Source of the DNA: Candidatus Brennerbacteria bacterium RIFOXYC1_FULL_41_11
GTDB lineage: Bacteria; Patescibacteriota; Minisyncoccia; UBA6257; Brennerbacteraceae
Reading direction: 5' to 3'
Assembly: GCA_001817215.1 (NCBI GenBank)
Contig: MHHX01000019.1
Coordinates: forward strand, 16,302-80,301
DNA length: 64,000 bases
Part shown: positions 1 to 64,000 of the stretch, piece by piece
Layout: the number at the start of each line of letters is the position of its first letter
How positions within the stretch are numbered: the first letter of the stretch is position 1
The notes under the pieces: model-generated
Told to the model about the DNA's origin: nothing
Seen by the model: the letters and a program-made list of their open reading frames with translations, nothing else
The model's database searches: none
Program-made: the position numbers and the translations under genes

Positions 1-2
1 CG

Positions 3-143
3 ACACAGTCGATCTGGTTTTTCGTTTTCAACTGGAAAGCGTTTGGGACGACAGTCTTAATTTTAATTGTATTGGTTCTGGCTCCTTTTGTCCTGAAAAA
101 ATACAATCAGTGGATAATTTCTAAAGCCTTAGGCAAGAGGTAA
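3..143 (+). CDS. C-terminal fragment of an upstream membrane protein (the gene starts before the window)
   Basis: Open frame from the window edge to TAA at 141-143; translation ...WFFVFNWKAFGTTVLILIVLVLAPFVLKKYNQWIISKALGKR is hydrophobic and TM-like. Confidence 0.35.
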   Translation, partial: TQSIWFFVFNWKAFGTTVLILIVLVLAPFVLKKYNQWIISKALGKR

Positions 144-171
144 AAAATAAGAAGGGCGCTATAATATCTTT

Positions 172-1143
172 ATGAAAAAGCTTTTGCCAACATTAGCTTT
201 TGTTTTTCTTTCCTTTTTTTCTATATCGTTCCTTAAGATTGACCAGCTTTTAATTAACTATTTTGTCAATCGCGCTGATGCCGTGGAAGTGACAGCAATA
301 GTCGGCAGTCCTTCGCCATCCATGTCTGTTTCACCAACGCCATCACCGACGCCTTCGCAAGGCGGTGGTGGAGGAGGTGGGGGAGGCGGGATGATTTTGC
401 CACCGACTCAAGCAACAGTAGTTTTTTCTGGCAAGGCTTACCCTGGCAGTAATGTGGTGTTGCTTAAAGACGCGCAGGTCGCGACAACAGTAAAAGCCGG
501 TCAAGATGCGAATTTTTCTGTAACGCTTTCCGGTATCTCCGGAGGAAGCTATATTTTTTCTTTGTACGGTGAGAATAGCAGGGGGAATCGATCTTCGCTC
601 TTAACGTTTCCGGTTTCAATAGTTTCCGGCGCAACAACTCTGGTTAGCGGAATTTTTATCTCTCCGACGATTGCAGTTGATAAATCTGAGGTGAAAAGAG
701 GCGATAACATAGTTGTTTTCGGACAGTCTTTTCCGAAATCAGAGATCACAGTTTCTGTTTCTTCCGAAGAAGAGAATTTTTTTAAAATTATTTCCGATCA
801 GGCGGGTGCTTACCTGTTGAATCTCGATTCTTCAATATTGGAAGTTGGGGATCACTTCACGAAATCAAAATCAGCGATCTCCGGTGAGATCAGTGTTTTT
901 GGTAAATCTGTTAGTTTCAAAGTCGGGACCAAGAATGTTCTGGCCGTTCAGGAAACATTGGCATGCCATAGGCGTTCCGATGTTAATGGTGATTGCCGCG
1001 TGAACTTAACTGATTTTTCAATCGTTGCTTATTGGTATAAAAGAGCATTGACCTCGGCTGTAAAAAATGGGGTTGATTTTAATGCCGATGGAAAGGTAAC
1101 CTTAGTTGATTTTTCAATCATGGCTTATTATTGGACGGGATAG
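172..1143 (+). CDS. Secreted dockerin-domain protein: signal peptide, Pro/Thr/Ser linker, 11-residue poly-Gly run, beta-sandwich repeats, C-terminal type-I dockerin
   Basis: N-terminal hydrophobic signal MKKLLPTLAFVFLSFFSISF. Low-complexity PSPSMSVSPTPSPTPSQGGGGGGGGGGG. C-terminus has two canonical dockerin Ca-binding repeats, DVNGDCRVNLTD-FSIVAYWY and DFNADGKVTLVD-FSIMAYYW, with D1/N3/D5/V8/D12 spacing and a following aromatic helix. Confidence 0.8.
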   Translation: MKKLLPTLAFVFLSFFSISFLKIDQLLINYFVNRADAVEVTAIVGSPSPSMSVSPTPSPTPSQGGGGGGGGGGMILPPTQATVVFSGKAYPGSNVVLLKDAQVATTVKAGQDANFSVTLSGISGGSYIFSLYGENSRGNRSSLLTFPVSIVSGATTLVSGIFISPTIAVDKSEVKRGDNIVVFGQSFPKSEITVSVSSEEENFFKIISDQAGAYLLNLDSSILEVGDHFTKSKSAISGEISVFGKSVSFKVGTKNVLAVQETLACHRRSDVNGDCRVNLTDFSIVAYWYKRALTSAVKNGVDFNADGKVTLVDFSIMAYYWTG

Positions 1144-1196
1144 CAAAAATTCCGCAGGCTGGATTGGAAGCTTCAATTTTCAACAACTAATTTTAA

Positions 1197-2135
1197 ATGA
1201 TTAAACTGAGAAAACCAAAAATATTGATTGTTATTGTTACTTGCTGTTTGTTATTTGCCGATAGCGCTTTCGCCGTTTCGATTTACTGGCAGGCGCCTTC
1301 TGAAGTCGGAGTCGGGCAAGGATTTTCTGCGGCTTTGTTGCTTGATCCCTTGGGAAAAGAAATCAACGCGATTGAGGGCAGGGTTGTTATTCCTCGAGAG
1401 CTGGAAGTCATTTCTGTAAATTCAGGGAATTCCCTCGTTAGTTTGTGGATCGAGAAACCAAATCCGAGCGGTAGTGGAGAGATTGTTTTTTCCGGAGTGA
1501 TGCCGGGTGGGTACCTTGGCGAATTGGGTCCTTTTTGGGAGGGTTATCATCGTGGCGAAATTTTTAAAGTGATGTTTAAGCCGGTTGCCACCGGGCAGGT
1601 TGAGATTTTGACTAAAGATTTTTCCGCTCTTTTAAATGATGGTTTGGGGACAAAAACAAATCTTAATCTGAAAAGCCACTTATTAGTAATTAAATCGGAG
1701 ATTCAGGCACCTTTAGAAAATATTTCTGAAGACAGGGAGGCACCGGAAAAGTTTTCAGTAGAAATTATTAAAAATGAAAATCTTTTTGAGAATCAATGGG
1801 CACTAGTTTTTTCGGCTCAAGACAAAGGTTCGGGCATAAACCATTATGAAGTTCGGGAAACATCTCCTTATCTTTGGCAAAGGTTTTTTCAATCCCGTTG
1901 GCAGGTCACTGAGGATGGGCCGTATTTACTGAAAGATCAGAATCTGAATAGTTTGATCAAGGTTAAGGCTATTGATAACTTGGGAAATGAAAAAGAGTCA
2001 ATAATTCAAGCTCAAAACACGATTTTTTGGTATCAGGATCAGAGCCGCTGGGTTATAATGATATCTGTGATTCTTTCAGTCTTTTTTTTGAGAAAAGCTT
2101 TATTTGGCTGGTTTTTAAAATGCAATAAAGTGTAG
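1197..2135 (+). CDS. Membrane-anchored cohesin-like domain protein: signal peptide, N-terminal cohesin-like beta-sandwich, C-terminal TM helix
   Basis: Signal peptide MIKLRKPKILIVIVTCCLLFADSAFA. Segment GQGFSAALLLDPLGKEINAIEGRVVIPRELEVISV fits the cohesin pattern G-x-T/V..V.V....I.A....L.YD...LEV..V. C-terminal hydrophobic WVIMISVILSVFFL. Confidence 0.6.
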   Translation: MIKLRKPKILIVIVTCCLLFADSAFAVSIYWQAPSEVGVGQGFSAALLLDPLGKEINAIEGRVVIPRELEVISVNSGNSLVSLWIEKPNPSGSGEIVFSGVMPGGYLGELGPFWEGYHRGEIFKVMFKPVATGQVEILTKDFSALLNDGLGTKTNLNLKSHLLVIKSEIQAPLENISEDREAPEKFSVEIIKNENLFENQWALVFSAQDKGSGINHYEVRETSPYLWQRFFQSRWQVTEDGPYLLKDQNLNSLIKVKAIDNLGNEKESIIQAQNTIFWYQDQSRWVIMISVILSVFFLRKALFGWFLKCNKV

Positions 2136-2163
2136 AAGAATAGAATCCGGAACAGTAAGAAAT

Positions 2164-3882
2164 ATGAAAACAATCAGGTTATTGAAATTCTTTGTTTTAT
2201 TTTCTTTATTGTATTTTCTCGGTCCCGGCCTTGCCGCCGCGGCCTCTTTATATAGTTCTCCGGCTGTCGGCAATATTTCTTTGGGTCAGACGATCACGAT
2301 TGGCATTTACGTTTCAAGTCCTCATCAGGCAATGAATGCAATCTCGGGATCTTTGAATTTTCCCGCTGATAAGCTGGAGGTTTTAAGTGTTTCAAAGTCG
2401 GGTTCAATTGTTAACCTTTGGGTTCAGGAGCCGAGCTTCTCAAATTCTTCTGGTATGTTGAATTTTGAAGGAATTGTTTTGAATCCGGGGTTTACTGGTT
2501 CTGGCGGTAAGGTGATTTCAATCCAGTTCCGTGCAAAAAATATTGGCACGTCATTGATCTCCTTTTCCAGCGCTTCAATTTTGGCTAATGATGGGAATGG
2601 GACAAATATTTTGTCTGGTTTAACCGGATCGAGTCTTTCCGTGCAGCAACAAGGCAATACAGTGCCCGGTACAGACCCTATTGGCGTTGACCCCTTGACG
2701 CCGCAATCGCCAATAATTATTTCTCAAACTCATCCGGATCAGGAAAAGTGGTACAGTCTTTCTGATGTAAATTTTTCATGGCAGTCGGAACCAGGCGTGA
2801 CTGGCGTCAGGACCCTTTTTGACAAACTGGCCAGATCTCAGCCGACAATCATCAACGATTCTTTAACAAGCGTCAAAAGTGTCAAGGGGATTACGGACGG
2901 GATTTGGTTTTTTCATCTTCAGTTGAAGAATAAATACGGCTGGGGCGGAGCCTCTCATTTTCGCGTTCAAATAGACAAGACTGAGCCGGAGCCATTCTCG
3001 ATTAATTTTCTTGGAGACAAAAATTCGGTCAAGTCTCAACCAAAAATAAAATTTGAGACAGAAGATAAGCTTTCGGGAATTGATTATTATCTTGTTAAGA
3101 TCAATGATCCCGTTGCCGTGAAAGTTTATCCAGAAGAAGTCGGGGGCAGGGAGTATTCTCTGTCTGTTAACGAACCCGGTCGGGGGCTTGTAATTATTGA
3201 AGCCTATGATAAGGCCGGCAACTCGCGGATAGAGACAGAAGATTTTTTCGTTGAATCCCTTGAGCCTCCGGTTTTTGAAGAGTATCCAAAAGAACTGACG
3301 GCGGGAAAGATTTTGGTTGTGAAGGGGAAGTCATATCCTGATTCAGAAGTGATTTTTAAAGTTTTAAAAGACGACAAAGAGATGCCAGTTCGGTCGATTC
3401 ACGCCGGCCCCGACGGCAGTTTCGTTTTTGTTTATGAAGATAAAGTTGCTGCCGGGGTATATAAAGTCAGTGCCAGGACTGTTGCTGATGATAGCGGCCA
3501 GAGTTTTTTCAATGAACCGATTTTGATTCCCGTGAGTCAAGGATTTTTGCAATTATCCGGATTTACATTTCTTAGCGCTATTGGATTTATGGCGCTGGTC
3601 GTCGCCATCTCGTTTTTGGTATTTCATATTTGGCAGCACATCAAGAGGAGATCTTATTTAACCAAGGAGATCAGCGAAGCTAAGACCGTTCTGTTGGAAG
3701 AGTTTAAAAAGCTTAAACGTGAAGCGCAAAAGCAGGTTGATCTGCTTGAAAATTTGAGACAGTGGCGCGAACTGAGTTTTGAAGAAGCGGCGTTGTTGGA
3801 AGATCTCGGCAAAGAGATTGAAACCTTGAGCTCAGCCGAAAATTTGATCAAGAAAGAGATTGAGGATATTAATCAAGTTTGA
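2164..3882 (+). CDS. Membrane-anchored cohesin-like domain protein (paralog of 1197-2135) with extra beta-sandwich domains, a C-terminal TM helix and a cytoplasmic coiled-coil tail
   Basis: Signal peptide. N-terminal LGQTITIGIYVSSPHQAMNAISGSLNFPADKLEVLSV is cohesin-like and aligns with ORF 1197. Internal VVKGKSYPDSEVIF resembles VFSGKAYPGSNVVL of the dockerin protein, so the two share a beta-sandwich. TM FLQLSGFTFLSAIGFMALVVAISFLVF followed by a charged heptad-like tail. Confidence 0.6.
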   Translation: MKTIRLLKFFVLFSLLYFLGPGLAAAASLYSSPAVGNISLGQTITIGIYVSSPHQAMNAISGSLNFPADKLEVLSVSKSGSIVNLWVQEPSFSNSSGMLNFEGIVLNPGFTGSGGKVISIQFRAKNIGTSLISFSSASILANDGNGTNILSGLTGSSLSVQQQGNTVPGTDPIGVDPLTPQSPIIISQTHPDQEKWYSLSDVNFSWQSEPGVTGVRTLFDKLARSQPTIINDSLTSVKSVKGITDGIWFFHLQLKNKYGWGGASHFRVQIDKTEPEPFSINFLGDKNSVKSQPKIKFETEDKLSGIDYYLVKINDPVAVKVYPEEVGGREYSLSVNEPGRGLVIIEAYDKAGNSRIETEDFFVESLEPPVFEEYPKELTAGKILVVKGKSYPDSEVIFKVLKDDKEMPVRSIHAGPDGSFVFVYEDKVAAGVYKVSARTVADDSGQSFFNEPILIPVSQGFLQLSGFTFLSAIGFMALVVAISFLVFHIWQHIKRRSYLTKEISEAKTVLLEEFKKLKREAQKQVDLLENLRQWRELSFEEAALLEDLGKEIETLSSAENLIKKEIEDINQV

Positions 3883-5104
3883 GGCAGTGGTTTTTGAAGA
3901 AAAATATTTTTCTAGATTTTTGAGCATTTCCGGGATTTCCAGAGAGGCTTTGGCTCTTTACTCGATGCATTTTTTGCGTAACTTTGCCGTTGGATTGTTT
4001 GGGATTTTCGTTCCGATCTATATCTTTCAGAACGCCACAAAACCGGTCATTGTTTCGGATATTTTTCTGAGTAATCTTTTATGGGTAGTTTTTTATTTTT
4101 TGGCATATTCGTTTTCAATGTTGATTTCCTCGTTGTTTTTAGGCAACTTGATCTTTAATTCCTTAGGATTTAAGAGATCGATTTTTCTGAGCATTCTGCT
4201 TTTGATCTTTGGGATTTTGTTTTTGGTTTTTTCCGAGAAAGTTTTCTTGTGGTCATTTCTCTCTGCTTTCTTACTTGGAGCTTGTGTTAATTTTTACTGG
4301 ATTCCGTTTCATGTTTTTTTTATTCGTAAGGCTAATCAGGGAGGGAACTATGGCAAGGAAACTTCTTTCCAGATTTTTTTAGGTAATCTTGCTGGCATCG
4401 TTGCACCGTTTATCGCTGGTGTCGTTATTTATTTTTCCGGTTTTGAAAAAGTTTTTACGATTTCGATCGCGTTTCTTCTAGTTTCTTTGTTGCCGCTGTT
4501 TTTTTTCGTTTCTGAAGGATTGCACCGCAATCATGATTTGAAAAAGATCGTTTCTGGTTTTTTGAAAGATCGCAGTAGTCGCCGAGCCTTGATTGGTCTT
4601 GCTGGCGCCGGTGTCGAAGATACGTTGTTCGGGGTATTCTGGCCGATTTTGCTGTTTTTGACTCTTATGGATACGATCAAGATCGGGGCGATTACCACGA
4701 TCTCGACATTTTTGTCTATGGTCGTGGTTCTTTGGGCGGGCATGATTTTTGAAGGTGGAAAGAATAAAAAACTTTTTGAGTGGAGTGCAATTTTTAACAG
4801 CCTACTTTATCTGCCGAGGTTTTTTATCAACTTCGCTTCCGGAATCTATGTTTTGGATATTTTGGATAAACTCAACTCAAAAATTTATGGCGTTGGGCTT
4901 TCTTCAAGCACCTATGATCTGGCGAAGCGTTTTGGAGATTCTGATTTTATCTTGATTCGTGAAGTGGTCTTGCATTTGGGAAGGGTGTTGGCGCTTTTGG
5001 CGTCTTTGGTCTTACTGTTATTTTTCCCCTGGAGAACGATTTTTTTTCTGATTGGAGCGATCTCTTTGCTTAATCTTCTGGTGTTGAAGGAGCATAGCGC
5101 CTGA
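3860..5104 (+). CDS. Multi-pass membrane transporter, MFS-like. The true start may be the internal ATG at 3965
   Basis: Roughly 10-12 hydrophobic helices across 414 aa. The first 35 codons overlap the preceding gene. ATG at 3965 (MHFLRNF) lies just upstream of the first TM. Confidence 0.5.
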   Translation: MRILIKFEAVVFEEKYFSRFLSISGISREALALYSMHFLRNFAVGLFGIFVPIYIFQNATKPVIVSDIFLSNLLWVVFYFLAYSFSMLISSLFLGNLIFNSLGFKRSIFLSILLLIFGILFLVFSEKVFLWSFLSAFLLGACVNFYWIPFHVFFIRKANQGGNYGKETSFQIFLGNLAGIVAPFIAGVVIYFSGFEKVFTISIAFLLVSLLPLFFFVSEGLHRNHDLKKIVSGFLKDRSSRRALIGLAGAGVEDTLFGVFWPILLFLTLMDTIKIGAITTISTFLSMVVVLWAGMIFEGGKNKKLFEWSAIFNSLLYLPRFFINFASGIYVLDILDKLNSKIYGVGLSSSTYDLAKRFGDSDFILIREVVLHLGRVLALLASLVLLLFFPWRTIFFLIGAISLLNLLVLKEHSA

Positions 5105-5168
5105 ACCCTGTTTTGGCAATTCTGGTATAATTAATTAAATAGTGAGCAATTAATTTTTTTGTTTAAAT

Positions 5169-5408
5169 ATGTTTGATCAATTGCCATCTTTGATGGCGAA
5201 TCGATGGGTGATCTTGTTTTTGCTGTCTTGGTCTTTGGTTTGGAAGGGCCTGGCTTTATGGCGTGCCGCCAGAAGCAGCCAGAGAAATTGGTTTATTGTT
5301 CTCTTGGTTGTGAATACCCTTGGGGTTTTGGAGATTTTTTATCTTTTTTTCTGGGATAGCTTCAAACAAATTTCGAAGAAACTTTTTGGTTCGAATAATT
5401 CATCATGA
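5169..5408 (+). CDS. Small two-helix membrane protein, hypothetical
   Basis: 79-aa ORF with two hydrophobic segments (WVILFLLSWSLVW and FIVLLVVNTLGVLEIFYLFFW). Confidence 0.4.
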   Translation: MFDQLPSLMANRWVILFLLSWSLVWKGLALWRAARSSQRNWFIVLLVVNTLGVLEIFYLFFWDSFKQISKKLFGSNNSS

Positions 5409-5418
5409 ATTTTCAATT

Positions 5419-5778
5419 ATGAAAAAAGTTATTATTGTTGAAGATGATAACGCCATGGGCAACGTTTTAGCGGCCAGAATTAGGAACGAAGGATTTGAAA
5501 CCATCCACGTCCTGAACGGTGAGAAGGCCTTGTCCCAATTGAAGCAATCGCCGTTTGACTTGATGATTCTTGATTTGATTATGCCAAAGCTTGATGGCGT
5601 GGCTCTTTTGGAGAAGATGTCGCAGGACGGTTTTAAGATTCCGGTCATTATCGTCTCAAATTTGTCCCAGGATACAGACCGCAGTCGTGTGGCAAAATAC
5701 AACGTGATTCAATTCTTTTCGAAGTCCGATATCACCGTCGCCGAGATAGTCGGTTTTGTAAAAAACTTTTTGGCTTAA
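5419..5778 (+). CDS. Single-domain response regulator (CheY-like receiver only)
   Basis: MKKVIIVEDD...DLMILDLIMPKLDG...; receiver-domain acidic pocket and conserved K; no output domain; ATG at 5419 checked in sequence. Confidence 0.8.
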   Translation: MKKVIIVEDDNAMGNVLAARIRNEGFETIHVLNGEKALSQLKQSPFDLMILDLIMPKLDGVALLEKMSQDGFKIPVIIVSNLSQDTDRSRVAKYNVIQFFSKSDITVAEIVGFVKNFLA

Positions 5779-5781
5779 GAT

Positions 5782-7581
5782 ATGTTCGTCGGCGGAGCCA
5801 GGCAAAAAGTAGCCAGAAGAAGATCTGGTTTTTGGTTATATTTTTCATATATTTTTTCTTTGTTTTTGATTTCAGTTTTGATTCTGGGATCCGGATTTGT
5901 GTTAATCAGATTTGTTTCGGGATTGGAAAATAATTCCAGGTTGGTTAATTTGGCCGGCGGGCAGAGAACGTTGGCCCAGGACATTTTGAATATTAGTCTG
6001 CAGCTGGCTAGCAACAAAGACAGTGACACTCAGGTTTTAAAAAAACATCTTAATCTGAGTTTTAATACTTTCGTTGATAATCAAAAAGCCCTGGAAGAAA
6101 GAAACCCCGATCTTGAGCTTGGCGGTAAGAACAGTGATATTATTGATGCTTTTCTTTCCGAGATTAAGCCTGATTACCAAGGGATAGTTTCCAGCGCCTT
6201 GATTGTCAAATCTCGAGCCCCCGGCGATCCGGTCGTTTTTTCAGCTGTTCGGGAGATGATACGTTTTGAAAATGATTTTTCGATCAAGATGGACAGAGTG
6301 GTTTCTCAGTACGAATTAGAGTCTAAGGAAAAAGTTCTTTATGCTGAAAGCCTTGCCATTGTTATTGCCGGGGTGATATTGGGAGTGATTTTTTCTGAAG
6401 CTTTATTTATTTTTTGGCCTTTGTCCCAGAGGATAAATCGGACAATTTTTGAGACGGAAAGATTTCGTCTTGCGGTGGAAAATACTTCGGATGCGGTTAT
6501 TATATTTAACAAAAACGGTAGCGCCATATATTCGAACGAAACTTTGGAGCATTTTACCGGGTTCTCGGAATACGAGCTTTTGGGAGAAAGGTTTGAAAGC
6601 CAGCGTTTTTGGGGCGATTTGATCGAACCTGATTTTTTTGACCGTATTTGGGATCAGGTTTTCGAAAAAAAAGAAAAATTTTCCGGAGAATTGATTCAAA
6701 AAAATAAGGTTGGTATGGAACGTGATCTGAAAGTATCTTTTTTCCCGGTTTTAAACAAGAGATCGCGGGTCGAGTTTTTGGTTGGCATTTTAAGAGATAT
6801 TACTAGCGAAAAAGAAATTGATCGTGCAAAATCAGAGTTTGTCTCTCTCGCTTCGCATCAAATGAAGTCGCCTCTTTCAAAGACCAAGTGGTTGACGGAG
6901 TCTCTGCTGGCCGGAGATTCCGGAAAGTTTAATGAAGAACAGGATTGTCAACTTAAAGAGATTTATGAAAGTAACCAGAGGATGATAGATTTGGTTAACG
7001 GTTTGCTTGATGTTTCTCGAATCGAGCTTGGAGTTTTCAAATTTGAGCCTCAATTGGTCAATGTTTCAGAGGTTGTTAGAACGGTTCTCTCAGAGGTTGA
7101 AGTTCAGGCAAAGAAGAAAAATTTGAGGATTGTTCAGTTCATTCAAGAAGGATTGCCGCAGATTGAATCAGATCAAAAATTGATAAGGATTATTTTTCAG
7201 AACTTAATTTCAAACGCCGTAAAATATACCGGCAATAACGGTTTTGTGGAAATAACGGTCAAGATAGCAAAAAAAGATCAGGTCTTTGATCAAAAACCGT
7301 TGAAGGAAGATTCTTTGTTCATTTCCGTTAAAGATAACGGTGTCGGCATTCCCGAGAATCAAAAAGACAAGATTTTCTCAAAACTTTTTCGTGCTGACAA
7401 TGTGAGAATGATGGATGTTGAGGGCACTGGACTGGGGCTATATGTTGTAAAATCGATCATAAACAAGATCGGCGGCGAGATCTGGTTTGAATCTTCTGTT
7501 TCTACCGAGACCGTTTCCGGAACAGGAAATATTTCCGGGACGGCTTTCTATGTTTTGATGCCGCTTCATCAGAAGCAGTAG
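5782..7581 (+). CDS. Sensor histidine kinase: two TM helices flanking an extracytoplasmic sensor, then PAS, HisKA and HATPase_c
   Basis: TM1 FWLYFSYIFSLFLISVLILGSGFVLI, TM2 LAIVIAGVILGVIFSEALFIFW. PAS-like NTSDAVIIFNKNGSAIYSN. H-box EFVSLASHQMKSPL, N-box NLISNAVKYT, G-boxes DNGVGIP and GTGLGL. Confidence 0.85.
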   Translation: MFVGGARQKVARRRSGFWLYFSYIFSLFLISVLILGSGFVLIRFVSGLENNSRLVNLAGGQRTLAQDILNISLQLASNKDSDTQVLKKHLNLSFNTFVDNQKALEERNPDLELGGKNSDIIDAFLSEIKPDYQGIVSSALIVKSRAPGDPVVFSAVREMIRFENDFSIKMDRVVSQYELESKEKVLYAESLAIVIAGVILGVIFSEALFIFWPLSQRINRTIFETERFRLAVENTSDAVIIFNKNGSAIYSNETLEHFTGFSEYELLGERFESQRFWGDLIEPDFFDRIWDQVFEKKEKFSGELIQKNKVGMERDLKVSFFPVLNKRSRVEFLVGILRDITSEKEIDRAKSEFVSLASHQMKSPLSKTKWLTESLLAGDSGKFNEEQDCQLKEIYESNQRMIDLVNGLLDVSRIELGVFKFEPQLVNVSEVVRTVLSEVEVQAKKKNLRIVQFIQEGLPQIESDQKLIRIIFQNLISNAVKYTGNNGFVEITVKIAKKDQVFDQKPLKEDSLFISVKDNGVGIPENQKDKIFSKLFRADNVRMMDVEGTGLGLYVVKSIINKIGGEIWFESSVSTETVSGTGNISGTAFYVLMPLHQKQ

Positions 7582-7643
7582 TTGAATCGTTAAGAGAACA
7601 GATGGCTCTGAACGAAAATAAAAGTCGCCCCAAAAGACGGCTT

Positions 7644-8363
7644 TTATTTTTTAATGTTTATGATTGAAAAGTATTGCGACTCAGCATAGCCCCATTCGAG
7701 GTATCCTTCAAGAGAGATTTCTCTGCCGATATTGTTTTCCAAGAAAATCCACTGGTCGTTTATTGTCGGTATGATGTCAATCATTCCGGTTTTATCAGGG
7801 AAGTTTTCCACGTTGGGGCTGAGTTTTTCAAAAGATTCAGACAGTTTTAATAAATAATCATAGCCAATATCCGGAGCCGGTCTGGCGCCACGTACAACAA
7901 TGCCTTGCAAAATTAGTTTTGCGAGGTTATTGCCTTGCTGTGGCCATTGTCTCAAAGAATCCGGATAGGGATTGCAGTTTGAGTAGTCGATTGTCTTTAT
8001 GCTTTTTACGCTTAAGACTGAACGACCATAAGCTTCGCGGATCTTATCTTTGTTTTTCCATTCTTCCGGGACAGAGCCAGTGATGCGAGTGCATTTCCCC
8101 ATAAGATCGTCTTTCATGTTATCAGAGACCAGATAATAACCCATGATTTGTTCTTCTTGATAGGCTCTATCGTAATCTCCAAAACCAGTGACTTGGTAAT
8201 TGGCGAAAGTCAACTCACGCGTTTGCTTTTCTTCGTCAAGCAACCCGCTGGTTCGGATAACACCGGTAATTATTACCTGGTTTTTTCTCATGCTCCAGAT
8301 AAACCAACTGCTAGCTCCCAGGATAGAGCAAGCAGCTATAATTAAAATGATTATTTTTTTCAT
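7644..8363 (-). CDS. Secreted or lipoprotein-like hypothetical protein
   Basis: N-terminal MKKIIILIIAACSILGASS (signal peptide with a Cys, lipobox-like); no recognisable catalytic motifs. Confidence 0.45.
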   Translation of the reverse strand: MKKIIILIIAACSILGASSWFIWSMRKNQVIITGVIRTSGLLDEEKQTRELTFANYQVTGFGDYDRAYQEEQIMGYYLVSDNMKDDLMGKCTRITGSVPEEWKNKDKIREAYGRSVLSVKSIKTIDYSNCNPYPDSLRQWPQQGNNLAKLILQGIVVRGARPAPDIGYDYLLKLSESFEKLSPNVENFPDKTGMIDIIPTINDQWIFLENNIGREISLEGYLEWGYAESQYFSIINIKK

Positions 8364-8388
8364 CGACGACGTCAGCTTTAATTAATTG

Positions 8389-8459
8389 TCGGACCGGGCA
8401 GAATCGAACTGCCGTCACGAGTACCCCATACTCGCATTCTACCACTGAACCACGGCCCG
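8389..8459 (-). tRNA. tRNA-Pro (anticodon GGG)
   Basis: Reverse complement folds as a cloverleaf: acceptor CGGGCCG/CGGTCCG, D arm GTTC..GAAT, anticodon stem CGAGT/ACTCG with loop AUGGGGU (anticodon GGG, U33, G37), T arm GGCAG-TTCGATT-CTGCC. Confidence 0.8.
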
Positions 8460-8535
8460 CATTGTTTATGGCTAATTATATTTAATTATAACAAAAACAC
8501 TTCCGGCTTTAGGGCGGAAGGTGTTTTTTAGAGAA

Positions 8536-8730
8536 TTATTTTCTTGCTGTCTTGGATCTTGTTTTCAGACACTGAACACAGGATTTTACTCTTTTGCCAG
8601 ATGGTAAAGTAAGCCACTGCAAGTTTGGATATTTCCTTGTGCTCTTGACTGGATTGTAGTTGCCGCGTAAAAGATTTCTCTTGCCAACAAGAATTGAGCC
8701 TTTGCCGCAGACTGAGCAGATTCGTGACAT
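8536..8730 (-). CDS. rpmB: Ribosomal protein L28
   Basis: MSRICSVCGKGSILVGKRNLLRGNYNPVKSTRKYPNLQWLTLPSGKRVKSCVQCLKT matches the L28 family (Zn-ribbon). Start trimmed to the MSRIC ATG at 8728-8730; the upstream 24 codons are hydrophobic and non-conserved. Confidence 0.8.
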   Translation of the reverse strand: MSRICSVCGKGSILVGKRNLLRGNYNPVKSTRKYPNLQWLTLPSGKRVKSCVQCLKTRSKTARK

Positions 8731-9347
8731 AGATTTATATTTAGAAGCTAGAAAGTAAAATAAATACAGATTGAGTATACTTGAAAATACTGAAAATATC
8801 AAATCAGAATAAAAATGTCTCTGGTTGCGGGCGCGGCAACCAGAGACTGGGCAAACAGATTTTGTGCTATGGCATTTTCCTGGAGAGTTTTAGGTCGCGA
8901 ACCCGACAAAACCAGTTTTGCCGGAATATCTTGAAAACACGTCTGTTTCAAAAAATCTCCTTTGGATAATCTGTTCGGCTTGGCGGTACAACCAATTTCT
9001 CTGGGTTTACAGAGATGTTTGTTAATTTGCTCACTCCGCCAGTAGTCTCGAGCACGTTTTTCTCCTTGAGCGCCTCGGAAAATTAGTGCAGCCGGAGCTA
9101 GCTATCAATTTATACAACAAATTTACGATGATGTAAATCTTTAAGATACATCTTCGGTTTGATATAGTTAACTGGATGGATCCCGTAGTGAATTTTTGAT
9201 AGCCCTGCCTACCGGTAGGCAGGTTCTCAAGTATTTTTTGCTACCGTTTATTTGTGTGATAAAGATGATTTAATAGAGTTTGCACTATAAGACATGTTTA
9301 ACGTATTAACATTTGAGGCTAAAAATTAGTCAAAAACCTACTACGGG

Positions 9348-9968
9348 ATGGAAACAGTATTTTATTTTTTAGTTTTTATCTTTTCTGCCGTTATTCATGA
9401 AGTGTCTCACGGTTTTGTCGCTAAGGCTCTTGGCGATGATACGGCGGAGAAGGAAGGCAGGTTGACTTTGAATCCAATTAAGCACCTTGATCCAATCGGT
9501 TCGATTCTTCTGCCTTTTGTTTTTTACCTAACGTCAAAACTCGCCAGTGGTCAGGGTATGATTTTCGGTTGGGCAAAACCAGTGCCTTTTAATCCTTATA
9601 ATCTGAAAAATCCCAAACAAGGAAGTCTTTTGATCGCTCTGGCCGGTCCGTTGTCTAATTTTTTTGTAGCGTTTTGTTTGAGTTTGGTTTTGCGACTAGG
9701 CATGGTCAATGGAGTTCTGGCGGAATTATTTGGCATTATTGTTTTAATCAATCTGGCACTTGCTGTTTTTAACTTGATGCCGATTCCACCGCTTGACGGT
9801 TCAAAAGTCTTGTTTGGATTGTTGCCTGATAGCTTGGCGCATGTTGAGGATTTTTTAGAAAGAAATAGTATGATTTTTTTCCTGATGTTTTTTTTGTGGG
9901 GCGGTGATTTAGTTTATTCAATTGTTTTCGGGCTTTTTTCGATTTTCACCGGCGTTGGCGGTTACTGA
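9348..9968 (+). CDS. Membrane Zn-metalloprotease, site-2 protease / peptidase M50-like family
   Basis: HEVSHGF (HExxH) in the first TM helix, LNPIKHLDPIGS motif, multiple TM helices, LMPIPPLDGSKV near the C-terminus. Confidence 0.7.
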   Translation: METVFYFLVFIFSAVIHEVSHGFVAKALGDDTAEKEGRLTLNPIKHLDPIGSILLPFVFYLTSKLASGQGMIFGWAKPVPFNPYNLKNPKQGSLLIALAGPLSNFFVAFCLSLVLRLGMVNGVLAELFGIIVLINLALAVFNLMPIPPLDGSKVLFGLLPDSLAHVEDFLERNSMIFFLMFFLWGGDLVYSIVFGLFSIFTGVGGY

Positions 9969-10188
9969 GTTGATTTTTAACCACATTTTTGATAAAGTCT
10001 TTATGCTTAGATGTTTTGACATTTGAGCTCTAACATTTGAGCTTTTTTATTTTAGCTTATCCCGTACTGAATCTTGGCCTTTTGGTTGTTGTCGAGAAGA
10101 TGGGTCGAGTAGAATAAATCGGCTTTAATAATTATTTTTTTGCTTCGCTTAATTTAAGTTTCGCGATTCTTAAAATTTTAGTAACAGG

Positions 10189-10620
10189 ATGCCGACAATC
10201 AATCAATTGATAAGAAAGGGTCGAAAGGTCTTGAAAAAGAAAACCAAGGCTGTTGCCCTGAGGCGTTATTTTAATCCCATAAAAAATAAAGCCAAAATTT
10301 CACCATCTCCTTTCAAGCGTGGTGTTTGTATTAAGGTTTTTACAACGACGCCGAAAAAGCCTAACTCTGCTTTGCGAAAGGTTGCTAGGGTTAGATTGAC
10401 TAATGGCATGGAAGTTACGGCTTACATTCCCGGTGAGGGACATAATCTTCAGGAGCATTCTGCGGTGGTTATTCGTGGCGGCAGAGTAAAGGATCTTCCG
10501 GGCGTGAGGTATCATATTGTTCGCGGCGTTCTTGATACGCAAGGGGTGAATAAAAGGAAGCAACAGCGGTCAAAATACGGCGCGAAAAAGCAAAAACCGA
10601 ATGATCAAAAGGATCTTTAA
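10189..10620 (+). CDS. rpsL: Ribosomal protein S12
   Basis: [13 protein letters not shown]...[19 protein letters not shown]... Confidence 0.95.
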
Positions 10621-10638
10621 AAAAGAAACAAAAAATCA

Positions 10639-11106
10639 ATGAGACGGAAAGTTAATTACAAAAGAGAATACAAACCTGACCCAAAGTTCGAAAATCAATT
10701 GGTTGGCAGATTTATCAATCAAGTCATGAAAGACGGTAAGAAATCAACTGCCCAAAGGATTGTTTTTCGCGCTTTTGAAGAGATTGAAAAAACAAAAAAG
10801 CAAAATCCAGTGACGGTTTTTGAGTCGGCGATAAGAAATTGTTCGCCTTTAGTGGAAACCCGTTCAAAAAGGGTTGGTGGTGCGAATTATCAAGTGCCGA
10901 TGGAAGTCAGGGGTGAAAGGAAAATTGCCTTGGCCATCCGTTGGATTCTATCTGCTTCAAGAGGGAAAAAGGGGAAGCCGATGCACGAAAAGCTGGCTGA
11001 AGAGTTGATGATGGCTTCACAAAATGAAGGAGGCGCCGTTAAAAAGAAGACCGATGTTCAGAAAATGGCAGAGGCAAACAGGGCCTTTGCGCACTTTGCC
11101 AGATAA
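10639..11106 (+). CDS. rpsG: Ribosomal protein S7
   Basis: S7 family sequence (...[14 protein letters not shown]...[11 protein letters not shown]...) immediately downstream of rpsL. Confidence 0.95.
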
Positions 11107-11111
11107 AATTT

Positions 11112-13232
11112 ATGGCTCGAGAATATTCCCTTGAAAAGACTAGAGACTTTGGCATTATTGCTCACATTGACGCCGGGAAAACTACTGTTTCCGAAAGAGT
11201 GCTTTTTTATACCGGTATTACTCACAAGATCGGTGAAGTTCACGAGGGCGCAGCCGTAATGGACTGGATGGTCCAAGAGCGCGAACGCGGCATTACGATC
11301 ACTTCTGCGGCAACAACTTGTTTTTGGACCCAAACTTATAAACCAAATTTTGGTCAGGGCAAAGGAGATTATCGGTTTAATCTGATCGACACTCCTGGCC
11401 ACATAGATTTCACCGTTGAGGTGAAGCGTTCTTTGCGTGTTCTTGACGGCGCGGTTGTTGTTTTTGACGGTGTTTCCGGAGTTGAGCCTCAATCGGAAAC
11501 CAACTGGCGTTATGCAGACGAATATAAAGTACCGCGTCTTTGTTTTATTAATAAACTTGATCGTCTCGGTGCGAGTTTTGAAAATTCTTTGGCTTCAATT
11601 CACGAAAGGCTGACTGTTAATGCTGTTCCAATTCAGCTGAATATCGGTTTGGAAAGTCAGTTCGTTGGTGTTATTGATTTGATAAGAATGAAAGCTGCTT
11701 ATTTCGACGGGGATCGGGGCGAGACTGTCAGGCTTGAGGAAATACCACAAGATCTTTTGAACCGAGCCAAGGAGGCGAGAGCGGCAATGATTGAGAAGGC
11801 TGCAGAGCAAGACGATGTCTTAATGGAAAAATATCTTGCTGGTCAAGAGCTGACCGAAGACGAGATTCGTTCTGGAATCCGCAAGGGTACTTTGGCTTAT
11901 AACTTTGTACCGGTTCTCTGCGGATCAGCTTTGCATAATAAAGGCGTTCAACTTATGCTTGATGCGGTGGTGGATTTTTTGCCATCACCAGAAGACATTT
12001 CTGAGACGAAACCAATCAAGGGCATTAATCCGAAAAATGGCGAAGAGTTGATCAGACAGCCAAGCGATTCCGAATCTTTCGCGGCCTTGGCGTTTAAAGT
12101 GGCGGCTGATCCCTTTGTCGGCAGTTTAGTTTATTTTCGTGTTTATGCTGGTTCGTTAAAGCGTGGCAGCTATGTGTTTAATGTAACCAAGGAAGAACAG
12201 GAGCGGGTTGGCAGAATCTTGAGGATGCACGCTAATCAAAGAGAAGAGGTTGAGGAGGTCTATACCGGGGACATTGCCGCGTTGGTTGGTATGAAAAATA
12301 CCTCTACCGGAGATACGCTTTGTGAACAAGCAAATCAGATCTTGCTTGAAAGAATTATCGTGCCAGAACCAGTGATTTCAATGAAGATTGAACCGAAGAC
12401 GAAGATTGATCAAGAGAAAATGGGACTGGTTTTGAAAAAACTTCAAGAAGAAGATCCGACTTTCAGAGTTAAGACTGATCAGGAAACTCTGGAGACAATT
12501 ATCTCCGGTATGGGAGAGTTGCATCTGGATGTTTTAGTAGATCGGATGAAAAGAGAGTTCGGTGTTGAGGTTAATGTCGGTCGACCGCAAGTAGCTTATC
12601 GTGAAACTATTAGGCGCGAAGCCAAAGAAGAAGGAAAATACATCAGGCAGTCTGGAGGTCGCGGTCAGTATGGTCATGTTTGGCTTGAGATCAAGCCGAG
12701 AGAACGTGGTCTGGGCTTTAAGTTCAATAATTTGATTAAAGGAGGCGTGATTCCTTCAGAGTATATCCCGGCAGTCGAGAAGGGTGTTAAGGAAGCTATG
12801 GACCGTGGTATTATCGCCGGTTTTCCGTTATCTGATATTGAGGTTAGTCTTTATGACGGTTCTTATCATGATGTCGATTCTTCAGAATCTGCTTTCAAGA
12901 TTGCGGGGTCCATGGCTTTTCAAGGGGCGGTCAAAAAAGCTGACCCGGTTCTTTTGGAACCGATCATGAAGGTTGAGGTAATTGTTCCGGAAAAATTCCT
13001 TGGAGATATCACCGGAGATCTTTCCTCCAAGAGAGCAAGAATTGAAAGAATGGGCGATCGGGCCGGGGCGAAGATCATTGATTCCATGGTGCCGCTGGCC
13101 GAGATGTTCGGTTACGCGACAAAATTAAGGTCAATGACTGAGGGTCGCGGGACATTTACGATGGAGTTTGACCATTACGAAGAAGTTCCAAGGAATATTG
13201 CCGAGCAGGTAGCTTCAGGCGCAAAGAAGTAG
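11112..13232 (+). CDS. fusA: Elongation factor G
   Basis: [26 protein letters not shown]-motifs; 706 aa; str-operon position. Confidence 0.95.
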
Positions 13233-13343
13233 GTTTTTTTATGGGCTACGGTGAGTTCGTCGAATCCGTTGACTTTTAGCCTGACCTGAGCTAAAATCTT
13301 AAACACGTTATCAGTAAATTAAAGTTTTAAAAAATAATATCAT

Positions 13344-14537
13344 ATGGCTACAGGAACATTTGAAAGAACAAAGCCGCATGTTAATGTCGGTACAATTGGT
13401 CACGTTGACCACGGTAAAACGACTTTAACCTCTGCTATCACCAAGGTTTTGTCGATGAAAGGTCTTGCCAAGGGTCTTGATTACGCAGAGATCGACAAGG
13501 CTCCTGAAGAAAAAGCTCGTGGCGTGACGATTAATCTTCATCACACTGAATACGAATCAGAGAAAAGGCACTACGCTCATATTGACGCTCCTGGTCATGC
13601 TGATTACATCAAGAACATGATCACTGGCGCCGCCCAGATGGACGGTGCGATCTTGGTTGTTTCGGCTCCAGATGGTCCGATGCCTCAAACCAGAGAACAC
13701 ATTCTTTTGGCGAGACAGGTGGCAGTACCGAAAATTGTTGTTTTTATGAATAAAGTGGACATGGTTGATGACCCTGAACTTTTGGATCTTGTTGAGGCCG
13801 ACATTCGCGAACTTTTGAAAAAATATGAGTTTCCTGGTGACGAGACTCCGATTATTCGTGGCTCAGCTTTGAAAGCCATGGAGGCCAAGACGCTTGATGA
13901 TCCGGCTGTTAAACCAATTCTCGATCTTGTAGCTAAGATTGACGAGTACATTCCAGAACCGACACGTGATATTGATAAACCATTCTTAATGCCTATTGAG
14001 GATATTTTCTCAATTGAAGGTCGCGGTACGGTGGTAACGGGCAGAATCACTCGTGGCATTGTTAAGATTAACGAGGAAGTTGAAATTGTCGGTATCAAAC
14101 CGACAGTAAAAACCGTGGTGACTGGTATCGAGATGTTTAATAAGTCTTTGAACGAAGGAAGGGCTGGTGATAATGCCGGAATTTTGCTTCGTGGCACAAA
14201 AAAGGAAGATGTTCAAAGGGGCCAGGTCTTGGCCAAGTCAGGTTCGATTACTCCACACACTGATTTTGAGTGCGAAGTCGTTGTTTTGAAAAAAGAAGAG
14301 GGTGGCCGACACACTGCGTTCATGAATGGTTACAAACCGCAGTTTTACATTGGCACAACTGATGTGACGGGTGATATCACCTTGCCAGAGGGACGGGAAC
14401 TGGTAATGCCCGGAGACGCCGCTTCTTTCTCGGTTAAACTGATTCACCCCGTGGCACTTGAAGAAAGACAGAGATTCGCTTTCAGGGAGGGCGGCAAGAC
14501 CGTTGGTGCTGGCGTAGTGACAAAGATTGTCAAGTAA
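13344..14537 (+). CDS. tuf: Elongation factor Tu
   Basis: [26 protein letters not shown]; 397 aa. Confidence 0.97.
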
Positions 14538-14582
14538 GGGTTATTAATTGCCACAAATCAGTAATAGCGAAAAGAGAAATAA

Positions 14583-14912
14583 ATGGCTGTTGCCTCAGAA
14601 CCTAAACAAAAGATGAGAATCAAGATTAAGTCTTATGATCATAAGGTTATCGACTCATCTTGCAAATTGATTATTGAAACGGCGCAAAGATACGGAGCCG
14701 AGATCGTTGGTCCGATTCCTCTGCCGACGGAGATCAAGAAATACACCGTGAATCGTTCGACTTTTATCCATAAAAGTTCTCGGGAACAGTTCGAAATGAG
14801 AATCCATAAGCGCTTGATCGATATTTTAAATCCGCAGGTGAAAACCATTGAAGCTTTGACGAATCTTGTTCTGCCTGCGGGTACAGAGATTGAGGTAAAG
14901 ATGAACGCTTAG
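14583..14912 (+). CDS. rpsJ: Ribosomal protein S10
   Basis: [20 protein letters not shown]...; alternative start at 14613. Confidence 0.9.
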
Positions 14913-15115
14913 AATTGAGATTGTTGGTTTAGGGGTACGCCCCCACACCCGTCCTTGTAAAGCTGCCGTGAGAGAAAAAGTTTTCTGAAGAATTAAATCT
15001 CTTTTAGAGTTATTTATCAGAATAGGTGTGGGGGTGGTTTTAGAAAAGCGTCCCAACCAGACGCTTTTCTCAATGCTTATTGAGTAAAAAATTATAGAAA
15101 ATTAATTTTAACGCG
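14913..15115. promoter_or_regulatory. Unusually long structured spacer (about 200 nt) between rpsJ and rplC, with a long-range stem and a terminator-like hairpin
   Basis: CCCCACACC at 14948-14956 is complementary to GGTGTGGGG at 15027-15035. Hairpin GAAAAGCGTC-ccaaccag-ACGCTTTTC at 15040-15066. Confidence 0.4.
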
Positions 15116-15721
15116 ATGCGTTTATTAATCGGAAAAAAATTAGGCATGATGCAGGTTTTTGATGAGGCATCTGGTAAGGCTACGCCAGTGAGTCTGGTTT
15201 TGGCTGAACCAGTGACAGTTACGGGAATCAAAGACTCTGAGAAACATGGCTACTCAGCCGTTCAAGTTGGATATGGCAGAAAAAAGTTTGTCAAGAGGCC
15301 ACAGGTGAAGATCGGATCTTTCGCATTATTGAAAGAGTTTCGCGTTGATAATGGTAAGGAAAATAATTTTCATCTTGGCGATCAGATTGGACTTGATATT
15401 TTTTCAAAAGGAGAGAAGCTTGATGTTTTTGGTATTTCTAAGGGACGTGGTTTTGCCGGTGTAGTAAAGAGGCATGGTTTTGCCGGTGGACCGAAATCTC
15501 ACGGGCAGAAGCACAGAGTGAGAGCTCCGGGATCAATCGGTTCGACAACTCCACAGCGAGTTGTTAAGGGTAAAAAAATGGCTGGTCACATGGGATCAAA
15601 AAGAGTGAGTGTGAAGAACCTAGAGGTGGTTAACATTGATTCGGAAAAGAAAATAATCTTTTTGAAGGGTGCAATTCCTGGTTACGCCGGATCGTTACTA
15701 GAGTTGCGATCAAGGTTATAG
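15116..15721 (+). CDS. rplC: Ribosomal protein L3
   Basis: MRLLIGKKLGMMQVFDE... typical L3 N-terminus. Confidence 0.95.
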   Translation: MRLLIGKKLGMMQVFDEASGKATPVSLVLAEPVTVTGIKDSEKHGYSAVQVGYGRKKFVKRPQVKIGSFALLKEFRVDNGKENNFHLGDQIGLDIFSKGEKLDVFGISKGRGFAGVVKRHGFAGGPKSHGQKHRVRAPGSIGSTTPQRVVKGKKMAGHMGSKRVSVKNLEVVNIDSEKKIIFLKGAIPGYAGSLLELRSRL

Positions 15722-15724
15722 AAT

Positions 15725-16399
15725 ATGAAACGCGAAACAGAAAAAATTATTGTCCCGGTTGTTGATTTTAAGGGAGAAAAGGTGAAAGAACTGGAATTAC
15801 CCGACAATATTTTTGGTTTAAAAATGAATCACGATTTGGTTTTTCAGGTAGTTAGAATTCTTCAGCTGAAAAACAAAAAACCGATTGCTCATGCTAAGGG
15901 TCGCGGAGAAGTTTCTGGAGGCGGCATAAAGCCTAGACCACAAAAAGGTACTGGCAGGTCTCGCCAAGGGTCAATTCGTTCTCCTTTGTGGAAGGGCGGT
16001 GGCGTCACTCATGGTCCGTTAAATGAAAGGAACTATGATCTGAAATTGAATAAAAGAATGAAAGACCTAGCTTTTTTGCAAATTCTGTCTGATAAAGCCA
16101 AACAGTCTTTGATTGTTGTTGAAGGTAAAATCGCGCTTAAAGAATCGAAAACAAAATTCGCGGATGAGTTGATGAAGAAAATTTTCGCGAATAAAAAGAT
16201 TAAAAGAACCTTGATGGCGCAGGATTTTGATGATAAGTCCATGGCAAGATCTTTTTATAACTTACCTTATCTCAAATTAATTTCGGTGAAAAATCTGAAC
16301 ATTCTTGATTTGATGAATTTTCCTCAGCTTTTGCTTTCTGAGCAGTCTTTGAATGATTTGATTGATTTTTTGTCGCAGAAGACGGTAGCGAAAAAATAA
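15725..16399 (+). CDS. rplD: Ribosomal protein L4
   Basis: L4 family; position after rplC. Confidence 0.9.
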   Translation: MKRETEKIIVPVVDFKGEKVKELELPDNIFGLKMNHDLVFQVVRILQLKNKKPIAHAKGRGEVSGGGIKPRPQKGTGRSRQGSIRSPLWKGGGVTHGPLNERNYDLKLNKRMKDLAFLQILSDKAKQSLIVVEGKIALKESKTKFADELMKKIFANKKIKRTLMAQDFDDKSMARSFYNLPYLKLISVKNLNILDLMNFPQLLLSEQSLNDLIDFLSQKTVAKK

Positions 16400-16405
16400 A
16401 CCACA

Positions 16406-16681
16406 ATGACAACGTTAATATTGAAAAAACCTCATTTGAGCGAAAAGGCAACCTTCTTGAAAGAGAAGAATAATGCCTATGTTTTCGTCGTTGATAAGAC
16501 AGCCAATAAAAAAACTGTTGCTCAAGAGATCAAGCGGCTTTATAAGGTAGAGGTTTCCGATGTTAGAATTGTAAATCTTCCCAAAAAACCAAAAAATCTT
16601 GGAAAAACACGGGGATTTTCAGCTGGTTTTAAAAAAGCGATCGTTTATATTAAAACTGGTCAGGCGATTAATATAGTTTAA
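16406..16681 (+). CDS. rplW: Ribosomal protein L23
   Basis: 91 aa, L23-like; operon position. Confidence 0.85.
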   Translation: MTTLILKKPHLSEKATFLKEKNNAYVFVVDKTANKKTVAQEIKRLYKVEVSDVRIVNLPKKPKNLGKTRGFSAGFKKAIVYIKTGQAINIV

Positions 16682-16682
16682 A

Positions 16683-17540
16683 ATGGCAATCAAGATATCA
16701 AAACCAACTTCAGCCGGCAGGCGCCATTCTCAGGTGGTAGATTATTCTTCTTTGTCGAAGACAAAACCCTACAAACCATTGTTGGCCGAAATAAGAAAAA
16801 CCGGCGGACGGAATAATACCGGGCGCATCACCATGCGACATCAAGGCGGCGGCGTGAAAAGGATGTATCGGGTGATGGAGTTTGGTCAGGGTTTTTTGGG
16901 TAAAATGGATTCAAGAAAAGCTAAGGTGGAGACAGTCGAGTATGATCCGAATCGAACTGCTTTTATTTCATTGGTTCTTCTTGATAACGGCAGGCGATTA
17001 TATATTTTGACGTCCGCAGGAGTAAAACCCGGAGATGTTATTGAGATTGCGGGGAAAGCGGAACTGAAATTGGGCAATCGGATGAGACTCAAAAATATTC
17101 CGGTTGGAACTCAGGTTCATAATATTGAGTTGAGACCAGATCAAAAAGGAAAACTTGTACGTTCGGCTGGTTCTTTTGCGACGGTAATGGCGCATGAAGG
17201 TAGATATGCGATTTTGAAGATGCCTTCGAGCGAGGTTAGACGCGTTGATGTTGAGTCGTTCGCTTCAATAGGTCAAGTTTCTAATTTTGAGAGACGTTTG
17301 GTTTCATGGGGCAAGGCTGGTAGGTCGCGCCTCAGGGGTATTCGCCCGACCGTTAGAGCCAAGGCAATGAATCCCAGAGATCACCCTTATGGTGGTGGTG
17401 AGGGTAAGACTACGCGTGGCACCAAAAGACCAAAAGATAAATGGGGGAATATTACTGGTGGTCGAAAAACCAGAAATAAGAAGAAATACTCAAAAAAACT
17501 CGTTTTACAAAGAAGAGTTAAGCCCAGAAAACAAAAATAA
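16683..17540 (+). CDS. rplB: Ribosomal protein L2 with a basic C-terminal extension
   Basis: ...MRHQGGG...[12 protein letters not shown]...; 285 aa with a K/R-rich tail. Confidence 0.95.
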
Positions 17541-17542
17541 AC

Positions 17543-17839
17543 ATGTCAAGAAGTCTTAAAAAAGGTCCTTACGTTGATCAAAGATTGCTCTCTAAAGTTC
17601 TGAAACTTGAAAAGAGCAACAAGACAGCGATAAAAACATGGGCCAGAGATTGCACAATTATTCCCGAGATGGTCGGTTTCGGTTTCAGTGTTCACAATGG
17701 CAAGCATTTTATCGACGTTTTTGCGACTGAAGACATGGTCGGACATCGTTTAGGGGAGTTTTCGCCGACGAGAAAATTTATTAAACATGGCGGGAAGAAG
17801 CAGAAAGAAATGGAAACTAAGAAAAAGACTCAAGCTTGA
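17543..17839 (+). CDS. rpsS: Ribosomal protein S19
   Basis: [16 protein letters not shown]...HNGKHF... Confidence 0.95.
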
Positions 17840-17853
17840 TAATATAGAAAGAT

Positions 17854-18372
17854 ATGGACTCTGTTTTTGCAAAATTGAGAAATTTAAGAGTATCGCCTAA
17901 AAAGGTGAGACAAGTGACCAGGCTTTTAAAGGGCATGAGTTATTTTGAGGCTGAGTCGCAACTTCTGCACTTACCTCAGAAAAGCGTTCCCGGCGTTTTG
18001 AAGCTTTTGCGATCAGCCGGAGCTAACGCGGAGAACAATTTTAATCTTTCCAAACAAGACATTTTTGTTTCAAAAATTCTGGTTGATGCCGGACCGACGT
18101 TAAAGAGAATGATGGAGCGAGCTCGCGGCCGTGGAATGTTGATCAATAAGAGAACATCTCAGATAACTTTATTTTTATCTTCAAAATCAGGCAAGAAAAT
18201 TGACTTAGCGTCGTCTGCCAAGCATCACAGTTCGGTTAATCAAGGGAAAACGAAGATTTCAACTCAGGGCAGATCTGCCAAGGCTCACATTAGAAATAAG
18301 TCAGTAGCGGGAGAAAAAGGCCGAAAATCCTCAGGTGTCAAGCGGAAAATTTTTAGTCGTAAAGCAATTTAA
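17854..18372 (+). CDS. rplV: Ribosomal protein L22 with a C-terminal extension of about 60 aa, S/K-rich
   Basis: L22 core (...VSPKKVRQVTRLLKGMSYFEAESQL...) followed by SSKSGKKIDLASSAKHHSSVNQGKTKIST... tail; 172 aa versus a typical ~110. Confidence 0.9.
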   Translation: MDSVFAKLRNLRVSPKKVRQVTRLLKGMSYFEAESQLLHLPQKSVPGVLKLLRSAGANAENNFNLSKQDIFVSKILVDAGPTLKRMMERARGRGMLINKRTSQITLFLSSKSGKKIDLASSAKHHSSVNQGKTKISTQGRSAKAHIRNKSVAGEKGRKSSGVKRKIFSRKAI

Positions 18373-18404
18373 TCGATCGTCAATTATCAATATCATTTAA
18401 ACAC

Positions 18405-19058
18405 ATGACACATAAGACAAATCCGATCAGTCATCGTCTCGGCATTTTTGAAAATTGGCGCTCGCGTTATTTCAAACCGAAAGAGTTTGGTTTTCTTTTG
18501 GAGGAAGATCTGAAGATGAGAGAGGTTATCGATCATAAATTCAAGCGCTCTGGGATTGAGAAGATTGAAATTGAAAGATCTGGAAATCAGGTAAAAATCT
18601 TTATTTTTTCCGGAAGACCGGGATTGATTATCGGTCGTGGCGGCACCGGTATTAGTGATCTTCGGCAACTATTAGAAAAAGAGGTAAAAAAGTTAAGGGC
18701 GAAGAAGAAAAAATCCCAAGATTTTCTGATTCAGCTGAACGTTGAAGAAGTCAAAAAACCAGATATTTCGGCTCAACTTGTGGCTGAAAATGTTGCTTTG
18801 AATCTTGAAAAAAGAATGCCTTTCAGAAGAACAATCAAAATGGCAGTGCTAAAGGTAATGAGTTATAAAGAGGTTAGCGGCGTGAAGATTCAGGTTTCCG
18901 GAAGGCTTGATGGTGCTGATATCGCTAGAAGAGAATGGGTTTCTGATGGCAAGATTCCTTTAATTACGTTGAGATCAAAAATTGATTACGGCACGATCAG
19001 GGCCTCAATCCCCCAAGGAGATATAGGAATTAAGGTTTGGGTTTATAAAGGAGAATAA
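18405..19058 (+). CDS. rpsC: Ribosomal protein S3
   Basis: MTHKTNPISHRLGIFENWRSRYF... KH domain. Confidence 0.95.
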   Translation: MTHKTNPISHRLGIFENWRSRYFKPKEFGFLLEEDLKMREVIDHKFKRSGIEKIEIERSGNQVKIFIFSGRPGLIIGRGGTGISDLRQLLEKEVKKLRAKKKKSQDFLIQLNVEEVKKPDISAQLVAENVALNLEKRMPFRRTIKMAVLKVMSYKEVSGVKIQVSGRLDGADIARREWVSDGKIPLITLRSKIDYGTIRASIPQGDIGIKVWVYKGE

Positions 19059-19061
19059 AAC

Positions 19062-19472
19062 ATGTTGGCGCCTAAGAAAATGAAACATAAAAAGTGGAAT
19101 CGTGGCCGTTCACGATCAAGGCTTGTGGAAACACGAGGCAAGGACCTTGCTTTTGGCGAATTTGGACTGCAAGCTCTCGAAGCGGTCTGGATGACCGCTA
19201 ATCAGATCGAATCTGCTCGAAAAGTTATCTCGAAATATGTGAAAAAAGGTGGTAAGATGTGGATTCGTATTTTTCCAGATAAACCCGTGACACAGAAGCC
19301 GCCGGAGGTAACCATGGGGTCCGGCAAGGGTGCTGTCGATCACTATGTTTTCCCGGTTAAGCCCGGAAGGGTTATTTTTGAGGTTTCCGGAGTATCAAAG
19401 GATCTGGCCGAGAAGGCTTTAAATCAAGCAGGTTATAAGCTACCATTTAAAACCAAGATTATTTCTGAGTAG
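19062..19472 (+). CDS. rplP: Ribosomal protein L16
   Basis: MLAPKKMKHKKWNRGR... L16 family. Confidence 0.95.
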   Translation: MLAPKKMKHKKWNRGRSRSRLVETRGKDLAFGEFGLQALEAVWMTANQIESARKVISKYVKKGGKMWIRIFPDKPVTQKPPEVTMGSGKGAVDHYVFPVKPGRVIFEVSGVSKDLAEKALNQAGYKLPFKTKIISE

Positions 19473-19478
19473 AATTTC

Positions 19479-19685
19479 ATGAAAACCAAAACTTTAAAAG
19501 ATTTTAAGAGCAAGACAGAGTCAGAGTTGGTTTCTTTGTTGCCGGAACTAAAGAAGAAACTCCAGGAGTTCAGTTTTGGTCTGAAACTGGGCAAACTTCA
19601 GAATGTTAGCCAGATTTCTAAGACAAGAAGGGATATTGCCAGAATTAAAATGATTTTGAGTTCTGAATATGGAAAAAAGTCATAA
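19479..19685 (+). CDS. rpmC: Ribosomal protein L29
   Basis: 68 aa helical protein between rplP and rpsQ. Confidence 0.85.
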   Translation: MKTKTLKDFKSKTESELVSLLPELKKKLQEFSFGLKLGKLQNVSQISKTRRDIARIKMILSSEYGKKS

Positions 19686-19926
19686 AAAAAGAAGGTTATC
19701 TGGAGAAGTGCTTTCGACCAAGATGCAGAAAACAGCTGTGGTTGAGGTGAAGAGGATAAAGATCAACTCTCGTTATCAAAAGAGAATTACTTTGAGCTCC
19801 CGGTTTAAAGCCGAAAACCCGGATAATCTTTTTAAAGAAGGGGACTTTGTCACTATTGAAGAAACTAGACCTTTATCGAAAGATAAGAGGTGGTTGATTA
19901 TTGGCAAGACGAAAAAAATTACTTAG
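19669..19926 (+). CDS. rpsQ: Ribosomal protein S17
   Basis: ...[25 protein letters not shown]...; overlaps rpmC by 17 nt. Confidence 0.9.
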
Positions 19927-19943
19927 TTTTTTATTTTTTTGTT

Positions 19944-20312
19944 ATGATTCAGTTGAGATCAATGTTGAAAGTGGCTGATAATTCTGGCGCCAAGATCGTA
20001 CAGTGTTTTCGTGTTTATGGAGGATCGAATAAAAAGTACGGTCAGATTGGCGACGTTATTATGGTGGCCGTGAAAAAAGCAGAGCCAAGAAAAGCGGTAA
20101 AGAAACACGATAAAGTTAAAGCTGTCATTGTCAGGCAGAGAAAGCCGCTTCGCAGGAAAGATGGTTCATATATCAGATTTGACGATAATGCGGTGGTTAT
20201 CCTTGAAAAAGGCAAGGAGATGAAAGGGGGTCGCGTTTTCGGCCCGATTGCCAGGGAGTTGAAAGAGAAAGGTTATGACAAGATTGCTTCATTAGCGGAA
20301 GAAGTTATTTAG
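19944..20312 (+). CDS. rplN: Ribosomal protein L14
   Basis: [17 protein letters not shown]... canonical L14 start; ATG at 19944 checked in sequence. Confidence 0.95.
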
Positions 20313-20332
20313 CTTAGGTAATAATAAGATCA

Positions 20333-20653
20333 ATGGCACGGATGAAGTTAAAACTGAAGAAAGGTGATTTCGTGAAGGTTGTTTCCGGAAAGGATAAAGG
20401 GAAGCAGGCAAAGATTTTGAGAACGATTCCAGATTCCGGCAAGGTTGTTTTGGAGGGTCTTTTTTTGGTTAAAAAAATCAAGCGGCCCAAAAAGGCCGGA
20501 GAAAAAGCAGAAATCATGAATGTGTCAATGCCTGTTTTTGCTTCAAAGTTAATGCTGATTTGTAGTTCTTGCGGCAAGGCATCTAGATCGGGTTATTCTT
20601 TGACAGATAAAGAAAAAACTAGAGTTTGCCGCCGTTGTGGCAATAAAATTTAA
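20333..20653 (+). CDS. rplX: Ribosomal protein L24
   Basis: KLKKGDFVKVVSGKDKGKQAKIL... KOW motif. Confidence 0.9.
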   Translation: MARMKLKLKKGDFVKVVSGKDKGKQAKILRTIPDSGKVVLEGLFLVKKIKRPKKAGEKAEIMNVSMPVFASKLMLICSSCGKASRSGYSLTDKEKTRVCRRCGNKI

Positions 20654-20667
20654 TCTTTGAATATTTC

Positions 20668-21228
20668 ATGTCAACTTTGAAACAAAAATTCGAATCCAAG
20701 ATTATCTCGCAGGTGAAGAAGGAGCTTGGTCTGTCTAATGATTTTGAAGTTCCGGCCCTGAAAAAGGTGGTTATTAATTGTGGTATTGGGCGATTTGTGG
20801 CCGGAGACGATAAGAAAGATCAGAAACAGTCCGTTGTTGACGAAGTTTCAAAGATTCTTGCTTCAATTTCCGGTCAGAAACCGAGAGAGAATCGAGCGCA
20901 GAAATCAATTGCCGGGTTTAAACTAAGAGAAGGTGATTTAATTGGTTTATCAGTCACATTAAGGGGTGAAAGAATGTATTCTTTTTTGGAGAGATTCATT
21001 AATACGGTTTTGCCGAGGGTGAGAGATTTTCGTGGTATTCCTGACAAATCTGTTTCGCCCGACGGGATCTTGAATATTGGTTTGAAAGAACATATAGTTT
21101 TTCCAGAACTAACTGGCGAAGATTTCAGAAGAATTTACGGGATGCAAATAACCGTGGTTACTAAAGTGGTCGACCGCAATCAGGCGATGAGTTTATTCAA
21201 AGTCTTGAAAGTTCCGTTTCAAAAATAG
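20668..21228 (+). CDS. rplE: Ribosomal protein L5
   Basis: L5 family; operon position. Confidence 0.9.
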   Translation: MSTLKQKFESKIISQVKKELGLSNDFEVPALKKVVINCGIGRFVAGDDKKDQKQSVVDEVSKILASISGQKPRENRAQKSIAGFKLREGDLIGLSVTLRGERMYSFLERFINTVLPRVRDFRGIPDKSVSPDGILNIGLKEHIVFPELTGEDFRRIYGMQITVVTKVVDRNQAMSLFKVLKVPFQK

Positions 21229-21261
21229 TTTTGATTTGTTAACCTGAAAAAAGTTTAAAAT

Positions 21262-21447
21262 ATGGCAAAAAAATCAGTCATCGCAAGAGCTTTAAAAAAA
21301 CCGAAATTCGAATCGCGGATTGTCAGGCGTTGTTTTAAATGCGGCAGAAAGAGGGGGTACATTAGGGACTTTAATCTTTGTCGTATTTGTTTTCGTGAGA
21401 TGGCCTCGATCGGTTTAATTCCGGGCGTAAAAAAATCAAGCTGGTAG
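21262..21447 (+). CDS. rpsZ: Ribosomal protein S14, type Z (zinc-binding)
   Basis: 61 aa with [20 protein letters not shown] (C4 zinc ribbon). Confidence 0.9.
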
Positions 21448-21467
21448 AATTTATTTCAGAAAATATC

Positions 21468-21848
21468 ATGGATCCAATCGCAAATATGCTAACAATAATT
21501 AGAAACGGCCAAATGGTTGGCAAGGAATCTGTCAAAATTCCGTACTCCAATTTTAAATTTGAGTTGGCCAAGCTCCTGTTAGAACTCGGGTTTTTAGGCA
21601 AGGTTGAAAAATCCGGTAAAAAAGAAAAGCGTTATCTTGACATTGATCTTACTTATGAAGGCAAGAGTCCGACAATCTCTGAAATCAAGAGGCTATCTAA
21701 GCCGAGCCGAAAAGTCTATAATCAGTGCCCTGAACTGAAATGGCCAAAAGGATCCGTATTAATTGTTTCAACATCCAAGGGGCTGATGACGGGTCAGAAA
21801 GCAAAGAGAAACAGAATCGGCGGTGAATTAATTTGTTTAGTGTCTTAA
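21468..21848 (+). CDS. rpsH: Ribosomal protein S8
   Basis: MDPIANMLTIIRNGQ... canonical S8 N-terminus. Confidence 0.95.
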   Translation: MDPIANMLTIIRNGQMVGKESVKIPYSNFKFELAKLLLELGFLGKVEKSGKKEKRYLDIDLTYEGKSPTISEIKRLSKPSRKVYNQCPELKWPKGSVLIVSTSKGLMTGQKAKRNRIGGELICLVS

Positions 21849-21863
21849 GCGTAACTGTAAGCT

Positions 21864-22406
21864 ATGTCAAAAGTCGGAAAAAAAATAATTGTTGTTCCAA
21901 GCGGCACTACTGTTCATTGGGATAATCAATCAGTATCTGTCAAGGGTCCGAACGGAGAGATGATTCAAAAACTTAATCTTTACGGTTTTACTATTATTGA
22001 AAAAGATGGTTCGTTGACAATTTCTCCTCCCGAAGTTTTGAATAAACGATCAAGGTCTCTATGGGGTACGTTTAATGCTGTTATCGCTAATATGATTTCC
22101 GGTGTCAACAAACATTTTGATAAAATCCTTGAGTTTGAAGGCGTCGGTTATCGTGCTGAGGTTTCAGGGAATGACTTGGTTTTAAATCTCGGTTTTTCCC
22201 ATCCGGTTAAGCTGTTAATTCCAGAGGGCCTTAAAATTTCAACCACGAAGAACTCAATTTCTGTTTCCGGATGCAGTAAAGAACTTGTTGGTCTTTTTGC
22301 GGCGAAAATAAGAAAGATCAGAAAGATTGAGCCGTTTAAACTTTCTGGTATTAAATATAAAGGCGAGATAGTCAAAAAGAAAGCAGGTAAGAAACTCGCC
22401 GGTTGA
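21864..22406 (+). CDS. rplF: Ribosomal protein L6
   Basis: L6 family; operon position. Confidence 0.9.
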   Translation: MSKVGKKIIVVPSGTTVHWDNQSVSVKGPNGEMIQKLNLYGFTIIEKDGSLTISPPEVLNKRSRSLWGTFNAVIANMISGVNKHFDKILEFEGVGYRAEVSGNDLVLNLGFSHPVKLLIPEGLKISTTKNSISVSGCSKELVGLFAAKIRKIRKIEPFKLSGIKYKGEIVKKKAGKKLAG

Positions 22407-22431
22407 GCTTGAGTCAGATATAATAATCAAT

Positions 22432-22788
22432 ATGCAGGATAAAAAAGAAAAAAGATTGAGAAGACATCATCGGGTCAGAGTCAAAATTGTCGGCACGAAA
22501 GATAGACTAAGACTTTCCGTGTTTCGTTCAGATAAGCACATTTTTGCCCAGCTCATTAATGATGAAGATGGAACGACGATACTGGCCGTTTCCGATAAAA
22601 ATTTGGTGTCAAAAGAGACAAAAGGTCAGACGAAGAGTGATAAATCGTTTGCTGTTGGGAAGTTACTTGCGGAAAAAGCTAGAGAGAAGGACGTTAAAAA
22701 AATCGTTTTTGATCGTGGCAGCTATGTCTATGCCGGTCGAGTGAAAAAAATAGCTGAAGGCGCTCGTGACGGCGGTTTGGAGTTTTAA
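22432..22788 (+). CDS. rplR: Ribosomal protein L18
   Basis: ...RLRRHHRVRVKIVGT...RLSVFRSDKHIFAQLI... Confidence 0.9.
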   Translation: MQDKKEKRLRRHHRVRVKIVGTKDRLRLSVFRSDKHIFAQLINDEDGTTILAVSDKNLVSKETKGQTKSDKSFAVGKLLAEKAREKDVKKIVFDRGSYVYAGRVKKIAEGARDGGLEF

Positions 22789-22790
22789 GG

Positions 22791-23300
22791 TTGTTATTAG
22801 CATCGGTAAATAAAATGGCGAGAGTTACAGTATCAAAATCAAGAGATAATGAGTGGCAACAGAAATTGCTTGAGCTTCGAAGGGTTACAAGGGTTGTCGC
22901 CGGCGGTAAGCGTATGAGCTTTCGTGTGGTGATGGTTATTGGAGACCAAAAAGGCCGTGTCGGCGTCGGTGTTGCTAAGGGCAAAGATGTTGCTCGGGCG
23001 ACTGAAAAGTCGGTTTTTCAAGCGAAGAAAAATATTTTTCAGGTTCCGGTTGTTGACGGCACCATTCCTCATCAGGTTGAAGCTAAACACTCAAGCGCGC
23101 GAATTATTATCAAACCGGCTGCTAAAGGAAGGGGTCTGATTGCTGGTGGGGCCGCCAGAGTTGTTTTGTCTTTCGCCGGCATTAAAGACGCGACTACTAA
23201 AAATCTTGGACGAACAACTAATCGTTTAACCAACGCTGAGGCGACCATCAGGGCCCTGAAGAAACTTAAGATTTCATCAAAAATCATCAAGCAACAATAA
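22791..23300 (+). CDS. rpsE: Ribosomal protein S5
   Basis: ...VTRVVAGGKRMSFRVVMVIGDQKGRVGVGVAKGKDV... Confidence 0.95.
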   Translation: MLLASVNKMARVTVSKSRDNEWQQKLLELRRVTRVVAGGKRMSFRVVMVIGDQKGRVGVGVAKGKDVARATEKSVFQAKKNIFQVPVVDGTIPHQVEAKHSSARIIIKPAAKGRGLIAGGAARVVLSFAGIKDATTKNLGRTTNRLTNAEATIRALKKLKISSKIIKQQ

Positions 23301-23307
23301 AAATTTT

Positions 23308-23757
23308 ATGCAGATTCATCAAATGAAACCCGTTCATTCTTTGAAAGATAAGAGGAGAATTGGTCGCGGTGGAAAACGCGGAACTTATTCTGGAAAAGGT
23401 CAGAAGGGTCAGAAATCAAGAGCTGGGGCGAAGATTCGTTCAGAACTACGCGAGGCGATTCTGAAGATTCCGAAGAAACGGGGTATAAAATTTAAAAATA
23501 GTCCTAAAAAAATTAAACCGGCCATTGTGGTTGTCAGTCTTCAAGTTCTTGAAAGAACTTTTAAGAATGGCGATGCCGTTAACCTGAAAATTTTGTTATC
23601 TCGTGGGCTGATAAAAGCCGCTTCTGGTCGGGTTCCGGCTGTGAAAATTCTGGCTGGTAGCGGAAGTTTCTCCAAAAAAATTTATCTTTCAACTCTTGAG
23701 GTTTCTCAGAGAGCGAAAGAGCTAATTGAAAAAGCCGGCGGTAAAGTTAGAGTATGA
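23308..23757 (+). CDS. rplO: Ribosomal protein L15. No L30 gene lies between rpsE and rplO
   Basis: ...RIGRGGKRGTYSGKGQKGQKSRAG... Confidence 0.9.
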   Translation: MQIHQMKPVHSLKDKRRIGRGGKRGTYSGKGQKGQKSRAGAKIRSELREAILKIPKKRGIKFKNSPKKIKPAIVVVSLQVLERTFKNGDAVNLKILLSRGLIKAASGRVPAVKILAGSGSFSKKIYLSTLEVSQRAKELIEKAGGKVRV

Positions 23758-25031
23758 GTTTTATCCAGACAATTTCACAAATTTCCAGAGATAAAGATCT
23801 GCGAAAAAAGATTTTGATTATCTTGGGGATTCTGGTTATCTCAAGATTTTTTGCTGCTTTGCCTATTCCCGGGACTGATCCGGAGACTTTGAAATCATTT
23901 TTTGCCCAGAATCAGTATCTCGGTTTGGTCAACATTTTTTCCGGAGGAGCCATGGCTAATTTTTCTATTGCCATGCTCGGTATTGGTCCCTACATTACTG
24001 CTTCGATTATCCTTCAGCTTCTGACTATGATTTTTCCGGCCATGAAAGAAATGTACTACGAGCAAGGAGAGCTTGGCCGAGCAAAGTTCGTCAGGTATAC
24101 CAGAATCATGACCGTGTTCTTGGCTTTCTTTCAGGGTTTTGCCTTTTTGAATCTTTTGAAAAAACAAGGTGTGGTCGGGACCCTTGATCCATTTGAACTT
24201 TTTCGAAATATTATTCTTGTTACTGCCGGGTCAATTATTTTTATGTGGCTCGGTGAATTGATCTCCGAACAAAAAATCGGTTCTGGGAGTTCTTTGATAA
24301 TTTTTGCCGGTATTATTACCGGTTTGCCCACATCTTTACGAAACAATATCTTGACCTTTGACTATTCAAGAGTTCCTTCTTACTTAATCTTCATCGCTTT
24401 AGGTTTGATCACGATTCTTGGCGTGATTTATATTAACGAGTCAGAACGTCGTGTGCCAATTAATTACGCAAAAAGGGTAAGGGGGATGAAGGTTTTCGGA
24501 GGACAAAACACTTACTTGCCGCTAAAGGTCAATCAGGCTGGTGTGATACCGATTATCTTTGCGATCTCTCTTTTGCTTTTTCCTGGGTTAATCGGGCAGA
24601 TATTATCTTTGAGCAAAAACGCTTTTTTGGCGAATGTCGGTGCTGGCCTTAGCGGTTTTCTCAATAATCAGTTGGCGTATGGTATCAGTTATTTTATTTT
24701 TGTGTTTGCTTTTACTTATTTTTATACATTGATCACTTTTGATCCCAAGGAGATTTCGAAAAACCTCCAACGTCAGGGTGGATTTGTTCCTGGCATCAGA
24801 CCGGGGCAGAATACAGCTGATCATTTGTCAAAGATTCTTTTTCGGATCACGTTTCTTGGAGCTATGTTTTTGGGTGTTATCGCGGTTCTGCCTTTGGGGG
24901 TTCAGGCGATTACCGGTATTTCTTCTCTGACTTTAGGCGGCACTTCTTTACTGATTGTTGTTTCTGTGGCTTTAGAAACAATGCGGCAGTTCAGGGCCCA
25001 GATGGTGATGAGGGACTACGAGACGTTTTAG
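23754..25031 (+). CDS. secY: Preprotein translocase subunit SecY
   Basis: 425 aa, 10 TM helices; 4-nt overlap with rplO. Confidence 0.95.
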   Translation: MSFIQTISQISRDKDLRKKILIILGILVISRFFAALPIPGTDPETLKSFFAQNQYLGLVNIFSGGAMANFSIAMLGIGPYITASIILQLLTMIFPAMKEMYYEQGELGRAKFVRYTRIMTVFLAFFQGFAFLNLLKKQGVVGTLDPFELFRNIILVTAGSIIFMWLGELISEQKIGSGSSLIIFAGIITGLPTSLRNNILTFDYSRVPSYLIFIALGLITILGVIYINESERRVPINYAKRVRGMKVFGGQNTYLPLKVNQAGVIPIIFAISLLLFPGLIGQILSLSKNAFLANVGAGLSGFLNNQLAYGISYFIFVFAFTYFYTLITFDPKEISKNLQRQGGFVPGIRPGQNTADHLSKILFRITFLGAMFLGVIAVLPLGVQAITGISSLTLGGTSLLIVVSVALETMRQFRAQMVMRDYETF

Positions 25032-25069
25032 TGAATACAAACGTCTTATTTCTTCGCAAAAAATACACC

Positions 25070-25100
25070 AAAACACGTCCCGCTAAGCGGGACGTGTTTT
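25070..25100. terminator. Bidirectional intrinsic terminator after secY
   Basis: AAAACACGTCCCGC-taag-GCGGGACGTGTTTT, perfect 13-bp stem flanked by A/T runs on both sides. Confidence 0.8.
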
Positions 25101-25126
25101 GACACAGCAAGGATATTTTTCGTAAT

Positions 25127-25528
25127 TTATTTTTCGTCGATAAGATCATCAATTTTCTCTGTCATGAAATCAAGAGCTTTTTTCATTTTCTCTAAATCCG
25201 TCCCCTTTGTTTTTATTTCTTCCTCTAATTGTCTGGTTTCCTGAATAAGTTCAACTGCTGTTCTGAAACTTAATCTCCCCGGGTCTGGCGAGACAGTGCT
25301 TATCAATTCCGGAATTAATTTATCATCTAGATCATCCAATGCCTCAGAACCAATATTTTCCCTTTCTTTTTCTAACCCGAGCCTCCACTCAGTCAGTTCC
25401 TCAATAAGGTTCTGATTACTTTCTTTTAATATTGCACCAAGACCTATCTGGGCCCATTCGATAGATGCAACCCTCGATCTTATTTCTTCAGCTATTGCGT
25501 GAAACTGTCTTAGTTTTGGTTCGGTCAT
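25127..25528 (-). CDS. Hypothetical acidic coiled-coil protein
   Basis: 133 aa, E/K/L-rich heptad character; no recognised motifs. Confidence 0.4.
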   Translation of the reverse strand: MTEPKLRQFHAIAEEIRSRVASIEWAQIGLGAILKESNQNLIEELTEWRLGLEKERENIGSEALDDLDDKLIPELISTVSPDPGRLSFRTAVELIQETRQLEEEIKTKGTDLEKMKKALDFMTEKIDDLIDEK

Positions 25529-25625
25529 ATTTGTGTTTAATTTTCTGTATTCTCCCTCTCTTTTAAGTGATTGTCAAATTTGATTCCGCGATTTAAACGT
25601 GCTTTAATTATAAACGGAGGCTAGA

Positions 25626-25805
25626 ATGGAATTACAAAAGTTCTTAAGAGGCACAGTGATGATCTTCGCAAGTTTGTTTCTTGCCGGGTTCGTAATTTTT
25701 TTTCTGATGTTTGCACGCGAATCGGAATTAGTGTGGCTCGCCCCGGCGTTCATGACTTTCGTGTTGGGTGGTATATTAACCTATGTTTATCTGCCCTCTT
25801 CGTGA
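25626..25805 (+). CDS. Possible small membrane protein (59 aa)
   Basis: ATG at 25626 preceded by AACGGAGG. Two hydrophobic helices (MIFASLFLAGFVIFFLMF, FMTFVLGGILTYVYL). Below the ORF-track cutoff. Confidence 0.3.
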   Translation: MELQKFLRGTVMIFASLFLAGFVIFFLMFARESELVWLAPAFMTFVLGGILTYVYLPSS

Positions 25806-25931
25806 AGTTCGTGAACTAAGCGAATTTCCATCACGCGTACAAGTCGGCACAATGTGTCGACTTTCGTTTTTATCAAACAAAGATTTTTGATATAATTTGA
25901 TAGCTATTCTTAATTTGAAAATTTGATTATT

Positions 25932-26606
25932 ATGTCTAAATTTCACGTTTTTTGTATTATTGGCAAGTCGGGGTCGGGCAAGGGGACCCAAGTTGAGCTT
26001 TTAAAGAAAAAACTTGGAAAAACCAAGCATATTATTAACGGAGATCTTTTTCGTGCTTTTATTAAATTGGACAATCTTTTATCGAAAAAGACAAAAAAAG
26101 TGGTTAATAGCGGTGGGTTGCCACCGGCATGGCTTTCAGCATATCTTTGGCAAACCGAGTTCTTGAAACCAATTTCTGCTGGCACAAAGGCAGCTATTTT
26201 TGAGGGCACGCCAAGAAGAATTTGGGAGGCCGATATTCTAGATGATGTTTCTGACTATCTTTTTGATCAGAGATCTGTGGCAATTTATATTGATATTTCC
26301 GATAAAGAAGCCAAGCAAAGGTTGCTGATAAGGCTGGTTTGCAAGAAGTGCAAACAACCCGTTCCGTATAAATTAATAAAACTGAATCCGAAAAAATGCA
26401 GTTTTTGCGGAGGGGGAATAGAGAAGAGAAAAGATGACGATGAACAAGCAATTTTAAAGCGATTAACCTGGTTCAAAACTGATGTTCTGCCGACGGTTGA
26501 GTATTATAAGAAAAAAGGTCGTTTAGTTCATGTCAACGGCGAGCAAGATGTGCCCTTGGTGTTTAAAGAACTGTGGTCTAAATTATCGAAAAGATTAAAA
26601 TCCTAA
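25932..26606 (+). CDS. adk: Adenylate kinase with a Zn-binding lid
   Basis: P-loop IIGKSGSGKGTQ; lid cysteines CKKCKQ...CSFCGG. Confidence 0.85.
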   Translation: MSKFHVFCIIGKSGSGKGTQVELLKKKLGKTKHIINGDLFRAFIKLDNLLSKKTKKVVNSGGLPPAWLSAYLWQTEFLKPISAGTKAAIFEGTPRRIWEADILDDVSDYLFDQRSVAIYIDISDKEAKQRLLIRLVCKKCKQPVPYKLIKLNPKKCSFCGGGIEKRKDDDEQAILKRLTWFKTDVLPTVEYYKKKGRLVHVNGEQDVPLVFKELWSKLSKRLKS

Positions 26607-26647
26607 ACTAGCACATTCGTATTGATTTGTGATTTGCAGGATGAGTC

Positions 26648-27418
26648 ATGGCTATCACGATTAAAACTGAAAAAGAGATCGAGCTGCTTAAGGCCGGGGG
26701 GAAACGCCTGGCTTTAATTCTTGATGAGCTGGCCAAGATGTGTATCACCGGGGTTTCTGGTGACGAGCTTGATAAGCGCGCGGGATATCTAATGGAAAAA
26801 TACAGTTCGCGTTCTGCGTTTTTCAGATATCGGCCGGCTCCGGATTCAAAACCATTTCCGGCGAACATTTGTTTATCCGTTAATCATGTGGCTGTGCACG
26901 GTATTCCTTCAAAGAAAATTATTTTACGCGAAGGTGATGTGGTTAAGGTTGATGCTGGTTTAATTTATGGCGGCATGATTGTTGATTCTGCCGTGACGGT
27001 TGTTGTCGGTAATACCACCGCGAAAGTCAGAAGATTAATTAAAACAACTAAAAAAGCATTGGATCAGGCGATTAAACAGTGTTTGCCCGGGAAAACAATC
27101 GGCGATATTGGTTTTGTGGTTGAAGCGACCGCCAAAAAAAACGGGGTTTTTGTTGTCAAGGATTTGGCTGGACATGGTGTCGGTTACGATGTTCATGAAG
27201 ATCCTTTTGTCATGAATTTTGGCAGAAAAAATTCAGGCGAAAAATTGCGCTCGGGTATGGTTTTGGCATTGGAACCGATTTTGTCTTTGGGGTCAAGCGA
27301 GTCGGTTGAACTTGAAGACGGGAGCATTGCCACTATTGACGGTTCAATCTCGGCGCAGTTTGAGCATACCGTGGTGATTACAGAAAATAAACCGCTCGTG
27401 GTGACGAGATTGGATTAG
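26648..27418 (+). CDS. map: Methionine aminopeptidase, type I
   Basis: ...VNHVAVHGIPS...DVVKVDAG...GHGVGYDVHEDP...LEPIL... metal-ligand motifs. Confidence 0.9.
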   Translation: MAITIKTEKEIELLKAGGKRLALILDELAKMCITGVSGDELDKRAGYLMEKYSSRSAFFRYRPAPDSKPFPANICLSVNHVAVHGIPSKKIILREGDVVKVDAGLIYGGMIVDSAVTVVVGNTTAKVRRLIKTTKKALDQAIKQCLPGKTIGDIGFVVEATAKKNGVFVVKDLAGHGVGYDVHEDPFVMNFGRKNSGEKLRSGMVLALEPILSLGSSESVELEDGSIATIDGSISAQFEHTVVITENKPLVVTRLD

Positions 27419-27776
27419 AATAATTTATTTTTCTATATAGCTTCAAGATTGGAGAATAATAGTCGCTTTGCTTCATTAAAATACACGCGGTGCCTGTCAC
27501 AAAATCTCCTACCGCTATTTTAGTTCGCAAAGCTTTTTTATTTTCACAATCTTTCCGCGAATATTTCAAAACAGATTGTTCTAATCTCGAGTAATTGCTT
27601 GGTGCTGGACCAGGACAGATTCTTGATTTTTATGATAAAGTGTGTTATAATATAGGTATCAGAAGCTAGGCTTCTAGCTTCGAAACCAGCTTTACGGGTT
27701 CAAGCAAACCCGTTGCAGCGCGAGACTTACATCTCAATCTCGCGTCAAGTCCTCAAAAAAAAGAAAGGAGGATGAG

Positions 27777-27977
27777 ATGAAAACATTACCAGACGCCATG
27801 TTCATCATCGGCCAGCTCTGGCTGGTAGATGATGACAAAATTGCTTTTGTCATCCGGCTCATTTCTGCCGGGAATGATTTAAAAGCAATTGAGGGGATTA
27901 TCCGTGAAGCCAGGAAGCTTTCGCGGATCCAGGCTAGTAACCTGGATGCTGTTGAGAATTTTAAGGTGGGTAGATAG
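27777..27977 (+). CDS. Possible small protein (66 aa) with a strong Shine-Dalgarno site inside a long non-coding stretch
   Basis: AAAGGAGGATGAGATG context; upstream extended -10 TGTTATAAT at about 27643-27651. Confidence 0.35.
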   Translation: MKTLPDAMFIIGQLWLVDDDKIAFVIRLISAGNDLKAIEGIIREARKLSRIQASNLDAVENFKVGR

Positions 27978-28221
27978 ATTCTGTAGTCGTGTAGCTCAGC
28001 GACTTTAAAAAATTACGAGTGGAGGGTAATAAGGGTGTGCCTTTATCCAGAGTCTCGGGCTGTTATTTCGCCCCGAGCTTAGCACACTTACCCAAGTTAT
28101 ATGGATATCATATTTTCATTTGTTCGTAGCCGGATGGTTGCGAACAAACAGCGGTCTCGTGTCAAATGGTGCGAGATTTTGCGTTTTAATGCGATTTTCA
28201 TCTGATTTTTATTGATCTTAT

Positions 28222-28257
28222 CGTCAACTATCTTTGCGATCGCGAAGATAGTTGACG
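28222..28257. repeat. Near-perfect 36-nt palindrome centred on GCGATCGC
   Basis: CGTCAACTATCTTTGCGATCGCGAAGATAGTTGACG; 16-nt arms with one T/G wobble position. Confidence 0.7.
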
Positions 28258-28319
28258 CTTAGGTTTTTGTTATAATTAATCTGTATCCTGATCTGTATTT
28301 AGTTTTTGACTTTTAATTT

Positions 28320-28724
28320 TTGGTTATGAATTTATTGGCTGTTGATTTTGGCGAAAAAAACATCGGTTTGGCTTTTTGTGATACAGAAATAAAATTGCCA
28401 TTAAGTCTTGAATCATTGCGAGTTGAGACAGAAGAGCAGGCTTTGCAAGAAATCAGTGAGACGATAAAATCAAGAAATATTGAATTGGCGGTTTTTGGTT
28501 TGCCGTTGAACTTTGAGTTTAAAGAAACAAAGCAGTCTCAAAAAACCAGGGATTTTGCGGCAAAACTTGAAGAAAAACTCGGTGTGAAAATATATTTTAT
28601 TAATGAAGTCTTGAGTTCACTTTTGGCTTCGCGCTTGAAAGAATCAAGTAAAAATACACATTCATCGAGCGCGCTGCTTCTTTTGGAAGATTACTTGGAT
28701 AAGTTAGAAGAACAGGCTAAATAA
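28320..28724 (+). CDS. ruvX: YqgF/RuvX-like putative pre-16S rRNA nuclease (Holliday-junction-resolvase-like)
   Basis: LLAVDFGEKNIGLAF...LAVFGLPLN... pattern typical of YqgF. Confidence 0.6.
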   Translation: MVMNLLAVDFGEKNIGLAFCDTEIKLPLSLESLRVETEEQALQEISETIKSRNIELAVFGLPLNFEFKETKQSQKTRDFAAKLEEKLGVKIYFINEVLSSLLASRLKESSKNTHSSSALLLLEDYLDKLEEQAK

Positions 28725-28800
28725 TTGTTTTTAAGTTTCTCATCTCGGTTTTTTTACTTTTAACTCTTTTCTTTAAATTATAATCTTTGAGCCTTAGCTT

Positions 28801-29562
28801 ATGAACCATCCTTTCCTCTCTGTCATTATTCCCGCTTATAATGAAGAAAAATCTTTGCCTGGCACATTGAGATCGGTTTTTAGTTATTTAGGTAAACAAT
28901 CGTATTCTTGGGAGGTGCTTGTTGTTAATGATGGCTCAGAAGATCGCACCAAAGACTTGGCTTTGGAATTTCAAAAATCGTTTCCAGAACTTAGGTTGAT
29001 AGAGAACTTCAAAAATCGCGGCAAGGGCTTTGCCGTAAAAAATGGCGTTTTGCATTCTAAAGGAGATTTGGTTTTGTTCATGGATGCTGATAATTCAACG
29101 AAGATCAATGAGATTGAAAAAGCCTTACCCCTGCTTCGGGGTGATATTACTTCGGTTTTGCCGGGTCAAAACCCGTTGCTGCATTCAGAACAGTTTGATG
29201 TAATCATGGGTTCGCGCAGACTTAAAGATTCTTTGATTGTTGAAAGTCAACCTCGGCACCGTCGGTTTTTAGGTGAGTTCTTTAGGGTTTTTACAAAAAT
29301 TCTTCTTGATTTACCCTATGACGACACCCAGGCTGGATTCAAGATTTTCAATCAAAGAGCGAGAAGGATTTTTGATTTGCAAACTCTCTCGGGATTTAGC
29401 TTTGATGCCGAGCTCTTATTTTTGGCAAAAAAAATCGGCCTTAGAGTTAAAGAGATTCCCATTCAATGGGAAAATAATGCGAGTTCTCATGTTAGTTTCA
29501 AGAAGATGGCCCATGCCCTAGCTGAGTTGTTGAAGATTAGGTTTAAAAGGTATCCGATGTAG
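28801..29562 (+). CDS. Family 2 glycosyltransferase (dolichyl-phosphate / polyprenol-phosphate sugar transferase-like)
   Basis: LSVIIPAYNEE, VVNDGSEDRT, DADNS (DxD) motifs. Confidence 0.75.
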   Translation: MNHPFLSVIIPAYNEEKSLPGTLRSVFSYLGKQSYSWEVLVVNDGSEDRTKDLALEFQKSFPELRLIENFKNRGKGFAVKNGVLHSKGDLVLFMDADNSTKINEIEKALPLLRGDITSVLPGQNPLLHSEQFDVIMGSRRLKDSLIVESQPRHRRFLGEFFRVFTKILLDLPYDDTQAGFKIFNQRARRIFDLQTLSGFSFDAELLFLAKKIGLRVKEIPIQWENNASSHVSFKKMAHALAELLKIRFKRYPM

Positions 29563-29588
29563 TCTGGCTGAACTTGGTATAATATACT

Positions 29589-30377
29589 ATGGCAAAAATC
29601 TTAGCTTTTAACTGGAAGCTTAACCCGCAAGATAAAAAATTAGCAGATCAGCTTTTTTCTGTTTACGAAAAACAAGCTAAAAATCGGAAAAATTCACGAG
29701 TTATTGTTTGCCCTCCCCTTGAGTTTTTGTTTGGGTTAAGTCAATACCAGTCGCTTGCGAAAAGCCACCACCTTGATTTTGGGGCTCAAGATTGTTTTTG
29801 GGAGAATCTCGGTCCTTTCACCGGTGAGATTTCGGCCTTGAATTTAAAGCAAACCGGTGTCGATTATGTCATCCTTGGGCATTCAGAGCGTCGTATTCAC
29901 CTTGGCGAGACAGATGAGATGATCAATAAAAAAATCATCAACGCGATTGGTTCAGGATTAAAACCAATTTTGTGTATTGGTGAAGGTTTCAAAATTCACG
30001 AAAAAGGCGAAGAAACAGCTAAAAAGTTCTTGAAAAAGCAGCTTGAAGTAAGCCTGAAAAACGTCTCCTCACTTTCAGTTTCCCAGAAAAATCAGTTGAC
30101 TATTACTTATGAACCAATCTGGACTATTAGTAATAACTCCGGAAATGTTGCGGACAATCCTTCCGATGCCGCAGCCATGATTAAGTATTTGAAAGAAATT
30201 CTCGCCATTCGATACTCATTATTGAATATTAAAGTTTTATACGGTGGATCTGTAAACAGTAAGAATGTTGCCGGATTTTTGTCATATAATATTATTGACG
30301 GTTTTTTGATTGGTCGAGCGTCTCTGGATAAAGAAGAAATTAAGAAGATTATTGATGAGACGGAAAAGAGAGGATAG
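29589..30377 (+). CDS. tpiA: Triosephosphate isomerase
   Basis: FNWKLN, ILGHSERR, CIGE, YGGSV motifs. Confidence 0.85.
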   Translation: MAKILAFNWKLNPQDKKLADQLFSVYEKQAKNRKNSRVIVCPPLEFLFGLSQYQSLAKSHHLDFGAQDCFWENLGPFTGEISALNLKQTGVDYVILGHSERRIHLGETDEMINKKIINAIGSGLKPILCIGEGFKIHEKGEETAKKFLKKQLEVSLKNVSSLSVSQKNQLTITYEPIWTISNNSGNVADNPSDAAAMIKYLKEILAIRYSLLNIKVLYGGSVNSKNVAGFLSYNIIDGFLIGRASLDKEEIKKIIDETEKRG

Positions 30378-30458
30378 AATATTAAATATAAATTAATTAA
30401 CCTCAAACCAGCTTTTGTAAGTTTTGATTTTATTGAGCCAGGTGAGGATAAAAATAAA

Positions 30459-31238
30459 ATGAATACAGAAAAAATCAAAGGTATTTTACTTGCGGCCTTG
30501 GCCACGTCTCTAGTCGTGGCGACAGTTCTCGGTTCGGCAGTTGTGTTAAAACAGCTTGGTGTTTTGAAGCAGCCGACAGTGATTACAATTTCCGGATCGG
30601 GCAAGGAGTCTTATACGCCCGATAAGGCAGAGATTACTTTGTCAGTGATCACCAAGGATAAGGATTCTGGCGTGGCTCAGTCGAAGAATGACGAGAAGAT
30701 GGCAAAGATTGTTAACTATCTTAAAGATTCTGGAGTAAAAGAAGAGGATATACAAACAACTTCTTATAATCTTTACCCGGAATATGAGCAAGGCAAGGGT
30801 TTGGAGCCGTCTTCTCCCGAATACTATTATCCGAATACTTTTAAGATTATTGGCTACACTCTTGATCAGGGTCTGAGCTTTAAAATTAAGGATCTTTCAA
30901 AAGTCGGGACGATCATAGGCGGTTTGTCTGACAAGGGTATTAGCCAGATCGGCGGAGTCTACTTTTCTCTTTCCGATGAAAAGATGGAAGAGTTGAAAAC
31001 AAAGGCTAAAGAAAAAGCCGTAGCCAAGGCTCAGATCGAGCTGGAGAAAACCAAAAATCTTTATGGTTTTAAAAAATCAAAGTTAATAAGTATCAATGAT
31101 TATCCGGTTTATCCCATGCCGATCTATCGTGGCGTTGATGACTTGAAAGTTAGTAGCACGCCTGCCAATGAAGCTTCGATTCAGGTTGGCGAAGGAGAGC
31201 TCGAGGTTCAAGTGAGCTTGGTATATGAGCTTCGATAA
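30459..31238 (+). CDS. Secreted SIMPL/DUF541 (BP26/OMP28-like) protein
   Basis: Signal peptide plus ITISGSGKESYTPDKAEITLSV...EEDIQTTSYNLYPEY..., characteristic of this family. Confidence 0.6.
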   Translation: MNTEKIKGILLAALATSLVVATVLGSAVVLKQLGVLKQPTVITISGSGKESYTPDKAEITLSVITKDKDSGVAQSKNDEKMAKIVNYLKDSGVKEEDIQTTSYNLYPEYEQGKGLEPSSPEYYYPNTFKIIGYTLDQGLSFKIKDLSKVGTIIGGLSDKGISQIGGVYFSLSDEKMEELKTKAKEKAVAKAQIELEKTKNLYGFKKSKLISINDYPVYPMPIYRGVDDLKVSSTPANEASIQVGEGELEVQVSLVYELR

Positions 31239-31391
31239 AATTATCGAAGCGGAATCCTGAGCCTGTTGAAGGGCAAGTTAAAGTAATTTATTTAAATTAC
31301 TTTAATGAAGCCATGTTTAGTCCGGTGAATGTCTATTAAAATGCATAGCAAAACATCTCTTCCAAGAGATGTTTTGCTATAATAAAGTCAA

Positions 31392-32579
31392 ATGCGTAAT
31401 CTACCCAAGCAATCGTTTTTCAAAAATAAACGCGTTTTGGTCCGCGTTGATTTTAATATTGAATTAAAGAACAGAAAGGTTATTGATGATTTTGACATTT
31501 TGCGGGCGTTGAAAACAATCAAATATGTTTCGGGTCGCGCAAAATACACTTTATTGATTAGCCATCTGGGCAATCCTGGCGAAGGAGAAGGATTGAGGTC
31601 TTTGAGGCCAGTCGGTGTTCATCTGTCAGGGCTTTTGAGGAAAAAGGTTTATTTTGTCTTTGACAAGATAAAAGATTTAAAAAACAGCTTGGCGGTTTTG
31701 CCTGAAAATTCCATTGTTCTGCTTGAGAACATCAGGTTTTATTCTGGGGAATACGCTAACGGCCGTTACGTCGATTCTATGTTTTTTGCAAAAGAGCTGG
31801 CAAGTTTGGGCGATTGTTATATTAACGAGGCTTTCGGCGAGTCGCATCGTAGAGTTTCAACAGTTTCTGCGATCACAAATTTTTTGCCGAGCTTTGCCGG
31901 TTTTAACTTTCAAGATGAAATTAAACATCTGGACAAACTGAAAAGCAAACCGCTAAAGCCGCTTGCCCTGATTCTTGGCGGTGCGAAAATGAAAACAAAA
32001 TTGCCCTTGATAAAGAGTTTTATAAAAAAAGCTGATTACATTCTGCTTGGTGGCGCCATTGCCAATACATTTTTGAAAGCTAGGGGTTTTGAGATCGGTA
32101 AGTCTTTGTATGAAAAAAAGTTTGTTAATGAAGCCAAAAAGCTTTTAAAACACAAAAACATTATTTTGCCGACTGATTATATTGTTGCGATGTCATTAAA
32201 AAGTAAGGTTAGCCATGTTTTTAAAACCACTGATCGTCAGTCATCGACCGCTGGTCGTATTCTGGACATTGGCCCTGAGTCATTAAAGCAGTTCAGGGAA
32301 ATTATCAAGTCTGCGCGAACAATTATCTGGAATGGTCCAATGGGATATTATGAAAATCAGGTTTTTGCCAAAAGCACCAAGGCCGTGGCCAAAGAGATTT
32401 TTGTCAATAAAAGAGCTTTCAAAGTCATTGGTGGAGGAGATTCTACCGCGTTTTTGAAAAACTCAAAACTCAAAAATCAAAAATCAAAAATCCCCAATTT
32501 ATTCATTTCCACTGGCGGAGGATCGATGCTGGAGTATTTGGCGGGGAAGAATTTACCCGGGGTTAAAGTGTTGAGCTAA
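31392..32579 (+). CDS. pgk: Phosphoglycerate kinase
   Basis: VLVRVDFNIEL... N-terminus, GGGDS-like and GGGSMLEYL motifs; 395 aa. Confidence 0.85.
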   Translation: MRNLPKQSFFKNKRVLVRVDFNIELKNRKVIDDFDILRALKTIKYVSGRAKYTLLISHLGNPGEGEGLRSLRPVGVHLSGLLRKKVYFVFDKIKDLKNSLAVLPENSIVLLENIRFYSGEYANGRYVDSMFFAKELASLGDCYINEAFGESHRRVSTVSAITNFLPSFAGFNFQDEIKHLDKLKSKPLKPLALILGGAKMKTKLPLIKSFIKKADYILLGGAIANTFLKARGFEIGKSLYEKKFVNEAKKLLKHKNIILPTDYIVAMSLKSKVSHVFKTTDRQSSTAGRILDIGPESLKQFREIIKSARTIIWNGPMGYYENQVFAKSTKAVAKEIFVNKRAFKVIGGGDSTAFLKNSKLKNQKSKIPNLFISTGGGSMLEYLAGKNLPGVKVLS

Positions 32580-32590
32580 TTATTTTTCTC

Positions 32591-33016
32591 ATGGATAAAG
32601 TTATTATTTTTACTGATGGTGCGTCGAAGGGCAATCCCGGCGAGGCTTCAATCGGTGTCGTGATTGAGCTAGATAAAAATAATCTGAAAGAATATTCGCA
32701 GTATCTTAGCAAGGCCACGAACAATGAAGCAGAGTATCAAGCCATGATTTTCGCTTTTAAAAAGCTCAAAGCCTTACTCGGTAAAGAAAAAGCCAAAAAA
32801 ACGCAGGTTTTGCTTAAAAGCGACAGTCAGTTAATTACCAGTCAGTTGAGAGGCGAGTTTGAGGTTAAAGAACCTGAGTTTTTCCCGTTGTTTATTAAGA
32901 TCTGGAATTTAAGACAGAGTTTTGCCAAAGTTGAGTTTGAAACAATTCCGAGAGAAAAAAACAAACTGGCAGACGAGCTGGCAAACTCGGTTTTCCGTCA
33001 AAATAAACTGTTTTAA
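32591..33016 (+). CDS. rnhA: RNase H (type I-like)
   Basis: IIFTDGASKGNPG...NNEAEYQAMIFAF...LKSDSQLI... catalytic D/E/D pattern. Confidence 0.7.
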   Translation: MDKVIIFTDGASKGNPGEASIGVVIELDKNNLKEYSQYLSKATNNEAEYQAMIFAFKKLKALLGKEKAKKTQVLLKSDSQLITSQLRGEFEVKEPEFFPLFIKIWNLRQSFAKVEFETIPREKNKLADELANSVFRQNKLF

Positions 33017-33110
33017 CCTTGCTTTTTGAGCGTATTTGTTCTATACTTGGGTGCTGCGTAGGCAGTATTTTTTAAGCGAGAATAGAAAAAAATTCATAAT
33101 CTTTAGAAGA

Positions 33111-33836
33111 ATGGATCAAGATAACCAATTAATCGCGCAGTTTTTAGACAAGGGTCTCCACTGGGGTGTGCGTCGATCTTTTATTCATCCAAAAATGAAG
33201 CCTTTTGTTTTTACTTACAAGGGCGATCTGGCAGTCATAAATCTTCAGAAAAGCGCCGATCTCTGGGATAAGACTTTTAAGTCTTTATCGGATTTAATTT
33301 CTCAGGGCAAAAGCATTTTGTTTGTTGCTACCCAGCCGGCAGCCGAAGCGATTGTAAAAAAATACGGTCAGGAATTTGGTTTTCCGTATATTACAACCCG
33401 ATGGCTTGGGGGCACGATCACCAATTTCGAAACTTTCAAAAAGAGGTTAGAGCACCTCAAAGGACTTGATGCCAAGGTTGCTTCTTCCGATATTGAAAAA
33501 TATACCAAGAAAGAAAAAGGGTTGATGCAGAAGGAAGCAGATGAAATCAGAAAAAAGTTCGACGGGTTGGTGAAGATGACAACCTTTCCGGATGCAATCT
33601 TTGTTTTTTGCGGAAAGAAGCATAGTACAGCTTTGAAAGAGGCTCAGAGAAAAAATATGAAAGTTTTTGGTATCTTTGGACTTGAGGATAATCCAGAAGA
33701 GGCGACCGAGTTTGTGCCTTTGAATGATAACGTGAGAATTGGTATTGAGTTTGTGATGGAAACCGTCGCGGAGCTTTATCGGAAACTTCAATCCAAAGAA
33801 GTCGATAGTGGCAAGGCTTTAGTTGCCGAATCTTAG
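33111..33836 (+). CDS. rpsB: Ribosomal protein S2
   Basis: ...LDKGLHWGVRRSFIHPKMKPFVF... S2 family. Start trimmed to the ATG at 33111; the upstream 25 codons are non-conserved. Confidence 0.85.
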   Translation: MDQDNQLIAQFLDKGLHWGVRRSFIHPKMKPFVFTYKGDLAVINLQKSADLWDKTFKSLSDLISQGKSILFVATQPAAEAIVKKYGQEFGFPYITTRWLGGTITNFETFKKRLEHLKGLDAKVASSDIEKYTKKEKGLMQKEADEIRKKFDGLVKMTTFPDAIFVFCGKKHSTALKEAQRKNMKVFGIFGLEDNPEEATEFVPLNDNVRIGIEFVMETVAELYRKLQSKEVDSGKALVAES

Positions 33837-33945
33837 CCAAATTTTTTCGTTCCTTTTTTCGGTTTATTTTTTGACACTTGAAATTGGAAATTTCTTTTCT
33901 GATCCAGTCTTTGGCTTTTGAATTTTAAATTTTTAACTTAATATT

Positions 33946-34542
33946 ATGTATAAACCCACGACTGACGAAATCAAGAAACTTCGCGAAACAACATTCGCGC
34001 CGATGATTCAGTGCAAAGAGGCTTTGGTTACAACCGAAGGGGATTTTAAGAAAGCGATTACTTGGCTTAATGAAAAAGGGTTGATTAAAGCAGCTTCAAA
34101 GTCAGAGAGAATAACTGGTGCCGGCGTTATAGACGCCTATATTCACAATGGCGCTCAGGTTGGTGTACTTTTGGATCTGCGTTGTGAAACAGATTTTGTC
34201 GCCAAGAATGAAGAGTTCAAAAAATTGAGTCACGATCTTTGTTTACAGATCGCATCAATGAATCCTTTGTGGGTGTCGCAAGAAGATGTGCCAAGCGAGG
34301 TCGTGTCTGAAAAAAAAGTGATATGGGAAAAAGAGCTTCGTGAGCAAGAAAAATCTGAGAATATGTTTGAAAAGATTATTCAGGGCAAGCTTGATGGATT
34401 TTACAAAGAAAATTGTCTGTTGAGCCAGATTTATTTCCGAGATGAAGAAGGTAAGCTGACAATCAAGAATCTTATTGGTCAGACGATCGCCAAAACCGGA
34501 GAAAACGTTAAAGTGGCTAATTTCACAAGGTTTTCTATATGA
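33946..34542 (+). CDS. tsf: Elongation factor Ts
   Basis: ...IKKLRETTFAPMIQCKEAL... UBA-like N-terminus plus dimerisation domain; follows rpsB. Confidence 0.85.
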   Translation: MYKPTTDEIKKLRETTFAPMIQCKEALVTTEGDFKKAITWLNEKGLIKAASKSERITGAGVIDAYIHNGAQVGVLLDLRCETDFVAKNEEFKKLSHDLCLQIASMNPLWVSQEDVPSEVVSEKKVIWEKELREQEKSENMFEKIIQGKLDGFYKENCLLSQIYFRDEEGKLTIKNLIGQTIAKTGENVKVANFTRFSI

Positions 34543-35171
34543 TTTGGGAAGTGCTTCCCCTGATTTTAATATTTTTAGGGTTTGGCAGCGCCCTGATTTT
34601 TTTGGTGAAAAAATCAGAGTCAATTTCTGATGAAGAAGTAAACAAGACCCTCGATAATATCAAGTTGGTTAAGCTGATAAAGATTTTTTATCATCAAAAA
34701 ATCAAGCCGAAACTTCAATCACGCGTGATTGAAGAAAAAACCCTTCTCTTTGTTGAGAAAGAGTTGCGTTGGTTAAGGATTTTAGCCTTGAAGCTGGAAA
34801 ATTGGCTGACTAAACAAATCGACGGCGTTAAAAACTTGCGGGTTAAACCGGAAGCAGATCCGTTATACTGGCTTTCGGTCAGGCGAGATGCTTTAGAGAA
34901 GAAAATCAACGAGGTATTTCAGTTCAGTTTTAATGCCAAATACGATCCTTTTAAAGAAGAAGAGAAGTTGGTAAAGAAGGGTATCGAAGATATTAATGAA
35001 TGGTTGAAAATCGTCAAGTTTCATCTTGAAAGAGACGATATTTCAGAGGCCCGCAGGCTGATTATCCGTTGCTGGAAGATTAATCCTGACGATGAAAAAC
35101 TCAAGCTTTTGCTTGAAAGGTTTCACCTGAGTCTTGAAGAAGACCAGTTGAAAGAGGAAAAACAGAGCTAG
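34539..35171 (+). CDS. Hypothetical N-terminally anchored protein, helical/TPR-like, translationally coupled to tsf
   Basis: N-terminal TM LPLILIFLGFGSALIFLV; 4-nt overlap with the tsf stop. Confidence 0.4.
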   Translation: MIWEVLPLILIFLGFGSALIFLVKKSESISDEEVNKTLDNIKLVKLIKIFYHQKIKPKLQSRVIEEKTLLFVEKELRWLRILALKLENWLTKQIDGVKNLRVKPEADPLYWLSVRRDALEKKINEVFQFSFNAKYDPFKEEEKLVKKGIEDINEWLKIVKFHLERDDISEARRLIIRCWKINPDDEKLKLLLERFHLSLEEDQLKEEKQS

Positions 35172-35211
35172 TTTGTTATAATTCAACTCGGCTTGATATA
35201 ATAAAATGCAT

Positions 35212-35295
35212 GCTGGGATGGTAGAGCGGTCAATTACAAGAGACTGTAAATCTCTCGCCCTTAGGGCTACGCAGGTTCGAATCCTGCTCCCAGCA
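35212..35295 (+). tRNA. tRNA-Tyr (anticodon GTA) with a long variable arm
   Basis: Acceptor GCTGGGA/TCCCAGC, anticodon stem AGAGA/TCTCT with loop CUGUAAA, variable-arm hairpin GCCC-TTA-GGGC, T arm GCAGG-TTCGAAT-CCTGC. Confidence 0.8.
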
Positions 35296-35338
35296 CTCTG
35301 ACTCGCAGGGGCCTTACTCGCTCGGTGCGAGTACTAGA

Positions 35339-35406
35339 GGCCCTATCGTCTAGCCCGGTCTAGTCATGCCAGCGGCAGATCCGCCTTTGGCGGAGACATC
35401 GCCCCT
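35339..35406 (+). other. Degenerate tRNA-Glu-like 5-prime fragment (pseudo-tRNA) fused to a GC-rich hairpin
   Basis: GGCCCTATCGTCTAGCCCGGTCTAG matches the first 25 nt of the downstream tRNA-Glu (GGCGCTATCGTCTAGCCCGGTCCAG) at 22/25, but no anticodon or T arm follows; instead CCGCC-TTT-GGCGG. Confidence 0.4.
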
Positions 35407-35446
35407 TTCACCTGTCAAAATTTTAATTAAAATTGAGTTATCTCAT

Positions 35447-35521
35447 GGCGCTATCGTCTAGCCCGGTCCAGGACGCTGCCCTCTCACGGCAGAAACACGA
35501 GTTCAAATCTCGTTAGCGCTA
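35447..35521 (+). tRNA. tRNA-Glu (anticodon CTC)
   Basis: Acceptor GGCGCTA/TAGCGCT, D arm GTC-TAGCCCGGTCCAG-GAC (E. coli tRNA-Glu-like), anticodon stem CTGCC/GGCAG with loop CUCUCAC, T arm ACGAG-TTCAAAT-CTCGT. Confidence 0.8.
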
Positions 35522-35605
35522 CATGGTTAAAAATTAGGTGGGCGAGCGGCGAATCCGCCAGCTGGCGCACAAGTCCCGTTAGGGCTACTTGACAAAGAAT
35601 CAGTA

Positions 35606-35940
35606 TTTGCTATAATATAAATACAATTTATATAAAACATCCCACGGAACCTTAGGCGAAGTGGGGAAGTGGAGTCACGATCCATGATGTTGCCTCGCAA
35701 AATCGGGGACGGAAGCTGAACCGTAATTAATCCAGCAAGCGGTGTCACTGTAGATTACAACTGGCGTTTACGCTGAGCGTAGTCGAAGCGCGGAGCCGAC
35801 CAAAGAGCCATGACTTTTAATGGAGTTATGGAATGAGGATGGGACCGCGGGAGGTCTCTTTTTTTATAGTCTCTCGTTCCTTGCTTACTACTTTTGTAGT
35901 AATTGAGGAACGAGAGGTTTTTTGATTCTTCGCGGAGTGA
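35606..35940 (+). ncRNA. Candidate structured non-coding RNA of unknown family: a promoter-like TATAAT followed about 320 nt later by two tandem intrinsic terminators
   Basis: TTGCTATAAT at about 35604-35614. No ORF of 60 aa or more on this strand. Terminator hairpin CCTCTCGTTCC...GGAACGAGAGG + TTTTTT at about 35868-35935. Internal repeats of GAGCGTAG and GTAGTCGAAG. Confidence 0.3.
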
Positions 35941-36105
35941 AGAATCAACCCTGAGCGTAGGTAGCCACGCTTGGCGTGGCGTAGTCGAAGGGTGTTTACC
36001 TTTCGTAGAAGGAGGCGTTGATGAGTAAAATACATCGCGCATTTGGAGGGTCTGGCCCTCACGGTTTTCGTCGGGAAAGATTTGATCAGTCTTTCCCGAT
36101 GTGAT

Positions 36106-36180
36106 GGTCTCTGTAGCTCAATAGTAGAGCGTTGCTCTGTGAAAGCAATGGCTGGGGGTGCAAATCCCCTCAGAGACCCA
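36106..36180 (+). tRNA. tRNA-His (anticodon GTG) with an encoded G-1
   Basis: G-1 before acceptor GTCTCTG/CAGAGAC, discriminator C, D arm GCTC/GAGC, anticodon stem TTGCT/AGCAA with loop CUGUGAA, T arm GGGGG-TGCAAAT-CCCCT. Confidence 0.8.
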
Positions 36181-36305
36181 AAATGCAAACTGCTTTGCAT
36201 TTTATGGGATTTGCAAGCCGGAGTGATATTTAACTTGCGTATGGCAAGTTAAATCACGAGGCGGGATCGCGGCAAAATTTTCGGAAGAAAATTTTAGCTG
36301 TGACC

Positions 36306-36324
36306 AAATCCCCTCAGAGACCCT
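36306..36324 (+). repeat. 19-nt perfect direct repeat of the tRNA-His 3-prime end (CAAATCCCCTCAGAGACCC)
   Basis: Identical to 36160-36178; the two copies sit 146 bp apart, like attL/attR cores. Confidence 0.7.
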
Positions 36325-36519
36325 GGGCTGTGGATGTTTTATTTTTCTGCCGGCTTCGCCCCGTTTTACGGGGCTCGTCAACTTACTCCAGCGGTAAGTT
36401 GTGGCCTGTTCTCTCGCCTCGACGGCCCTTCGACTGCGCTCAGGGACCAAGCCCGTCGGGGTTCCGAGAACCAGAAAAACAAAACATCCACAAATCCTAT
36501 TAAACAAAAAATAAAAGAA

Positions 36520-37440
36520 ATGAGCTACAAAAACAAAAAATTGAAGAAGGTCAGATTTAATCAACTCAAAAGGTCGATCGGGTTGATTAAAATTGCTCTT
36601 TGGAAAAAAATCAAAGTTCTTTTGCCGAAAAGAAAGGAGACAGCCGTGTTGAAACAAACAGTTTTTCTGATGCAGGATTTGAGACTGTTGGCTGAACGAG
36701 TCAGGGAGAATAACAAGAAAATTCAAACCTGGGTTGATAAGTATATTGAGGAATGTATTTTGGTTGGTAAACCGGTACAGATCTTGACTCAGTGGTGTTT
36801 TTCGCTTGACTTTGAGGTAAGGTTGCAAAAACAAGGTGGGAAGTTTGCGCCGACAAAAACAGAGCGAGAACTGGTTTTCAAATGGTTCCCGACTGTTCTG
36901 GAGGTTTTCGAAAAGAGGAATGTGCCAATCAATTGGATTGTTACTTTCAATCGATCCTATCTCGACAGCGGCAGGCTGGAACCAGAGACAGAAAGGGCTT
37001 ATCAGGAGATGGTTCAGGGATTGTTTGATGAGGCTGGTTTATCCAGCAAGATTCTTCTTTGTAATTGGGAAGACGATGTTCTTCTGAAAAAACCGGAGCC
37101 AGATAAAAATGTTCTTGAGAATCTGGGAGAATTTTTGGTTCCAGCCGCACTCCAAATTGTTTTTAATCAACACAAGAGCTGGGCCCTGGGAGAAGCCGGG
37201 CTCAAGCAAGCAGATGAAGAACTGTGGCAGGACGTGAAGTTCCAGATTGCTTGTGAAGCTGAAGAAGGCAGGTTCCTTTGCGATTCGGAAGAATCGCCGT
37301 TGAGTGAAGGCAAGTTCATCCTGGTTCCCTTGGAAGTCGCCGAGAGGTATAATCCAACGTTCTTAATTCTTAATCCTGAATTTGAGGAAAGGATTGCTTC
37401 GTTGTTGCCGCCATATCCTTGGCGTATGACTGAAGAATAA
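36520..37440 (+). CDS. Hypothetical protein, 306 aa, no recognisable motifs
   Basis: Start trimmed to the ATG at 36520 (MSYKNKK). The ORF-track N-terminal extension runs through a GC-rich hairpin region and is unlikely to be coding. A strong terminator follows the stop. Confidence 0.5.
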   Translation: MSYKNKKLKKVRFNQLKRSIGLIKIALWKKIKVLLPKRKETAVLKQTVFLMQDLRLLAERVRENNKKIQTWVDKYIEECILVGKPVQILTQWCFSLDFEVRLQKQGGKFAPTKTERELVFKWFPTVLEVFEKRNVPINWIVTFNRSYLDSGRLEPETERAYQEMVQGLFDEAGLSSKILLCNWEDDVLLKKPEPDKNVLENLGEFLVPAALQIVFNQHKSWALGEAGLKQADEELWQDVKFQIACEAEEGRFLCDSEESPLSEGKFILVPLEVAERYNPTFLILNPEFEERIASLLPPYPWRMTEE

Positions 37441-37443
37441 TAT

Positions 37444-37537
37444 AAAAAACCGCCCAAAAGGGCGGTTTTTTACTGCCTTGAAAAAACAACGCCGGTTATT
37501 TTCTCAAGGCACGGGGGTAAGGAGGAAATCCCCCGTG
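37444..37537. terminator. Intrinsic terminator followed by two further stable hairpins
   Basis: AAAAAACCGCCC-aaaa-GGGCGGTTTTTT; then CCTTGAGAAAATAACCGGCG-type hairpin (37475-37508) and CACGGGGG-taaggaggaaat-CCCCCGTG (37510-37537). Confidence 0.7.
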
Positions 37538-37607
37538 CGCATGTAAAGAGCTGTTTTCAATTATAGCATACTTTTAGCCCTTTTCTTGGTGATATAATAC
37601 ATGAAAT

Positions 37608-37925
37608 ATGAAATACTTAATTGTCCTGGCATTTTTAATGAATTTTGTTTCCTGGGGAATGATTTTTTACTTTGTGCCCGAAGTGAACTTTCCTTTTATT
37701 GTGAAGTACAATATTTCTGCCGGTAAAGATATTTTCGGAACAAAGCTTTCGCTGTTCAGCTTGCCGGCAATGGGATTGCTAATTTTGGTGATCAATGCTA
37801 TATTGGCCCTATCATTGATTAAGATTAACAAAGAGTTGTCGACGCTCATTCTTGGAATGACGTGTTTTTTTGAAATTTTGATCGGTCTTTACGCGTGGAT
37901 AACGATATTTATCAACACTTATTAA
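37608..37925 (+). CDS. Small membrane protein (3 TM), hypothetical
   Basis: 105 aa, three hydrophobic helices. Confidence 0.4.
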   Translation: MKYLIVLAFLMNFVSWGMIFYFVPEVNFPFIVKYNISAGKDIFGTKLSLFSLPAMGLLILVINAILALSLIKINKELSTLILGMTCFFEILIGLYAWITIFINTY

Positions 37926-38019
37926 GCGGGGTCAAGGGTTGGAAAATAAAATTCTCCGCCAGGGGCGGATCCACCTCTTGAGGAAAAGTTCAAAACCAGA
38001 AAAAAGAAAAACAAAACAT

Positions 38020-38361
38020 ATGCAAAAAGCAGTTGTGAAAATTAAAGGTCATCAGTACCTAGTCTTTGAAGGACAGAAGATTAAAGTTCAGAAAATGAAA
38101 GCCGAGCCAGGCGACAAGCTGGAGTTAAAAGATATTTTCTTAGTATTTTCAGATTCCGCCGAAGGCGGATCCGTCTCTGGCGCAAAAGAGTTCAAACTGG
38201 GCAAACCAGTTGCTGAGAAATCTTCTGTCGAAGCTAAAGTTTTGCGTCAAGCGAGGAGCCGGAAGCTGACGGTTTTCAAATACGGTCCGAAAACCAGGAG
38301 AAGGGTCAAGCGGGGATTTAGAGCAGAATATACGGAAATTGAAATCACGAGCATAAAATAA
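38020..38361 (+). CDS. rplU: Ribosomal protein L21 with a short internal insertion
   Basis: MQKAVVKIKGHQYLVFEGQKIKVQK... L21 N-terminus; ATG at 38020 checked. SDSAEGGSVSGA segment overlies the GC hairpin CCGCC-GAA-GGCGG. Confidence 0.8.
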   Translation: MQKAVVKIKGHQYLVFEGQKIKVQKMKAEPGDKLELKDIFLVFSDSAEGGSVSGAKEFKLGKPVAEKSSVEAKVLRQARSRKLTVFKYGPKTRRRVKRGFRAEYTEIEITSIK

Positions 38362-38433
38362 GCTCGTGACTTCAATTTATGATTTAGTTGTTTGAGTCCT
38401 GTTCGAAATTTGTTATTTGGAGTCGGCAAAGCT

Positions 38434-39042
38434 CTATCTTCTCGAAGATAAAGCATTGCCAAGCGTGTCTTCATCAGCAAACTCGACTTCGGCGCCTCTT
38501 GGCAGACCTAAGCCGAGGCGGGTGAGTTTTAGGCTTTTAAATTGGTTAAAGATTTTTTCCAGCTCCATAACAGTCAGGTCGCCTTCAGCGGTGTGGCTCA
38601 AGGCGAGGATAATTTCTTTGAGATTTTTGTCATTTTTAATTCTTTCCAAGAGTTCTTTTAATCTGATTTCGTGGCCGTTTCTGATGGTGGGTGAAAAAAG
38701 ACCGCCCAAAACAAAATAAAGACCGTTGAATCTCTTTGTTTTTTCCAGGGTGATTAAATCGGTTTCTTTTTCCACGATAGCCAAGATTAATCGGTCTCTT
38801 TTTTCGTCGCGGCAAATTGGGCAGGTCGAGAAAATATCCTTGCCCGAGTTTGTCGAGGGATCAAAGACAAAAAAACATTTCTGACAGACCCTTACTTTTT
38901 CAGCCAAATCTTTTAATGCTTGTGAATAAGCTAAACTGTTTTTTTTTAAAAACCAAAAAGCTATTCGGTGCGCTTGACGCAAACCGATGCCCGGTACTTT
39001 TGAAAATAACTCAATAAAATTTTCTAGTGACTTTGGCAACAT
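38434..39042 (-). CDS. recR: Recombination protein RecR
   Basis: HhH N-terminus (LIELFSKVPGIGLRQAHRIAF), C4 zinc finger (CQKC...CPIC), Toprim domain. Confidence 0.9.
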   Translation of the reverse strand: MLPKSLENFIELFSKVPGIGLRQAHRIAFWFLKKNSLAYSQALKDLAEKVRVCQKCFFVFDPSTNSGKDIFSTCPICRDEKRDRLILAIVEKETDLITLEKTKRFNGLYFVLGGLFSPTIRNGHEIRLKELLERIKNDKNLKEIILALSHTAEGDLTVMELEKIFNQFKSLKLTRLGLGLPRGAEVEFADEDTLGNALSSRR

Positions 39043-39073
39043 TCGGCCCTTTTATTTATTTTAATTTCTTTTT

Positions 39074-40483
39074 TTAAAATTCTTCACTGTCGCTAGTGCC
39101 CATTTCCAGTCCTTCTTCTTTGGTTAGCTCACGGAAACTAGCGAACTGTTCGGAAAAATGGAAAGTGACCTTACCGACCGGACCATTTCTGTGTTTGGCG
39201 ATAATTAAATCGGCAATATTATGCTTGTTTGTTTCTTCTTTGACTTTATCTTCTCGGTAAATAAACATCACAACATCTGCATCCTGTTCAATTGAACCAG
39301 AGTCTCTGAGGTCTGACAAGCGAGGGATTTGATGCGGTCGTTGTTCAACGGCTCGCGAAAGCTGGGAGATGGCTAAAATCGGAATGTTTAACTCTCTGGC
39401 CAAAGCTTTTAAGCCTCTTGAGATCTCTGTCATTTGTTGAACAAGGTTGTCTGATTTACCGGTTGAGTTGATTAACTGGAGGTAGTCAACAATCAACAGT
39501 CCCAGATTAACCTCAGCCTGCAGTCTTCTGGCCATGGCGCGGATTTGAATAACTGTCGGTGTGGCGACATCAACAATATAAATTGGCGCTTCGTCAAGTT
39601 TTGCCATGGCTTCTTGCAAAAGTTCAAAATCATTGGGTTCGCCTTTTTCCGAGAGATTGCCGGTTCTGATTTTCCAAAGGTCAACATTGGCTTCTGCGGC
39701 AACCAATCTGTCGATAATCTGATCACGTGACATCTCGATCGAGAAGATGCCGACTGGCACTTTCTCGGATAGAGCAGCATTTCTGGCAATATCCAGGGCG
39801 AAAGAGCTTTTTCCGATTGAAGGCCTGGCCGCCAGGATTACGAGATCTGATCTCTGCAGGCCCGAAAGAACATTGTCTAAAGATTTGAAGCCGGTAGTGA
39901 TGCCGCGAAGTTTGCCGCGGTGATGGTGGAGCTCTTCGATTCTTTCAAAAGCCTTCTTAAGGTCTTCGGTGATATGCTGGAAGCCTTTGCCAGAAGTTCT
40001 CTGTGAGATTTTGAATATTTCTTGTTCGGCGCTGTCGAGAATATCTTCAACATCTCTTTTTTCCTCTTGCGCCAATTCAGAAATATTATAAGAAGCGCCA
40101 ATCAAGTCTCGCAGAACTCTTTTTTTGTTGACAATCTTTGAGTAGTGGTCAATATGGCTTGATGTCGGAACGAGATTGACAAGTTCGGAAAGGTAGCTCA
40201 CGCCGCCGATTTCTTCAAGTTCCTTTTTTTCTTTGAGCCGGCTTGAAACAGTCAGGATATCAATCGGTTCGCTTCTTGAAAAAAGTTCGATCATCACGGA
40301 ATAGATTTTTTGATGGTTGGGTCGGTAAAAATCTTCCGGCAGCAGAACATCAGCCACTTTTGCCAATGAGTTTCTGTCAATCATGATCGCGCCAAGCACT
40401 GATTGTTCGGCTTCGATATCTTGTGGCGGTAGTTTGCCCGCCAGATCGTTAAGGTTTTTTATTTCGTTTTTTCTTTTTGGCAT
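39074..40483 (-). CDS. dnaB: Replicative DNA helicase DnaB
   Basis: N-terminal DnaB domain (PPQDIEAEQSVLGAIM), Walker A ARPSIGKSS, 469 aa. Confidence 0.9.
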   Translation of the reverse strand: MPKRKNEIKNLNDLAGKLPPQDIEAEQSVLGAIMIDRNSLAKVADVLLPEDFYRPNHQKIYSVMIELFSRSEPIDILTVSSRLKEKKELEEIGGVSYLSELVNLVPTSSHIDHYSKIVNKKRVLRDLIGASYNISELAQEEKRDVEDILDSAEQEIFKISQRTSGKGFQHITEDLKKAFERIEELHHHRGKLRGITTGFKSLDNVLSGLQRSDLVILAARPSIGKSSFALDIARNAALSEKVPVGIFSIEMSRDQIIDRLVAAEANVDLWKIRTGNLSEKGEPNDFELLQEAMAKLDEAPIYIVDVATPTVIQIRAMARRLQAEVNLGLLIVDYLQLINSTGKSDNLVQQMTEISRGLKALARELNIPILAISQLSRAVEQRPHQIPRLSDLRDSGSIEQDADVVMFIYREDKVKEETNKHNIADLIIAKHRNGPVGKVTFHFSEQFASFRELTKEEGLEMGTSDSEEF

Positions 40484-40607
40484 TGTTTTAACTCGGGCGT
40501 TTGTGATCTTGACCCCGACTATTAATGTCGGGCATGATTACTTTATTTTCAATCAAAAGCAGGGGTTTCGCAATCGAAACTGGGGGTTAGTTGTGAATAA
40601 TTCAGAA

Positions 40608-42056
40608 CTATTTCTTGTATATCCTGATACCGTCGGGTGTATCTTGAAGCTCAAATCCAAGGTTTTCAACCTGTTTTCTGAGATCATCTGATTTTTTGAA
40701 GTCTTTGTTCTTTCTGGCTTGTTCTCTTTTTGCAATCAAAGATTTTATATTCTCAGGGGTGTCAGACAATGTTTGCCTGGCATTTGTTTCATTAAGTTTT
40801 AGTCCGAGAACCTTATCGAATTCAAACAAAAGCTGAAGTTTTTCTTGAGGCATGGCTTCTGATTTTAAAGTTTCCCAAGCTGTAGCCAGCGCTTGCGGAA
40901 TACTGAAGTCATCAGCCAAAGCGTTTTCAAATTTTTGTTTTAATGCCAAAGCCGCTTCGGATCTTTCTGCTTGCTGCTCTTTAGTAAAAAGCATTAAAGT
41001 GGCTATTTTGTTTTTCATTTCTTCAAGGCTCGCTTGAGCATTTTTCAAGGCCTCCCAAGTGAAGTTTTGTTTTGAACGATAATGTGCGGTCAAGAAGAAG
41101 TAACGTAAGGTTAGCGGATCAAAACCGTGCTCCATGATTTCTTGCAAAGAATAACCAGTGCCTTCTGATTTCGCCATTTTTTTGTCATTGACCAAAAGAT
41201 GCTCGTTGTGCAGCCAGTAGTTGACGAACTTTTTATTATTTGCAGATTCTGATTGAGCAATTTCATTGGTGTGGTGAATTGGAATATGTTCAACTCCGCC
41301 CATGTGGGCGTCGAGTGCGTCGCCAAGTAATGTTTTTGACATGACTGAACATTCAATGTGCCAACCCGGGAAGCCCCGACCTTTTTTAACTAGTTTTGAT
41401 TTGAAAGGCGAAGGCCAAGATTGCAGGGAGTTTTTGTGAACGCCAGCCTTGAAAAACCATAAAGCAAAATCAAGAGGTGATTTTTTTTGGGCATCTGAAA
41501 CATCGCCTTTGCCTGCGTCTTTTTGCATTTTTTCGAGGTTCTGGCCAGAGAGTTTTGTGTAATCTGGGAATTTTTTAACGTCAAAATAAACAGCCAGGTC
41601 AGTTTCATAGGCGAATCCTTTTTCAATCAAGGTCTGTGTCATCTCAACCATCTGTGGAATATATTCAGTCGCCCTTGGTTTGTGAGTGGGTTCAAGAAGA
41701 TTAATCGCTTTTGTATCCTCTTCAAATTGATCAATGTATTTTTGAGCAATGATATCCGGAGATAATTTTTGCGCTCTGGCACTTTTTTCCATTCTGTCTT
41801 CTCCGGAATCAGCATCGCCGATATTATCACCGGTGAGGTGTCCGACATCTGTGTAGTTCCTTACGTGTAGAGTCTCGTAATTAAGATATTTGAAAGTTCG
41901 TACAACTAAGTCTCCCATAGTCATGCCACGCAGATTGCCAATGTGCTGAGCCCAGTAAACTGTCGGTCCGCAGTGGTAAAAACGCAGCTTATTCGCCTCA
42001 ATTGGTATAAACTCTTCAAGTTTTCTTGAAAGAGTGTTGTAGATCTTTAATTTCAT
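40608..42056 (-). CDS. cysS: Cysteinyl-tRNA synthetase
   Basis: HIGN (HIGH-class), KMAKSEG (KMSKS), C..H zinc ligands. Confidence 0.9.
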   Translation of the reverse strand: MKLKIYNTLSRKLEEFIPIEANKLRFYHCGPTVYWAQHIGNLRGMTMGDLVVRTFKYLNYETLHVRNYTDVGHLTGDNIGDADSGEDRMEKSARAQKLSPDIIAQKYIDQFEEDTKAINLLEPTHKPRATEYIPQMVEMTQTLIEKGFAYETDLAVYFDVKKFPDYTKLSGQNLEKMQKDAGKGDVSDAQKKSPLDFALWFFKAGVHKNSLQSWPSPFKSKLVKKGRGFPGWHIECSVMSKTLLGDALDAHMGGVEHIPIHHTNEIAQSESANNKKFVNYWLHNEHLLVNDKKMAKSEGTGYSLQEIMEHGFDPLTLRYFFLTAHYRSKQNFTWEALKNAQASLEEMKNKIATLMLFTKEQQAERSEAALALKQKFENALADDFSIPQALATAWETLKSEAMPQEKLQLLFEFDKVLGLKLNETNARQTLSDTPENIKSLIAKREQARKNKDFKKSDDLRKQVENLGFELQDTPDGIRIYKK

Positions 42057-42154
42057 TGCGTCATTTTATTTATGTTGGATGTTTTCCAACCTATGAGTTA
42101 TTGGAAAACACGATTCGCATACGGCAAAGCAAGAAAATATTTTGATGCGATTGC

Positions 42155-43066
42155 TTAAAGCAGTTTTTTTCGTTTCAAAAACCAGTAGAGTAAAACGCAA
42201 CAGACGAGCGTGATGGATAAAATGATCCACCAATCGCCGGGTTTGCCAATGATCGGCGTGAACTGGGTGTTAATCTGGAAAAGGGTGCCGACAACCGTGA
42301 AAGGAGCCAAGAAAAAGGCTAGCCAAGAGATGATTTTTGTTACCTCATCAAACTTGGACGAGAGGATAGAACTATTGGTCGATTCTAAACTATCAAGGGT
42401 GTCTTTTTGGTTTTGAGAGAGATCAACCGTGTCATCGTGGGCTTCGAGAATATGTTTGAAATGATTGGTTTTGTCGTTTTTAAAAATCTTTTTTTGTTCT
42501 TCGAGCATTTCTCTTAAAACTCCATGGAGAGGCTGAATGATTCTTCGGAAATCAAGAACATCTCTTTTGGTTTGGGAGATTTGTTTGATCATCTCTTTTT
42601 CTCTGCCCTTAAAAATATTTTCAGTAATCTGAGTTATTTTTTTATCAATATGGGTTAGCTCTCTTTGGGCGTAGGTGAAGATGTTTTCAAAAAGAAGATC
42701 CAGAAACTCGGCCGCGGTCTTGCCAAAGAATTTCGATCGATACCCTTCGAGAGTATCTGCCTGTTTGAATATTTCCTCGATCGGTTCGTTGGCAGCATAT
42801 CTGATGGTCGCGACAACATCTTCTTTGATCAATAAATCTATTTCTTGTGGAGTTGATGTTTTTTTATGCTGGCTGTAAGCTGGGAAGCGAGTGACCGCAA
42901 AGAGAAAGTCATCGTATTGATCAAGTTTTTGTCTGGGTATTTGTTTTTTGAGCTCGTCTTGCAGATCTTGCGGTAAATTGAAGTATTCGTTAAGGGTCTG
43001 AATATCTTCATCTTTTGGCTGGAAAATATCTAGCCACGTGATTTTGTCTTTGATTGTGCGTATCAT
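42155..43066 (-). CDS. CorA-like divalent cation transporter with a divergent pore motif
   Basis: Cytoplasmic N-domain plus two C-terminal TM helices. No YGMN signature is visible (region reads VVGTLFQINTQF). Terminal KRKKLL. Confidence 0.5.
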   Translation of the reverse strand: MIRTIKDKITWLDIFQPKDEDIQTLNEYFNLPQDLQDELKKQIPRQKLDQYDDFLFAVTRFPAYSQHKKTSTPQEIDLLIKEDVVATIRYAANEPIEEIFKQADTLEGYRSKFFGKTAAEFLDLLFENIFTYAQRELTHIDKKITQITENIFKGREKEMIKQISQTKRDVLDFRRIIQPLHGVLREMLEEQKKIFKNDKTNHFKHILEAHDDTVDLSQNQKDTLDSLESTNSSILSSKFDEVTKIISWLAFFLAPFTVVGTLFQINTQFTPIIGKPGDWWIILSITLVCCVLLYWFLKRKKLL

Positions 43067-43271
43067 CTGTTTTTAAGGTTAATATATTATTTTAGCACAA
43101 CCTCGTTGCGCTGGGTCCGGACCAAGTCGTTAGCAGTCTTGACATCAGATTGCTAATTTGTATAATAGATGTTATGAACTCTTCGATTGCGTTCAGAGCG
43201 GGATGGTTAATTTACCATATTTAATGGTAAGAATGAAATTAAACTAATGCTTATATTGAGCTTGCCGAAAT

Positions 43272-43928
43272 ATGAATGACCGCCAGAGACAGATTCTTTC
43301 AATTTTGATTGATGATTATGTTGAGGAAAATAAGCCGATCTCTTCTGGATTTTTGGTTTCACGGCATCATCTTGAGTTTAGTCCGGCCACGGTCAGAAAT
43401 GAACTGGCGGAGTTGCTGGAAAACGGTTATCTGAAAAAGATCTATTTTTCTTCCGGTAATGTCCCGACTAATAAGGCTTACCGTTTGAAAGTTGAGGAAG
43501 TATTAGTTTCGGAACCTCAGGATTCTCGTCAATCTCAATCGGAGAATTTTTCTTCTCTTGAGGGTGCCGTTAGCTTTTTGGCGAAAAGATTTGGTGCTTT
43601 GACTTGTGGAGTGGATGAGGATCTTAATCTTTTCATTGATGGTATTGACGAGCTTTTCGGTCAGCCTGATTTCAATACCCGGGATCAGTATCTAATTCTG
43701 GGCAGACTGGTTGAATGTTTGCAGGAAATGAAAAAACAGATTTCGCATCAAAGTGAAAACAGTATCTTTGTCGGTCGGGAAAATCCTTTTTGGGACGAGT
43801 CAGATGACTTGTCTTGGTTAGTTGGTTCTTCGAAGAATAACTACGTGAATATTGTTTCGATCGGTCCGACAAGGATGCCGTATAAGAAAAATTGGCAGAT
43901 TTTTAAAGAAGTATTAGAAAATTTTTAA
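43272..43928 (+). CDS. hrcA: Heat-inducible repressor HrcA (short form, 218 aa)
   Basis: MNDRQRQILSILIDDYVEENKPISSGFL...SPATVRNELAELLENGYL winged-helix N-terminus typical of HrcA; followed by grpE-dnaK. Confidence 0.7.
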   Translation: MNDRQRQILSILIDDYVEENKPISSGFLVSRHHLEFSPATVRNELAELLENGYLKKIYFSSGNVPTNKAYRLKVEEVLVSEPQDSRQSQSENFSSLEGAVSFLAKRFGALTCGVDEDLNLFIDGIDELFGQPDFNTRDQYLILGRLVECLQEMKKQISHQSENSIFVGRENPFWDESDDLSWLVGSSKNNYVNIVSIGPTRMPYKKNWQIFKEVLENF

Positions 43929-43937
43929 TTAGATTTT

Positions 43938-44432
43938 ATGAGCGATAAAGACGAAAATAAAAAAGAAGAAACAAAGGAAATAGAATTAGAGAAGCTTGTC
44001 GAAGAGCGAAATGATTATCTTGCCGGCTGGCAAAGATCACGAGCCGATTTTCTCAACTATAAAAAAGAAGAAACCGAAAGGCTGGCGCGAACAATTCAGT
44101 TTGCTAACGAAGACATGATTAAAGACTTGATCTTTGTTATGGATAGTTTTAGTTTGGTTGAGAATGGCTTGAATCTGTCGACCGAGGGGAAAGATCAACT
44201 AAAGCCGTTTTTGATGGTTAAAGCCCAGTTGGAAAATACTTTGAAGACCAGGGGTTTGGAAAAAGTTAAAATCTCTGTCGGAGACGAGTTTAGTCCCGAA
44301 GTTCATGAGGCGATCGAGATGATTGATGATTCTCGTGCGAGCGACAGCCATAAAGTTATTGAAGTCATCGCTGACGGCTATTATTTGAACGGGAAATTGA
44401 TCAGGCCGGCAAAGGTAAGGGTTAGCAAATGA
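43938..44432 (+). CDS. grpE: Nucleotide exchange factor GrpE
   Basis: 164 aa GrpE-like; position between hrcA and dnaK. Confidence 0.85.
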   Translation: MSDKDENKKEETKEIELEKLVEERNDYLAGWQRSRADFLNYKKEETERLARTIQFANEDMIKDLIFVMDSFSLVENGLNLSTEGKDQLKPFLMVKAQLENTLKTRGLEKVKISVGDEFSPEVHEAIEMIDDSRASDSHKVIEVIADGYYLNGKLIRPAKVRVSK

Positions 44433-44485
44433 CCTCGACGAATAAATTAAAATGCGAAATTAACAAATATTTATTATAAAAAATC

Positions 44486-46333
44486 ATGAAAATACTTGGA
44501 ATAGATCTTGGAACAACAAATTCAGCTATGGCGATCATTGACGGTGGTCAGCCAAGGGTTTTGGAAAATAAGGAGGGAGCAAGGACAACTCCTTCAGTCG
44601 TGGCGGTTTCTAAGACCGGAGAGAGATTAACCGGCATTACGGCCAAGCGCCAGGCCGTGGTTAATCCGCACAATACTATTTTTTCCGTCAAAAGATTGAT
44701 TGGCAGACGTTTTTCAGATCCGGTGATTGAACATGATAGAAAATTGTTATCTTATGAGATGGTTCAGTCTGGTAATGGCGGTGTCGAAGTAAAAATGGGA
44801 GATAAAACTCATAAGCCCGAAGAGATTTCGGCTATGATTTTGATGAAATTAAAGCAAGATGCTGAAGACTCTATCGGCGAGAAGATCGAGGAAGCCATTA
44901 TCACCTGTCCGGCTTATTTTGATGATTCTCAAAGAGCGGCGACGAAAGCTGCCGGTGAGATTGCCGGATTCAAAGTCAAGCGTGTTTTGCCTGAGCCGAC
45001 TGCGGCCGCTTTAGCTTATGGGTTTAATAAGAGAAAGGGCGGCAAGATTTTGGTTTATGATTTTGGCGGTGGTACTTTTGACATTTCTGTTCTCGAGATG
45101 GGCGATGACGTAATTGAGGTTAAGGGTATTGGCGGCGACACGCATCTTGGCGGCGACGATCTTGATCAGAAAATTATTCACTTCATTATCGACGAATACA
45201 AGAAGAACGAGGGCATTGATCTTTCAAAAGACAATCTGGCGTTGCAGAGATTAAAAGAGGTGGCCGAACGAGCCAAACACGAACTTTCAACTATGTTTGA
45301 GACCGAGATCAACCTTCCTTTCGTGACTTCTGACGCTAACGGTCCAAAACATTTGTTGATGAAGTTCTCACGGGTGCAGCTCGAGAAATTAGTTGGAGAT
45401 TACATTGAGCGTTCGATTGAACTTGTCGACGAAACTTTGAAAAATGCCAAGATTAAAAAAGAAGAGATTGATGAGATCGTTATGGTTGGCGGTCAGACAA
45501 GAATGCCGGCAATTCAGGAGGCAGTAAAAAAGTATTTCGGCAAGGAGCCGCATCGTGATATTAATCCCGATGAGGTTGTGGCGATCGGCGCCGCAGTCGA
45601 AGCCGGAATCTTACAGGGTGAGGTGAGGGATGTTTTGTTGCTTGACGCCACGCCATTGAGTTTTGGTATTGAAACCCTTGGTGGCGTGATGACTGTTATG
45701 ATTGCTAAAAATACGACTATTCCGACTGCTAGAACCGAGGTTTTTTCGACCGCCTCTGATAATCAGACCTCTGTCGAAGTTCATGTTATGCAGGGCGAGC
45801 GTTCGATGGCTCAAGACAACAAGAGTCTTGGCAGATTTATTTTGGATGGCATTCCGCCGGCTCCGAGGGGTATTCCTCAGGTTGAAGTTAGCTTTGATAT
45901 TGATGCCAACGGTATTTTGTCAGTCACGGCCATGGATAAAGCGACCAACAAAAAGCAATCCATCAGAATTGAGGGATCAACTAATCTTTCCAAAGAAGAC
46001 ATTGAAAGGATGAAAAAAGAAGCCGAGTTGCACCAAGCAGAAGATCAGAAGCAAAAAGCTTTATCAGAAACAAAAAATTTGGCCGAGAATTTGATTTATC
46101 AGGTTGAAAAATCAATCAAGGATTGGGGGGAAAAGATCGCGCCGGACCTGAAAACAAAGCTTGATCAAAAAGTTTCTTCCCTGAAGTCCGCAAAAGACTC
46201 TCAAGACGTTGAGAAGATAAAAACTGAAACCCAAGAGCTTTCGGCTTTATTGCAGGAAATCGGGAAAAATATGTATAGCCAGAGCGCTCAGTCGGGCGAA
46301 GAACCAAAGCCCGAAGAACCCAAACAGAGCTGA
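44486..46333 (+). CDS. dnaK: Chaperone DnaK (Hsp70)
   Basis: IGIDLGTTNS, DLGGGTFD, EKAK-type lid; 615 aa. Confidence 0.97.
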   Translation: MKILGIDLGTTNSAMAIIDGGQPRVLENKEGARTTPSVVAVSKTGERLTGITAKRQAVVNPHNTIFSVKRLIGRRFSDPVIEHDRKLLSYEMVQSGNGGVEVKMGDKTHKPEEISAMILMKLKQDAEDSIGEKIEEAIITCPAYFDDSQRAATKAAGEIAGFKVKRVLPEPTAAALAYGFNKRKGGKILVYDFGGGTFDISVLEMGDDVIEVKGIGGDTHLGGDDLDQKIIHFIIDEYKKNEGIDLSKDNLALQRLKEVAERAKHELSTMFETEINLPFVTSDANGPKHLLMKFSRVQLEKLVGDYIERSIELVDETLKNAKIKKEEIDEIVMVGGQTRMPAIQEAVKKYFGKEPHRDINPDEVVAIGAAVEAGILQGEVRDVLLLDATPLSFGIETLGGVMTVMIAKNTTIPTARTEVFSTASDNQTSVEVHVMQGERSMAQDNKSLGRFILDGIPPAPRGIPQVEVSFDIDANGILSVTAMDKATNKKQSIRIEGSTNLSKEDIERMKKEAELHQAEDQKQKALSETKNLAENLIYQVEKSIKDWGEKIAPDLKTKLDQKVSSLKSAKDSQDVEKIKTETQELSALLQEIGKNMYSQSAQSGEEPKPEEPKQS

Positions 46334-46354
46334 GTTAATTGGTCGGATATGTTT

Positions 46355-46391
46355 TTAGCACAAAACTCCTTTGTCAGGAGTTTTGTGCTAA
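46355..46391. promoter_or_regulatory. CIRCE-like inverted repeat (TTAGCAC...GTGCTAA arms); candidate HrcA operator and/or dnaK terminator
   Basis: TTAGCACAAAACTCC-tttgtca-GGAGTTTTGTGCTAA; 15-bp perfect arms; outer 7 nt match the CIRCE consensus TTAGCAC/GTGCTAA. Confidence 0.5.
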
Positions 46392-46424
46392 AATGTTTCA
46401 GGCTTAATCTTAATTTTTTGAATT

Positions 46425-47432
46425 ATGTTTAATTTTTCCTCAAAATCGAAAACCTCAGTAGTGAAAACCGTTGATCCCGTCGAAGATACTGGGACGTTTA
46501 GGAAAATTATTATACTTACCCTTAACTTGGTTTTGTTTCTGGGGCTTTCTTTCTTTCTTTATAAATTGGTTTATACTGACGGTGTCGATTCAAAAAGCGA
46601 TCAGATCTTGGCTCTTTTATTCGCTGTGTCTTGGATTTGCGTGCTTTTGATCTCTAGCTTAGTTTTGAAGTTCCCAGCATTTTTAATTCTGGTTGTTTTC
46701 GGTCTCCCAGCTGTTTTTTTCCCTTTTTTGAAAGATCTTGATTTCGGTTTAGTCAGCATTTTTATTTCTGTTGTTTTGTTTTCGATTATTTTGATGCGGC
46801 AGGTAAGCAGGACAGCGGCAGATAATTCCTTGAAGTTTAAACCGTCTTTGATTTTGAGCCCAAGCTTGCCGAAGATGCTTTTTATCCTTTCTTTGTTGGC
46901 GGCTTTAGTTTTTTGGTCTGGTAAGTTTAGCTCGGGACTCAATCTCGGAGTTTCTGATTTTAACTCTATTTTGTCGCCGGGGATGAACATCATTTATCCT
47001 GAATATAGTGAGAAAACAACTTTTGGCGAGTTGGCTGACAAAATTCTTGAAAAACAAACGTCGGGAATTTTGGGCGGGTTGATTCCGGGTGGAGTGCCAA
47101 GTAATTTGACTAAAACAATTAAACTGCAAGCTCGGGAAAGTTTTCTTTCCCAAATTTCTCAGGCGCTCGGTAAAAAAATCTTTGCCAAAGACACCATCTC
47201 CGGCGTTTTTCACTCAATTATCACTAATTATTACAAGGCTTTACCGGAAACCCTGAAGAAGGCCATTGATTTCTCAATTCTTTTTGTTCTGTTTATTTTT
47301 TGGTTTGGCGTTTTTCAGCTTTTCAGTTTTGTTTTTCATGTTATTTTTTGGCTGGTCTTGCAGGTGTTTTTGGCTTTAAAGATAGTAAGGGTTGATTTCG
47401 TGACGGTTGAGAAAGAAATCTTAACCACTTGA
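46425..47432 (+). CDS. Hypothetical polytopic membrane protein inserted between dnaK and the J-protein gene
   Basis: 335 aa with about 7-8 hydrophobic helices; no recognised motifs. Confidence 0.45.
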   Translation: MFNFSSKSKTSVVKTVDPVEDTGTFRKIIILTLNLVLFLGLSFFLYKLVYTDGVDSKSDQILALLFAVSWICVLLISSLVLKFPAFLILVVFGLPAVFFPFLKDLDFGLVSIFISVVLFSIILMRQVSRTAADNSLKFKPSLILSPSLPKMLFILSLLAALVFWSGKFSSGLNLGVSDFNSILSPGMNIIYPEYSEKTTFGELADKILEKQTSGILGGLIPGGVPSNLTKTIKLQARESFLSQISQALGKKIFAKDTISGVFHSIITNYYKALPETLKKAIDFSILFVLFIFWFGVFQLFSFVFHVIFWLVLQVFLALKIVRVDFVTVEKEILTT

Positions 47433-47553
47433 GTTATGAATTCCGTTAGAAATTCAGTCATAGATAAGTGCATAATTTTTGTTATGAAGGGGAATCCGAC
47501 GGTCGTCTTTGTGATTGCGAGTAAAGAATTAACTTTATCAAATTTCTAACGAG

Positions 47554-48063
47554 ATGAAAGATTTTTACAAAATTCTTGGAGTTTCGGAAAATTCATCTTC
47601 GGAGGAGATAAAGAAAGCTTATCGCAATTTGGCCCATAAGCATCATCCCGACAAATCTTCCGGAGACGAAGCAAAGTTTAAAGAAATAAATGAAGCCTAT
47701 CAAACGCTTTCTGATGCCGGCAAGAAACAACAGTATGATGCTATGCGAAAGTATGGTGGGGGATTCAGCAGTAGTGATTCCCGTGGCTTTGGCTACGACC
47801 CGTTCGGTTTTTCTTCGGGTGGGTTTTCTTGGCAGGGCGGATTAGATGATCTTTTGTCAGAGTTCTTCGGTGGCATGTCTGGTTTTTCCCGTTCGACCGG
47901 ACAAAGGACCAGGACTCAGCCGAAACAAGTGGTTACGATGTCGGTTCAGGGTCCAAAAGGTATGAACATGACAATCCAGCTTTCAGGGGTTAAGGGCGTT
48001 AATGATAAAGCCAAAAAGATTATTGAAGAGTTTGCCGGAAAGTTGTTTAGAGAACTGGAGTAA
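47554..48063 (+). CDS. J-domain co-chaperone (short DnaJ-like; J domain plus G/F region, no zinc-finger domain)
   Basis: DFYKILGV...[15 protein letters not shown] (HPD motif), G/F/S-rich segment, 169 aa total. Confidence 0.8.
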
Positions 48064-48121
48064 AACATTCATTAAAAATAAAACAGCCTAGGTTCGTTGA
48101 CCTTGGCTGTTTTATTTTGTC

Positions 48122-48382
48122 TCAGGAATCATCATAGATCCTTTTTTTGTAACCTATGTTGGGGTGGTCGAATGTGAAGTAGATATTTTCGTTATCGTCT
48201 TTCTTGACTCTTCCTTCATATTCTTTACCACTGTTTTTATAGGTCACAATCACTCCGTAGTCATTGTAAAGATGGCTCCAGAATCTTCCGGTAATCACCA
48301 AGCCTTCTCGCGAAAGCGTGGTATTGTGTTCCGGGTAGCGGTTGTGCAGATATTTAACTTTCTGCACACAGAATTTTTCCAC
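48122..48382 (-). CDS. Hypothetical small protein
   Basis: 86-aa ORF, Y/K/D-rich; a terminator hairpin precedes it on the + strand. Confidence 0.35.
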   Translation of the reverse strand: MEKFCVQKVKYLHNRYPEHNTTLSREGLVITGRFWSHLYNDYGVIVTYKNSGKEYEGRVKKDDNENIYFTFDHPNIGYKKRIYDDS

Positions 48383-48618
48383 GGGTTCCTGCTCCCGATT
48401 ACTGGGGGTTGAGTTTGTGCTTGTGAAAGCAATCTCCTTTCTTGATATGTTTGTATTGTATCCATTTTTTTTATTAGATTCAAGTGTTCGGGATTGTGGT
48501 ATATGTAATTAACAAAGAGCGAGAAAATCTCGCTCTTTGTTGAGTCGCTTGTGCGTTTGTCAACTTTCAAGTTCATATTTGAATCAGTTTTTATTTATTG
48601 TTAAAATAAATCTATTGT

Positions 48619-49731
48619 TTGCTGTGTTATGAGCTTCAAGCTATTAGTTATAAGTTGATTTTTGTGGATATTCTCATTGTTATTACAGTTGTTGGTTTTA
48701 TTCTCTTGACCATGATTTTTGGGGCAGTGGTTTATTTTTTGTTGAAAAAACAACAGGATGAAACGCTTCAAAATCAATCCATCAAGGGTTTGCAAGAAAC
48801 TATTTCCAAGATGCAGGTTCAGATGATGGAGCATATGGCCAGCCAGATTAATGCCATGCGTTCGAGTCTGGATAATTCTTCGCAAGCCGTGACTAAAGAG
48901 GCGAGAATTTTTAACGAAGGCATTGTCCAGATGCGCGAAGCTTTGAAACAGGTCCACGAAAAAGTCGGCACCATTTCCAGTTTCCAAGAGATTTTCAAGT
49001 CGCCAAAACTCCGCGGCACCTGGGGAGAGGCCAGTTTGGAACATTTATTGTCGCAGTATTATCCGAAAGAGCTTTATGAACTGCAAAAAATGTTTTCGTC
49101 AGGTGAGCGCGCAGACGCTTGCGTAAAATTGCCCGACGGCAAGCTGATTGCGATTGACTCAAAATTTCCGTTTGAAAACTTTTCCAAGCTTGAGGTTGTG
49201 GAAACCGATCTGGAAAAAGAAGCGATCCAAAAACTTTTCGCCACTGACGTGAAAAAGCACATTGATACGATCGCGCAAAAATACATTTTACCTTCTGAAA
49301 ACACCTTGGATTACGCCATCATGTATATTCCGGCTGAGGCTGTTTATTATGCGATTGCCAACCCAGCTTCAAAATCAGTCAAAGAAGACTTGATTTCTTA
49401 CGCTTGGACAAAAAAAATCATTGTCACTTCGCCGAATTTGTTTTATTTAAGTTTGAAAACTATTGAACATTGGTTCAGGGATGTTCAGGTTTCAAAACAA
49501 ACTCAGGAGATCTTGAAAAGTTTTGAAAAAATCAGAAAAGACGGCGAGAAGCTGGCTGATGATTTTCGTGTTTTGGGCAAGCATATTGCCAATTCCCAAT
49601 CGGCTTATTCAGGTACGGAAAAACGTTTGGGTTTGATGGTGGATAAGGTTTCGCGGCTAACAAAAGGGAATTTGGAAGAAGACAATCCTTTGATTCCGGA
49701 AGAAATTCAAGAAAATAAAACTTCCCAGTAG
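48619..49731 (+). CDS. rmuC: DNA recombination protein RmuC
   Basis: N-terminal TM, coiled coil, conserved LRGTWGE motif and C-terminal nuclease-like domain. Confidence 0.75.
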   Translation: MLCYELQAISYKLIFVDILIVITVVGFILLTMIFGAVVYFLLKKQQDETLQNQSIKGLQETISKMQVQMMEHMASQINAMRSSLDNSSQAVTKEARIFNEGIVQMREALKQVHEKVGTISSFQEIFKSPKLRGTWGEASLEHLLSQYYPKELYELQKMFSSGERADACVKLPDGKLIAIDSKFPFENFSKLEVVETDLEKEAIQKLFATDVKKHIDTIAQKYILPSENTLDYAIMYIPAEAVYYAIANPASKSVKEDLISYAWTKKIIVTSPNLFYLSLKTIEHWFRDVQVSKQTQEILKSFEKIRKDGEKLADDFRVLGKHIANSQSAYSGTEKRLGLMVDKVSRLTKGNLEEDNPLIPEEIQENKTSQ

Positions 49732-49760
49732 TAATACTGGGAAGTTTTTGGCTCAAAGTT

Positions 49761-50144
49761 TCAGAGCCATAGATCTTTGGTGGATCCCAGGCATTCGAAT
49801 CTGACGAAGAGATGCGAGGTGCGGACTGAGATTTTCAACTCACCAGTGAAGATTGTTTGTCGCTGGCCGATTCTGAGATCAACCACCCATTGGCCGTCTT
49901 TGCGAAGATACGCGCCAAGGACCTGGATGTTGAGCTCTTTGACGTCCGGATCGTTCATGCCCGAGATGGTGTCAGACGGGTATTCGACTGGGATTCGAAA
50001 ATCGCGGTTTTGATCAATCCATAAAATGGATTTGTATTTCTTGTGGCCGATGATCCAGGTTGTGATTGCGATCAACATCAGGATTCCCGTGATCAGCGGG
50101 AAAATTAACTTGGGATCAATTTCCATATCTGCCTCCTTTGGCAA
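49761..50144 (-). CDS. Hypothetical N-terminally anchored small protein
   Basis: 127 aa; TM LIFPLITGILMLIAITTWII. Confidence 0.4.
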   Translation of the reverse strand: MPKEADMEIDPKLIFPLITGILMLIAITTWIIGHKKYKSILWIDQNRDFRIPVEYPSDTISGMNDPDVKELNIQVLGAYLRKDGQWVVDLRIGQRQTIFTGELKISVRTSHLFVRFECLGSTKDLWL

Positions 50145-50237
50145 AGTCTTTGGTCTGCGTTATCTTGACACTGTTTTTTAGTTTTTTCAAATTTGTAAAA
50201 TAAATCAGCCCCGATGTTTTTTCGGGGCTGACAGCTA

Positions 50238-50639
50238 TTAGAGAACAGTGATAATTGTATCCCACCAAACCATGACTGGGTGGTCGTTCTCGCCTTCTTC
50301 AACCAGGAATCCGACACCTCCATCGTTCGCTGTCATGCCTGGTCTTTCAACCGCGAAGACCCTCATGATGTAATCAAATCCACCTGTTCTAGCGGAGTAT
50401 AGTTCCTGATGGATTTTGACCCTTTTCCCGACCAGGCTGAGCAAATCATTATAGCTCGGACCATTGATGATTTGCTTTGGGTGGCAGTGTTCGTATAACC
50501 AGAGAGCAAGGACTGCAATGAATCCCGTTACGAACGGAAGCCACAACATTAACATGGACCAATCGAAAATGTTCATATCAACTCTCCTTTCAGGAACGTA
50601 GGTTTTCATAATTAAAGCACCTTGATCATTACAAGTCAA
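50238..50639 (-). CDS. Hypothetical N-terminally anchored small protein
   Basis: 133 aa; TM MLMLWLPFVTGFIAVLALWL. Confidence 0.4.
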   Translation of the reverse strand: MTCNDQGALIMKTYVPERRVDMNIFDWSMLMLWLPFVTGFIAVLALWLYEHCHPKQIINGPSYNDLLSLVGKRVKIHQELYSARTGGFDYIMRVFAVERPGMTANDGGVGFLVEEGENDHPVMVWWDTIITVL

Positions 50640-50782
50640 ACTCGTCTTTGTGTGATGTTTTATCTGAAGATAATTTTACGTTATTGAGCCAAGAGAGATT
50701 TATTGATAAACTGAAAGATTCTCACCTTCGTCTACTGATTGGCGGACTACGGAAGGGAAGGATAATTTTAAGAGTTTATTAT

Positions 50783-53623
50783 ATGCAAGATTTTATAAAA
50801 TTACGCGGCGTGCGGGTGCACAATCTGAAGAATGTTGATCTGGATATTCCCAAGAATAAGCTGGTGGTAATTACTGGTGTTTCCGGGTCCGGCAAGTCGT
50901 CTTTGGCTTTTGATACGATTTATGCAGAGTCAGAGCGGCGATACCTTGAATCATTGTCTGGCTACGCCAGACAGTTTTTGGGGGTAAAAGACAAGCCCGA
51001 TTACGACAAAATTGAGGGTTTATCTCCGGCGATCGCGATTAACCAGAGGAACATTGCCAAAAATCCGCGTTCAACCGTAGCGACAATTACAGAGATATAT
51101 GATTACTTAAGAATTCTTTTTGCCAGAACCGGCGATCCGTTCTGTCCGAATTGCCAGATTCGAGTTTCCAAACAAACTCATCAAAGCATTATTGAATCAA
51201 TTCTTAAAATTAAAAAAACATCTGACCTGGCAAAAGAAACGCTAGTCTTAATTTTGGCGCCGATAATAGAAAACAAAAAAGGCGAACACAAGGGCGTTTT
51301 AACGGAACTTTCTCAGGCCGGATTTTCTTTTGTCAGGTTTGATAAAATTTTGTGGCGTCTTGAAGAGCTATTGCAAAAAGAAATTTCAAAAGTTAAAAAG
51401 CACACGATTGAATTGGTTTTGGACAGATTGGTACTTGGAGAGGAGTGGGAAAAGACGCGTTTATCAGAAGCTGTCGAAAGGGCTTTAAAAACCGGCAAAG
51501 GATTTTTGAAAATTGGGTTTTTATCAAAAATAGGCAGACAAATATCTGATGATGTTCTGTTTTCAGAAAAGTTTGCTTGTCCAAAATGCGGTATGTCTTT
51601 TCCTGAGATCGAGCCACGAATCTTTTCTTTTAATAATCCCTATGGCGCTTGTTCACAATGCACTGGTTTGGGCTATCTGATTAAAGTCGATCCGGAGCTT
51701 CTTTTGCCGAATAAAAACCTGACCTTAGCAGAAGGTGCGATTGCGCCATCCTTAGCTGTTGGCCAAAGGAATTGGCAATGGTATGAACTAGTTCAGCTGT
51801 CAGAGAAACTTGGTTTTTCTTTGAAAGTGCCGGTCAAAGATCTCTCAAAGAGGGTTTTTGAAATTATCATGAATGGAACCGGCCGAACAGGTCCGGGCGA
51901 TGAGGGCATTGATTTTGAGGGCGTGATCCCGAATCTTGAAAGAAAGTGGAAAGATTCAAGCTCTGATTACGTGAAAGCTGAGATTGAAAAATACATGTCT
52001 CGCGTTTCTTGTTCTCTGTGTCATGGTCAGAGATTGAACTCCATTGCCTTGGCCGTAAGGGTCAAGGGTAAAAATATTAACGATATCGTTTCCCTGTCGA
52101 TTTCTGAGGCTTTTGAATTTTTCAATAAATTGAAATTTTCTGAAAAAGAAAAGATCGTTACTCTCCCTCTGATAAAAGAGATCCAGAAGCGTTTGGAGTT
52201 TATGATTGAGATTGGTTTGGATTATTTGACTTTGGACAGGGAGTCGACAACTCTGGCCGGTGGTGAATCGCAGAGAATAAGGCTGGCAACCCAGATTGGC
52301 TCTGGCCTTTCGGGTGTAATCTATGTTTTAGATGAACCGTCAATTGGTATGCATCCGCGCGACATTGGTCGCTTGATTAAAAATCTCAGATCCTTGCGCG
52401 ATCTGGGCAATACAGTTATCGTTGTTGAGCATGATGAACAGACTATCCGAGCCGCCGATTGGGTGGTTGATGTTGGACCTGGTGCGGGCGAGCGGGGCGG
52501 GAAGATTGTTTTTGAAGGTGAAGTCAAAAAGCTTGAATCTTCTAACTCACGAAGTAAAACTTTAACAGGAGAGTACTTGTCGGGAAAAAGAAAAGTTCAG
52601 AGAAAAATAAATCAGCATAAATCCGCGTTGAATCAGCACAAATCAGCGTTTTTGGAAATTATTGGTGCGTCACAACATAACCTGAAGGATGTTTCAGTAA
52701 AAATTCCTACAGGGAGATTAGTTAGTGTAACGGGAGTTTCTGGTTCGGGAAAGTCATCCTTGATTATTGATACTTTGGCGCCGGCATTGTTGAGGCATTT
52801 TTATCATTCTCGTGAGCCGATCGGAAAACACAAGGAAATAAAAGGAATAGAGAATCTGGATAAAGTTTCCGTGGTTGATCAGTCGCCGATTGGCCGGACG
52901 CCAAGATCAAATCCGGCCACTTATACCGGCATGTTTGATTTTATTCGCGACATTTTTTCGCAGACTAAAATTTCCAGAATGCGCGGTTATGACAAGGGCA
53001 GGTTCTCTTTTAATCTTAAGGGCGGTCGATGCGACGCTTGCGAAGGCCAGGGGTATCAAAAGATCGAGATGTATTTTTTGCCGGATGTTTACGTTGAGTG
53101 TGACGAGTGTCGTGGCACGCGTTACCGAAACGAGATTCTGGAAATTGAACACAACGGTAAGAACATTGCCGAGGTTTTAAAAATGAGCGTGCTTGAGGCC
53201 AGGATGTTTTTCAAACATTTTCCTCAACTTGAGATAAAACTCAGACTCCTTGAAGACGTTGGTCTGGGATATTTAAAATTGGGTCAGTCGGCAACAACTT
53301 TGTCTGGGGGTGAAGCACAGAGAATTAAGCTTTCTAGCGAGCTGTCAAAACGGCAAACAGGTAAAAGCCTTTATATTTTGGACGAGCCAACCACAGGGCT
53401 TCATTTTGATGATTGTGCCAAGCTTTTAGGTGTTTTGGACAAACTGGTAGAAAAAGGTAACACAGTTTTGGTTGTTGAACATGAGCTTGATATTATTAGG
53501 AATTCTGATTGGATTATTGACCTTGGACCAGAAGGCGGAGATGGTGGCGGGCAGGTAATTGCCGCTGGCACTCCTAATGAGATAAAGAAAAACAAGAAAA
53601 GCTATACAGGAAAATACTTGTGA
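50783..53623 (+). CDS. uvrA: Excinuclease ABC subunit A
   Basis: Two ABC modules (GVSGSGKSS twice), zinc fingers CPKCG...C..C and C..C..C..C. ATG at 50783 (MQDFIKLRG) checked; the upstream ORF-track extension is non-conserved. Confidence 0.95.
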
Positions 53624-53705
53624 AGTTAAAAGTCAAAATTGAAATTAGAAATTAAAAAGTTCTTAAAACTTTTGAATTTTGACCTTTGAATTTTGAATTA
53701 TCTTT

Positions 53706-54233
53706 ATGCTTGAAACCACCCATGTTTTAACCGCTTTGGCGATAGCCAAGAATATATCGAATCCTTTTTTGGCTTTTGGCGCCGGGCTGGTTTCCCATTT
53801 TGTTTTGGATGCGATTCCGCATTATGATTTTCAGGGTAAGATTCTAAAACAGGAATATTACAATGAAGAGAAGGGCGGAGATTTTGGTAAAAAAGAATTT
53901 TCAAGAACTGGCAAAATCGTTATTTTTTCGGACTTGACTGTGAGTCTTGTAATATTTCTGTACCTATCTCTTTCCGGGAGAATCTGGCCTAACTTTCCCG
54001 ATTTGATTTCTTTTGCTTTTTTTTTATTTGATAACTTGCACTTGGCGGCTGGTGTCCTCGGCGGCGTGTTGCCAGATCTAGCAAACTTGGTTTGCATCAA
54101 AACCGGATTTTGTCAGCCGAAATGGTTTTTTAAGTTTCACAAAAAGATCCAGATAGTAAAGATCGGGATTGTTCCCGGACTGATTTTCCAGATTGCTTTA
54201 GCTATTTTTTCGTTGTACTATTTTATGAGATAA
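53706..54233 (+). CDS. Hypothetical membrane protein
   Basis: 175 aa, 4-5 hydrophobic helices. Confidence 0.4.
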   Translation: MLETTHVLTALAIAKNISNPFLAFGAGLVSHFVLDAIPHYDFQGKILKQEYYNEEKGGDFGKKEFSRTGKIVIFSDLTVSLVIFLYLSLSGRIWPNFPDLISFAFFLFDNLHLAAGVLGGVLPDLANLVCIKTGFCQPKWFFKFHKKIQIVKIGIVPGLIFQIALAIFSLYYFMR

Positions 54234-54310
54234 ATATATAAAGCCCGTTAGAAATGACTCAATTTTTAACAGGACGAATAAGAAATTAATTGTTTTTAAA
54301 TTAAAACAAG

Positions 54311-55078
54311 ATGAAAAAGCTTTTTTTAAAATTTGCGTTTCTTGAACTATTGTTGTTGACCGTGGCTTATAGCGTCAGGACATATTTTGGTAAAGAGATA
54401 TTCTTGGCTGATTCAGCGAATTTCGGCTGGGTTTTTGGAATTATCGGCACGGCATACACATTGATTGCTGCGTTTGTCTTGTTCGGAGTCTGGAATCAAT
54501 ATAGTGCTTTGTCTTCTTTGATCGCGCGTGAATCTTGGCTTTTGGGTTCGATCTGGAATTTCACCGATTATTTCAATGACAAGAAATTAACTCAGAATAT
54601 GAAAAGTGTATTATTGTCTTATATCAATCAAACCGTTGATAAGGAAGTGGATTTATTAGCACGAGAGCAAGAAGTGGAAACCTATTCAAAAGAATACATT
54701 GCGATAGGGAAAGTTATAGACGGCATCGAGTTTAATGATGGCAGAGATGCCGTGATTTATCCGGTAATGATTCAGGGATATCGGGATTTGTTGGATGTCC
54801 GTCAGCAACGTAACGAGGCGGGAACCACTCGTTTGTCTTTTTCAATGAGAATTTTGTTTATGATCTTTTCCTTGTTATTAGCAACCTCGTCTTTGATTGC
54901 TGGGTTTGTGTATACGATCATGTACATGTTCGGCGCTGGATTTATCGGCGCGGTTGTCATCCTGACATATATTGTTGTTGCGGACATGGACAATCCTTTT
55001 GGCGGTCTGTTTGAGTTGAAGCCGGTTTCTTTTTTCCAGACAAAAAAATACATTGAGGGCAGTTCACATCAAGAGTAG
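54311..55078 (+). CDS. Hypothetical membrane protein
   Basis: 255 aa, about 4 TM helices. Confidence 0.4.
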   Translation: MKKLFLKFAFLELLLLTVAYSVRTYFGKEIFLADSANFGWVFGIIGTAYTLIAAFVLFGVWNQYSALSSLIARESWLLGSIWNFTDYFNDKKLTQNMKSVLLSYINQTVDKEVDLLAREQEVETYSKEYIAIGKVIDGIEFNDGRDAVIYPVMIQGYRDLLDVRQQRNEAGTTRLSFSMRILFMIFSLLLATSSLIAGFVYTIMYMFGAGFIGAVVILTYIVVADMDNPFGGLFELKPVSFFQTKKYIEGSSHQE

Positions 55079-55427
55079 CTAAATTGTTGTGATAAAAAAA
55101 TCTGTCCTCGGCATTGCGTTCGGACAGATTTTTGTCGGTTCCCCTGAATCTTAATCCCAAGTGTATCCTTGTTCTGTTTTTGTCTTTGTTTTGCGTGGTT
55201 TTCTTTTCGGAGAGTTGGCCAATGTTCGTAAACTAACCATGAAAAGAAATCCTGCCCCAAAGAAAAATATCCAGACCCAGTCAGCGTAGGAAATTCCGAA
55301 GATCATTCGTGCCTCCTTTCGCTTTTTTAGCGAATCACTATTGACAAGAGCTCTCTGGTGATTATAATGAATACTTAGCAGACTAGGCTTTAGTTTGCTA
55401 ATGAATGAATTAACGATTCAAAAAGTT

Positions 55428-55733
55428 ATGAAAATACAACCGCTTTCGGATTTTATTTTAATTGAACCATCGAAAGAAGAAAAAACCACATCATCAGGGA
55501 TTATTATCCCCGACACGGCTCATGAGAATCGGCCGCAAAAAGGTAAGGTGATCTCAGTCGGTCCGGGGAAGAAGAATGATAAAGGTGAGCACGTGGCCTT
55601 GGGAGTTGGGATCAACAACATTGTTTTGTTCAAAAAATACGGTCCGGACGAGATTAAGGTCAAGGATGATTCGGGGAAAGAAGTTGAGTATTTGATTGCA
55701 AGAGAAGAAGACATTCTCGCGATTATCGAATGA
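55428..55733 (+). CDS. groES: Co-chaperonin GroES
   Basis: MKIQPLSDFILIEP... canonical GroES start; earlier in-frame ATG at 55401 and TTG at 55395 are possible. Confidence 0.85.
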   Translation: MKIQPLSDFILIEPSKEEKTTSSGIIIPDTAHENRPQKGKVISVGPGKKNDKGEHVALGVGINNIVLFKKYGPDEIKVKDDSGKEVEYLIAREEDILAIIE

Positions 55734-55854
55734 ATAATGATCGTGAAGGTTCAAATGTCAAAGCTGAAATTTCAAAACTTTTGTTTTTAAGCATTTGATA
55801 TTGATTTGTCATCTGGATTTTGTGATTTGAAGTTTAGTTTTTAAATTAATTTAA

Positions 55855-57516
<1,662 letters not shown>

Positions 57517-57545
57517 AACAGAATCTAGAAAGTAGAAAGAAGCAA

Positions 57546-57575
57546 CAGAAATATCCCGCGAGCGGGATATTTCTG
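57546..57575. terminator. Intrinsic terminator after groEL with the core TCCCGCGAGCGGGA
   Basis: CAGAAATATCCCGC-gag-GCGGGATATTTCTG + TTT. Confidence 0.8.
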
Positions 57576-57626
57576 TTTGACATTATTATAACAATGTGGT
57601 AATTAACTATTAGAAAGGAGATTCTC

Positions 57627-57875
57627 ATGAAAAAAGCAGCTTTAATTGCGCTTGCTGTATTCATCGCAATTTCATTGATTACAGCGCCGTTCCAAGTGGT
57701 ATCGGAGCAGATCGCGGCGGATCACGAGAGTGATTCGTCTGTCTGGATGCTGGGGGTTTTATTCTGTGATTTGCCGATTCTTTTTTTGCTTTTTCTGGTT
57801 TTGGTTATTCTCGGGGTTGTTGTCTATTCGAGAGGCAAACAGATTCAGGGAGGAGATGAGATTGGTGAGAATTAG
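57627..57875 (+). CDS. Small membrane protein, hypothetical
   Basis: 82 aa, two TM helices, RBS AAAGGAG upstream. Confidence 0.4.
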   Translation: MKKAALIALAVFIAISLITAPFQVVSEQIAADHESDSSVWMLGVLFCDLPILFLLFLVLVILGVVVYSRGKQIQGGDEIGEN

Positions 57876-57958
57876 GATTCGGAAGATCGCGTCAAGAAAT
57901 GGCGCGATTTTCTATTTTAGCTTGTCAAGCTGGTAAAAAAATAATAGAATGTGGTGTT

Positions 57959-58030
57959 GCCGAAGTAGTTCAGTGGCAGAACGCTTTCTTGGTAAGAAAG
58001 AGGTCGTGAGTCCGATTCTCACCTTCGGCT
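57959..58030 (+). tRNA. tRNA-Thr (anticodon GGT)
   Basis: Acceptor GCCGAAG/CTTCGGC, anticodon stem CTTTC/GAAAG with loop UUGGUAA, T arm GTGAG-TCCGATT-CTCAC. Confidence 0.8.
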
Positions 58031-58208
58031 CTAGACTGAGATAACATGACCAACCGGCCATGTTATCTCAATAAGTATGCGAATTAAGAATCGGACGGCT
58101 TTCAGCATCCCAGCATTAATACCCGTGAGGGTATTAATGCTTCTTTCGGCTCGGATTGAAAAAAAACTGTTTTTGAGTTAAAATAGCAACACTATTTCTG
58201 GATAAAAA

Positions 58209-58388
58209 TGGCAAAGTCAAAATCAAAATTTTCAGAGAATTTAATCAGGTTTCAATGCACTGTTTGCAAGCAGTTTAATTATTTTTCTCGAAAAAACAAA
58301 AAACTTGTTGAAAGGAAGCTGGAATACAGCAAGTATTGCCGTCATTGTCGGAAACACACTAAGCATAAAGAAGCAAAGAAGAAGTAAA
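58209..58388 (+). CDS. rpmG: Ribosomal protein L33 (59 aa; below the ORF-track cutoff)
   Basis: MAKSKSKFSENLIRFQCTVCKQFNYFSRKNKKLVERKLEYSKYCRHCRKHTKHKEAKKK: two CxxC pairs and the length match L33; tRNA-Thr and tRNA-Trp flank it, as in many bacteria. Confidence 0.75.
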
Positions 58389-58446
58389 AAACAAAATCGT
58401 CCTTCGACAAACTCAGGGCGATTTTGTGATAAAATGTGCGCATAGT

Positions 58447-58517
58447 GGGGATTTGGTGTAGTGGTAACACAGCGGTCTCCAAAACCGCTAACGGGGGTCC
58501 GATTCCTCCAATCCCCG
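58447..58517 (+). tRNA. tRNA-Trp (anticodon CCA)
   Basis: Acceptor GGGGATT/AATCCCC, anticodon stem GCGGT/ACCGC with loop CUCCAAA, T arm GGGGG-TCCGATT-CCTCC. Confidence 0.8.
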
Positions 58518-58561
58518 CCGCGTTAAGCGCGGTGGATAAACTTTATTAACCGCAAACCCCT

Positions 58562-59665
58562 ATGGATTTTTCTGAACTTAAAATTAAACTTCAATCTTTG
58601 CGGGAACGGCTTCTGAAATGGCAGGTTTGGCTTGATTTGGATAATAAAAAATCTAGGATCATTGAGATGGAAACAGAGATTCTTGAACCGAATTTCTGGA
58701 AAGATCGTCAAAAAGCCGAAACAGTTTCTAAAGAGCTTGGAAGGTTGAAAAGCGAGCTTGAAGATTTCGAGAAGAAACAGCAAGAGCTTGATGAGCTGGA
58801 AACAATGTTTTTTATCGCCGATAAGGAAAATCAAGAAGAAGCCGGGATGAAAGAGATTCTGCCGCGGTTTGAAAAGCTTGAAAAGCAGGTTGATAAAGAA
58901 GAGACAAAAACTTTTTTATCCGGGAAGTATGATAAAGGCTCTGCGACCTTGGCGGTTTATGCCGGTGCTGGTGGCGACGATGCCGAGGATTGGGCAAGAA
59001 TGCTTTGGGAGATGTATCAGGCTTTTTTTCTTTCAAAGACTTGGAAGTTTTCTATTCTTGATGAGAGCAGAAGTGAGGCCGGTGGTTTAAAGAGCGCCGT
59101 GGCCGAGATTTCTGGAGATTATGTTTTTGGATATTTAAAGGGGGAAAACGGGGTTCATCGCCTGGTCAGGGTTTCTCCTTTTGACGCGGATAAACAAAGA
59201 CACACTTCTTTCGCTATGGTTGAGATTTTGCCAGAGATTGAGGAAAAAGAATTCGAGATTCGTTCTGAAGATTTGGAGCTTGATTTGTTCCGTTCTTCCG
59301 GTCCGGGCGGACAAAATGTCAACAAAGTGGAAACTGCAGTCAGGATAAAACATAAGCCGACAGGAATGACGGTTGCTTGTCAAAGCGAAAGGTCGCAGGA
59401 TAGAAATCGTCAAAAGGCAATGAGTTTATTAAGGGCAAAGCTTTTTGAGATAGCCAGGGGCAAGGCACAATCAGAAAAAGCTGAGATTAAGGGAGAAAAA
59501 AAACAAATTGCTTGGTCAAATCAGATAAGATCTTACGTTTTACATCCTTATCAGATGGTTAAAGATCACAGGACTGACGTTGAAACAAGTCAGGTGGATA
59601 AAGTTTTAGCCGGAGATCTGGATAGATTCATAGAAGCAGAATTGAAAATAGGTTATAATAAGTAG
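58562..59665 (+). CDS. prfB: Peptide chain release factor 2, single uninterrupted frame (no programmed +1 frameshift)
   Basis: SPF tripeptide (RVSPFDAD) marks RF2 rather than RF1; GGQ motif [10 protein letters not shown]. Confidence 0.9.
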
Positions 59666-60358
59666 ATGCCTAAGATTATTTCTTTTGAGAACGTTTCCAA
59701 GATTTATCCAAATCGTTCGATTGCTCTTGATAGCGTCAGTTTTGATATTGAAAAAGGCGAGTTTATCTCTTTGGCGGGGAAGTCTGGCGCGGGCAAGTCA
59801 ACAATCTTAAAACTTCTTATTGCAGAAGAAAAACCGACAAAAGGCAGGGTAGTTTTTAGTGGTATTGAGCTGAATAAAATTTCGACCCGGGAAATGCCAA
59901 TCTTACGTAGGCGAATCGGCATGGTTTTTCAAGATTATAAGCTTTTAACCGGTAAAACCGCTCATGAAAATGTCGCCTATGCCATGGAGGTTGCCGGCAT
60001 GCCTGATAGTGATATTAAGAGAGATGTGGCCCAGGTACTGGAGCTGGTGGGGTTGTCCGATAGGAGAAATAACTTCCCAACGGCCTTGTCTGGTGGAGAA
60101 AAACAAAGAGTGGCAATCGCCAGGGCTTTGGTACAAAGACCGGAAGTGATGGTGGCAGACGAGCCGACCGGCAACCTTGATCCGATTAATACCTGGGAGA
60201 TTATTAAGCTCTTAATGAAGATAAATGAGCTTGGGACGACAGTGATTCTGGCAACACATGATAAAGAAATTGTTGATACTCTTGAGCGTCGGGTGATTAT
60301 CTTGGACAAAGGAAGAGTCATTAAGGATGAAGAAAAGGGGAAGTACATCATCACTTAA
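59666..60358 (+). CDS. ftsE: Cell-division ABC ATPase FtsE
   Basis: Walker A GKSGAGKST, signature LSGGEKQR, Walker B MVADEPTGNLD; followed by ftsX. Confidence 0.9.
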   Translation: MPKIISFENVSKIYPNRSIALDSVSFDIEKGEFISLAGKSGAGKSTILKLLIAEEKPTKGRVVFSGIELNKISTREMPILRRRIGMVFQDYKLLTGKTAHENVAYAMEVAGMPDSDIKRDVAQVLELVGLSDRRNNFPTALSGGEKQRVAIARALVQRPEVMVADEPTGNLDPINTWEIIKLLMKINELGTTVILATHDKEIVDTLERRVIILDKGRVIKDEEKGKYIIT

Positions 60359-60503
60359 GTCAAAACTCAAAATGCAAAAGCTTGATCAATTTCATAAACT
60401 CGACACTTTTTAATCAAAATTTTGTCCGTTCGACTTTGCTCAGGGCATCTTGAGTAGAACCGAAAGATGAAATTTTACATTTGAATTTAAAATTAAAATA
60501 GAT

Positions 60504-61421
60504 ATGATTTTAGTCGCTTTCAGAAGAATTTTTAAAGCCGGGTGGCAGAACTTTTCGAGAAATTTATGGCTTTCGGTCGCCACGGTTGGTATTATGATGG
60601 TGGCGTTGTTTGTTTTTTCCAGTTTGGTTTTGTTTAATTTCTTCACTAGTGAGATAATCGAGATTATCAGAAACAAGATTGATCTTTCGGTTTATTTTGA
60701 TGCCAACATTGATGAATCCGAAATTTTTAGGGTAAAAGATATTCTTGCGCAGTTGCCTGACGTGGAACGCGTTGAGTATCTTTCACGTGAAGAAGCTTTG
60801 AAAACTTTCAATGAAAGACATTCCAATAATGATGTTGTGAGGCGGGCGTTAGAGGAGCTTGGCATCAATCCATTACAGGCATCTTTGAATATTAAGGTTG
60901 ATCAGGGTGGATCATATGAAACCGTGGTTGCTTTTATTGAAGGCGCGCCTTTCAAGGCTTTGATTAGCAAGGTTAATTTCACGGAAAATAAACTGATCAT
61001 TGAACGTTTGAATAATATTGTCTCGGCGATACAGAGATTTGGTTGGGGCGTGATTTTCGTATTTGCCGGACTGGCTGTTTTGGTGGCTTTCAATTCCGTG
61101 AGGATGGCAATTTATTCTTTTAAGGAAGAGATTAATGTCATGCGTTTGGTCGGAGCTTCGCGCTGGTTTATCCGTGGTCCGTTCATGGTCATGGGGTTGG
61201 TGGTGAGTTTGATTGCTTCAGCAATCGTGTTTTTGATCATTTGGTTGGCCGTGCTCGGGTTTGGACCGAGAATTAACGCTTTTGTACCCGAGATAAGCTT
61301 TAACGAGTTTTTCTCGGAGAATTTTTTCAGAATTTTGTTTTTACAAACTTTAGCCGGTATCGGTATTATGTTTTTTTCTGTTTATCTGGCGTTTAATAAA
61401 TACCTGAAAGAGGAGAATTGA
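60504..61421 (+). CDS. ftsX: Cell-division permease FtsX
   Basis: Four TM helices with a large first periplasmic loop; 305 aa; downstream of ftsE. Confidence 0.85.
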   Translation: MILVAFRRIFKAGWQNFSRNLWLSVATVGIMMVALFVFSSLVLFNFFTSEIIEIIRNKIDLSVYFDANIDESEIFRVKDILAQLPDVERVEYLSREEALKTFNERHSNNDVVRRALEELGINPLQASLNIKVDQGGSYETVVAFIEGAPFKALISKVNFTENKLIIERLNNIVSAIQRFGWGVIFVFAGLAVLVAFNSVRMAIYSFKEEINVMRLVGASRWFIRGPFMVMGLVVSLIASAIVFLIIWLAVLGFGPRINAFVPEISFNEFFSENFFRILFLQTLAGIGIMFFSVYLAFNKYLKEEN

Positions 61422-61427
61422 TGGCCA

Positions 61428-61457
61428 ATCAAAAGCATCCCGCGAGCGGGATGCTTT
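61428..61457. terminator. Bidirectional intrinsic terminator with the core TCCCGCGAGCGGGA (the same core as the groEL terminator)
   Basis: CAAAAGCATCCCGC-gag-GCGGGATGCTTTTG; sits between the convergent ftsX and cupin genes. Confidence 0.8.
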
Positions 61458-61483
61458 TGATACACTAAGGGCATTATAGAGAT

Positions 61484-61855
61484 CTATTGCTCCGCGTCAA
61501 TTGCCTGAGATTTTGTTTGATGAACCGTGCCTCGTGCGTGTTCCGGAGGAGAGTAAACCGAAACAAGCTTCATTTTTTCCGATGAGGTGTTGACAACATT
61601 GTGTTTCGAACCCCTTCTGATAAATAAAACATCATTTTCTTGTATCTGAATCTCCGAACCGTCAATAATCGCTTTGCCTGACCCTTCGACAAAAAATAAA
61701 ATTTGATCGATGCCAGAATGAATTTCTTCACCGATATCTTCGTGTGGATTTAGTGACATTAAAACCAGTTGCGACTCGGATCCTGTGAAAAGTTCCCTTC
61801 TGAAATAAGAGTTTTCCTTGGCGCGGGAGATGATATTTTCTTTAAAATACGACAT
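61484..61855 (-). CDS. Cupin-domain protein
   Basis: 123 aa; G(x)5H..E...G and LVSVYSPPEH cupin-type motifs. Confidence 0.55.
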   Translation of the reverse strand: MSYFKENIISRAKENSYFRRELFTGSESQLVLMSLNPHEDIGEEIHSGIDQILFFVEGSGKAIIDGSEIQIQENDVLFIRRGSKHNVVNTSSEKMKLVSVYSPPEHARGTVHQTKSQAIDAEQ

Positions 61856-61990
61856 TGTTTTAATTTAATTAAGCTGGCCGTTTCGAGCTAGAACCGTAGA
61901 TGGTCAAGCCCAGACAAGCTTTTTTAATTACTTTTATTCTACCATTTTGACGCTCCTCGGAATTAGATTACAAACGATAAAAGTCTGTAC

Positions 61991-62833
61991 TTATTTTAGA
62001 GACTCTTCTGAATAAATTTTCCTAATCTGATTTGTGATCACAGCATATTTCGGATCACTCCTAAGCCTAGCAAGTTGTTCTTCGATTTTAGAGATATACT
62101 CTTGCTCTAAAATATGACCCTCAACTTCTCCTTTTAACTTTTCCAGACTGTTTAAGATACTCCACCTATTCTCATCGATATCTTCTTTCAGTAATTCAAT
62201 TGAGTAGATAATTGCACCCATTTTGTTTTCCTTACTGAATTTATATACTTTTAACTCTTTTATATCTCGTTGAGCATCTTTTACGTTAGATTTCATACCA
62301 GAGATTACTTGCTCTTGTTGAAGAATTTTTTTATCAGATTCTATTTTTGAATTACCAATGATTAAGTTTAGGTTTTTTTCAAGAACTGAAAGGCGATTTG
62401 TGACTTCAGATAGTATAATTTCTTTAAGTTTAGTGTCCTTATCTTCTGACACTAAGTCAATTTTCTCCAATAAAGAATTTTCTACCCCTTGAATCTTATT
62501 TGTCACCCCTAAGTCGACGATCTCTTTCTGTTGCCTTAGAGTTAAAGTCAAAGAAGAAGATTGATTAGTTTTAAATTCCTCTAGTGTTTTTTGAGTTTGT
62601 GCATCTGACTCAGACAACAAATCATGAGCTTCTTTTTTTAGGTCACTGATTGTATTTTCTTGTTTATCAAGAGCATCCTTTAGAGGCTTAATATTAAAGT
62701 AAACGAAAACACCTCCAAGGACTCCGAGAATTGCAACTGAAATACCCAGATAACCCATGTTTAACTGGGCAATGTCTTTAGAGAAATTTATTAAATCAAT
62801 AGCGTTGATTGTGCTAGTAGATACTATTTCCAT
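61991..62833 (-). CDS. N-terminally anchored coiled-coil protein, hypothetical
   Basis: TM helix LGISVAILGVLGGVFVYF, then 250 aa of K/E/L-rich heptad repeats. Confidence 0.45.
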   Translation of the reverse strand: MEIVSTSTINAIDLINFSKDIAQLNMGYLGISVAILGVLGGVFVYFNIKPLKDALDKQENTISDLKKEAHDLLSESDAQTQKTLEEFKTNQSSSLTLTLRQQKEIVDLGVTNKIQGVENSLLEKIDLVSEDKDTKLKEIILSEVTNRLSVLEKNLNLIIGNSKIESDKKILQQEQVISGMKSNVKDAQRDIKELKVYKFSKENKMGAIIYSIELLKEDIDENRWSILNSLEKLKGEVEGHILEQEYISKIEEQLARLRSDPKYAVITNQIRKIYSEESLK

Positions 62834-62887
62834 ATCGTTCTTCGTTTAAAATTTCGAAATCTCTCGGACTCCGAACCCATCTCAAAC

Positions 62888-62961
62888 TGGCTGGGAGGCA
62901 GGGAGTCGAACCCCAATTTTCAGGGCCAGAACCTGACGTCCTACCATTAGACGACCTCCCA
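62888..62961 (-). tRNA. tRNA-Gln (anticodon CTG) with an encoded 3-prime CCA
   Basis: Reverse complement: acceptor TGGGAGG/CCTCCCA, anticodon stem TCAGG/CCTGA with loop UUCUGGC, T arm TGGGG-TTCGACT-CCCTG, then G + CCA. Confidence 0.8.
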
Positions 62962-63059
62962 ATGAACAAAGTCATTCTAACTGATTTTAAATGAAAATTG
63001 AAGCTTTGCAGTTAATTTAATGAAGGAATATAATAAATGCAGAAATTAATTTTTTTTGA

Positions 63060-63578
63060 ATGGGAATTATGAAAGATATCTTTTTAAAGTTTTCAAACTC
63101 AGAAAATATTTCTACGATGTTTTTTCGTTATGTTTTAGTTTTAATCGGGTTTTACATCCCTCTCTTTCCGTTTACTTCCTTATTGGCAATGATTTTTAAG
63201 CCAGATGCCGGAGATTTTTTATCTCTTATTATATACGGTGCGATATATTCGATTTTATTGATTGTTCCATTTTATCTTGTTTGCAAGAACTTTATTTTTT
63301 TGAACAGACAGAAACCAGACTTCTCTCTCTTCTCAAGATTCTTAGTGGTTTCGGCAATATCGTCGCCATTATCTAGCCTCTTCTTCTTCCTCTCTAATTG
63401 GACTTGCTATGTATTTGGCGGCAATGATTTGAATAAAGTTGTTGATTGTCAGAACGTGGTGTCGCCACTAATCAATATTTTTATTTATAGCGTTATTGTT
63501 TTTTTGATTTTATGGCGATTTGTGTTTCGTGGGAAAAGTAAACATGAAATTTCAACGGGATCTTCTACTTTAAATTAG
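63060..63578 (+). CDS. Hypothetical membrane protein
   Basis: 172 aa, about 4 TM helices. Confidence 0.4.
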   Translation: MGIMKDIFLKFSNSENISTMFFRYVLVLIGFYIPLFPFTSLLAMIFKPDAGDFLSLIIYGAIYSILLIVPFYLVCKNFIFLNRQKPDFSLFSRFLVVSAISSPLSSLFFFLSNWTCYVFGGNDLNKVVDCQNVVSPLINIFIYSVIVFLILWRFVFRGKSKHEISTGSSTLN

Positions 63579-63590
63579 AAGGTGATAATC

Positions 63591-64000
63591 ATGAGACAGT
63601 ACGTTGGTGTTGTTTTGGTAAAATCTGACGCTTCTGTGTTGGTTCAACATCGGGATGATAACCCCGAGATTTTAGGTAGTAATACTTGGTGCGTTGTCGG
63701 CGGGAAACGAGAAGAAGGCGAAAGTCTGGAAAAAGCTGCGGCGCGAGAATTAAAAGAAGAAACCGGGTATATTGTTGATGACGAGAACCTTAATTTTTTA
63801 ATTCAGGATGAATATGTAACAGAAAAGGGCGTCTCGGTCCAAAGGATTATTTTTTGGAATAAATATGACGAGAAACAGGAAATTAAATGTTATGAGGGCC
63901 AAGAAATCAAATTTGTGTTTCCTGAGGAACTGGAAATACTGAATCTTTATACTGGACACAAAGATTTTCTGAAAAAAGCTTCTGAAAAAATGCGTAGATG
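63591..64000 (+). CDS. NUDIX hydrolase; C-terminus lies beyond the window
   Basis: NUDIX box GGKREEGESLEKAAARELKEETG; ATG at 63591; open to the window end. Confidence 0.75.
   Translation, partial: MRQYVGVVLVKSDASVLVQHRDDNPEILGSNTWCVVGGKREEGESLEKAAARELKEETGYIVDDENLNFLIQDEYVTEKGVSVQRIIFWNKYDEKQEIKCYEGQEIKFVFPEELEILNLYTGHKDFLKKASEKMRR

Follow-up and report, generated by a model that had tools for sequence, protein, structure and literature searches.

Three copies of a short GC-rich double hairpin lie in the 64-kb stretch of DNA analyzed here (the window), and they probably belong to a dispersed family of non-autonomous, REP-like mobile mini-palindromes. The first-pass annotation had proposed a miniature mobile or REP-like repeat able to insert in frame into an essential gene, and four independent lines of evidence support this proposal: Filled sites can be compared with empty ones at three places (tRNA-Glu, ribosomal protein L21, and an S8 peptidase). 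In related L21 genes, one or two units are found two codons from the position used in the window, and their presence is patchy in two subclades. The copy inside rplU (c4) agrees at 30 of 31 positions with copies in L122 and L132, and such matches lie within unrelated genes of other organisms, for example, MurB in L132. Finally, at least 120 unrelated metagenome loci contain the element.

Copies in the window and their architecture

The first-pass annotation described CCGCC-N3-GGCGG copies, flanked by ATC/GA, in a low-GC genome. Within the 64-kb window the motif is commoner than expected: CCGCCNNNGGCGG has three exact matches (35381, 37956, and 38156, a span of 2.8 kb), compared to 0.01 matches to CCGCC-N3-GGCGG expected by shuffling, and three were reached in 0 of 100 shuffles. 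A 17-mer extension, TCCGCCNNNGGCGGATC, likewise has three exact matches, with the copy at 35378-35394 on the minus strand. Other parts of the description needed revision. The ATC/GA flanks are present but are really the GATC at which a second, weaker hairpin is joined; the palindrome stands, while the single 13-mer gives way to a 30-nt double hairpin as the true unit; and the genome, at about 41% GC, is just moderately low in GC. The likeness between copies runs past the 13-mer (76% over 34 nt for c3 and c4, and 85% over 27 nt for the reverse complement of c1 and c4). When a family profile built solely from unrelated metagenome copies was run on the window, it returned exactly three sites, c4 (E = 1e-10), c3 (5e-8), and c1 on the minus strand (5e-7) (Table 1). 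There are only three copies in the 64 kb, an observation that counts against a mobile element, as does their confinement to 2.8 kb.

Table 1. Features of the window discussed in the text
Feature	Position	Strand	Basis or remark
c1, 31-nt double-hairpin element	35364..35394	-	exact 17-mer match; profile E=4.7e-7
c3, 30-nt element in rplU leader	37955..37984	+	13-mer and 17-mer matches; profile E=5e-8
c4, 30-nt element in frame in rplU	38155..38184	+	13-mer and 17-mer matches; profile E=1.1e-10
c2, second copy of the first-pass annotation (TGGGCGAGCGGCGAATCCGCCAGCTGGCGCA)	35539..35569	+	not accepted as member
rplU, ribosomal protein L21, 113 aa	38020..38361	+	Pfam PF00829 Ribosomal_L21p E=8e-26
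tRNA-Glu 5'-half pseudogene, host of c1	35339..35415	+	first 25 nt = L011 tRNA-Glu 5' end
Intact tRNA-Glu(CTC)	35447-35522		downstream of pseudogene

A further copy claimed earlier, c2, was rejected as a family member. Its GGCGAATCCGCC is present at 35548-35559 but forms no CCGCC-N3-GGCGG hairpin, and the profile did not detect c2 even at E < 100. By eye, only its 3' two-thirds resemble c4, and c2 is at most a badly decayed relic. The probability that the pattern arose by chance or from an error of assembly or sequencing is negligible. The small copy number in the window is all that speaks for such an explanation, whereas the shuffling result, the identity of the locus in contigs of at least 10 independent assemblies (JGI, NCBI, and ENA), and the preservation of frame by insertions inside single genes speak against it.

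Each copy is a 30- to 31-nt cassette of two tandem 15-nt hairpins joined at GATC, each with the general form TC-NNCC-NNN-GGN'N'-GA and usually TCCGCC-NNN-GGCGGA. On the minus strand, c1 reads TCCGCC-AAA-GGCGGA followed by TCTGCC-GCT-GGCATGA and is a member of a subfamily ending GGCATGA; its computed fold as single-stranded DNA comprises two hairpins (–8.5 to –9.1 kcal/mol). c3 reads TCCGCC-AGG-GGCGGA and TCCACC-TCT-TGAGGA, and c4 reads TCCGCC-GAA-GGCGGA and TCCGTC-TCT-GGCGCA. Mutations that weaken hairpin 2 are already present in both, and in c3 this hairpin is decayed. The consensus is a multiple of three in length and free of stop codons in all six frames.

A consensus of identical units can also fold into a single long 30-nt hairpin or cruciform (–15.7 kcal/mol), but compensatory changes break this form and we rejected it. 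Pair 17-27 of hairpin 2 is Watson-Crick in 116 of the 124 copies listed (C-G 74, A-T 28, T-A 12, and G-C 2), while the alternative pairs of the long palindrome are broken in 33 to 44 of the same 124. We conclude that selection keeps two small hairpins and not one long palindrome. Extension of an outer stem into the flanks showed no pairing above the expectation from base composition.

Filled sites, empty sites, and the rplU leader

At three sites the element is an insertion with a known empty counterpart. The first is the tRNA-Glu 5'-half pseudogene, which was not called by ARAGORN and whose 3' half, as read from the sequence, is absent. Here the 31 nt of c1 are cleanly inserted so as to separate GGCCCTATCGTCTAGCCCGGTCTAG from GACATCGCCC. 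The two adjoin each other directly in the intact tRNA-Glu of L011 (25 plus 10 flanking bases identical); this orthologous gene is the empty site of c1.

The second site is rplU, in which c4 forms codons 46 to 55 and adds ten in-frame codons for the peptide SAEGGSVSGA. The first-pass annotation was correct both in placing a copy within this gene and in calling the peptide an insertion relative to other L21 proteins: The segment is absent from E. coli L21, from the closest relative (P0002), and from L018 and L011. In the nearest L21 gene, that of L018, the empty site reads TTTTCAGAT followed directly by AAGAAA. Single units are found in rplU of L012 (TCCGCCGAAGGCGGA) and L014 (TCCGCCTCTGGCGGA), both before AAC-GAT/GAC codons, unlike the c4 dimer, which follows TCA-GAT. 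The window's L21 protein is identical on 24 contigs of independent assemblies, and a scan of genome contigs for L21 relatives returned one locus. In an AlphaFold2 model, residues 48 to 55 (pLDDT < 50) lie between strand 39-43 and a short strand 59-62; the c4 peptide falls in this low-confidence predicted surface loop.

The third site is an Ignavibacteria-type S8 peptidase that carries the 10-residue insert, while a 73%-identical homologue does not (P0142 versus P0141). Neither c1 nor c4 shows a target-site duplication, and no consistent one is seen family-wide; direct repeats, 6-15 nt long and thus not of fixed length, flank some of the copies. This inconsistency counts against the mobile-element reading, as does the finding that no strain of this species lacks c1, c3, or c4.

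The remaining copy, c3, ends 35 nt upstream of the rplU ATG, and its 30-nt orthologue lies between the same flanking sequences in the leader of L014. It is decidedly improbable, in our estimate, that c3 and c4 are cis-acting RNA structures controlling rplU, whether as an L21 autoregulatory leader, as a 5' stabilizer, or through long-range pairing between leader and coding sequence that masks the start codon. Such a role would suit two near-identical self-complementary 17-mers placed 200 nt apart on one mRNA, either side of the start codon, and the joint presence of leader and coding copies in L014. The fold of the leader also encloses the hairpin within a longer stem (–29.1 kcal/mol), although the z-score of this fold (–1.8) is unremarkable. 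Against it, L012 has a coding copy without a leader copy, no leader hairpin occurs in L011, L018, L013, L012, or L016, c3 is losing its second hairpin, and the element also occurs in dozens of unrelated genes and, on the opposite strand, in the tRNA remnant. Rfam searches over 35000-38500, at the gathering score and at E up to 5, returned only tRNAs and terminator-like noise, and no copy matched the covariance model of the L21 leader (RF00559) or any other Rfam family. Promoter and terminator scans placed c3 in no defined promoter or terminator; the consensus terminator scan flagged just the minus-strand reading of c3 as terminator-like. An intrinsic terminator was rejected for the family as a whole: On either strand a T-rich stretch precedes the element and an A-rich one follows, opposite to the order in a terminator, where a U tract follows the GC hairpin.

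We also considered a local origin without transposition, in which the leader copy is a partial duplication or gene conversion of an rplU segment including the KEFKL codons and the L21 loop is an indel hotspot that makes hairpins by slippage. Taken jointly, these proposals are highly improbable. They draw on the similar 3' flanks of c3 (AAAG-TTCAAAAC) and c4 (AAAGAGTTCAAAC), on the varying loop length of several related L21 genes, and on the closeness of the three copies. The AAAG..TTCAAAC flank common to c3 and c4 had suggested derivation of the leader copy from the coding segment, which we rejected since A-rich flanks of this kind characterize the whole family: A occupies +30/+31 in 67 to 78% of copies, and the flanks of L119 and L102 resemble those of c3. 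Moreover, the 3' flank of the L014 leader copy is closer to the coding flank of the window than to that of L014 itself. c1 and c4 belong to different subfamilies, each matched elsewhere, and slippage cannot yield the same 30-mer in other phyla. The metagenome family already largely refutes a local origin.

The family in metagenomes and its spread

Many organisms have near-identical copies of the element, in unrelated genes and also in RNA genes and spacers. A metagenome pattern scan found it on at least 120 unrelated contigs with GC of 0.29 to 0.72, and positions left free by the search pattern are 90 to 99% conserved in a position table of the 124 copies listed, whose flanks are T-rich 5' and A-rich 3'. 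Different subfamilies are represented by c1 and c4, which agree with members elsewhere at 29 to 30 of 31 positions (29 for c1, compared with those in L023 and L059). Contigs with one copy can carry more, as shown by about 10 additional perfect dimers in 754 kb of flanking sequence, and a sister family combines this architecture with different stems. The host contigs are of Patescibacteria, Chloroflexota (Dehalococcoidia), and Bacteroidota/Ignavibacteria type and bear bacterial housekeeping genes; one copy is intergenic in a Dehalococcoidia contig and another lies inside a 23S rRNA insertion (L102). We rejected a phage origin, as there were just 4 matches among 2.9 million viral contigs. Among cultured organisms, there were zero matches in 72,556 plasmids and 5,426 E. 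coli genomes.

About 46% of the copies listed (57-58 of 126) lie within long ORFs (≥110 aa), in housekeeping genes such as TopA, GatB, DnaG, and MurB and also in T9SS-tail proteins. Phase 0, which reads as the flexible peptide Ser-Ala-x-Gly-Gly-Ser-Ala-Ser-Gly-Gly, is used by 41 of 57 intragenic copies (72%). Orientation is biased inside ORFs (45 versus 13 of the copies listed) and unbiased in spacers (11 versus 14), which points to selection on the peptide; given the lack of bias in spacers, we rejected an orientation constraint at the RNA level. The spacing of the 126 copies listed to flanking stops or starts showed no preferred distance. We infer that the insert is translated and nearly neutral, and that the copies in the window have no dedicated function.

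The hairpin could instead be a DNA signal recognized by the host, for example, a competence DNA-uptake sequence or, as proposed for REP/BIME, a nucleoid-protein or gyrase binding site, spread by uptake bias and recombination and kept as useful rather than as selfish DNA. We regard this as unlikely. The near constancy of the 30-mer over such a range of GC and at least three phyla would be easier to understand with a conserved protein recognizing it; like uptake sequences, the element lacks stop codons and favors one phase within genes; and it is pseudo-symmetric, with unbiased orientation in spacers. Known uptake sequences (USS/DUS) occur roughly once per kb and arise as a fixed motif by substitution, whereas this element has a low density both in the window (3 per 64 kb) and in the flanking DNA of other copies, and arises as a 15- or 30-nt insertion. 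Furthermore, compensatory changes keep its hairpins and not a fixed sequence, and sister families use different stems.

Returning to a mobile element, it encodes nothing and so must be copied by a trans-acting factor or by host replication and repair, either of which would copy the cassette into new sites. By analogy with REPs and RAYT or with IS200/IS605-type HUH transposases, we tentatively and with low confidence postulate that the substrate might be the folded single strand, processed by a hairpin-specific enzyme with a preference for target sites at T-rich/A-rich junctions. Pfam searches of 140 ORFs near copies in other hosts identified no mobilizing gene, a further point against the mobile reading: families with at least two members were all housekeeping and no transposase family recurred (singletons were not displayed). 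As candidates for a neighboring mobilizing gene, the intervals between the elements flanking folP (L043) and between two L067 copies were rejected, since neither encloses a transposase.

Relation to known repeats

No description of the element was found in the literature searched; its nucleotide and peptide strings matched only unrelated primers and linkers, and keywords returned only analogues (REPs, Rickettsia palindromic elements (RPEs), organellar GC clusters and double-hairpin elements (DHEs), and MITEs). It is quite possible, if somewhat short of probable, that a stop-free double hairpin of about 30 nt has spread nearly unchanged through at least three phyla, in frame in essential genes, as the smallest known in-frame bacterial mobile element. 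If so, the intragenic REP/RPE phenomenon would extend to an element far smaller and far broader in host range, implying either a widely shared mobilizing activity on single-stranded hairpins or frequent interphylum transfer of short DNA in groundwater and sediment communities. In uncultured bacteria, proteins such as ribosomal proteins, tRNA synthetases, primase, and topoisomerase would be peppered with a recognizable 10-residue Ser/Ala/Gly insert derived from selfish DNA, not from adaptive loop evolution, with effects on alignment, phylogeny, and structure prediction in these lineages. As a simple nucleotide marker, the element would also help to trace recent insertions, as well as gene flow among populations that occur together, and the mechanistic question would be which agent copies a pair of hairpins of 30 nt to new sites in genomes of the small size found in Patescibacteria.

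REP/BIME sequences, like the element, are short (20-40 bp), GC-rich, dispersed non-coding palindromes, often dimeric and sometimes intragenic, and both are thought to be mobilized in trans; at 30 to 31 nt, with two 6-bp stems and dispersed copies, the element is REP-like in size. Intragenic REP dimers add 20 to 30 residues to known proteins, including products of replication and repair genes, and REPs have an unpaired GTAG or CGTC tag at one stem end (PMC3733652). The element adds 10 residues, shows neither motif in the position table of the 124 copies listed, and has stems of 6 bp and loops of 3 nt compared to 8 to 9 bp and 4 to 5 nt in CGTC REPs. Its units are head-to-tail and abut at GATC, unlike those of REP/BIME, which are mainly extragenic, downstream of ORFs, whereas nearly half of the listed copies of the element are intragenic. 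REPs form species-specific families, while the element is essentially one sequence across phyla. Genomes with REPs have a RAYT (Y1 HUH transposase) gene, typically with the repeats on either side; no RAYT was seen here in an analysis covering 64 kb of this genome and the recurrent families among the 140 neighboring ORFs of other hosts. This near-identity is unusual for a REP-type repeat and counts against the mobile reading; it could reflect a conserved host factor that recognizes the element.

RPEs are inserted in frame in unrelated housekeeping genes and translated as fold-compatible peptide segments (PMC10969869), and RPE-4 and RPE-6, which are shorter, are equivalent to REPs of the CGTC type. 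The element shares with RPEs its palindromic nature and its in-frame insertion into unrelated protein genes, but those first reported measure about 100 to 150 bp, code for a conserved peptide, and occur only in Rickettsia, whereas the element is 30 nt, has two mini-hairpins, and occurs in other phyla. MITEs are also non-autonomous and capable of in-frame fusions. They measure 70 to 300 bp, with 15- to 30-bp terminal inverted repeats and fixed target-site duplications, while the whole element is 30 nt and its duplications are absent or of variable length.

Mitochondrial GC clusters are sporadic and mobile without a known dedicated enzyme, form composites, and pass between species (PMC4478555). 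Yeast GC42, Allomyces DHEs, and sponge hairpin elements resemble the element in being GC-rich palindromes of a few tens of nt in an AT-richer genome. Paquin et al. 2000 reportedly described DHEs with a double-hairpin architecture and insertion into coding and rRNA regions; the element has similar traits in its two local hairpins, sporadic occurrence, and copies in coding regions and 23S rRNA. The organellar clusters are mitochondrial with putative 2-nt target duplications, whereas the element resides in free-living or episymbiotic bacteria, without a regular duplication. Unlike organellar GC clusters and DHEs, the element is under strong reading-phase selection.

Double-hairpin cassettes in the window

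The first-pass annotation had described a recurring GC-rich mini-hairpin, CCGCC-N3-GGCGG, and we found three matches in the window (35381, 37956 and 38156), compared with 0.01 expected from dinucleotide-preserving shuffles of the window. The 17-mer TCCGCCNNNGGCGGATC likewise has exactly three exact matches in the window, the first on the minus strand, and a family profile search of the window returned the same three sites, which we refer to in window order as c1, c3 and c4 (E = 5e-7, 5e-8 and 1e-10, respectively). For all 5-bp GC-rich hairpins with a 3-nt loop the excess was mild (11 in the window vs about 3.3 simulated), 3 of the 11 being members of this family. The likeness extends beyond the 13-mer, with 76% identity between c3 and c4 over 34 nt and 85% identity between the reverse complement of c1 and c4 over 27 nt. 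All three copies are built as a cassette in which two 15-nt hairpin units follow one another in tandem and meet at GATC. The ATC/GA sequence originally read as a flank is present, and it is the junction between the two units. Folded as single strands, the cassettes form two small hairpins, the second of which is already weakened in c3 and c4. A fourth copy had been listed (GGCGAATCCGCC, c2); it is present as written, lacks such a hairpin, and was rejected as a family member because the family profile misses it at E<100.

The window genome belongs to the Patescibacteria (Parcubacteria-type), and its L21 protein is found unaltered on 24 contigs, ten of which we fetched (JGI, NCBI and ENA, including GCA_001817235.1 and GCA_000997045.1). 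The element copies were unchanged in every strain contig spanning them. These independent contigs, together with the shuffles, exclude chance or artefact.

Coordinates of the cassettes and neighboring features in the window; a slash marks the junction of two hairpin units
Feature	Position	Strand	Sequence or remark
c1	35364-35394	-	TCCGCC-AAA-GGCGGA/TCTGCC-GCT-GGCATGA
c3	37955-37984	+	TCCGCC-AGG-GGCGGA/TCCACC-TCT-TGAGGA
c4	38155-38184	+	TCCGCC-GAA-GGCGGA/TCCGTC-TCT-GGCGCA
c2	35548-35559		rejected
tRNA-Glu fragment region	35339-35522		
RNA-like unit	35589-35865		about 235 nt
RNA-like unit, promoter	35589-35616		TTGACA-16-TATAAT, perfect
RNA-like unit, terminator	35841-35858		followed by T run
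RNA-like unit, 3' end	35789-35864		91% to L011 1749-1824
CTGAGCG repeat	35775-35791		
CTGAGCG repeat	35953-35992		
CTGAGCG repeat	36426-36445	-	
tRNA-His	36107-36179		
19-nt direct repeat	36161-36179; 36305-36323		CAAATCCCCTCAGAGACCC
AT-rich insert	36180-36304		125 nt
Inverted repeat arms	36329-36349; 36472-36492		21 nt, 95% complementary
Missing in L005	36330-36433		about 104 nt
Replaced in L008	36355-36548		
A-rich sequence	36468-36490; 37994-38019		AACCAGAAAAA(..)CAAAACAT
rplU	38020-38361		Pfam L21, E=8e-26
rplU with convergent recR downstream	38020-39042		

Filled and empty sites at tRNA-Glu and rplU

A second tRNA-Glu is represented by a 5' fragment in the spacer between tRNA-Tyr and tRNA-Glu, and this fragment hosts c1. 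L011 ('Parcubacteria group bacterium GW2011_GWB1_45_10'), the nearest genome representative, has only one tRNA-Glu, which is intact and in which GGCCCTATCGTCTAGCCCGGTCTAG is directly followed by GACATCGCCCTCTCAC; at c1 the window has 25 nt identical to this gene, then the 31-nt element, then GACATCGCCC. The two form a clean filled-site/empty-site pair. The fragment, a pseudogene of the 5' half, immediately precedes the intact tRNA-Glu(CTC); its acceptor and D-arm are exactly as in the L011 ortholog, its anticodon loop is CTTTCAC, and the intact window gene differs in the acceptor stem (GCGCTA...).

The copy within rplU had been proposed to encode an insertion relative to typical L21, and comparison of L21 orthologues agrees: SAEGGSVSGA (residues 46-55; ...VFSDSAEGGSVSGAKEFK... 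in the window protein) is missing in E. coli L21 and in the closest relative, P0002. At the DNA level, the relative L018 reads TTTTCAGAT followed directly by AAGAAA, and the window reads TTTTCAGAT, 30 nt, then AAAGAG. In an AlphaFold2 model of the window L21 (mean pLDDT 83.8), values below 50 are confined to residues 48-55, an unstructured stretch behind beta-strand 39-43. Among other relatives, the L21 loop has one unit in L012 (TCCGCCGAAGGCGGA, SAEGG) and L014 (TCCGCCTCTGGCGGA, SASGG), two units in L016, and a longer, decayed form in L013; in all four, the insert sits two codons 5' of the window's site, in front of an (N/D/K)(D/N/E) dipeptide. Because the insert is patchy in each of two L21 subclades, it must have been inserted repeatedly or exchanged between lineages; inheritance of one ancestral segment does not match the pattern.

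An ortholog of c3 occurs in the L014 leader with shared flanks (AAAATTC, 30 nt, AAAGTTCAAAACC) and a different decay pattern; the rplU leaders of L011, L018, L016, L012 and L013 have no c3. In L013, CTCAAAATTC followed by AAA at the corresponding point of the leader is plausibly an empty site. That c3 and c4 regulate rplU is unlikely: the element also occurs on the opposite strand, within a tRNA remnant, and in many unrelated genes, one or both copies are missing in relatives, Rfam gives no match, and the leader fold is unremarkable.

Locally, rplU is solitary; the gene after it is the convergent recR and not rpmA (L27), with which it usually shares an operon in many bacteria. Of the two copies of a shared A-rich sequence, the second directly precedes the rplU start codon, and the first is the 3' arm of an inverted repeat upstream of a 306-aa ORF.

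The family in metagenomes and its coding copies

Scanning metagenome contigs with the pattern TCCGCCNNNGGCGGATCNNNCNCTNG (18 specified bases) gave at least 120 contigs. Among the matches listed, which comprise 124 distinct loci, pattern-free positions are 90-99% conserved and the consensus is TT-TCCGCC-NNA-GGCGGA-TCNGCC-TCT-GGCN'GA-AA. Pair 17-27 of hairpin 2 varies in these matches (C-G 74, A-T 28, T-A 12, G-C 2) and is Watson-Crick in 116/124, while the pairs that one long palindrome would need are broken in 33-44 of the 124 loci, so that the conserved structure is two local hairpins. We conclude that selection keeps both mini-hairpins. Among the matches listed, the 5' flank is rich in T and the 3' flank in A, with no more flank-flank pairing than base composition predicts.

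The window copies have close counterparts elsewhere: c4 matches copies in L122 and L132 at 30/31 positions, c1 matches copies in L023 and L059 at 29/31, and c1-like and c4-like copies are separate subfamilies. That the leader copy is a local duplication of the coding region is highly improbable, a reading contradicted by the flank composition common to the whole family and by the membership of c1 and c4 in different subfamilies. Listed host contigs frequently carry extra copies (10 more perfect dimers in 754 kb of DNA flanking the matches). Viral contigs rarely carry the element (4 matches only), and none was found in 72,556 plasmids or in E. coli genomes. Judged from one RecA match (L025, 88% identical to Dehalococcoidia RecA), one S8-peptidase family (L124, nearest proteins Ignavibacteria/Bacteroidota) and domain content, the near-identical sequence appears to span at least three phyla. 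If the element were a signal read by the host, for instance an uptake sequence, this identity would be accounted for; we consider that improbable, given that the density is low, copies originate by insertion, and the stems show compensatory changes.

Several arrangements were seen besides the canonical one. L079 (645-7042) holds a sister family of the same two-unit architecture with stems TCTCCC/GGGAGA (TCTCCC-TTC-GGGAGA/TCTCCC-GCA-GGGAGA), four copies lying within 7 kb beside one canonical copy. In L086 (2550-2790), a 70-nt tandem repeat (4 copies) adjoining tRNA-like sequence includes the element, and in L111 and L035 it is enclosed in a bigger multi-hairpin unit with the outer stem ATCACGC...GCGTGAT.

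Read from sequence, the consensus is stop-free in all six frames. Among the matches listed, 57/126 copies lie deep within long stop-free stretches, 41 of these 57 in the phase S-A-x-G-G-S-A-x-G-G (one third expected), and a stricter ORF call places 58/126 inside genes. In the same matches, one orientation prevails inside ORFs (45 vs 13) and neither does in spacers (11 vs 14), which points to selection on the peptide rather than on RNA structure or insertion polarity. Hosts among the matches listed include a RecG-like helicase, TopA, AlaRS, DnaG, GatB, MurB, a NifS-type desulfurase and three T9SS sorting-domain proteins; one copy (L102) lies within a 23S rRNA insertion. The L124 S8 peptidase reads NYPNPF[SAKGGSASGG]NAGT, and exactly these ten residues are missing in the 73%-identical homologue P0142 and in five other S8 homologues.

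Together, the filled and empty sites (c1 vs L011, c4 vs L018, and the S8 peptidase) and the copies in unrelated genes uphold the initial reading of a miniature mobile or REP-like repeat. The element is inserted DNA, copied among unrelated sites and organisms; those copies that lie within genes have been selected for a reading phase that does no harm, and they fall in loops. We infer that the window copies are near-neutral passengers.

Mode of spread, known repeat classes and neighboring repeats

The element itself encodes nothing, so the simplest model, which we put forward only tentatively, is that an activity supplied in trans might handle its folded single strand, much as in the REP/RAYT and IS200/IS605 systems. 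No recurrent transposase family was found among 140 neighboring ORFs, and genes enclosed by flanking elements are housekeeping only, with no transposase. There is no target duplication at c1 and c4, and a subset of metagenome copies has flanking direct repeats of variable length (6-15 nt), which are candidate target duplications. This pattern makes a plain cut-and-paste transposase of constant stagger unlikely. The direct repeats were seen beside copies in L138, L085, L073, L030, L027, L102 and L119 (for example, CCAATTTCCAATTTC, element, CAATTTCCAATTTC), and the one in L085 duplicates five glycosyltransferase codons; such repeats are either variable-length target duplications or hairpin-induced slippage.

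Among bacterial repeats, REP/BIME elements, with their intragenic REPs (Di Nocera et al., PMC3733652), and Rickettsia palindromic elements (PMC10969869) come closest. The element departs from a typical REP in lacking a GTAG/CGTC tag and in not being mainly extragenic; the Rickettsia elements first described (about 150 bp) are five times as long, and the hosts found here are not rickettsial. Without terminal inverted repeats and a fixed target duplication, it is not a MITE. Organellar GC clusters and double-hairpin elements (PMC4478555) are its nearest likeness in architecture and behavior; it is not organellar. In the literature searched, neither its sequence nor its peptide occurred outside unrelated primers and linkers. 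Its distinguishing features are very small size, tandem-hairpin design, a high intragenic share and near-identity across at least three phyla.

Other repeats and polymorphisms lie nearby. After tRNA-His comes an AT-rich insert with three hairpins and then a second copy of the 3' end of this tRNA; strain contig L010 lacks exactly this insert plus one 19-nt repeat, indicating a small polymorphic insertion at the tRNA-His 3' end. The gap in strain contig L005 (GCA_000997045.1) falls within the inverted repeat, and strain contig L008 has different sequence in its replaced segment. As a result of the strain differences at 36329-36548, the ORF upstream of the 306-aa gene varies (277, 306, 368 or 417 aa). 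The RNA-like unit matched no Rfam family. A second GC-rich repeat, CTGAGCG[T/C]AGTCGAAG, occurs three times, one copy being split by the hairpin GCCACGC-TTG-GCGTGGC, and is also found in L011 (about 1914-1935). Finally, peptides of this repeat's type (FDxxQG) within host proteins of other loci (e.g., PFDKVQGKP in the L072 AlaRS) suggest that further in-frame GC-rich palindromic families probably exist.

Follow-up and report, generated by a model that had tools for sequence, protein, structure and literature searches.

Identity of the structured region upstream of tRNA-His

The window analyzed here, a stretch of 64,000 nucleotides, contains directly upstream of a tRNA-His gene a TATAAT box followed by a long structured region, which raises the question of what this RNA is and which genes it serves. 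In an initial annotation it was regarded as an unassigned, free-standing ncRNA. Positions 35589–35925 (Table 1) very probably represent a promoter and a highly diverged, histidine-specific T-box riboswitch of the short-Stem-I type, which gates an operon composed of a micro-ORF, tRNA-His and an enzyme gene. The T-box class is already known, while the operon context is novel.

The TATAAT box was correctly recognized in the initial annotation and is part of a perfect sigma-70 promoter (12 of 12 consensus matches), from which transcription would start at approximately position 35623; a promoter is present at the equivalent place in the related loci L088, L089 and L095. The long ORF-less stretch that had been described after the promoter was likewise found, at approximately 300 nt, with no ORF of note on the + strand between 35617 and 35925, as was its extensive pairing, the entire leader folding better than shuffled sequences (z = -3.2); for region 35920–36110 the folding z-score is -5.1. 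Furthermore, no promoter-like site was found on the + strand between 35617 and 36733, which was counted in favor of a single operon.

The earlier exclusion of tmRNA, RNase P RNA and SRP RNA is in agreement with our results, in that tmRNA was ruled out by ARAGORN, RNase P RNA and SRP RNA gave no Rfam match, and an Rfam scan of the window at gathering scores returned tRNAs only. Weak E-value matches to BTnc231, to miRNA families and to RNAI/Leu_leader were dismissed as terminator-like or chance. Below the gathering score, however, the leader matches the T-box family RF00230 with 21.8 bits (E = 0.0055), far from the gathering score of 93 bits, in an alignment that covers the full model (positions 1–219) and matches the F-box, Stem III, the T-box sequence AAUGAGGAUGGGACCGCG and the shared terminator strand. 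The region is also not confined to this genome, as homologous leaders occupy the same operon position in relatives and score 55–77 bits against RF00230 (E = 3e-9 to 5e-15), while the leaders of L088 and L089 fell short of the E = 0.01 level. The region is thus best described as a cis-acting T-box leader rather than as a free-standing ncRNA.

Table 1. Features of the T-box leader and the operon downstream of it (positions are those of the window).
Feature	Position	Strand	Details
Sigma-70 promoter	35589–35616	+	TTGACA 35589–35594, spacer 16 nt, TG-extended TATAAT 35611–35616
Stem I region, short type	35630–35692	+	conserved AUAUAAA, variable side hairpin 35642–35664, specifier hairpin
Specifier hairpin	35669–35685	+	GUGGA-GUCACGA-UCCAU; compensatory changes among the four short-type leaders
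His specifier codon CAC	35676–35678	+	in 7-nt apical loop GUCACGA, purine next
Stem II, Stem IIA, pseudoknot partner CAGC	35693–35737	+	Stem II CCUCG-CAAAAU-CGGGG; aligned by RF00230
Stem IIA hairpin	within 35693–35737	+	ACGG-AAGCUGAA-CCGU with F-box-like CCGUAA; RF00230 alignment
Window-specific T-box insertion	35738–35799	+	hairpin module gcu-GAGCGUAGUCGAA-agc 35770–35791
Stem III	35802–35833	+	CCAUGAC 35808–35814 / GUUAUGG 35825–35831; 5' AAAGAG, 3' AA purines
Antiterminator (discriminator)	35835–35882	+	A1, T-box bulge, A2, apical insertion
Helix A1	35835–35839 / 35878–35882	+	GAGGA / UCCUU; 100% paired in 19 leaders
T-box bulge, 7 nt	35840–35846	+	UGGGACC; between A1 and A2
Helix A2	35847–35852 / 35872–35877	+	GCGGGA / UCUCGU; 100% paired in 19 leaders
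Apical insertion of A2, 19 nt	35853–35871	+	forms T1 together with the bulge
T1 hairpin and T7	35841–35858, T7 35859–35865	+	GGGACC-GCGGGA-GGTCTC; -9.6 kcal/mol, z = -2.1
T2, canonical T-box terminator	35871–35923	+	arms 35871–35891 / 35896–35916, T6 35918–35923
Window-specific insertion, terminator to SD	35922–35997	+	hairpin 35922–35948, split module copy 35949–35992
Conserved pre-SD motif and SD	35999–36015	+	CCUUUCGUAGAAGGAGG; conserved after the terminator in most T-box loci
SD	36008–36015	+	GAAGGAGG; spacer 5 nt to ATG 36021
Micro-ORF	36021–36104	+	MSKIHRAFGGSGPHGFRRERFDQSFPM*; 27 codons 36021–36101, stop TGA 36102–36104
Hairpin 6 nt after micro-ORF His codon	36069–36101	+	in non-conserved tail; -20 kcal/mol, z = -4.9
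tRNA-His(GUG)	36106–36179	+	encoded G-1 36106, body 36107–36179, discriminator C73; ARAGORN, Rfam 68 bits
Enzyme gene, no Pfam match	36520–37440	+	306 aa from ATG 36520; 264 aa from SD-led GTG 36646

The antiterminator/terminator switch

Pairing and covariation were counted in 19 leaders, in which the T-box structure attains 90% paired cells as against 40–65% for slid controls. Nucleotides 35872–35882 pair either with 35835–35852, to form the antiterminator, or with 35905–35916, to form the terminator T2 (-29.5 kcal/mol, z = -8.6), whose 5' arm holds the 3' strands of A2 and A1. This switch covaries: the A1 pair between alignment columns 91 and 138 changes from GC to AU in four leaders, and in the same four of the 19 column 138 covaries both with column 91 and with column 175 of the terminator, amounting to a three-way covariation. 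The 12-bp base of T2 is 99.6% paired and its distal stem covaries, while five of the six Stem III pairs are changed on both sides. The basal pair of A2 is G35847.U35877 in the window, and is G.U in 12 and A-U in seven of the 19 leaders. Purines flanking Stem III and a G.U at the base of A2 have been described as aminoacyl-sensing features (PMC7583486), and both are present in the window leader.

Both of the tandem terminator sites that had been noted previously, T1 and T2, do consist of a hairpin and a U-run, but only T2 is a canonical terminator: T1 lies inside the antiterminator and is built from the tRNA-binding bulge, which provides its 5' arm, and the apical insertion of A2. The UGGG of the bulge was considered as proof of pairing with C73 of the tRNA, a notion that was dropped given that relatives with the same C73 have UGGA; C73 of tRNA-His pairs with G-1 (TBDB paper, PMC7778990). 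Matches to TGGNACCRCG in L005 and L028 were false positives, located inside the micro-ORF at S-W-N/H-R-A codons.

A short Stem I with an apical specifier

The specifier codon is CAC in every leader, corresponding to the GUG anticodon of the tRNA-His encoded 430 nt downstream. In all 17 long-Stem-I relatives it occurs as GAA-CAC in a specifier bulge. In the clade of the window, Stem I consists of a hairpin of 5 bp, which may be accompanied by a variable side hairpin. The comparison of short-type leaders comprises only four sequences (window, L095, L088 and L089), among which the 7-nt specifier loop is invariant and the stems are GUGGA/UCCAU, GUGGA/UCCAC and GCGGA/UCCGC. Compensatory changes in these four preserve not only the specifier hairpin but also Stem II, Stem IIA and the IIA/B pseudoknot, in which loop GCUG of the window pairs with CAGC; for example, L088 and L089 carry GUCCG/CGGAC, ACGC/GCGU and loop GCC with GGC.

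In the window clade, the base of Stem I revealed no recognizable K-turn, and the tRNA-elbow platform of a long Stem I (K-turn, AG bulge and distal loop), present in the long-type relatives, is lacking. Transcriptional T-boxes have been said to need this platform, although not every T-box requires it (PMC7583486); with a Stem I devoid of the platform, termination control by the short Stem I is therefore only a prediction.

The micro-ORF

The ORF preceding tRNA-His had been described as 30 codons long, starting 6 nt after the SD and ending 10 nt before the tRNA; it in fact comprises 27 codons, with 5 nt between the SD and the ATG, and ends 1 nt before G-1. The suggestion that it encodes an attenuation-controlled peptide holds insofar as there is a genuine small ORF and a role for attenuation, but a run of His codons is absent, and what is found instead is a sequence-conserved micro-ORF in approximately 60 related loci. 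Of the 62 loci that include tRNA-His, 61 have the motif of this micro-ORF, as do 10 loci lacking the tRNA gene, and an SD and a start codon precede it in nearly all loci.

The conserved core spans codons 5–14, with consensus R-[SA]-[FL]-G-G-x-G-P-H, and conservation ends abruptly at the His (codon 14 of the window, CAC at 36060–36062). Entropies at codon positions 1, 2 and 3 are 0.61, 0.38 and 1.62 bits, respectively, third positions thus being free to vary, and Ser is encoded by both TCN and AGY and Gly by all four GGN codons. Of 59 sequences, 55 use CAC as the His codon, the GC content of the genome being approximately 41%. Judging from this translation-type conservation, the micro-ORF is translated. 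The His lies 14–16 residues from the start (20 in one variant) and is followed by a non-conserved tail of 0 to approximately 50 residues; about half of the micro-ORFs run on into the tRNA gene for lack of an earlier stop codon.

A hairpin equivalent to that of the window occurs 6–19 nt past the His codon in most loci with enough sequence beyond this codon, independent of the position of the stop. In some loci without tRNA, but in no others, this hairpin is trailed by a U-run; neither a convincing alternative pairing nor a regulatory output of a ribosome stall could be derived from the structures. A four-segment attenuator composed of the Gly codons, the Pro-His codons and the two hairpin arms was suggestive but inconsistent across loci, and was discarded. 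Literature searches found nothing on the peptide motif, nor did comparison of the peptides with Pfam, NCBIfam, PDB sequences and, by profile, 1.84 billion proteins return an annotated relative.

The operon and its enzyme

The micro-ORF, tRNA-His and the enzyme gene form an unusual operon that is widely conserved in Parcubacteria, tRNA-His being present at this operon position in 62 of 88 related loci. In the window, approximately 340 nt of inserted structured sequence separate tRNA-His from the enzyme gene, for which reason their co-transcription there is not certain. The transcript under T-box control includes tRNA-His, which is at the same time the predicted T-box ligand. To our knowledge, no T-box that induces the gene of its own ligand, in a positive loop, has been described.

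The fold of the enzyme resembles the class-I (class-Ic) aminoacyl-tRNA synthetase (aaRS) Rossmann fold, TyrRS, cyclodipeptide synthase (CDPS) and PvcA. No Pfam family, including CDPS and DIT1_PvcA, was matched at E <= 1 by 30 members of the enzyme family, and no match was obtained in NCBIfam or among PDB sequences, also with a profile. The family is isolated, with 58 clusters among 1.84 billion proteins and no annotated relative.

At least 16 loci without a T-box possess at the same place a promoter, a leader peptide of 13–28 aa with HH, HHH or HSH, and nested terminators. With the footprint of a stalled ribosome masked, the antiterminator alternative is clear in only two of 14 of these His-leader loci. 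The operon of L015 has a canonical class-II hisS (Pfam tRNA-synt_His, E = 2.5e-51) as its immediate upstream neighbor. The His-codon leader peptides and the adjacency of hisS in L015 lend independent support to histidine sensing by the operon.

Proposed mechanism and alternative readings

According to the proposed mechanism, the GUG anticodon of uncharged tRNA-His would pair with CAC in the apical loop, and its free CCA end with UGG(G) of the bulge (35840–35843). This binding would stabilize A1 and A2 of the antiterminator, and as a consequence T1 and T2 would both be blocked and read-through would allow transcription of the micro-ORF, tRNA-His and the enzyme gene. T1, which is confined to the short-Stem-I clade, might act as a site of pausing or early termination that provides time for a slow-binding short Stem I to capture the tRNA. 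The operon is probably induced when charged His-tRNA is scarce, in view of its location behind His-codon leader peptides in other lineages. The micro-ORF may constitute a second, ribosome-dependent checkpoint, passage of which would depend on His-tRNA: the nascent R-[SA]-[FL]-G-G-x-G-P sequence and the hairpin 6–19 nt downstream could hold the ribosome with CAC at the decoding center. The enzyme, in turn, may act on tRNA-His or His-tRNA. A Parcubacteria His-tRNA system combining a CAC-reading arrest peptide, a PvcA/CDPS-like enzyme dependent on tRNA-His or His-tRNA, and a T-box gate that controls its own ligand is put forward tentatively, as a possibility about which considerable doubt is warranted.

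The promoter-to-terminator RNA (approximately 243 or 300 nt) could also be viewed as the product of a trans-acting sRNA gene whose likeness to a T-box is incidental, since a strong promoter and terminators would give an abundant, discrete terminated leader and no Rfam family is matched at the gathering score. This is extremely unlikely, as all discriminating T-box features are present, the switch covaries, and the relatives' leaders at the same position match RF00230 with E down to 5e-15; moreover, in other lineages the T-box is replaced at this position by His leader-peptide attenuators, which argues for a cis-regulatory role. Less easily settled is whether T1 has any function within the T-box leader, or is a by-product of a U-rich apical insertion of A2, with only T2 being of consequence, a reading to which we accord an appreciable if minority weight. 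T1 is a weak hairpin, its 5' arm is already fixed by the T-box bulge, which makes its covariation impossible to test, and A2 insertions are common in short-Stem-I T-boxes (PMC7583486). On the other hand, the hairpin and its U6-7 are kept in all four short-Stem-I leaders though the remaining insertion differs (L095 has an extra module after T1 and still retains it), and are missing in all long-Stem-I relatives; we infer a pause or early-termination site from this distribution.

As for the enzyme, a non-canonical histidyl-tRNA synthetase that replaces HisS would account for T-box control, T-boxes mostly controlling aaRS genes, and would suit the class-I aaRS-like fold and the tight linkage to tRNA-His. 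Such a replacement is nevertheless very unlikely: neither a HIGH nor a KMSKS motif could be discerned in the enzyme sequence, a canonical hisS adjoins the same operon in L015, and PvcA and the cyclodipeptide synthases, whose folds are the closest, are not known to activate amino acids with ATP. It is also possible, though on balance we doubt it, that the micro-ORF encodes a functional peptide, i.e., a substrate, scaffold, subunit or regulator of the enzyme (RiPP-like or PEARL-like), rather than a cis-acting leader, the hairpin after it being a stem-loop of the customary kind by which the ratio of precursor to enzyme is set. An amino-acid sequence rather than merely a codon is conserved, a tRNA gene lies between the micro-ORF and the enzyme gene, and the hairpin often has a U-run in loci without tRNA. 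Furthermore, in the 10 loci without tRNA-His the micro-ORF still accompanies the enzyme gene, directly preceding it, which is equally compatible with the peptide being a partner of the enzyme. For a matured product, however, the undefined C-terminus would be odd, and induction at His-tRNA scarcity poorly suits a pathway that consumes His-tRNA. The position of the His also speaks against it, as the entire conserved part would be inside the exit tunnel when this residue is decoded.

Comparison with known systems

T-boxes are regarded mainly as Gram-positive devices for aaRS, biosynthesis and transport genes, and a literature search found none described in CPR bacteria. The window leader shares with the transcriptional T-boxes of RF00230 (e.g., the tyrS/glyQS and hisS leaders of B. 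subtilis) a specifier codon read by the anticodon, Stem II, the IIA/B pseudoknot, an F-box-like CCGUAA, a purine-flanked Stem III and a G.U at the base of A2. Two further features are common to them: the free NCCA end has its pairing partner in a 7-nt UGGNACC bulge flanked by A1 and A2, and the 3' strand of the antiterminator doubles as the 5' arm of an intrinsic terminator. It differs from these T-boxes in lacking the long Stem I, AG bulge and distal-loop platform, in its apical specifier, in the 19-nt insertion atop A2 that forms an extra hairpin and U7 together with the bulge, and in its host, a Parcubacteria (CPR) bacterium. Its targets are a micro-ORF, the cognate tRNA gene and an enzyme gene, not an aaRS, biosynthesis or transporter gene.

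As far as they are summarized in PMC7583486 (after Sherwood et al. 2015), the ileS T-boxes of Actinobacteria, with short or 'ultrashort' Stem I, act on translation through sequestration and release of the SD. In that summary they likewise have an apical-loop specifier on a short Stem I, depend on Stem II together with the IIA/B pseudoknot, and carry insertions in A2. Unlike the ileS T-boxes so described, the window leader possesses a strong intrinsic terminator (-29.5 kcal/mol with U6) and an unsequestered SD far downstream, and thus unites a short Stem I with an expression platform that acts on transcription.

The micro-ORF resembles the hisL-type attenuator as a short, SD-led leader ORF with a critical His codon before the regulated genes, and the arrest peptides SecM, TnaC and SpeFL in its conserved amino-acid sequence, short enough for the exit tunnel. 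The conserved G-P directly before its critical codon bears a putative resemblance to the RAGP motif of SecM. Unlike hisL, it has a single conserved His codon instead of a run and no clear alternative antiterminator pairing was found, and unlike both hisL and the arrest peptides it is located downstream of a complete T-box or His attenuator, with stalling a proposal. The likeness of the enzyme to cyclodipeptide synthases and PvcA/IsnA isonitrile synthases is confined to the class-Ic aaRS-like fold, sequence identity being at most 16%.

The locus is therefore significant as a CPR T-box with an apical-loop specifier yet a terminator platform, overlooked by standard Rfam annotation, and as a T-box that controls the gene of its own ligand, tRNA-His. 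The presence of two unrelated His-tRNA sensors, T-box and His leader peptides, on one operon places the enzyme and the micro-ORF in histidyl-tRNA homeostasis, in organisms with minimal metabolism, and provides a testable entry to a functionally uncharacterized protein family and a possible new arrest peptide.

Repeated module, insertions and pre-SD motif

The repeated modules that had been noted to reappear within a GC hairpin are indeed present: module CTGAGCGTAGTCGAAG occurs at 35773–35788, a second copy at 35951–35990 is split by the GC hairpin at 35963–35979, and a reverse-complement copy is located at 36428–36443. The window contains five matches at three mismatches or fewer, versus 0.33 expected by chance. 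An exact copy of the module is found elsewhere in the L095 leader, with covarying closing pairs. Both insertions of the window, i.e., that within the T-box and that between terminator and SD, are missing in both L088 and L089; in these two leaders approximately 15 nt lie between terminator and SD.

Most T-box loci have the motif UUCCCGUAGAAAGGAGG after the terminator. In the window, CCUUUCGU (35999–36006) has a potential pairing partner in ACGAGAGG (35910–35917) of the terminator 3' arm. This helix is 91% paired in the 19 leaders, and where the terminator arm of the window has A instead of G, the pre-SD partner has U instead of C.

Identity of the leader upstream of tRNA-His

The element lies within a 1.3-kb stretch without long ORFs, which also houses tRNA-Tyr, tRNA-Glu and tRNA-His, in a Parcubacteria-group (CPR) bacterium; GC content is ~41%, and the element is preceded by tpiA, pgk, rnhA, rpsB and tsf and followed by rplU, recR, dnaB and cysS. 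The initial annotation had described a promoter, an extensively paired transcript devoid of sizeable ORFs, two terminator-like sites and a repeated module in this region, all of which were borne out by the current analysis. The sigma-70 promoter is perfect (TTGACA, 16 nt, TG-extended TATAAT), ~300 nt without a plausible ORF come after it, the leader stretch is more stable than shuffled sequence (z = -3.2), its end bears two sites, T1 and T2, each consisting of a hairpin and a U-run, and the repeated module is present as described. The reported SD-led ORF upstream of tRNA-His was also found, yet it comprises 27 rather than 30 codons, its SD-ATG spacer is 5 nt rather than 6 nt, and its stop codon is located 1 nt, not 10 nt, from G-1 of the tRNA.

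Coordinates of features in the window, unless a related locus is named
Feature	Position	Predicted stability
tRNA-Glu 5' end copy	35339-35363	
tRNA-Glu	35447-35522	
Sigma-70 promoter	35589-35616	
Promoter plus T-box leader	35589-35925	
T1	35841-35858 + U7	-9.6 kcal/mol
T2	arms 35871-91/35896-916 + U6	-29.5 kcal/mol, z = -8.6
Hairpin module N3-GAGCGUAGUCGAA-N3'	35770-35791, 35948-35994, 36424-36447 (- strand); L095 435-460	
Micro-ORF	36021-36104	
Post-His hairpin	36069-36101	-20 kcal/mol, z = -4.9
tRNA-His	36106-36179	
CAAATCCCCTCAGAGACCC, in tRNA-His and repeated	36161-36179, 36305-36323	
GC-rich structured element	36329-36492	
Protein gene	36520-37440	
hisS, L015	1132-2478	
RNase P RNA, L091	2006-2416 (- strand)	

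The proposal that this transcript represents an unassigned ncRNA was not sustained: the element is real and functional-looking, but it does not constitute an unknown ncRNA class, and a full-length Rfam match and the covariation of its switch identify it, very probably, as a strongly diverged His T-box. While an Rfam scan at gathering thresholds returned tRNAs only, permissive thresholds yielded RF00230 (T-box leader) as the sole full-length match (21.8 bits, E = 0.0055, model positions 1-219), the aligned diagnostic parts being CCGUAA (F-box), Stem III, AAUGAGGAUGGGACCGCG (consensus AAUUAGGGUGGUACCGCG) and CUCGUUCCUU. The latter segment serves the antiterminator as its 3' strand and T2 as its 5' arm, and T2 is therefore the classical T-box terminator. 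T1 is situated inside the antiterminator, its 5' arm being the tRNA-binding bulge (GGGACC) and its 3' arm deriving from a 19-nt insertion atop helix A2, one of the two antiterminator helices (A1 and A2) that flank this bulge. Pairing of UGGG with C73 was dropped as evidence, since C73 is shared by relatives with UGGA and is, in tRNA-His, base-paired to G-1 (PMC7778990).

Comparison of leaders across related loci

Related loci were anchored on the downstream protein, for which 182 homologues were available, and were retrieved from species-representative genomes (30), metagenomes (57) and closer relatives (8). Twenty non-redundant loci possess a T-box at the same place in the operon. Those with a long Stem I match RF00230 with 55-77 bits (E = 3e-9 to 5e-15), which is statistically unambiguous, and all carry the specifier GAA-CAC; because their scores fall below the gathering score of 93, these T-boxes have been overlooked by routine annotation. 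In an alignment of 19 discriminator/terminator regions, pairing is complete (100%) in A1 and A2 and reaches 99.6% in the 12-bp terminator base, with slid controls giving 40-65% paired cells versus ~90% for the structure. Column 138 changes from C to U in four leaders, and in the same four the columns that pair with it in A1 (column 91) and in the terminator (column 175) both change from G to A; such three-way covariation is the hallmark of a structure that switches between mutually exclusive helices.

The window, L095, L088 and L089 (with L094 partially represented) form a sub-clade in which Stem I is much reduced and the specifier is presented within a 7-nt loop, GUCACGA, on a 5-bp hairpin; short Stem I's are defined by an apical-loop specifier (PMC7583486). 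Compensatory changes among the four leaders preserve pairing in the specifier hairpin, Stem II, Stem IIA and the pseudoknot. Despite its short Stem I, the window clade retains a strong intrinsic terminator and an unsequestered SD. The T1 hairpin with its U6-7 is present in all four members and in no long-type relative. T1 could serve as a pause or early-termination site, which would be suppressed directly once the CCA end of the tRNA occupies the bulge, and it might thereby compensate for slow tRNA capture by the short Stem I, a role that we infer. The identity of the leader is much better established than the individual roles suggested for T1, the micro-ORF and the enzyme. In a CPR host, this new variant unites a short Stem I with a terminator platform and an additional hairpin derived from the bulge. 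The surprising part is the cargo: a conserved arrest-like micro-ORF, the gene for the ligand of the riboswitch itself and a family of uncharacterised, aaRS-like enzymes.

The micro-ORF

In 61 of the 62 tRNA-His loci, the 260 nt preceding the tRNA contain an SD-led micro-ORF whose core reads [HNC]-R-[SA]-[FL]-G-G-x-G-P-H or, as a variant, SFGGSLGGxGxH. Ten more divergent loci without tRNA-His retain it directly 5' of the protein gene, and it is therefore linked to that gene rather than to the tRNA. Its codons vary synonymously (Gly by all four GGN, Ser by TCN and AGY, Arg by CGN and AGR, Leu by six codons), with mean entropies of 0.61, 0.38 and 1.62 bits at codon positions 1, 2 and 3; the search pattern fixed positions 1-2 of the Gly and His codons but constrained neither third positions nor the R, S/A or P residues. 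Such variation is the pattern of a translated sequence.

Such a peptide might act as a partner or substrate of the enzyme, in line with its linkage to the protein gene, but its properties fit a programmed pausing or arrest of ribosomes at the His codon better than a matured product. Conservation ends exactly at this codon (CAC in 55 of 59 sequences), the tail beyond it (0 to ~50 residues) is unconserved, and approximately half of the micro-ORFs have no stop before the tRNA. With the His at residue 14-16 (20 in the variant), the conserved peptide would reside wholly within the exit tunnel during CAC decoding. A hairpin, usually with a G-rich 5' arm and a C-rich 3' arm, follows 6-19 nt (mostly 8-12) past the His codon irrespective of the stop position. 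In one group of loci, just 12 nt separate the His codon from the start of the tRNA, and no separate downstream hairpin was found; there, as read from the sequences, Gly codons can instead pair with the His codon region. Database and literature searches returned no family or paper matching the peptide.

The downstream protein and histidine-linked control

The protein is identical to 'hypothetical protein' entries in Candidatus Brennerbacteria MAGs. It has no relatives in Pfam, NCBIfam or the PDB and only 58 clusters among 1.84 billion representatives, and none of its 182 homologues contains a Pfam domain. Its AF2 model is confident (pLDDT 93), and the fold, the linkage to tRNA-His and the control by a His-tRNA sensor suggest an enzyme acting on tRNA-His or His-tRNA. 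Replacement of HisRS by this protein is countered by L015, where a canonical class-II hisS lies directly upstream of the His leader/micro-ORF/tRNA-His/enzyme operon, an adjacency that connects the operon with histidyl-tRNA metabolism.

The order of genes is conserved: in 62 of 88 loci, tRNA-His(GUG) immediately precedes the protein gene. In the window, the interval from the T-box to the protein gene contains no promoter-like site; the T-box is likely to control the entire operon by terminating transcription. Of the loci lacking a T-box, at least 16 carry in the same position a promoter, a leader peptide of 13-28 residues with HH, HHH or HSH (e.g., MMTKAQQLHHRVNNS and MQSKFAQLHSHTANLS) and nested terminators, thus sharing the layout of the classical histidine attenuator. 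Two unrelated reporters of charged-His-tRNA scarcity thus precede the same operon. In these attenuators (L005-L018 and others) an inner hairpin with U-run is enclosed by an outer one, echoing the two-terminator layout of the window T-box.

Ten loci (L001, L008, L019, L021, L025, L026, L027, L045, L068 and L081) have a Trp_repressor-family (YerC/YecD-like) gene upstream of the micro-ORF (Pfam E = 6e-13 in L008), whose product ends in two to three consecutive His and a tail of the xxxQxRRGLS* type, followed by a terminator hairpin; this is possibly a third kind of histidine-linked control. The long-form AUG of the protein lies 2 nt after the tRNA discriminator base in many loci (CC-AUG-AGU). In L002, L003, L008, L017, L020, L022, L091 and L093 the ATG of this form (MSYKxKK...) is 2 nt past C73 of tRNA-His, and therefore tRNA 3' processing would yield an almost leaderless mRNA; a second, SD-led start occurs ~40 codons downstream.

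Insertions, repeats and neighbouring elements

Compared to L088 and L089, the window contains an extra ~40-60 nt inside the T-box and ~75-85 nt between T2 and the SD, both insertions bearing the hairpin module. L095 has an exact copy elsewhere, within the A2 loop, and one window copy holds an inserted GC hairpin in its loop. The closing pairs covary (gcu/agc, ggu/acc, ccu/agg). The module resembles a small insertion that recurs or a hairpin that binds protein; it could mediate protein binding or a tertiary contact, or could be a miniature mobile repeat. A pre-SD motif, UUCCCGUAGAAAGGAGG (in the window CCUUUCGUAGAAGGAGG, with a compensatory change), can pair with the terminator 3' arm, which hints at coupling of riboswitch state to micro-ORF translation.

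The last 19 nt of tRNA-His recur exactly 144 nt downstream. The intervening 125 nt are conserved in L095, where the protein-gene ATG directly follows the second copy, as it follows the real tRNA 3' end in other lineages; the arrangement resembles the target duplication left by an insertion into the 3' end of the tRNA, or else a processing mimic. A GC-rich structured element of ~165 nt, with a 21-nt closing stem (95% complementary) and no Rfam match, is situated between tRNA-His and the protein gene; in L088, L089 and L094 the same place is occupied by long-stem counterparts that bear a similar hairpin loop (CCAGCGA). A 25-nt copy (92% identical) of the tRNA-Glu 5' end, 108 nt upstream of the real gene, is a tRNA gene fragment or rearrangement remnant; the sequence that follows it is not tRNA-like. 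In L039, L065 and L092 the T-box terminator and the micro-ORF are separated by an additional small ORF of ~60-70 codons, which in L039 is rich in Lys and Glu. Adjoining the T-box operon of L091 is a bacterial RNase P RNA (95.3 bits against a gathering score of 100), another CPR RNA that escapes standard thresholds.

Follow-up and report, generated by a model that had tools for sequence, protein, structure and literature searches.

The window, by which we mean the whole 64-kb stretch of DNA analysed, contains a tRNA-His gene preceded by a leader and followed, on the same strand, by two small structured units and a gene for a protein of 306 amino acids (Table 1).

Table 1. Features of the tRNA-His locus, in window coordinates
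Feature	Position	Strand	Basis or remark
Consensus sigma-70 promoter	35589-35616	+	
T-box-like sequence GGATGGGACCGCG in conserved leader	35837-35849	+	
Leader terminator, stem and T-run	stem 35871-35916, region to 35922	+	
tRNA-His (GUG)	36107-36179, encoded G-1 at 36106	+	ARAGORN; Rfam tRNA model, 68 bits
First repeat copy, last 19 nt of tRNA-His	36161-36179	+	T-loop C56 to base after discriminator C73
Hairpin 1 of tRNA-trailing element, AAAATGCAAA-CTGC-TTTGCATTTT	36180-36203	+	fold
'Guide' GGGATTTGCA, 5′ arm of closing helix P1	36206-36215	+	sequence; P1 in covariance-model alignment
Conserved core: GCCGGAG, hairpin 2, GAGGCGGG, ATCGCGG, hairpin 3, CTGTGAC	36217-36304	+	covariance model, covariation, L017 alignment
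Second repeat copy, tRNA-His 3′ end from C56 onward	36305-36323	+	3′ arm of P1 and 11-nt tail
Separate 164-nt GC-rich element, 21-bp inverted repeat closing three hairpins	36329-36492	+	fold, composition
Conserved tRNA-His-linked gene, 306 aa	36520-37440	+	ORF, homologs, synteny
Bidirectional intrinsic terminator hairpin closing the gene	37442-37473	.	inverted repeat, terminator prediction
Further inverted repeat	37474-37511		
Further hairpin	about 37513-37537		read directly from sequence

An earlier reading of this DNA, made from the sequence only, had described the gene as an orphan cargo gene without a recognisable domain. The open reading frame (ORF) is real and its product has no Pfam, NCBIfam or PDB-profile match, but it is no orphan: 84 homologs with 40-76% identity were found in Parcubacteria/Patescibacteria. 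Neither does it look like cargo, as it follows tRNA-His, at a distance of 0-135 nt, in 24 of 31 species-level loci, often with the tRNA ending in ...GACCC directly before ATGAGTTAYAAAAA; in L007 and L010, too, tRNA-His is directly upstream of the gene. The expected compositional deviation was not seen for the gene, which is native both in GC content (0.428 against 0.410 +/- 0.027 for window genes) and in codon usage (rank 18 of 39 by distance). An alternative start, GTG at 36647, follows a strong AAGGAG ribosome-binding site and suggests a core protein of 264 amino acids; a Lys-rich N-terminal helix is found in the members abutting tRNA-His. The remote-homology check produced no sequence-profile match, while the structure check was positive in that the predicted fold resembles PvcA (3e59), cyclodipeptide synthases (e.g. 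6y4b, bound to Phe-tRNA) and class I aminoacyl-tRNA synthetases, that is, a class I synthetase-like Rossmann fold. Despite this likeness, the family differs from PvcA and the cyclodipeptide synthases in invariant residues of its own (Q91, C93, E99, R101, W183, E184, C245, E246 and E249) and in the Lys-rich helix of its tRNA-His-linked members. The terminator and the two extra hairpins after the gene are present as had been described.

The segment 35589-35922 is probably the control region of an operon made up of tRNA-His and this gene. The sequence GGAUGGGACCGCG followed by the terminator is conserved in seven loci, and CGGGAG can pair with the 5′ strand of the terminator. The leader UGGG fits C73 of tRNA-His; three relatives have UGGA. 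The T-box model RF00230, with its Stem I and specifier loop, matched nothing, either in the window (E up to 10) or in 20 related loci (gathering score). By eye, a possible CAC specifier could be picked out in the leader.

The last 19 nt of tRNA-His (CAAATCCCCTCAGAGACCC) occur exactly twice in the 64 kb, with 19/19 identity. Allowing up to three mismatches added no further match; shuffled sequence gave a mean of 0.01 matches, and none of 100 shuffles reached two. The copies are 144 nt apart from start to start, with 125 nt in between, and the 11-nt tail of the second copy equals the acceptor 3′ strand. This perfect recurrence had been noticed in the sequence-only reading and is far beyond chance (0.01 expected); the second copy is real, although it had been placed one base off, at 36306-36324, and the distance had been given as 146 bp. 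The three hairpins reported between the copies are also there: 36180-36328 folds at -61.2 kcal/mol (z = -6.4), with the three hairpins within the 125 nt that separate the copies and no ORF among them.

These hairpins belong to one structured unit, 36180-36323. The loop motif of hairpin 1, AACTGCTT, is also found in the pre-core sequences of similar units that trail other tRNAs. The guide is the reverse complement of positions 54-63 of tRNA-His (T-loop and 3′ strand of the T-stem), and the core supplies the other two helices of a three-way junction, P2 and P3, and has a bulged A that lies eight nt short of the 3′ boundary. The 19-nt repeat is thus the 3′ arm of P1, the closing helix, together with its tail. 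A covariance model of the unit (R1), which was built without the window sequence and hence is independent of this copy, matched the window once, at 36206-36314 (43.3 bits, E = 3.6e-12). In Rfam 15, no family overlaps 36180-36500 even at E up to 10, and searches of the whole window at gathering score and of 35100-37700 at E up to 10 returned just tRNAs and generic terminator look-alikes, with no group I or group II intron match. The unit is present on 20 of 20 contigs of the organism's population, and no presence/absence polymorphism was seen.

The inverted and direct tRNA copies pair as P1 and close the junction, which reads P1, AAA, P2, GGG, P3. Covariation was computed on 30 minimal (61-nt) cores, in which the proposed junction gave 88.5% paired cells, against 74.1% in shuffles. 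The covariation score was 0.408 versus 0.157 for shuffled alignments (0 of 500 reached 0.408), and slid controls stayed at or below 0.121. In P2 and P3 pairing reached 97-100%, both partners had changed in 11 of the pairs, and a covarying R-Y pair adjoins the conserved bulged A. A G.U pair is invariant at one position, and at another either G.U or A-U is kept; since these G.U positions are kept, the fold belongs to the tRNA-sense strand.

A metagenome scan with the pattern GCCGGAG...GAGGCGGG...CTGTGAC, from which chance matches in GC-rich DNA were filtered out, gave at least 69 members, with the reservation that a pattern fixing three core motifs biases both the core conservation and the limits of the family. 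About 44 of the at least 69 members listed lie within 200 nt downstream of a tRNA on the same strand, and the host tRNAs among the matches listed represent 14 isotypes (His, Asn, Arg, Leu, Ala, Met, Ser, Val, Cys, Trp, Glu, Gln, Gly and Lys). The hosts are bacteria of the candidate phyla radiation (CPR, Patescibacteria). Elements are about 110-170 nt long, non-coding and highly structured, with a core of 61-90 nt. The order is host tRNA, hairpin 1 and/or a terminator hairpin, inverted copy of the tRNA 3′ half, one A, core, and direct copy; with X for the tRNA 3′ half, the layout is X, loop, reverse complement of X, A, core, X′. The family core reads GCCGGAG, hairpin 2, CGAGGCGGGGUCGCGG, hairpin 3, bulged A, YCUGUGAC.

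The inner ends of the two copies are fixed. In all listed members with a detected repeat of 8 nt or more, the direct repeat starts at tRNA C56. Its outer end is variable: the repeat measures 21 nt where CCA is encoded and 19 nt where it is not, some repeats run 1-11 nt into the trailer, and the total length is 19-30 nt, or 63-80 nt in tandem units. The inverted copy ends at tRNA position 54, 1 nt ahead of the core; in 25 of the 44 tRNA-trailing members among those listed its length is 20 nt or more, and it often reaches into the trailer. The repeat matches each genome's own tRNA, and many members have a decayed direct copy yet an intact core.

Model R1 gave 61 matches across 99 loci, with multiple copies on several contigs. 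In L097 the element follows four of five tRNAs, and the stem sequences differ between the copies while the pairing is kept; six other loci (L080, L091, L064, L061, L082 and L121) have two or three copies each. Whole units are repeated in tandem in L047 and L048. Variants include a core that follows a terminator hairpin of which the tRNA 3′ end is part (L062, L079, L097, L152 and L153), a subtype upstream of tRNA-Ser, and a core inside a broken tRNA-Lys with an intact tRNA-Lys copy adjoining (L163). Clustering of ORFs within 4 kb of 67 family loci found no recurrent protein family, only housekeeping families at five loci or fewer each. In 2.9 million viral contigs no true copy was found: two pattern scans gave six and four matches, of which the six lacked the family core motif on inspection and the four failed the covariance model, so a viral origin was rejected. 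We found no description of this element in the literature, and it apparently represents a large, undescribed family of small, structured elements that trail tRNA genes.

A comparison of empty and occupied sites in relatives had been proposed along with the sequence-only reading. In relatives, 0-40 nt lie between the tRNA and the start of the gene. In L043, the closest relative (76% protein identity), tRNA-His is followed by 22 nt and then ATGAGTTACAAAAAC, and the site is empty; in the window about 340 nt separate the tRNA from the gene. When 36180-36323 and 36329-36492 are taken out of the window, an A-rich spacer of 32 nt is left that resembles the spacer of L043. Because of this empty site and the similar leftover spacer, we conclude that two small units were inserted; judged by this comparison, the DNA between tRNA-His and the next gene in the window is inserted DNA. 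The site is occupied in L017 also, whose gene has 45% identity and whose layout is as in the window, behind its own, different tRNA-His. The order there is hairpin, GTGGGGAATCGA, AAGCCGGAG, hairpin, CGAGGCGGGGTCGCGG, hairpin, CTGTGAC, CGATCCCCCTCGGCGACCCC, GT and the ATG of the gene. GTGGGGAATCGA is complementary to the T-arm of L017 and CGATCCCCCTCGGCGACCCC is a copy of the 3′ end of its tRNA, so that guide and repeat both fit its own tRNA-His. Among the 31 species-level loci, the trailing unit was found in the window and L017 only; the contig of L031 has a weak 26-bit R1 match on the minus strand, away from tRNA-His.

The second unit is a different element. Its inverted-repeat arms are 36329-36349 and 36472-36492, its fold has z = -5.75, and its GC content is 0.555, against 0.407 for the window. 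The GC-rich stretch that had been described after the second repeat copy (0.58 at 36300-36449) and its stems GCCCCG/CGGGGC and CAACTTAC/GTAAGTTG are all present; they mark a small element in its own right instead of foreign DNA with the gene on it. The element is missing in L043, L007 and L010, and blastn found no homolog among 171 fetched loci. Its third hairpin holds CCCTTCGACTGCGCTCAGGG, a motif also found inverted at 35773 and 35975, both within segments missing from six relatives. The spacers of L044 and L045 have only a 45-nt piece in common with each other. With at least four lineage-specific small insertions within 35760-36492, the locus is, on the comparison of these genomes, an insertion hotspot for small structured elements. 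The hotspot in the earlier phrase 'integration hotspot or scar with foreign-composition DNA and a cargo gene' therefore holds, while the scar, the foreign DNA and the cargo do not.

We lean towards reading 36180-36323 as one copy of a family of non-autonomous, RNA-structured mobile elements that target tRNA genes and leave them intact. We infer mobility from sequence features: the patchy presence, the perfect repeats, which include non-conserved trailer, and the tandem units. Repeats that extend 1 to 11 nt into non-conserved trailer, and the tandem units of L047 and L048, point to recent copying. The element would be co-transcribed with the tRNA, and its sense-strand fold, as RNA or single-stranded, may be the feature recognised for propagation. 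It would land at tRNA genes and copy the local tRNA 3′ half in both orientations, by which the upstream tRNA gene would stay intact, and the inverted copy would be neutralised by pairing with the direct copy, not invading the real tRNA. In the window, as far as the comparison with relatives tells, the element and the unrelated 164-nt GC-rich element split an otherwise contiguous pair of tRNA-His and gene. No transposase, recombinase or reverse transcriptase is linked to the family, and no excised or intermediate form was seen. We know of no mechanism that yields a plus/minus/plus triplication of a target with inner ends fixed at tRNA positions 54 and 56. A cDNA run-off model, according to which the mature tRNA 3′ end would set the limit of the repeats, was rejected since the inverted copy usually enters the trailer. 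Hammerhead, kink-turn, box C/D and group II intron domains V/VI were compared with the core by eye and fitted in single features at most.

Several known systems are similar in part. MITEs and REP/REPIN sequences, too, are small, non-coding, intergenic and multi-copy, form hairpins and have no gene linked to them. Their terminal inverted repeats are constant, however, whereas the flanking inverted repeat of our element is the 3′ half of the local host tRNA and differs at each site; the element also lacks a short target duplication of fixed length, and its orientation is always that of the tRNA, with G.U pairs giving a strand-specific fold. The bridge RNA of IS110 and the omega/reRNA of TnpB in IS200/IS605 also have a conserved RNA scaffold beside a target-matching segment. 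In the present element no recombinase or nuclease gene lies within or nearby, and the matching segment varies from site to site, as though it were taken from each site and did not serve to select it. Tandem inversion duplications, which arise by snap-back template switching, consist of plus/minus/plus copies of one segment with hairpins at the junctions. Our element differs from them in the core of 61-90 nt that is always at the second junction, and in inner ends that are fixed at 54 and 56 over dozens of independent loci.

A regulatory role in the tRNA trailer remains a serious rival to mobility. It is possible, though we would not expect it, that the unit is a cis-acting trailer RNA of benefit to the host, with an inverted copy that has two alternative pairing partners, the real tRNA 3′ half and the decoy farther downstream. 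A junction core that binds a protein or ligand and so selects the pairing is a tentative extension of this proposal, and control of folding, 3′ processing or termination of the tRNA transcript, here with read-through into the downstream gene, is another. The strong compensatory covariation and the conserved junction nucleotides would suit such a function, as would the strand-specific invariant G.U, the second position kept as G.U or A-U, and the constant orientation with the tRNA. On some contigs nearly all tRNAs have an element, with stem sequences that are all different, and the copies of L097, which differ in their stems and keep their pairing, look like long residence under structural selection. 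In the predicted minimum-free-energy fold of pre-tRNA-His with the element, the 5′ half of the tRNA pairs with the distal copy, giving two competing folds of similar energy. The perfect repeats, even in non-conserved trailer, and the tandem units point instead to recent copying; the element is missing in the closest relative and at most tRNA-His loci and hence is dispensable; and the direct copy, which would be the decoy, has decayed in many members with an intact core. No ligand or protein partner is known.

We regard an intron-like insertion in the T-loop as very unlikely. According to this proposal, splicing would join tRNA nucleotides 1-55 to the distal copy (56-76) and remove the first 3′ half and the core as intron. 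The predicted minimum-free-energy fold of 36106-36330 does pair the 5′ strands of the acceptor and T-stem with the distal copy, the guide, like the guide sequences of introns, pairs with exon-like sequence, the bulged A of P3 is eight nt from the 3′ boundary, and the core of L163 sits in a broken tRNA-Lys. The upstream tRNA is complete without splicing, however, and in-silico splicing gave a tRNA in only 1 of 21 members without an upstream tRNA, a member adjoined by an intact copy; this excluded an obligatory T-loop intron. The lack of a group I or II match in Rfam and the short core also speak against an intron, and complete Patescibacteria genomes are reported to lack group II introns (PMC13011429). 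[quoted passage not shown]

Least probable of all, and close to negligible in our view, is the integration scar of the sequence-only reading, in which attL and attR in the T-loop/3′ end of tRNA-His would remain from an island nearly all deleted. The T-loop is a sublocation used by some tyrosine integrases at tRNA genes, and our element resembles their islands and prophages, with attB at the T-loop/3′ end, in a repeat from T-loop to 3′ end, an intact tRNA, and both empty (L043) and filled sites; but the DNA between the copies contains neither an integrase nor any other ORF, no integrase recurs within 4 kb of family members, the core was on none of the viral contigs scanned, and the 125 nt between the repeats are a conserved folded unit common to unrelated genomes and to tRNAs of at least 14 isotypes (14 listed). 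The inverted copy of the target is not a product of att recombination, and a repeat start fixed at C56 with a variable outer end is a further difference from integrase islands. In other genomes the repeat is part of a conserved structured unit, essentially the outcome that the sequence-only reading had itself named as speaking against a scar. Of its two suggestions, a mostly deleted element or a miniature one, the miniature element came close to the truth, and the decayed integrase island did not.

Whether as a mobile element, which we prefer, or as a trailer RNA, the unit has a chance just short of even of being a new class: a protein-less mobile element, trans-mobilised or ribozyme-like, or a switchable trailer RNA that controls tRNA folding and maturation through competition between a built-in decoy and the real tRNA 3′ half. 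The tiny genomes of CPR bacteria keep, and apparently spread, a folded unit of 110-170 nt behind many of their tRNA genes. If it is mobile, this would be a new way of handling a target, in which an essential gene is left intact and the closing helix is made of copies of the target, without any enzyme linked to the unit. Should the unit prove functional, no earlier device encoded in a trailer would be known to control tRNA folding or processing through decoy pairing. Either reading, if true, would mean a system specific to CPR tRNA genes without a described counterpart. For genome annotation, the repeats of these elements look like att sites and would lead to false calls of integration scars or of genomic-island borders. 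The neighbouring gene, with a predicted fold like that of synthetases and cyclodipeptide synthases, its link to tRNA-His and a T-box-like leader, is a candidate for a new His-tRNA-dependent enzyme.

On a 5.6-kb contig (L097), four of the five tRNA genes (Arg, Arg, Leu and Val) were followed by the structured element that trails tRNA-His in the window, with one or two copies behind each of the four. These copies shared the same fold, and their stem sequences differed from copy to copy. In the element core, helix P3 carried a conserved bulged A exactly eight nucleotides before the 3′ boundary and CGC on its 5′ strand (alignment A3 of the element family). These two features give the core a superficial likeness to domains V and VI of group II introns, but it showed no intron feature beyond them.

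The GC-rich motif CTGAGCGYAGTCGAAG was present in three copies inside 700 bp, and the window held five matches to it compared with 0.41 expected. Because both upstream copies were in segments missing from all six of the aligned relatives, these segments appear to represent another family of small insertions. Structured spacers of 130-200 nt, each closed by a 15-17-bp inverted repeat, separate tRNA-His from the synthetase-like gene in two relatives at 59-61% identity (L044 and L045). The spacers resembled the window's GC-rich 164-nt element in having CCAGCG-type hairpin loops but had no sequence homology with it.

The first 25 nt of tRNA-Glu were copied 108 nt upstream of the tRNA-Glu gene with 92% identity, and the sequence 3′ of this fragment resembled that 3′ of the real tRNA-Glu. 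The fragment appears to stem from a partial tRNA duplication, the second one within this cluster of tRNA genes. The core of the tRNA-trailing element was absent from it.

Positions of the features in the window and in the fetched loci used for comparison (L-numbers)
Feature	Window	Other loci
Element copies behind tRNA genes		L097 1-300 and 4539-5341
Helix P3 of the element core	36266-36304	
CTGAGCGYAGTCGAAG copies	35773-35788, 35975-35990, 36428-36443 (minus strand)	
Structured spacers		L044 118-274; L045 2213-2420
tRNA-Glu fragment / gene start	35339-35363 / 35447-35471	
Similar sequence 3′ of fragment / of tRNA-Glu	35368-35385 / 35542-35559	
Promoter, T-box-like leader and terminator	35589-35922	L010 3700-3990; L045 1770-2030; also L018, L020, L029, L031
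Conserved stretch, leader terminator to tRNA-His	36021-36104	L010 4018-4112; L043 1-110; L045 2056-2139
Start region of the synthetase-like gene	36520-36650	L014, L015, L020, L024, L029, L031, L034 near position 3000

tRNA-His and the synthetase-like gene were preceded by a block consisting of a sigma-70 promoter of perfect consensus (TTGACA-16-TATAAT with TG), a conserved leader containing the T-box-like sequence GGAUGG(G/A)ACC(G/A)CG, and a terminator. A candidate CAC (His) specifier was spotted by eye in this leader, to which the Rfam T-box model gave no match. The conserved stretch between the terminator and tRNA-His contained a candidate small ORF (MSKIHRAFGGSGPH...) preceded by a GGAGG ribosome-binding site, as well as hairpins with compensatory changes, one of them directly 5′ of tRNA-His.

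A second start of the synthetase-like gene, GTG after AAGGAG, was found about 43 codons further downstream, and homologs without tRNA-His begin there. The tRNA-His discriminator is immediately followed by the gene's ATG in many relatives, so that 3′ processing of the tRNA would yield a leaderless mRNA.
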